From a virus (lineage: Duplodnaviria; Heunggongvirae; Uroviricota; Caudoviricetes): a stretch of DNA of 17,433 nt. The position numbers and the translations under genes were made by a program. The DNA lies in the IMG/VR virus record IMGVR_UViG_3300035678_000001; one strand, written 5' to 3'. Shown here piece by piece: positions 1-17,433 of this stretch (the stretch's first letter is position 1; the number at the start of each line of letters is the position of its first letter). The notes under the pieces are model-generated. The model saw only the letters and a program-made list of their open reading frames with translations. It was not told where the DNA came from and did no database searches.

Positions 1-173
1 CGACTGATGCTGTGAGCGTTCTCCGGGTTCTCCTCGGTCGGGTCAGGAACCGTGAGCAGCCAGGTCCAAGCGTTGACCTCGGCGTCGTACGAGCCGGTGA
101 CCTCTGCATCAGCAGGGGCTTCCGCCTTGATGGCGTCGATGACAGCCTGGGTCGTCGCGTCGGTGTCTGCCAT
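1..173 (-). CDS. Partial acidic hypothetical protein (runs off the left edge; not in the ORF track)
   Basis: ATG at 173 directly follows the TAG of the upstream gene (TAGATG). The frame is open to the window edge: MADTDATTQAVIDAIKAEAPADAEVTGSYDAEVNAWTWLLTVPDPTEENPENAHSIS..., with GC-rich third codon positions. Confidence 0.75.
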   Translation of the reverse strand, partial: MADTDATTQAVIDAIKAEAPADAEVTGSYDAEVNAWTWLLTVPDPTEENPENAHSIS

Positions 174-602
174 CTACAACTCCGTGATGGTGAGGGCGCC
201 CACGGCGTACGTCGCGGTGTCGCCGGTCTGGATGACCTTGGAGGCCGTGAGGTCGGCGCCGTAGAGGATCGAGCCGCCCGTGCTGGCGTCCACGAGGTAC
301 GCCGAGAGGATCGTTCCCCAGGCAGCGGTCGCGGTCGGAAACGTGAAGACCGTGCCGTTGCTCTTGGTCGCCGGGTTGCTGCCCGATGCTGCTGGGAAGT
401 TGGTGAGGTTCGCGGTGATGGCGACACGTGCGTACGCCGTGCCGGTGACCGACACCTCGTTCATGACAGAGCCAGTGGCCGAGGTCGAGAACGATGAGGT
501 GGACAGCGCCAGGTACAGCGTTGCCGGTGGTGTGAAGGTGATCGCGGACAACGCCAGATCGAGCATCGCTCGCTCGAAGTACGCGCTCTTGTTACCGGCC
601 AT
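174..602 (-). CDS. Small phage tail-fibre-associated structural protein (142 aa)
   Basis: RBS AGGAG upstream of the ATG. The pattern Y.E..ML...L....FT.PATLYLAL...EVS...YARVA....SN...FTFP.AT..WGTI....L.DA.TGG..LY...L...K.I..GD matches, from memory, a widespread phage tail-fibre-associated family. Confidence 0.75.
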   Translation of the reverse strand: MAGNKSAYFERAMLDLALSAITFTPPATLYLALSTSSFSTSATGSVMNEVSVTGTAYARVAITANLTNFPAASGSNPATKSNGTVFTFPTATAAWGTILSAYLVDASTGGSILYGADLTASKVIQTGDTATYAVGALTITEL

Positions 603-612
603 TCTCGTTCTC

Positions 613-1239
613 CTATTCCGTCCGAACCCAGGTGAGGGTAACGGTGATGACGCCCCCGTTGACGGCTGTCACGGAGATCGGGATGGAGGCACTTGGGGTG
701 CTCTCCTGGCTTGCTCCCTCCGGGATTGGAGCGAGCGGACCGGACAGCAAGATGGGCGCTGTCAGGTAGTCGAGGATGATGCCCATGCCCGGCCCCGGCG
801 GGGTCGAGATGGCACGCGCAACGTCGCTGTCGCGCTCGGCATCAGTGCCGTAGAGCCTTGTCCTGCAAGGGCTCGTGGACTCGATGTGCAGGATGCGGAA
901 GCCCTTGGCGAGAGTGATGTGGCCCTTCTCGACCGAGCCCGCCGTCATGTCCTGCGTGATGTACGAGGTCGTCTGTCGGCCCTGCAACCCACCGCCGTCG
1001 CCCGGCTTGAAGTTGCCGACGACGAGAGCGAAGGTCCACCCGCCGTACTGGCGGTCCACGTACCAGAACTCACCGACCTTGGGCACCTCGCCCTTGGCCC
1101 GCAGCACATCGGTGCGCACCTCCACGATGCGACCGAAGTCGTCACGGCAGATCGCGATGGACTTGCGGGAGTCCACCGTCTCGATGCGGACGCGCTTGTG
1201 CTCGAAGCCTCGACTGACGATGCCCTGGCCGGTCTTCAT
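613..1239 (-). CDS. Putative baseplate spike-like protein (short N-terminal OB-fold-like part plus C-terminal beta domain), 208 aa
   Basis: TGATG-coupled to the hub, in the position a spike gene normally occupies. The N-terminal ~75 aa are beta-rich and end in PKVGEFWYV, resembling the P.VGD.V.V motif of gpV/gp45-type spikes. Confidence 0.55.
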   Translation of the reverse strand: MKTGQGIVSRGFEHKRVRIETVDSRKSIAICRDDFGRIVEVRTDVLRAKGEVPKVGEFWYVDRQYGGWTFALVVGNFKPGDGGGLQGRQTTSYITQDMTAGSVEKGHITLAKGFRILHIESTSPCRTRLYGTDAERDSDVARAISTPPGPGMGIILDYLTAPILLSGPLAPIPEGASQESTPSASIPISVTAVNGGVITVTLTWVRTE

Positions 1240-4082
1240 CAGACACCGTTCCGCTCACGCTGGCGGTCCTCGGGCATGATCGCGCCGTGGGGCACCCCGA
1301 GCGTCGGGTCGTAGTACGGGTCAGCGGTGCGGATGGCCTGCTTGAAGTTGCCCGCCAGCGGCAGTCCGGCCATCAGGTCACGGCCAGCGCCCAGTCGTGC
1401 AGGCGAGGCGATGTTGACCTGGGTCGTGAAGCCGCCGCCCTCTCCGAACCGGAAGGAGTGAGTGACCGCCACGACGTATGCCTGGAAGTTGTACGCCGGG
1501 ATGCGCATGAGCATCCCTGGATACAACTCGGGCATGAAGGTGAGATCGACGTTGGCGTTGTATTGGTAGGCCCACTGGCGCATGAACAAGAACAGCGCCA
1601 TGAAGAACTCGCCCTTGGGACCGAAGATCCCGTTGAGCGGCTGGTAGTCCGGGCGAGGCCCGAACCGCTTGTAGACGGTGTTGACGAACGAGTCGTACAT
1701 GTCGTCGGTGAACTCAAGGCCGAACAGCGCCCGCATGATCGCCTTGATGTCGATGCTGGCGATGCCGACCGTGGTGACCTCGGGGCTGTGGATGACCCCC
1801 GAGAGGTCACCAGTCCCGGTGTCGAAGTTGGACTGGTACGCCTGCGTCACGAACTGGTGGGTGACGAAGTAGTCGTCCGACCACATGACCGTGAAGTCCA
1901 CCAACTCGATGGGCTCGATGCTCATGATGGCGGCGGTGCCCCACAGGCCGTAGTAGTCCGGGAACCACGCCATGAAGTCGCCGTTGGGGGCCGAGCAGAA
2001 CGACCGCAGCGACGAGTTCATCAGCGCCTTGATGTACGGGAAGATCGGCTCGTCGTTCAGCAGCGCACGGGCGCCGTTGAGCGTCTCGGACATCGCGTTG
2101 GCGCCCGCATCTTGGATGGGCTGCCACGACGTGTTGTTGAAGATCGAGTCGATGGGTGAGCCCGATGCCGGATCCACGTCGGTCAACGTGCCGGGCGCGG
2201 TCGAGAAGTCCTGGGTAGCGCGAGCGGCAGCCTCGGCCTGCAACTGACCGGGGCGGGGCGGCAGGTCGCCGTTGCGGTGCGGGTCGTTGGAGTTCGGGTC
2301 GTAGCCGGTCCGGTTGGGCGCCGTGCCGACAGGCGTCTCTCCGGTGAGCCCAGCGCCTGTGTAGTCGATGAACGGGAGCAGGAAGCCCCGGTCCCAGCCG
2401 CTGACCTTGTTGCCGTAGTGGAAGCCCGCGTGCGTGCCGGTGTGGAAGGCACCGATGCTGGTGCTGCCGTCGCCCAGGCTGACCTCGACGTGACCGTGGT
2501 CTGCGAACAGCAGCGCACCACGAGTCCGCAAGGCGGTCCCTACGGAGATCTCTGCGCTGCCGTTGGCGTTCTGGCGGCACAGATGCGCGATGGCGTCGGT
2601 GTTGCTGCCGTACGGCGGTGGGAGGCGTCCGGTGGCGTGCCAGTAGCACCAGAAGACGAACTCCGAGCAGTCAAGGGTGCTCGGGATGTCGCTGGTGATG
2701 TCAACCTTCCTGTTACCCCCCTGGCTGTACCTCACCTTGGCGTTGGTGATGAGCGCGAGTCCCTTGCGCACGAAGTCGTACGCCGTCGCGACACCAGTGC
2801 CCTGCGGTCCGACCTGGCCGCTCAACTGCCCGTTGAAGTTGCCCGAGTCGTTGGCGCCGACTGCACCGAGCGCGGCGACCGAGACGGGACCGAGCGGCAT
2901 CGACTGGTCTGCGAAGGCGATGTTGACGTTGGCGAGCGAGGTGTCCTTCGAGCCCTGCGGCAACAGCGCGGTGAGGGCTGCCGGGGACAGGTCGATGACC
3001 GCTGCGTCCTTGTTGTTCGTGTTCGGGCCGTAGTCCACGGCGCGTACGACGACAGCGGTCTGGGCGAGCGGGTTGGAGACGATGATCCGCTTGTTCTTCC
3101 ACCAGTTCATCGCCTTCTGGCGGTCCTTCTTGCTGACCCCAGGGGCGTTCTTGGCACCACTGCCGCCGTCAGCGTCCTTGTCGGCATACGGCCACCGCAT
3201 GGCGCAGTAGAAGTTGGTGCCGGGGATGTTCACCGCCGACAGGGCGCTCTCGCCGGTCAGAGCGAAGTGGCCGACCGCACTGGTGTCGGTGAGGCCGTTC
3301 ATGCGCCCGGTGAAGAAGGTGGCGCGGCCCGAGGTGGCCGGGAGAGCCCCGGTGCCGGGGATGGGCTTGCCCGTGGTCGGGTCGATGTTGTCCGGGGGCG
3401 CCTGGCCGTACGCAGAGGCGCCATCGGTGGCACCAGCGACGGACGGTCCGATGCCGAGCGCCTGGGCGATCTTCTGGACCTCGGCGTTGGCCGCGTTGGC
3501 GTCGTCCACGACCTCCTTGGCGATCTCGACGGCGAAGTTCAGCCAGTCGCGAGGCACCTGGGCGATGTGGACCTTCGAGGCGGGCCAGCCGACGACCGTC
3601 TCCAACAGCGCCTTGGCCGCGTTCTTGATGCCACCGTCCGGCGCGTACTTCTGCGCGCCACCGAACATGTGGTCCACGATCAACTGCCGAGAGGTCGAGA
3701 GCGTCGAGTCCCAGTAGAAGTATTGGAGCCGCTTGAGCGAGCACGAACTGCTGATCGGCACGACCCTCGGCCACGCAGTGAAGAACGGCGAGGAGTTGAC
3801 GTAGCCGGTGTAGACGCGCATCCACGTGACGCGCTTCATCATCACGTAGAGCCGGTCATTCGGGCTGAACAGGTTGTCGTACTTGCGGCCCTGGTTCTGC
3901 AAGGAGAAGTCGAAGGTCGAGGGCGCGTCCGAGCGGCGCACCATCGTGCCCTCCACGAGGTCCGCAGACACGTCGAGCAGCACGGGCTTGGCTTCGGTGG
4001 CGCGGCGCTTCGTCACCGGGTCCACAGCCTTGGTGGACTCGATGATGACCTGCACGCCGGGTGTGTAGATGAGGGTGGGCAT
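1239..4082 (-). CDS. Baseplate hub / tail-associated lysin (947 aa) with internal RlpA-like DPBB and NlpC/P60 domains
   Basis: Hub-like N-terminus (STFDFSLQN...NDRLYVMMKR...RVYTGYV) and C-terminus (VDLTFMPELYPGMLMRI...YVVAVTHSF...FTTQVNI). Internal AMRW...RIIVSN...VVRAVDYGP...IDLSPAA (DPBB, ~2915-3335). Internal YSQG...LDCSEFV...GALLF...HGHVEVSLGDG (NlpC/P60 Cys-His, ~2365-2795). Confidence 0.85.
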   Translation of the reverse strand: MPTLIYTPGVQVIIESTKAVDPVTKRRATEAKPVLLDVSADLVEGTMVRRSDAPSTFDFSLQNQGRKYDNLFSPNDRLYVMMKRVTWMRVYTGYVNSSPFFTAWPRVVPISSSCSLKRLQYFYWDSTLSTSRQLIVDHMFGGAQKYAPDGGIKNAAKALLETVVGWPASKVHIAQVPRDWLNFAVEIAKEVVDDANAANAEVQKIAQALGIGPSVAGATDGASAYGQAPPDNIDPTTGKPIPGTGALPATSGRATFFTGRMNGLTDTSAVGHFALTGESALSAVNIPGTNFYCAMRWPYADKDADGGSGAKNAPGVSKKDRQKAMNWWKNKRIIVSNPLAQTAVVVRAVDYGPNTNNKDAAVIDLSPAALTALLPQGSKDTSLANVNIAFADQSMPLGPVSVAALGAVGANDSGNFNGQLSGQVGPQGTGVATAYDFVRKGLALITNAKVRYSQGGNRKVDITSDIPSTLDCSEFVFWCYWHATGRLPPPYGSNTDAIAHLCRQNANGSAEISVGTALRTRGALLFADHGHVEVSLGDGSTSIGAFHTGTHAGFHYGNKVSGWDRGFLLPFIDYTGAGLTGETPVGTAPNRTGYDPNSNDPHRNGDLPPRPGQLQAEAAARATQDFSTAPGTLTDVDPASGSPIDSIFNNTSWQPIQDAGANAMSETLNGARALLNDEPIFPYIKALMNSSLRSFCSAPNGDFMAWFPDYYGLWGTAAIMSIEPIELVDFTVMWSDDYFVTHQFVTQAYQSNFDTGTGDLSGVIHSPEVTTVGIASIDIKAIMRALFGLEFTDDMYDSFVNTVYKRFGPRPDYQPLNGIFGPKGEFFMALFLFMRQWAYQYNANVDLTFMPELYPGMLMRIPAYNFQAYVVAVTHSFRFGEGGGFTTQVNIASPARLGAGRDLMAGLPLAGNFKQAIRTADPYYDPTLGVPHGAIMPEDRQRERNGV

Positions 4083-5038
4083 CAGACCAAGTTCCCTACG
4101 CGCTGCCCGCTGGCGTGATCGGCCACGTTGCCCGAGGTGAACACGTCGTACGTCGGGGTCTTGTCGTGCTTCCCGGAGCGGTAGGAGTAGCCGACGATGT
4201 TGCCGTTCTGCTTGATGGGCTGCGGCGGGTCCATCGAGTAGAGCGTGCTCTCGAAGGACACCCCGCCACCCGCGCCGTCGATGTGGACGAAGACCTGCTC
4301 CGGGATGGTCTTCTCGCTCGGACCCGCCGGGGTGTTGCGGGGCACGTTGTTGGTGTCGCCCTGCGCCCCAGAGGCGGGTGGGGGTGTCGGCGGCACGATG
4401 GGCGGCAGTTCTGCTGGCGCCGAAGGGGGATCGACCTGGGGGTCGGGCTCGGGAGCAGTGGGCTCGGCGTAGTCGCTGCCCATCTGCTCGCCCTGCAACT
4501 GCTTGCCGAACGGATAGAAGTAGGAAGTCTCGGGAGCGAGCCCGGCAGCCGTGCCGAACGAGTACGTCGAGAGCCGTGCTGCCGAGTTCTTCTCCAACGG
4601 GTTGCTGGTCGGCTCGAAGACGTACGGGATCTTCCAGACCATCGAGCCCACGTGGTCACCGAAGGAGATGCCGGTCAGCAGGATCCCCTTGCGCATGAAG
4701 CGGCGCTTCGGGATCGTCACCGTCATCGCTCGGTCGGTGCCGTGGTCGGACAACTGCGAGTCGTAGGTGAAGCCCGCGTACGCCATCATGAAGTCGCGGA
4801 AGTCGGTGAACTCGAAGTAGCCGTTGAGGATCACGACGATCTGGAACGGCAGCGGTGCCACCCGGTGCGGGTAGGCCGTACGACGGTCGCGACCGGCAGC
4901 CTCGTCCATCACCGGGCGCACGCCCCAGGTGATGCCCTCGACCCGGCAGGCGTAGGAGTACCGGATGCCGTGGTGGTACGACAGGGTGCAGTTGAGCCCT
5001 TGCCGCTGGGACAGCGGACGCTGCTTCATGGTGCTCAT
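4082..5038 (-). CDS. Putative baseplate / distal tail or tube-initiator-like protein with Pro-rich linker (318 aa)
   Basis: TGATG-coupled on both sides, located between the tape measure and hub genes. Globular N-terminal ~190 aa, Pro-rich linker, small C-terminal domain. Function assigned from synteny only. Confidence 0.55.
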   Translation of the reverse strand: MSTMKQRPLSQRQGLNCTLSYHHGIRYSYACRVEGITWGVRPVMDEAAGRDRRTAYPHRVAPLPFQIVVILNGYFEFTDFRDFMMAYAGFTYDSQLSDHGTDRAMTVTIPKRRFMRKGILLTGISFGDHVGSMVWKIPYVFEPTSNPLEKNSAARLSTYSFGTAAGLAPETSYFYPFGKQLQGEQMGSDYAEPTAPEPDPQVDPPSAPAELPPIVPPTPPPASGAQGDTNNVPRNTPAGPSEKTIPEQVFVHIDGAGGGVSFESTLYSMDPPQPIKQNGNIVGYSYRSGKHDKTPTYDVFTSGNVADHASGQRVGNLV

Positions 5039-5238
5039 CAGGCGGGCCGCTCGGGGGAGAACATGACGCGCTGCATCTCCTCGACACCGGCATCGGTGAT
5101 GTCGTGGAACAGCCCGTTGTTGGTGAAGACGAAGCCGAACATCGGCACCTGAATGTCGTCACCCTCGGGCGGCGGCATGGGCAGCGAGATGGGCACGTCG
5201 GAGGCCCAGGTGGGGCGCTCTGGCTGCGGCATGGTCAT
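5038..5238 (-). CDS. Small hypothetical protein (66 aa, MTMPQPERP...FSPERPA)
   Basis: ATG at 5238 overlaps the upstream stop (ATGA) and its TGA overlaps the downstream ATG (TGATG). It fills the gap exactly. It is only the 3' part of the 5038..5781 track ORF. Confidence 0.7.
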   Translation of the reverse strand: MTMPQPERPTWASDVPISLPMPPPEGDDIQVPMFGFVFTNNGLFHDITDAGVEEMQRVMFSPERPA

Positions 5239-6023
5239 GGCGCGGCCAGCGGGTTGTGGTTGGTCGGCGTCGGCGTCGTGCTGCCAGCCAGGATGGGTGC
5301 TAGTTGCGGGGTGGCCGGAGTGGGCGTGCTCGGGCTGCCATCGGTGCTGCCGGGGTTGGTGCCGGGGTCGGGCGGCACAGCCGAGCCGAGCATCGCGCTG
5401 GCAACCGAGCCGCCGGAATACTTGCCCACCGTGGCGCGGTCCCACGAGATGCCCTGGCTGATGCGAGCGATGTAGTCGTCGGCTGCCTGCGCCGCCTTGC
5501 CCTGCAAGATGTTCAGCGACGAGTTGTCCTGCACGAGGAACAGCGTCAGCACGTACTCGTAGGAGAACTTCCCGGTCTTGTGGGTGATCGAGCCACCATC
5601 CGGGTCCGCGATGTCCTTGACGTAGCAGAGGAAGTCCCAGCCATACATCGGGAAGGTGAAGCGCAGGAACGGGTTGACCTTGCCGGGATCCACGGGCCTG
5701 CTCGTCATCGGCACCGGGTTGTTCGCCTGGTACTCCGCGAGCGACTCGATCTGCTTCACGAACGCCTCGGCCAACCGCCACGAGCGACCAGGGCCGTCGT
5801 CAGTCCCCTTGGCGACACCCGGCTTGGCCCGGTCCTCGCCGTACGAGCCCCGGATCTGCATGTCGGACAGGGTGGCGCCGAGCACCTGCACCACACGACC
5901 GCCGAGGGTGTCGATGACGGTGTGGTTGATCTGGAAGTTCCAGTCCACCGAGTTCGGGTTGATGCGGAACGTGACGGTCTGCTTGCCGTCCGCCCGACCG
6001 ATGGTCGCGAGTGCCGTGCTCAT
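5235..6023 (-). CDS. Putative tail tube initiator / baseplate protein (262 aa)
   Basis: ATGA-coupled to the tape measure gene. The N-terminus TVTFRINPNSVDWNF......TLGGRVVQ.LG..LSDMQIRGS resembles tube-initiator proteins of contractile tails. Pro/Thr-rich C-terminal tail. Confidence 0.65.
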   Translation of the reverse strand: MSTALATIGRADGKQTVTFRINPNSVDWNFQINHTVIDTLGGRVVQVLGATLSDMQIRGSYGEDRAKPGVAKGTDDGPGRSWRLAEAFVKQIESLAEYQANNPVPMTSRPVDPGKVNPFLRFTFPMYGWDFLCYVKDIADPDGGSITHKTGKFSYEYVLTLFLVQDNSSLNILQGKAAQAADDYIARISQGISWDRATVGKYSGGSVASAMLGSAVPPDPGTNPGSTDGSPSTPTPATPQLAPILAGSTTPTPTNHNPLAAP

Positions 6024-8428
6024 GGCGAGGTCGCGTAGTCGGAGGTGCCGGGCCGGGCGCTCGGGTTGTTGATGGTCGGGCTGGTCGGCGGCAGACCAGT
6101 ACCAGTGCCCGCAGAGCCGGTGCCCATCATGACCTTGAACATCTGGTCGAAGGGCGGCGCCACGATGATCGTGCCGGACACCGGGTGGTCGCCCTTCTTC
6201 TTGTGGTGCTTGTTGTAGTCCGACTCCTTCTCGCCGGACTTGCTCGCGCTCACCTCGTCCGAGAAGTCGATCCCCTGCATCCCGAGCCCGGTGACCTGCT
6301 GCACCGTCTGCCCGCTGATGTCGGTGCCGTCGCTGTTCTTGGTGCCCACGGCGAAGCGGACCTTGCCGCTGTCCAACTCCTTGCGGTAGTCGCGCTGGGC
6401 CTGCTCCATCGAGACGACCTTGTTGCCGTCCTTGGTCTGCACGACCACGCGAGCCTTGTCGGCGTTGTCCCCGAGCGACTTGTAGATGCCCTCGATCACG
6501 GTGTCGCGCTTGCCGGTGCGACCCACCGAGGACAGGTACTGGCGCATGTCGCCCGACTGCATCCCGAGGTCCATCAACTGCTTGGTGGACATGATGTTGC
6601 GGGCGTGCTTCCCATCCATCGGGCCACCGACGTAGTTGCCGGTCTTCGCGTCCACGATGCCGCTCTGGGCGATCTTGTCGGCAGCCTGCGCGGCGACACC
6701 GTTGCCGGTCATGTTCTGGATGACGTAGGCCCAGGCGTTGGCCTGCGTGATGCCGGTGGCGCCGGTCTGCTGCAACAGGTCCACGAGCATCCCGAGGTCC
6801 ATGAGCCCCTGGCTCTGCACGTCCTCGGCCACGGTGTTCACGAGTTCGGGGTTGCCTCGCAGCGCCTGCGGTCCGCCGTACTTGTCCACGGTCGCGGCGA
6901 CCTGACGCAGCACCGAGTCCGGGATCGAGTTCTGGATGACTTGGTTGATGTTCTTCTGGACGGCGTTGAAGTAGCCGGTCGGGTTGCGGATCGCCATGCC
7001 CTGGAACTGGCCGGGCGACATGCCGCTCTGGGCCGCGAGCCGGTACTGCATCTGGCGGCTGTTGAGGCCCGAGTAGTCCACGTTGTTGAAGGTGCGCCCG
7101 TACGACGTGACGGTGCTGGTGAGCACGTCAGCCTGGGTGGAGGCCGCAGCGCCCATGCCCATCGCGGTCGTCTGGTCGAACATCTTGATGAACTTGTCGC
7201 GAGCCATCTCGGCGTTGACCCCGGCCTGGTTCGCGGCCTTGGAGACATCGAAGATCGCGTGGCTCAACTGGGCGAACGAGGTGACGCCGTTGCGGGTCGC
7301 AGCGGCCAGCGTCTGGGCCTCCTGCTCCACGTCCATGCCACGGTTCTTCGTCTCGTGGTACATCCACTGCGTGGCCGCGCCGCGCTTGTCGCCCCGGTAG
7401 CCCAACTCGGTCGCGGCGTAGAACTGCTCCTGCGCCTCCTTGGACGACTCGAACGGCGTCTGCAAGTGGCTCCACGTCCACTCGTGGAAGCGGTCCTTGG
7501 TCGCAGAGGCCGCGCTGCTGCCGGTGATCCGCTGGTACTCACGGTTCTGGTCCAACTGGCCCAGGAACTCGTTGTAGCCCTTGTTGAGCACCTCGCCAGC
7601 CATGATGACCTCGCCCAGGACGGGCACCTCGCGCAGGCCCATCATCAGCCCGGCTCGGGTGCCGCCCGACTTGGCGATGGCGCCGCCGACGTGCTTGAGC
7701 GCCTGGTTGCGGGCCATGTTGCCGAGCATCCGGCTGCCACGCCCACCGCCACCACCGCCAGGACCGCCCCCAGGACCGCCAGGGACGCCACCAGCGCCCG
7801 CAGGCGTGCCAGGGGGAGGCCCGCCCGTCCCGACGCCACCAGAGCCGCCAGGGGTGCCAGCACCGCCCGCTCCGGCAGGGAGCGGCATCGTGTCCTCGGG
7901 GGACATGTCGGTCATCGAGGCTGCACCCATGCCCAGGCCAGCAGGCGGGTTGCCGAACTGCCGGTAGGTGGCCGAGTTGACCTCGGTGCCCGACTCGGGA
8001 TCCCAGTAGTCCACGCCACCAGCCCGGCTGGCGATGGCCTCACCAAGACGCTGGGCGGTCGCCCGCTTGACGTAGGCCATGTTCGAGCGCATCAGCACCG
8101 GGTCCACGTGGCCCATGCGCGTCATGCCCGCCAGGAAGCCCGGAGCAGGCCCGTGACCGGCGCCAGGCTGCGGGACGTTGGCGAGCAGGTGGGCAGCGGC
8201 CTGGGAGCCACGGTCGCCTCGAAGGGTGCCCTCCATCGACAACGAGGTCATCGTCATCTGCTGGGTTTCCTTCTGGATCTGCACCAACTGCTCGATGCCT
8301 TGGATCAGCACCGACATCGGGTCGTGCCCGGCGCCCGCCCCTGCCGGGACGGTGGAGCCAGCAGCATCGGTTTCGAGTTCGCCTCGCGCCCGCTGGTGGC
8401 GGGCGGCGTCTCCACTGGGGATCGTCAC
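6020..8428 (-). CDS. Tape measure protein (802 aa)
   Basis: Long Ala/Gly/Gln/Met-rich, helical-looking ORF directly after the frameshifted chaperone pair (GTG start overlapping the upstream TGA). This is the canonical tape measure position. Confidence 0.85.
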   Translation of the reverse strand: MTIPSGDAARHQRARGELETDAAGSTVPAGAGAGHDPMSVLIQGIEQLVQIQKETQQMTMTSLSMEGTLRGDRGSQAAAHLLANVPQPGAGHGPAPGFLAGMTRMGHVDPVLMRSNMAYVKRATAQRLGEAIASRAGGVDYWDPESGTEVNSATYRQFGNPPAGLGMGAASMTDMSPEDTMPLPAGAGGAGTPGGSGGVGTGGPPPGTPAGAGGVPGGPGGGPGGGGGGRGSRMLGNMARNQALKHVGGAIAKSGGTRAGLMMGLREVPVLGEVIMAGEVLNKGYNEFLGQLDQNREYQRITGSSAASATKDRFHEWTWSHLQTPFESSKEAQEQFYAATELGYRGDKRGAATQWMYHETKNRGMDVEQEAQTLAAATRNGVTSFAQLSHAIFDVSKAANQAGVNAEMARDKFIKMFDQTTAMGMGAAASTQADVLTSTVTSYGRTFNNVDYSGLNSRQMQYRLAAQSGMSPGQFQGMAIRNPTGYFNAVQKNINQVIQNSIPDSVLRQVAATVDKYGGPQALRGNPELVNTVAEDVQSQGLMDLGMLVDLLQQTGATGITQANAWAYVIQNMTGNGVAAQAADKIAQSGIVDAKTGNYVGGPMDGKHARNIMSTKQLMDLGMQSGDMRQYLSSVGRTGKRDTVIEGIYKSLGDNADKARVVVQTKDGNKVVSMEQAQRDYRKELDSGKVRFAVGTKNSDGTDISGQTVQQVTGLGMQGIDFSDEVSASKSGEKESDYNKHHKKKGDHPVSGTIIVAPPFDQMFKVMMGTGSAGTGTGLPPTSPTINNPSARPGTSDYATSP

Positions 8429-8874
8429 TGCCAGTCACCCACCCTCGGGTCGAGGGGCTCGCGGACCGTCACGGCTGTGTCGGCCAGCACCGAGGCCATC
8501 CGCACGGCCTCCTCGAACGACTCACCGTCCGCAGGGGTCAGCCACTGGACGCCGGAGTAGTCAGCGCCGTCCGGGATCTCCTCCATGAACGTCTCGGAGG
8601 ACTCGTCCACCACGACCGTCGCTGGCTGCGCGGGCACGCCATCGAACCGCTCCGGCCACAACTGCTGTGGCGTTCGCGTTCCGGCTGCCAGCACTGCCAA
8701 CTTCATAGCCTCGTCCTCATCTCGGATGCGTTGTCTGTTGTCCGCGTAGATGAGGAGTCGGAGTCCCTCTTGCTGTACGGGAGAAAGGTGACCTCGAAGA
8801 AGTCCCTGTCGTTCGGCTAGACGGAGGGGGTTCTCCATCCACGGTGCAAGCCCGTCTAGCCGAACGCTTCCCCC
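8425..8874 (-). CDS. Tail assembly chaperone -1 frame extension (lambda gpT-like part; track ORF 8425..8838)
   Basis: The -1 frame is open from the slippery site (8874) to TGA 8425 and reads GGSVRLDGLAPWMENPLRLAER... The predicted fusion with the chaperone is about 333 aa. Confidence 0.75.
   Translation of the reverse strand, partial: GGSVRLDGLAPWMENPLRLAERQGLLRGHLSPVQQEGLRLLIYADNRQRIRDEDEAMKLAVLAAGTRTPQQLWPERFDGVPAQPATVVVDESSETFMEEIPDGADYSGVQWLTPADGESFEEAVRMASVLADTAVTVREPLDPRVGDWQ
8810..8866 (-). repeat. Perfect 15-bp inverted repeat (27-nt loop), candidate frameshift-stimulating hairpin
   Basis: 8810-8824 cgttcggctagacgg is the exact reverse complement of 8852-8866 ccgtctagccgaacg. On the mRNA it starts 1 nt after the slippery heptamer. 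Confidence 0.85.
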
Positions 8875-9425
8875 ATCTTCGCCAGCACTTCCTCGACCTT
8901 GCCGTTCAGTGCGAGGTACTCACCGAACACGTAGTCGATGGTGGGCGGGAACCAGTCCTTGACCCTCTCGAACCGCTGCTGCAAGGCGGCGGTGGGAGTG
9001 ATCTTCTCGAAGGGGAGGGGCAGTGGCTGCCCATCGACTGCGACCACTGTGGCTGCCACTGTCGCCATCGTGTAGGCCCGGTTCTCGGCAATCGTCCCGG
9101 CGTACGGGGCGGTCACCTGCGCGACTGCGAGGATCTCGCCGCCGTTGAGCGTCCTGATGGTGAAGCGGTGTCCCATGTAGTCGAAGGTCTTCGAGAGCGA
9201 TCCCAGGAACAGCAGGCCGTTGAAGTCCTCTTGCCACTGGGGGTCGAACTCTGGGAGATCTTCGTCTTGCTCGTCCTCGGCTTCGTTCGCTTCCTCGCCC
9301 GTGCCCGGTTGTGAGTCCGACATCCCGGAGAGGTACTGCGTCTCGACGGGCGGCTCTGTAGTTGGGGCATCAGCGGTCACGAAGTCGGGGGCGTTGTTCT
9401 GCTCCGACTCCTCCGGCAACGGCAT
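8856..9425 (-). CDS. Tail assembly chaperone (189 aa; start re-called to ATG 9425)
   Basis: RBS GGAGGA before ATG CCG TTG (MPLPEESEQ). Acidic N-terminus, TFDYMGHRFTIRTL...E motif, position after the tube gene. The track extension to 9809 overlaps the tube gene and is not real. Confidence 0.85.
   Translation of the reverse strand: MPLPEESEQNNAPDFVTADAPTTEPPVETQYLSGMSDSQPGTGEEANEAEDEQDEDLPEFDPQWQEDFNGLLFLGSLSKTFDYMGHRFTIRTLNGGEILAVAQVTAPYAGTIAENRAYTMATVAATVVAVDGQPLPLPFEKITPTAALQQRFERVKDWFPPTIDYVFGEYLALNGKVEEVLAKMGEAFG
8868..8874 (-). other. -1 programmed ribosomal frameshift slippery site G GGG GAA
   Basis: mRNA AUG GGG GAA GCG UUC GGC UAG near the end of the chaperone gene. A -1 slip enters the downstream ORF frame with no intervening stop. 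GGGGGAA is the heptamer known from mycobacteriophage tail chaperones. Confidence 0.8.
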
Positions 9426-9451
9426 GTTGGTTCCTCCTGGGAGTGGGTGGA

Positions 9452-10036
9452 CTAGCGCCCGACAGTGGCGCCGCTCGGGAGGCCACCGTTCGGCACGGTG
9501 TTGGCCGACTGGTGCGTGAACTTGTTCGGCTTGTTGACGCCGGACAGCGGGGTCGTGTGGGTGTAGGCGACCGTGATGCCCTTGGTCACCGACAGCGCGC
9601 CGACCGTGATCGTGTCGCCGTCGTTGATGTCCACGACGGTGCAGTTCTGGTAGATCTTGCCTCGCACCGGCAGGCCCGTGCCGGGCGGCGGGATGATCGT
9701 CGTGCGGCACGTGACGTACTGCGGGTTCTCGGCCAGCACCTCGAAGATGTCCACGATGTTCTGGCTGCTGGACAGCCCCTTCAACTGCTGCCAGACCGGC
9801 GCGTTCCACAACTCGCGGATCGTGAGCATGAGGGTGCCACCGGAGAGCACGCGGCTCGTGGCGATCTCGACCGGGTGGCGGTAGCCCAGCGGGTGGATGA
9901 ACTGGTAGCCCGCTCCGAGGTCGGAGAAGGCCCGCTGGCCGCTGTCCTCGATCTGCTCAAGGAAGGCGATGGGCTGGCCGTTGTAGTCGAACGTCGTGAA
10001 GCCGGAGCCAACGACGCGGACCTGGGTGTTGGGCAT
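9452..10036 (-). CDS. Tail tube protein (194 aa)
   Basis: Follows the sheath gene, with RBS AGGAG. Beta-rich tube-like pattern (GGTLMLTIRELWN...KIYQNCTVVDINDGDTITVGALSVTKGITVAY) plus a short C-terminal extension. Confidence 0.85.
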   Translation of the reverse strand: MPNTQVRVVGSGFTTFDYNGQPIAFLEQIEDSGQRAFSDLGAGYQFIHPLGYRHPVEIATSRVLSGGTLMLTIRELWNAPVWQQLKGLSSSQNIVDIFEVLAENPQYVTCRTTIIPPPGTGLPVRGKIYQNCTVVDINDGDTITVGALSVTKGITVAYTHTTPLSGVNKPNKFTHQSANTVPNGGLPSGATVGR

Positions 10037-10045
10037 CGCGGACTC

Positions 10046-11500
10046 CTATGCAGCCTGGGCGAGATCGACAGAACCCGTGTCCACGTTGATCGAGAAGGAC
10101 ACGACGATGTAGTTGAGCGGGAGCGCCGGGCGGTAGGCGAACTTGACCTCGATGACGCTGGGGTCGCTGCTCAACTGGCGGGCCTTGAGGTCCACGTAGC
10201 CGAGCACGACGCCGCGCTGGACCGCGTTCTCCAAGATCCCGCTGACGGCAGCCTTGACGCGCTGCGGCGTCTCGAAGTCGATGGGCGACCCGATGAGCCC
10301 GGACTGGTCGAGGCCGTACTGGATGGCCGTGAACAGGGTGTCACGGGCGCGCACGACCGAGATCTCGCGGTTGGTCAGGCCACCCGCGTAGTCGGTCGTG
10401 AGGCCGTGCCGTACGACGAGGTTGCCGTTGCGGTCCACCTCGACCATGCAGACGCCCTGGCTCGCCACGGCGTTCTTGTTGGCCTTGGTCTGCGTGGCCT
10501 GGATGCGGGCCGGGATCCCCGCGAAGCCGACGATGACCTCCTTGGTCAGCGGCTTCTGGACCGGGATCGCTGACAGGCGCCCAGCGAAGGCAGCGGCCAG
10601 GTAGTAGCCGTCCACCTCGATGGTCGTGTTGGAGTAGCCGCTGTAGAAGTTCAGCGAACTCGGGTACGCCAGGATGACGCGCTTCTGGTGGACCGCGTTG
10701 GCGATGGCCGTGAAGCCCGAGTCGCCGCCGTCGAAGTCCTTCGGGGTGCCGAGGATGCCGATGCGCGGCAGGCCGTCAGCAGCAGCCGCCACGCAGTGGT
10801 TGCGCAGGTCGGCGGCGATGCCCTCGATGGCGCTGACCGTCGTGACCGAGGCGTCGAGGATCGGGACGACGATGCCGACCCGGTAGTCCGTGTCCACCTT
10901 GGCGTACGCCGTCACCAACTGCTCGGCCAGCGTGCCGTCCGCAGCGTCGGTGGCGATGGTGATGAGGCGGGTGGCGCCGTTGGTGAACGCCTCCTGGGCC
11001 GCGAGCGACAGCGGGCTGACGATCTGGCTGCCGGTGAAGACCGAGGTGCTCACCAGCGGGTTGCCGTAGAGGTCCACTACCGAGTCGAACTCGGTGTGGA
11101 GCACCGGGTTGGAGTAGCCGACCGGCTTGTAGCGGTAGGCCACCGTCACCGTGTCGCCGCTGGCGACCGCGCCGGGCGTGGTCGGCAACTTGATGCTGAC
11201 GACAGCCCCGTCCGAGCCGGTGTTGTCGGTGGTCAGCACGTAGTCGGTGTTGACCGTCAGCGTGTTGCCGTTGGCGTCCTTGACGACCGGGGCGTTGCTG
11301 CCGCCAGACAGCACGCCGTGGTTGGTCAGCGCCTGGTTCGACGGGGAGATGACCACGTTCTGGGTGGCCGTCTTGTAGCCGAGCGCCGGTCCGACCAGGC
11401 AGACGACGGAAGGCTCGACCCCCGTGACCGTCAGCAGTGGCTGGGTGTTGTCCTGCACCAGCACGCTCGGCGGCACGTAGTTCGAGAAGTCGATGCTCAC
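10046..11500 (-). CDS. Contractile tail sheath protein (484 aa; start re-called to GTG 11500)
   Basis: RBS GAGGAGG before GTG AGC ATC GAC TTC. N-terminal YVPPSVLVQD and V.CLVGPA; C-terminal VRHGLTT...EISVVRARD...IEVKFAYRPALPLNYIVVSFSI, typical of sheath proteins. Confidence 0.92.
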   Translation of the reverse strand: MSIDFSNYVPPSVLVQDNTQPLLTVTGVEPSVVCLVGPALGYKTATQNVVISPSNQALTNHGVLSGGSNAPVVKDANGNTLTVNTDYVLTTDNTGSDGAVVSIKLPTTPGAVASGDTVTVAYRYKPVGYSNPVLHTEFDSVVDLYGNPLVSTSVFTGSQIVSPLSLAAQEAFTNGATRLITIATDAADGTLAEQLVTAYAKVDTDYRVGIVVPILDASVTTVSAIEGIAADLRNHCVAAAADGLPRIGILGTPKDFDGGDSGFTAIANAVHQKRVILAYPSSLNFYSGYSNTTIEVDGYYLAAAFAGRLSAIPVQKPLTKEVIVGFAGIPARIQATQTKANKNAVASQGVCMVEVDRNGNLVVRHGLTTDYAGGLTNREISVVRARDTLFTAIQYGLDQSGLIGSPIDFETPQRVKAAVSGILENAVQRGVVLGYVDLKARQLSSDPSVIEVKFAYRPALPLNYIVVSFSINVDTGSVDLAQAA

Positions 11501-11522
11501 CCTGGTCCTCCTCAACGGTCGT

Positions 11523-11564
11523 GCTCTCACCCCTTCACAGGAGCGGGGCCGGGTTGGACAGGAG
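11523..11564 (-). promoter_or_regulatory. Conserved bipartite motif, copy 1 (candidate phage promoter), upstream of the sheath gene
   Basis: Minus strand TCCTGT-N16-CCTGTGAAGGGGTGA; 39/42 nt identical to 15566-15607. Confidence 0.7.
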
Positions 11565-11581
11565 CCTGCGACGATGGCTCC

Positions 11582-11932
11582 GTGGTTCTGCTAAACGAGT
11601 GCTCGGCCCTCGGCTGCTACGGCGACGTGCTCGCCAAGGGGCTCTGTCCGATGCACTACTTCCGCCAGCGCCGCACCGGGACCACCCGGAGACTCACGCC
11701 CGAGCAGCGGTTCTGGCTCCGTGTCTCCAAGATCGGCCACGACGGCTGCTGGCTGTGGATCGGAGCCGTCCGGGAGGGCCACGGCTACTGGCGGGGCCGC
11801 AAGGCCCACCGGGTGGCCTACGAGTACCTCATGGGCTCACTCGGCGGCAGGACCACCGAGCACGCCTGTGGGCAGCCGCTGTGTGTCCGGCCAGCCCACC
11901 TGCGGCTCACTGCCAGGCGAACGTCCCCGTAG
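11582..11932 (+). CDS. HNH (His-Me finger) homing-endonuclease-like protein, probably C-terminally truncated (~116 aa)
   Basis: CSALGC...AKGLCPMHY.R..R.G, RFW.RV.K...CWLWIGA, AHRVAYE, EHACGQPLCVRPAHL. Ends LTARRTSP* without the usual downstream Asn-containing helix. It is the only plus-strand gene. The GTG start is uncertain (no clear RBS). Confidence 0.8.
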   Translation: MVLLNECSALGCYGDVLAKGLCPMHYFRQRRTGTTRRLTPEQRFWLRVSKIGHDGCWLWIGAVREGHGYWRGRKAHRVAYEYLMGSLGGRTTEHACGQPLCVRPAHLRLTARRTSP

Positions 11933-12551
11933 CGCCGGGATCGTCCGGGTGGTCGTCGGTGATGTCCGCGATGCGGTCGAAGACGCGGATCTCGCGCAGC
12001 GGCACGAGCGCCTGACCGGCGCCCTCGGAGACGAACTCCCCGATGATGTCCAACTGGATCGACCGCTCGTACATCATCTCGTCGGTGCCCCAGGGCGTGC
12101 CGGGCGCCGCAGCGTTGCCGCGCACCGCGATGGTGTCGAAGTTGATGTTGCAGCCGATGAGGTCGTTGTTCTCGATGTAGGCCCGGAACTCGCCCACCTG
12201 ATCGGTGGTGGAGTCGAAGGCGACCACGCGGATCAACTCGTCGTAGAGCCGGTCACGCTCCAACGACGACATCGCCACGACGGTGAGCGAGACGGTCCCG
12301 GCGAACTTCCAGCGGGTGTAGCGGCGCCGGGCTCCGTTCGGGCCGGGCTGGGTGAACTCGCGGTGGTGGACGCCAGCGATCTGCAACGGCGAGGTGTCGT
12401 CGTAGTCCACCCAGATGGCGGGCACCTCCTGCTCGGCCACCGGGTACTCGATGGACGTGCGAATGCCCCGGAAGTCGGCCTCGGGGTAGTCCTGATCGAA
12501 CTGCTCCTTGACGGCCTCCACGATGAGCGCCTTGAGCCGGGTGAGGTACAT
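11907..12551 (-). CDS. Tail terminator / sheath completion protein (214 aa)
   Basis: TGATG-coupled and upstream of the sheath gene. The pattern IEYP.....VPAIWVDY...F.GTVSLTVVAMSSLERDRLYDELI resembles tail terminator proteins. Confidence 0.7.
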   Translation of the reverse strand: MYLTRLKALIVEAVKEQFDQDYPEADFRGIRTSIEYPVAEQEVPAIWVDYDDTSPLQIAGVHHREFTQPGPNGARRRYTRWKFAGTVSLTVVAMSSLERDRLYDELIRVVAFDSTTDQVGEFRAYIENNDLIGCNINFDTIAVRGNAAAPGTPWGTDEMMYERSIQLDIIGEFVSEGAGQALVPLREIRVFDRIADITDDHPDDPGATGTFAWQ

Positions 12552-13255
12552 CAGCGCACCTCGATGTTGGAGCGGGCGTCAGCCACGTAGATGCGGACGG
12601 GCAGGTAGCCGCCCTTCTGGGACGCGAGGCTCATGGCGTTGTTCAGGAACAGCCGGGGCTTGAGGCCGGGGTGGCGCCACTTCACGCCGATGTTGCCCTT
12701 GGCGATGCGCCCGCCCGTGCGACCCATCGTGGTCATCGAGCCAGCCGCCTCACGCACGCCGATCCGGCCAGGGGCGCCGGGGTAGGACGCGGGCCGCACC
12801 GTGGTGACCATCTGGCCGGTCGCCTTGTCCTTCGTCCGCTTGGTGACGGTGGTGCCCTTGACGGCTGCCTTGCGGAAGATCAGCACCTGCGTCTTGCCCG
12901 AGAGGGTCTGGCGCGTCTTGGCCTTGGGGTTCTTCTGGCGCTCGACACCCGTGGGGTCGTCAATCCACATCGGGATGACCTTGCCCTGCAAGTTGTTCAT
13001 GGTGAACGGTCGGATGCCGTTCTCCTGAAACCACACGTAGGAGTCTTGGAACGCCACGCCGAAGAAGCCGTCGCCGTAGAGCGGCGTCATGCGCGAGGCA
13101 GCGCCGCCGGACATCTTCGGCATCAGCAACTTGGCCTGCTGGGTGGCGTACTCGGCCATCGCCTTGGCCTTGGCTCGACGCAGCCCTGGGATCGTCATGA
13201 CCATCCGGTCGGGCCGGTCGCTCATGATGATCTCGGGGACTTCGGGGGCAGCCAC
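12551..13255 (-). CDS. Putative tail completion / neck protein, HK97 gp10-like, strongly basic (234 aa; start re-called to GTG 13255)
   Basis: RBS AGGAG five nt before the GTG. Motifs YVWFQENGIRPF and WRHPGLKPRLFLNNAM resemble the HK97 gp10 family. The track extension to 13900 overlaps the next gene out of frame. Confidence 0.6.
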   Translation of the reverse strand: MAAPEVPEIIMSDRPDRMVMTIPGLRRAKAKAMAEYATQQAKLLMPKMSGGAASRMTPLYGDGFFGVAFQDSYVWFQENGIRPFTMNNLQGKVIPMWIDDPTGVERQKNPKAKTRQTLSGKTQVLIFRKAAVKGTTVTKRTKDKATGQMVTTVRPASYPGAPGRIGVREAAGSMTTMGRTGGRIAKGNIGVKWRHPGLKPRLFLNNAMSLASQKGGYLPVRIYVADARSNIEVR

Positions 13256-13257
13256 GG

Positions 13258-13944
13258 CTACTCCTGAAACGAGATCGGCGTGGCGGGCGGGATGAGGGCG
13301 CCACGGATGTCCTCGTACGTCGAGAAGTCCTTCGGGAAGAACGACTGGACGTTGAGGATGGCCGCGACCTCGGCAGGGGTCGGCGGGATCAGGAAGGCCA
13401 CGCTCGTCTCGTTCTCCTGCTGGGCGCGGGCCGAGTTGTAGCCGATGGCATCCATGCCCTGGGTCGGCATCCCGAAGCCGGTGCGCAGGGTGATGCGCTC
13501 GGGCACGCGCAACTGCCAACGGGTGCCGTTGCCCCGGAAGGCGTAGTCGCCCGAGCGGATGCGGAAGTCGCTGGTCGTCTCGATCTGCACGTCGTCGGGC
13601 GACACGATGCCGCGCCGGTCCAACTTCTCGTCCTCGTCGGTGTCGGTGAAGATCGAGGGCCGCACGATGCGGGCGCGGTAGCCGCCCTCGAACGTCGTGC
13701 CGAAGCAGTCGGGGCACTTGTTCTTGGCGGGCTGCTGGTACGCCTCCGCGATGCGCCCGTACGACGTGTAGCAGGCCGTGCATCGCTGGACTCGGCCAGC
13801 CTCGAAGTCCTCCAAGTGCCACATGAGGACGAACATCGTCCACTCGCCTACGTGGTAGATGGCCTCGTTGTGACGGAGGTGCTCCTGCTGGACAGCCCAC
13901 TCCTGGCGCTGCCGCAGGTAGTAAGGCTGGACCTCATGAGGCAT
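13258..13944 (-). CDS. Head closure / neck protein with CxxC...CxxC motif (228 aa)
   Basis: RCTACY...KCPDCFGTTFEGGY followed by a beta-barrel-like region (IRSGDY.F..NGTRWQL); located between the adaptor and completion genes. Confidence 0.65.
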   Translation of the reverse strand: MPHEVQPYYLRQRQEWAVQQEHLRHNEAIYHVGEWTMFVLMWHLEDFEAGRVQRCTACYTSYGRIAEAYQQPAKNKCPDCFGTTFEGGYRARIVRPSIFTDTDEDEKLDRRGIVSPDDVQIETTSDFRIRSGDYAFRGNGTRWQLRVPERITLRTGFGMPTQGMDAIGYNSARAQQENETSVAFLIPPTPAEVAAILNVQSFFPKDFSTYEDIRGALIPPATPISFQE

Positions 13945-14044
13945 GGCGCTTCTTGTTCTTCCGGGCGCAGGCTCGACGGCACTCGCGGTTCTGACAGACG
14001 TGCCGGGTCATCGCCGGACCCCACCACGCCCCACCCGAGGGCAT
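13934..14044 (-). CDS. Small basic Cys/His-rich ORF (36 aa), unannotated
   Basis: ATG overlaps the adaptor stop (TGATG). MPSGGAWWGPAMTRHVCQNRECRRACARKNKKRHAS*. It spans the ~100-nt gap and overlaps the next gene's start by 11 nt. Confidence 0.5.
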   Translation of the reverse strand: MPSGGAWWGPAMTRHVCQNRECRRACARKNKKRHAS

Positions 14045-14937
14045 CAGTAGAACCTTGACCAGTAGCGAGGCCGAGCGGCCACCGAGCCAGCGAAGCGCGT
14101 CGGGCCGTAGCGACCGTAGACGCCGCCGCTGACGAGCACACGCGGCTTGCCGAGCCCCATGTTGCTGATCTTGAAGATGTCGAGTTGGCCCTTGAGGGTG
14201 GCGCGCTCGTCGTCCAGCACCGCCTGCCACCGCTGCATGTAGTCGCGGCGGTCGAGGCGGGTGACGTTGCCGCCCATGAACATCGGCTGCTCGACGTAGG
14301 AGCGCACGAGGTGCTTGAGCACCTCGACGTAGAGCGCCTGCTCCAACAGCGGTCCCCACTGCTGCACCGGGAACTGGCCGGGCATGTCGATGCTGTAGGT
14401 CTGGAAGGGCTGGGCCGTGGTGTTGAGCAGGCCGACCGCGACCTTGAGCAGTTGGGCCACCCGGCCACGAGAGAAGTGGCTCTGGAAGTACGTCTGCAAG
14501 TTCGGCCCGCCGAGCGGCGAGTCGAACAGGTCCGCGAAGCGGAACCACACGTCGTCCACGACGGTCTTCATCTCGGCGGGCAGGTTGTCGTACGCCGGGT
14601 TGCTCGCGCCGATCTGGATGAACGAGCGGTACTGCTCGGTCACCGCGTCGATGGCGTAGTCCCACAGCACCGTGTAGTCGCCGGGGTCCGAGGTGTCGTT
14701 CGAGTCGAGGGCCAACTCGTAGAGCCCCGTCGCCACGTGGGTCGCCGGGCGGGTGAAGATGTTGACCGGCGGCGTGTCCGGGATGACCGCCGAGTTGGAC
14801 TCGATGGCGTCCTGCACCAGCGTGACCATGACGACGTTGCCGTCTACGTCGGCGGGCACGCCCTGCTTGTGGACAGCCAGGCCCAGCACGTCTGCCGCGT
14901 ACTGGCTGACGTACTGGCGCTCCCGGAAGTCCGTCAC
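14044..14937 (-). CDS. Head-to-tail adaptor (neck) protein with N-terminal Ig-like domain (297 aa)
   Basis: GTG start with GAGG RBS. N-terminal beta-sandwich-like region (GLYELAL.....SDPGDYTVLWDY) and helical C-terminal region (LLEQALYVEVLKHL...RDYMQRWQAVL). First gene of the neck cluster. Confidence 0.65.
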   Translation of the reverse strand: MTDFRERQYVSQYAADVLGLAVHKQGVPADVDGNVVMVTLVQDAIESNSAVIPDTPPVNIFTRPATHVATGLYELALDSNDTSDPGDYTVLWDYAIDAVTEQYRSFIQIGASNPAYDNLPAEMKTVVDDVWFRFADLFDSPLGGPNLQTYFQSHFSRGRVAQLLKVAVGLLNTTAQPFQTYSIDMPGQFPVQQWGPLLEQALYVEVLKHLVRSYVEQPMFMGGNVTRLDRRDYMQRWQAVLDDERATLKGQLDIFKISNMGLGKPRVLVSGGVYGRYGPTRFAGSVAARPRYWSRFY

Positions 14938-14948
14938 GACCTCGTGGC

Positions 14949-15548
14949 CTAGATGACGCCGATGAGCATGATCGTCACGGCGGACGTGACGGGAGAGCCA
15001 TTCTGGTCGAGGATGCGCACGCGCAGCGTCGTGGACGTGAAGTTGTGCGGCAGGATCGTCGCCGGGATGCCGCCACCGCCGGTCGGGCCGAGGCCGCTGG
15101 CCGTGACGACGCCGGGCGTGAAGCCGAAGCCGTGGGTCAGGTCGTGGAAGCCCGAGCCGTCCGGCGTGAAGGACGCGAAGCGACCGGACAGGCCGCTGGT
15201 GTTGCCCTGGGTGACCGTGCCGCCGGAGCCGCCGGACGCGGGCGGCGGGTTGCCGGGCGAGTAGAAGTACGCCGCCGGGTGACCCTGCAACGTCGCGGCG
15301 TCAGAGCCGCCGCCACCACCCGCGTGGGTGTGGTCAGCCGTGGCGAAGTAGGCAGCCGGGTGGCCCTGCAAGGTCGAGGCGTCACCGACAGTGCCGCCAC
15401 CGCCTCCACCGCCGCCGCCAGCAGCCGCCTGCGCGGCCTCGTAGATCTTCTGGTCGATCAGGTCGTACGCAGTGGCGAAGTCAGCAGCCCGGAACGGGTC
15501 CGACCCCGCAGGCTTGATGATGCCGTAGTGCGCAGTGGGCGTACCCAT
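14949..15548 (-). CDS. Fibre-like structural protein (199 aa) with poly-Gly linkers and duplicated DA(S/A)TLQGHPAAYF
   Basis: RBS GGAGGAG. The DAxTLxG repeats and an HTH(His-Thr-His) motif are typical of trimeric phage fibres; C-terminal beta domain. Confidence 0.65.
   Translation of the reverse strand: MGTPTAHYGIIKPAGSDPFRAADFATAYDLIDQKIYEAAQAAAGGGGGGGGGTVGDASTLQGHPAAYFATADHTHAGGGGGSDAATLQGHPAAYFYSPGNPPPASGGSGGTVTQGNTSGLSGRFASFTPDGSGFHDLTHGFGFTPGVVTASGLGPTGGGGIPATILPHNFTSTTLRVRILDQNGSPVTSAVTIMLIGVI
15264..15383. repeat. 39-nt direct repeat (34/39 identical, 81 nt apart) within the fibre-like gene
   Basis: 15264-15302 versus 15345-15383; encodes the duplicated 13-aa motif. Confidence 0.85.
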
Positions 15549-15565
15549 GTCGATCTCCTCCCGAG

Positions 15566-15607
15566 GCTCTCACCCCTTCACAGGAGCGAGGCGGGGTTCG
15601 ACAGGAG
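15566..15607 (-). promoter_or_regulatory. Conserved bipartite motif, copy 2, upstream of the fibre/neck gene cluster
   Basis: Minus strand TCCTGT-N16-CCTGTGAAGGGGTGA; 39/42 nt identical to copy 1. Confidence 0.7.
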
Positions 15608-15617
15608 GCCGACCGCT

Positions 15618-15833
15618 TTAGGCGGACAGCGGCTCGGGCACGGGCTCTCTGTACGCCTCGGTGAGGGCCGCTGCTGCCATCCGCTCGTACTTGGCGTGCT
15701 GGGACGGGTGGAGCGCCTCGAAGGCCACCACGTGGGGCTGTCCGGCGTGCTCGGCCATGTAGATGACGCAGGCCGTCCGGCACACGAGAGAGTCCGGTGC
15801 CGACTTGGAGATCTTGTCCTTGGTGAGCGCCAC
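15618..15833 (-). CDS. Small hypothetical protein (71 aa; start re-called to GTG 15833)
   Basis: RBS GGGAGG before GTG GCG CTC ACC AAG; lies between motif copies 3 and 2. Confidence 0.7.
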   Translation of the reverse strand: MALTKDKISKSAPDSLVCRTACVIYMAEHAGQPHVVAFEALHPSQHAKYERMAAAALTEAYREPVPEPLSA

Positions 15834-15848
15834 GGCGGCACCTCCCTT

Positions 15849-15884
15849 CACCCCTTCACAGGTGATGTGACCGCCACCACAGGA
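15849..15884 (-). promoter_or_regulatory. Conserved bipartite motif, copy 3 (divergent spacer), upstream of the 71-aa ORF
   Basis: TCCTGT-N16-CCTGTGAAGGGGTGA with the same 21-bp spacing of the two CCTGT boxes but an unrelated spacer sequence. Confidence 0.65.
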
Positions 15885-15940
15885 CGAAGGCCCGCCCCAT
15901 CCTCACCCGGTAGCGCGGGTTAGGAAGGGACGGGCCTTCG
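15885..15940 (-). terminator. Long imperfect hairpin, candidate intrinsic terminator or processing site
   Basis: cgaaggcccg (15885-15894) pairs perfectly with cgggccttcg (15931-15940). On the minus strand the pairing continues through tcccttcct/aggatgggg and acccg/cgggt. There is no clear U-tract. Confidence 0.65.
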
Positions 15941-15988
15941 CCGTACGTGTGCGCCGTGACCCTGGCGCTGGGAGATGCAGACCACCCC

Positions 15989-16030
15989 CTACATCGGGAG
16001 CCTCCGAGACATGAGTTGCGAGTCGGTCAT
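15989..16030 (-). CDS. Candidate 13-aa peptide MTDSQLMSRRLPM
   Basis: Strong SD-like GGGAGGGAG five nt before the ATG; TAG at 15989. There is no homology evidence. Confidence 0.3.
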   Translation of the reverse strand: MTDSQLMSRRLPM

Positions 16031-16062
16031 GCTGCTCCCTCCCGTAGGTGCCTGATCTTCCA

Positions 16063-16080
16063 GAGGGGCTAGAGCCCCTC
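16063..16080 (-). repeat. Short perfect hairpin over the FN3-gene stop codon
   Basis: gaggggc-taga-gcccctc: 7-bp GC-rich stem with a 4-nt loop. Confidence 0.5.
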
Positions 16081-16920
16081 GTCGCGGGTCACGTCGGCCT
16101 GCAAGTTGCGCAGGCTCGGGATCGTGACGGGCGCCGACGCCGCAGAGCGCGGGCCGTTGCCGTTGGCGGTCCGGGCGTACACCGTGAAGGTGTAGGACTG
16201 GCCGGGGACCAGACCCTGCTCGAACTCCACCGAGGTCGCGTTCTTGCCGACCTGGGACGTGCCGGTCGTGTTGCTCTCCACGACGTAGCCGAGGACGCCA
16301 GCGGCCACCGCGTTGCCCGGAGGCGTCCACGCGACCGTGACGGCCACGCGGTTGGGCACGAGGGTCGCCGTGACGCCGGTCGGCGCCGTGGGGCTGCCCG
16401 CAGCCGGGACCGTGGTGATGGGCGGCGAGCCGTAGCCACGGGTGTCCAGCGTGCCGGGCTGCGTGGCACCAGAGCCGTACTGGCCGGGCTCCACAGCAGC
16501 CGGGTTGGGCGTGGTGCCGCCGCCGACCTTCACGGCGTCAGGCGAGCCCGCGTTCACGCGCACGTCCGCACCCTGGTACGACGTGTCGCGGATGGTCGCC
16601 GCCGGGTTGTCGCTCGGGGCGCGGTACGCCGGGCTGGCCGTGCCGCCGATGCCGCCGCCACCCTGCGTGGTGTCCGGCGGCGTGGTGCGCGGGTCGCGGC
16701 TGTGGCTGTCGGTGTCGCCGGTCTGGCCGACGCCGCCGAGAGCACCGCCACGAGTCGTGTCGGGCTGGGTGGCCGGAGGGCCGGGGACGTTGACAGACGA
16801 CGCCGCCTCGACACCACCCTGCGCTGCCTCGGTGTCCTTGTTGGACGCCGGGGGCTGGTTGCCGCCACCCGTGCCTCCCTGACCACCGGAGGTGGGGACG
16901 TTCGTTGCCGGACTGGTCAT
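16069..16920 (-). CDS. Low-complexity Gly/Thr/Pro-rich protein with C-terminal fibronectin type III domain (283 aa), probably virion-associated
   Basis: FN3 pattern APTGVTAT...VTVAWTPP...VLGYVV...GLVPGQSYTFTVYARTANGNGPRS (~16120-16390). The N-terminal ~175 aa appear unstructured. Confidence 0.8.
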   Translation of the reverse strand: MTSPATNVPTSGGQGGTGGGNQPPASNKDTEAAQGGVEAASSVNVPGPPATQPDTTRGGALGGVGQTGDTDSHSRDPRTTPPDTTQGGGGIGGTASPAYRAPSDNPAATIRDTSYQGADVRVNAGSPDAVKVGGGTTPNPAAVEPGQYGSGATQPGTLDTRGYGSPPITTVPAAGSPTAPTGVTATLVPNRVAVTVAWTPPGNAVAAGVLGYVVESNTTGTSQVGKNATSVEFEQGLVPGQSYTFTVYARTANGNGPRSAASAPVTIPSLRNLQADVTRDEGL

Positions 16921-16951
16921 GGGAGGTGCCTCTCGGGTCGTGGTGGACGGA

Positions 16952-16991
16952 GCCGTAGGGCCAGGCCGGGGTCAGCACCCAGCCCTACGGC
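16952..16991 (-). terminator. Intergenic hairpin (10-bp perfect stem)
   Basis: gccgtagggc (16952-16961) pairs with gccctacggc (16982-16991), starting 7 nt after the upstream stop; no U-tract. Confidence 0.55.
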
Positions 16992-16998
16992 GCCGGAA

Positions 16999-17433
16999 CT
17001 ACTTGTTGCCCGTCGCCTTGGCCGGGGTCGCCTTGGCGGGCGGGGTGCTGCCCTTGTCGCCGCTCTTGTCCGCCGCCGAGCCCTGGGTTGCCCCGGTCGT
17101 CTCGGCGGTGCCACCAGCCGGGCTGGCAGCGGCCTGCTGTGCGGCCACATCGTTGGGCGTCAGGTCGCCCTTCTCCTTGGCCTCGTTGTCCTTCTCGGCT
17201 TCGGTGAGGGAGGGATCCTGCACCTTGACGCCAGCAGCGGCGTCAGCGGCTGCCTGCACGTTGTCCTTGGCCTCGTCGTTGGAGATGTGGTCGTCCGGGA
17301 GGACGACCGAGGCCGTGTCGGTGTTGTCCTTGTTGTTCGGGTCCAGCGCGTCGGCGGCGTACTGCAAGTCCTGCGCCTTCGCCGCGTCGAAGACCGGCGT
17401 GATGCCTTCGAGCCGCTCGTGCTCGCCACCTGC
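16999..17433 (-). CDS. Partial acidic Ala/Asp-rich hypothetical protein (5' end outside the window)
   Basis: The frame is open from the window edge: AGGEHERLEGITPVFDAAKAQDLQYAADALDP...PAKATPAKATGNK*. The track start at 17367 is an internal TTG. Confidence 0.75.
   Translation of the reverse strand, partial: AGGEHERLEGITPVFDAAKAQDLQYAADALDPNNKDNTDTASVVLPDDHISNDEAKDNVQAAADAAAGVKVQDPSLTEAEKDNEAKEKGDLTPNDVAAQQAAASPAGGTAETTGATQGSAADKSGDKGSTPPAKATPAKATGNK

Follow-up and report, generated by a model that had tools for sequence, protein, structure and literature searches.

In phage T4, sigma functions are split between the region-2-like gp55 and the flap-binding gp33, which does not bind DNA, and the late promoter consists of a -10 element alone, TATAAATA, and lacks a -35 box. 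T4 gene e (lysozyme) and soc have their late promoter within a hairpin, and in early read-through transcripts this hairpin masks the ribosome binding site (RBS). The Bacillus phage SPO1 relies on a cascade of phage sigma factors (gp28, gp33/gp34). ECF sigma factors combine regions 2 and 4 in a single protein and have a GGAAC-N16/17-CGT-like consensus, T7-type promoters form one contiguous conserved block over the start site, and the start-associated sequences of Cluster K mycobacteriophages contain the Shine-Dalgarno (SD) sequence and keep a constant distance of a few bases to the start codon. T4 late promoters with gp55, gp33 and gp45 have been summarized (PMC11598898), and phiEco32 has the phage sigma gp36 with gp79 (PMC12276001, PMC8948821). 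In mycobacteriophage D29, gp53 binds host RNA polymerase (RNAP) 1:1 and displaces SigA/RbpA; it escapes standard sigma models and was modelled on sigma domains 2-3 (bioRxiv 10.64898/2026.10.05.756390). Little has been characterised of the late promoters of actinobacteriophages, a subject on which a 2022 review asks for work (PMC9262239).

Exploring the window, i.e. the whole 17,433-nt stretch of DNA that was analysed, we found three exact matches of the 15-mer CCTGTGAAGGGGTGA, all intergenic and all on the minus strand (Table 1). An initial annotation had described three intergenic copies in one orientation, each with two CCTGT boxes 21 nt apart and the first two identical at 39/42 positions, and each of these observations was confirmed. 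GGAGG-like RBSs precede all three of the starts that follow. Copy 3 begins one base before the range initially annotated and is the sole copy in the genome with G instead of C at base 6 of the upstream box. The sheath protein encoded behind copy 1 is 100% identical to P0001 and 32% identical to the tail sheath of Myrna. Behind copy 2, the 199-aa gene is followed by a series of conserved genes of the virion region (phrog_2791, 2806, 2819, 2748). Scanning the window with the sigma-70 consensus gave no promoter; sigma-70 and terminator scans, run on the early region as well as on the window, were uninformative. A separate SigA-like promoter family with a palindromic spacer occurs elsewhere.

Table 1. 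Positions of the motif copies, adjoining genes, predicted hairpin and candidate factor (window coordinates unless marked).
Feature	Position	Strand	Description
Copy 1	11527..11562	(-)	CCTGTC (11562-11557), spacer 15 nt, CCTGTGAAGGGGTGA (11541-11527); paired CCTGT boxes 11537-11562; 26 nt to GTG 11500; ahead of tail sheath gene
Copy 2	15570..15605	(-)	CCTGTC, spacer 15 nt, CCTGTGAAGGGGTGA (15570-15584); paired CCTGT boxes 15580-15605; 21 nt to ATG 15548; ahead of 199-aa gene
Copy 3	15848..15883	(-)	CCTGTG, spacer 15 nt, CCTGTGAAGGGGTGA (15848-15862); paired CCTGT boxes 15858-15883; 14 nt to GTG 15833; ahead of 71-aa ORF
Tail sheath gene	10046..11500	(-)	484 aa; Pfam Phage_sheath_1; first gene 3' of copy 1
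199-aa gene	14949..15548	(-)	3' of copy 2; no family match
71-aa ORF	15618..15833	(-)	3' of copy 3; no family match
Hairpin round copy 2	15544..15605	(-)	predicted; 15605-15583 (box and spacer) pairs with 15569-15544 (leader and SD)
P0121 gene	62430..62771 (genome; outside the window)	(-)	113 aa; C-terminal half with predicted sigma region 4 fold

The genome of this high-GC phage (153,911 bp) holds 16 copies of the motif, 14 exact 15-mers and two near copies. All are intergenic and on the sense strand, none is antisense, and a reversed control pattern gave no match. GAAGGGGTGA is the most frequent 10-mer of the whole genome, and CTGTC precedes it at a spacing of exactly 20 nt at 16/16 sites with variable spacer sequence, giving the genome consensus CTGTC-N20-GAAGGGGTGA. 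At every site a purine directly follows the motif and an RBS-led start codon lies 9-31 nt away; each gene behind a copy has its own correctly spaced GGAGG-like SD, separate from the motif. The common orientation is partly explained by the fact that about 85-95% of genes lie on the motif-bearing strand, but this bias does not account for the position directly 5' of starts at all 16 sites. The genes behind the copies include those for sheath, baseplate, a head-protease fusion and the endolysin, an operon with the major head protein and an operon in which the portal gene comes last. Capsid, portal and lysis genes are where a genome scan had been expected to find copies, and the randomly oriented or intragenic copies that were looked for genome-wide did not appear. 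The block of unique small genes (24-54 kb) lacks the motif, as does the replication block except for one copy at 57 kb. This distribution bears on the idea of a DNA site with no role in initiation, for instance one that serves as punctuation in packaging, replication or recombination, or one that is chiefly a hairpin of terminator type separating operons. Such a site would suit the copies that lie within strong hairpins and the recombination and terminase neighbourhood of P0121, a candidate factor described below. However, the uniform facing of the copies relative to the next gene, directly 5' of its RBS, their confinement to virion and lysis genes and the lack of a significant hairpin at most of them make it very unlikely.

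A megablast search against phages gave no match, and no account of the motif turned up in literature searches on its sequence or on late promoters of Cluster C or actinophages. Relatives were obtained with an alignment-based scan; a single sheath protein used as query for related loci gave none. Each of six complete relatives carries 6-17 sense copies of the pattern CTG(T/C)N-N20/21-GAAG... versus 0-2 antisense. What relatives conserve is a CTGTC box and, at a spacing of 20-21 nt, a GAAG(G/A)GGTGA-like box; the spacers are unconserved in sequence, and the variant of the downstream box differs per genome (GAAGAGGTGA, GAAGGGGTGR, GAAGTAGTGA, GAAGGGAYGA or GAAAGGGAGA). Dozens of viral contigs, as well as the cultured phages Myrna, Alice and Phrappuccino, show the same two-box architecture ahead of their sheath genes; in Myrna and Alice the strict pattern fits only 2-3 sites per genome, near the counts of the reversed-pattern control. 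One relative is located in an assembly of Kitasatospora viridis. The 49 single exact 15-mer matches in viral contigs are not relatives: the upstream box is missing, and they represent chance or SD-like junctions.

Position and spacing are thus kept in related phages, but the functional core proposed in the initial annotation, two CCTGT boxes two helical turns apart, was not supported. In this phage both boxes are present, exactly 21 bp apart, at 14 of the 16 sites, and the helix-turn-helix (HTH) of P0121, of the sigma-4/LuxR superfamily, could in principle bind twice, which would suit a phage activator that binds tandem CCTGT repeats and boosts a host-sigma promoter. However, no relative conserves the second CCTGT: at its position L059, with a sheath 83% identical, has CCCAC, and G001, G002, G004 and G010 have no conserved bases. 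Conserved instead is the GAAG... box, which does not repeat the first one, and no TAnnnT-type -10 element for the host primary sigma lies beside the motif sites. The second CCTGT is specific to this phage and the direct-repeat idea therefore fails, leaving such an activator improbable. Judging from the sequence, the key elements appear to be a single CTGTC box and a GAAG-rich box.

The pattern, placement and conservation of the motif support the initial proposal of a promoter-like signal for late genes that is specific to the phage and distinct from housekeeping promoters. The motif is probably a late-gene promoter used by host RNAP together with one or more phage factors and starting at the purine after the motif; promoter activity, start point and lateness in time are what we infer here. 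A start at this purine would place the boxes at -35 to -31 and -10 to -1, and the geometry would then be that of a sigma-type bipartite promoter; two boxes, a fixed spacer length, an unconserved spacer sequence and a sense position at operon starts are all found. One or more phage-encoded factors would redirect host RNAP to the motif by recognition of the upstream box CTGTC and the downstream box GAAGGGGTGA with exactly 20 nt between them. Transcription would begin at or beside the purine and give short leaders (9-31 nt) that open at or just 5' of the SD; the shortest would begin with it.

A role in RNA was also weighed, in which the motif would act in a transcribed leader as a processing site, as a standby or SD-like site for ribosomes, or as a place where a protein binds the mRNA. 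It could then be compared with the Cluster K start-associated sequences, which resemble it as a conserved short motif repeated ahead of many actinophage genes. The motif always lies just 5' of the RBS, GAAGGGGTGA is purine-rich and SD-like, with GGGGUGA able to pair with the anti-SD, and CCTGTGAAGGGGTGA is a plausible SD at gene junctions of unrelated viral contigs. However, the distance to the start codon varies and a separate, correctly spaced SD follows, unlike in Cluster K, which places the motif outside that class. The SD-likeness is gone in variants of relatives such as GAAGTAGTGA, GAAGACGTAG and GAAGGGACGA, a further box at a constant distance of 20-21 nt, across a spacer whose sequence is not conserved, is what DNA recognition typically shows, and the motif sites have no Rfam match and no common fold. 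We regard an RNA-level element as quite unlikely.

The promoter reading resembles the T4 system in its phage-specific, non-housekeeping signal before virion and lysis genes, which T4 serves with host core polymerase and small sigma-replacing phage proteins. It differs from T4, with its single -10 element and no -35 box, in the conserved box at the -35 position and in a candidate DNA-binding region-4-like protein, and no gp55-like protein was found in the phage genome. A bipartite -35/-10-type promoter with a phage-specific consensus is closer to SPO1 and phiEco32, where host core works with phage sigma-like proteins; those phages encode recognisable complete sigma-family proteins, whereas here we find a stand-alone region-4-like protein of 113 aa. 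Two short conserved boxes at tightly fixed spacing are shared with ECF promoters, but the consensus differs and TIGR02937 has no match in the phage genome.

The initial annotation had envisaged a sigma factor or RNAP gene in the phage. A region-4-like protein, P0121, was found; a complete sigma was not recognised in the genome with PF04542 or TIGR02937, models that such factors can evade, as D29 gp53 shows, and scans of the large proteins gave no RNAP. P0121 matches Pfam Sigma70_r4_2 (E 6.5e-5; 22.9 bits, below the gathering cut-off of 25.7) and a PHROG 'sigma factor' family (E 1.5e-3), and its protein-atlas neighbours all carry Sigma70_r4. Its structural model (pLDDT 91.8) has as best matches the -35-binding domains of SigL, SigB, SigR, SigE, SigD and BldN, many ECF region-4 domains among them. 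Z scores were 5.9-7.4 against sigma region 4 and 3.6-4.8 against LuxR/NarL-type regulators; such values can also reflect a common helical arrangement, but the matches of P0121 are uniform, the best ~18 VIA rows all being sigma region 4 (rmsd 1.7-4.8 over 59-82 residues). P0121 is thus predicted to have the fold of a -35-binding HTH domain. It is 46-60% identical in seven relatives, above the sheath (~40%), and its gene precedes that of the large terminase by a few genes. This conserved protein is the candidate reader of the upstream box; that it reads or is linked to the motif is a tentative proposal, with the balance somewhat against it. Among close relatives, changes in the recognition helix of P0121 do not clearly track those in the box, and G010 retains TNPV in this helix although its upstream box is mostly CTGCC.

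The P0121 gene overlaps that of P0122 (DUF7236) and the two are conserved together, a pairing of an HTH gene with an adjacent or overlapping small DUF gene like that of gp53 and gp52 in D29. Unlike gp53, with its domains 2-3, P0121 resembles domain 4 in its fold model. Searches of the genome with PF25684 (gp53) and PF17468 (gp52) gave no match even with E allowed to reach 10, the control for PF25684 being uninformative; PF00940 gave none either, again with an uninformative control. A complex prediction for P0121 and P0122 scored 0.00, which speaks neither for nor against binding; P0122 had no usable protein-atlas match, and PDB profile searches with the P0123, P0121 and P0122 families gave nothing useful. 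P0123, encoded upstream of P0121, was rejected as a region-2-like partner: it is modelled as long helical hairpins and shows a weak likeness to T4 UvsY (E 0.24), and its neighbours are RecA/UvsX-like and resolvase genes. The downstream box has no proposed reader because the searches of the phage genome yielded no sigma region-2-like protein, WhiB or ECF-type sigma. A phage-encoded RNAP, single-subunit or divergent multisubunit, could be evoked by the 15 perfectly conserved bases by the presumed start, reminiscent of T7-type promoters. Unlike these, however, the motif is bipartite with a variable spacer, and no polymerase-like protein came up when the large proteins were scanned with Pfam and PHROG, which returned DnaE, primase, helicases, RNR, terminase, portal and virion proteins and left several large virion-region proteins unannotated; this alternative is very unlikely.

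A wider scheme can be put forward as speculation, itself rather unlikely to be right in full. A stand-alone region-4 protein of the P0121 family would read CTGTC at -35, and GAAG... would be read by a region-2 mimic that has escaped recognition, perhaps DUF7236 or some other core protein; this would be the ancient late-transcription system of actinobacterial myophages of ~150 kb, a large and mostly uncultured group that reaches as far as the cultured Ceeclamvirinae mycobacteriophages. The downstream box would co-evolve with lineage, and promoters within hairpins would limit translation of some genes to late transcripts. For this group, with its cultured Mycobacterium smegmatis members (Myrna, Alice/Bxz1-like, Phrappuccino), the motif supplies a concrete testable consensus, CTGTC-N20-GAAG..., and one named candidate factor. 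If true, it would add a sigma-replacement scheme based on a separate region-4 protein, provide strong infection-dependent promoters for high-GC hosts and aid late-operon prediction in metagenomic phage genomes.

The RNA around copy 2 is predicted to fold at -41 kcal/mol (z -3.0 versus shuffles) with the downstream box in the loop, and strong site-specific hairpins were seen at 13 of 71 sites. Comparing motif sites with random positions, each leader shuffled, gave no overall difference (p 0.42); only the tail was enriched (14% vs 5%, Fisher p 0.005). A general effect suggested by cognate versus non-cognate pairs (z -4.5) was overstated, and the stricter control left the enriched subset: the hairpin is a property of a subset of sites and not a general one. 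At this minority, the upstream box and spacer would pair with the leader, so that read-through RNA hides the SD and transcripts begun at the motif leave it free. The endolysin gene of this phage is among the sites at which the segment upstream of the presumed start is predicted to pair with the SD-containing leader, as at T4 e and soc; unlike there, the hairpin occurs at only about one site in 6-7.

Scanning the window with the 15-mer CCTGTGAAGGGGTGA, we found three exact matches, each with CCTGT exactly 21 nt upstream and each followed by a start with a GGAGG-like RBS; read on the coding strand, copies 1 and 2 are identical at 39 of 42 positions. The motif described in the initial annotation was thereby borne out for all copies, save that its range for copy 3 was off by one base. 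The window spans positions 121765-139197 of a virus record that is 153,911 bp long, carries direct terminal repeats and has a G+C content of 66.9%; a scan of this whole genome recovered 14 exact and 2 near copies on one strand only, the reversed control pattern giving 0 matches. Given that nearly all genes lie on the strand of the motif, the shared orientation by itself says little. When the 16 sites are aligned, they read CCTGTC, a variable stretch of 15 nt and CCTGTGAAGGGGTGA, with a purine as the next base (13 G, 3 A). CTGTC and GAAG are separated by exactly 20 nt at every site, and GAAGGGGTGA is the commonest 10-mer of the entire genome. All 16 copies are intergenic and lie 9-31 nt before an RBS-led start.

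Coordinates of the motif copies and of other features in the window, the whole genome and relatives
Feature	Sequence	Position	Strand	Remarks
Motif copy 1	window	11527-11541	minus	motif end 26 nt before GTG 11500, sheath gene
Motif copy 2	window	15570-15584	minus	motif end 21 nt before ATG 15548, 199-aa gene
Motif copy 3	window	15848-15862	minus	motif end 14 nt before GTG 15833, 71-aa ORF
Long-range inverted repeat	window	15884-15940	minus	cgaaggcccgtccc ... ggggcgggccttcg, just upstream of copy 3
Small ORF	window	11590-11810	+	between sheath promoter and upstream gene
Motif copy at 57 kb	genome	57069		directly follows large terminase gene
Large terminase gene	genome	57298-59346		in replication/recombination block
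P0121	genome	62430-62771	minus	113 aa
Recombination module	genome	62931-67841		includes P0123
SigA-like family sites	genome	54133, 51503, 50556, 92259, 146167		outside window
Small opposite-strand gene	L059 (relative)	4860-5141		same place as small ORF
Small opposite-strand gene	L062 (relative)	7170-7775		directly after sheath gene
P0121 homologue, G010	L176	about 9053-9619		in-frame insertion
P0121 homologue, G007	L217	17183-17860		C-terminal extension
P0121 homologue, G013	L186	3228-3935		C-terminal extension

The initial annotation had predicted that a late promoter would recur before capsid, portal and lysis genes, and this is where copies were found: they lead the capsid operon, in which a 169-aa gene is followed by that of the major head protein, an operon with the portal gene as its last gene, and the endolysin gene, and further motif-led genes encode the sheath, a baseplate protein and a head-maturation-protease fusion. 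The copy at 57 kb precedes the gene of an 810-aa nucleotidyltransferase/RNA-ligase-like protein; it is the only one in the replication and recombination block (57-87 kb), and the stretch of small genes that this phage alone carries (24-54 kb) has none. The large terminase gene is not itself led by a late motif. As far as sequence can tell, the motif is likely to be a late promoter of the phage that is read via phage-encoded factors.

Three leaders are merely 9-10 nt long with the SD directly after the motif, indicating that the start site is not far past the first base that follows the motif. Transcription would start at the purine at this position, with CTGTC at -35 to -31 and GAAGGGGTGA at -10 to -1; if it does start there, the layout of the putative boxes matches a sigma-type promoter. 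The boxes are unlike TTGACA/TAnnnT, and a consensus scan detected no sigma-70-consensus site in the window. A separate SigA-like promoter family carries a palindrome in its 17-nt spacer (CTACAAGGATCCTTGTAG-like), followed by cctgttgtcagag, as in the site at 54133 (TTGACT-N17-TACCGT); in contrast to the late motif, this family probably represents promoters that are early or can be repressed. The inverted repeat upstream of copy 3 may form a terminator-like hairpin right next to the putative promoter, and its 3' arm gggccttcgtCCTGT is also found before the motif copy at genome position 144902.

The nearest named phages, at ~32% sheath identity, are Mycobacterium Cluster C phages (Myrna, Alice, other Bixzunavirus) and Gordonia and Rhodococcus myophages, and the closer relatives are metagenomic contigs of ~150-165 kb with sheath identities of 38-47%, one reaching 83%. 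One relative, L060, is a complete-looking contig of its own (BAAAMZ010000022.1, 155,356 bp) in a Kitasatospora viridis assembly (NCBI GCA_039529535.1), which hints at Streptomycetaceae as hosts of the group. Most of the closer relatives carry CTGTC (or CTGTG/CTGCC) ahead of the sheath gene, followed after ~20 nt by a GAAG-rich decamer. Comparison of ten whole genomes of relatives showed that the two-box architecture recurs in six, with 6-17 sense copies versus 0-2 antisense and a spacing of 20-21 nt. The downstream box is specific to each genome: GAAGAGGTGA in G001, GAAGGGGTGA in G002, GAAGGGGTGR in G004, GAAGGGAYGA in G006, GAAGTAGTGA with CTGCC in G010 and GAAAGGGAGA with CCTGTA/G in G015; in G007 and G013 the signal was too degenerate for counting. 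The sheath genes of Myrna (gp122) and Alice (gp120) are led by CCTGTG-N20-GAAGACATAG and CCTGTG-N20-GAAGAGACAG, and Myrna gp115 by CCTGTG-N20-GAAGAGGTGA, the strict pattern yielding only 2-3 sites per genome in these two phages, close to control counts; Phrappuccino has CTGTG-N20-GAAAGGGGGA. The two CCTGT boxes 21 bp apart had been taken for the functional core. The second CCTGT, five extra bases, is kept at 14 of the 16 sites of this phage; its bases are conserved in no relative, and L059, whose sheath is 83% identical, has CCCAC there. Because these bases lack conservation, the direct repeat is, on this comparison, a peculiarity of this phage rather than the functional core.

It is very unlikely that the motif acts at the RNA level, as an SD-like element in the leader. 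GGGGUGA could base-pair with the anti-SD, and at gene junctions of unrelated contigs this 15-mer looks SD-like, but variants in relatives lack SD-likeness, the distance from motif to start codon is variable, every gene has a separate SD, Rfam gave no match and, of the three window copies, just one folded more stably than shuffled sequences. At some sites, among them the endolysin site of this phage and, at -34.9 kcal/mol, the sheath site of G001, the leader and SD could pair with the upstream box and spacer, leaving the downstream box in the loop. Cognate upstream/downstream pairs were more stable than non-cognate ones (pooled z -4.5). Under a stricter control, in which every leader was shuffled and compared with random genome positions, an overall difference between motif sites and random positions was absent (p 0.42) and the tail only was enriched (z below -2 in 14% vs 5%, Fisher p 0.005); a repeat run detected strong hairpins at 13 of 71 sites. 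Given that only the tail is enriched, we regard the hairpin as an optional add-on at some genes. The arrangement would fit a start site located between its two arms and resembles, at some genes only, that of T4 gene e.

The initial annotation had proposed a phage sigma factor, RNA polymerase or activator as the reader of the motif; neither an RNA polymerase nor a complete sigma factor was found, but there is one sigma-like gene, P0121. Searches of the phage genome revealed no sigma region 2, TIGR02937-type sigma or WhiB, and no match to PF00940, the control for which was uninformative. Family scans assigned the large proteins to DnaE, primase, DnaB-like helicase, RNR, other helicases, large terminase, portal and virion proteins; no RNA polymerase was among them, indicating that the host enzyme is most likely used.

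P0121 matches Pfam Sigma70_r4_2 (E 6.5e-5, under the gathering score) and a PHROG 'sigma factor' family (E 1.5e-3), and its protein-atlas neighbours are stand-alone Sigma70_r4 proteins; its homologue in cultured relatives falls in the phrog_2931 family. The model of the protein is confident (pLDDT 91.8), and its best structural matches in two independent searches are all -35-binding sigma domains (SigL, CnrH, SigB, SigR, SigE, SigD, BldN and others; Z 5.9-7.4), LuxR/NarL-type regulators ranking lower (Z 3.6-4.8). P0121 is 46-60% identical across seven relatives, compared with ~40% for the sheath, and its helix MGVSxTNPVxxYA is invariant, which would fit the near-invariant CTGTC box. In the distant phages G015 and G021 the helix carries TPVQQY and the boxes are of the CCTGT(G/A)AA type, which is a two-group contrast only and one from which G010 departs. 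That P0121 reads the motif is a putative link, possible but somewhat doubtful. The protein may instead recognise DNA for packaging, its gene lying a few genes upstream of that of the large terminase; small-terminase structures, however, are absent among its structural matches. Its homologue in G010 has an in-frame insertion of ~86 aa between the N-terminal part and the HTH, and those in G007 and G013 have a C-terminal extension of ~120 aa, HNH-like by eye. The upstream neighbour P0123 was rejected as a sigma factor and looks like part of the recombination module, which, besides P0123 with its weak UvsY-like fold, contains a RecA/UvsX-like recombinase and two Holliday-junction-resolvase-like genes.

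The P0121 gene runs into the start of P0122 (DUF7236), and the pair is conserved together. In phage D29, the HTH protein gp53 and gp52, which is encoded by an overlapping DUF gene, form a pair that binds the RNAP of mycobacteria; gp53 displaces SigA and escapes standard sigma models (bioRxiv 10.64898/2026.10.05.756390). P0121 and P0122 gave no match to the Pfam families of gp53 and gp52 (PF25684, PF17468), the PF25684 control being uninformative. Given the gp53 precedent, a region-2 mimic missed by sigma models would be plausible in this phage. A late promoter read through phage-encoded factors would be of the same kind as those of T4, SPO1 and phiEco32; the motif differs from T4 in having a box at the -35 position, and the phage differs from SPO1 and phiEco32 in having no recognisable complete sigma. 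A literature search found no description of this consensus, and few mycobacteriophage late promoters have been characterised so far (2022 review, PMC9262239). For a large group of phages, some of them cultured, the analysis provides a consensus that can be tested and a candidate factor.

The small ORF near the sheath promoter carries a Cys/His pattern, C..GC....C..H, that is HNH-like by eye; a longer frame overlapping it had no match in Pfam or PHROG scans. Relatives carry a small opposite-strand gene, in L059 at the corresponding position and in L062 directly past the sheath gene; the one in L062 has a faint HNH_3 match.
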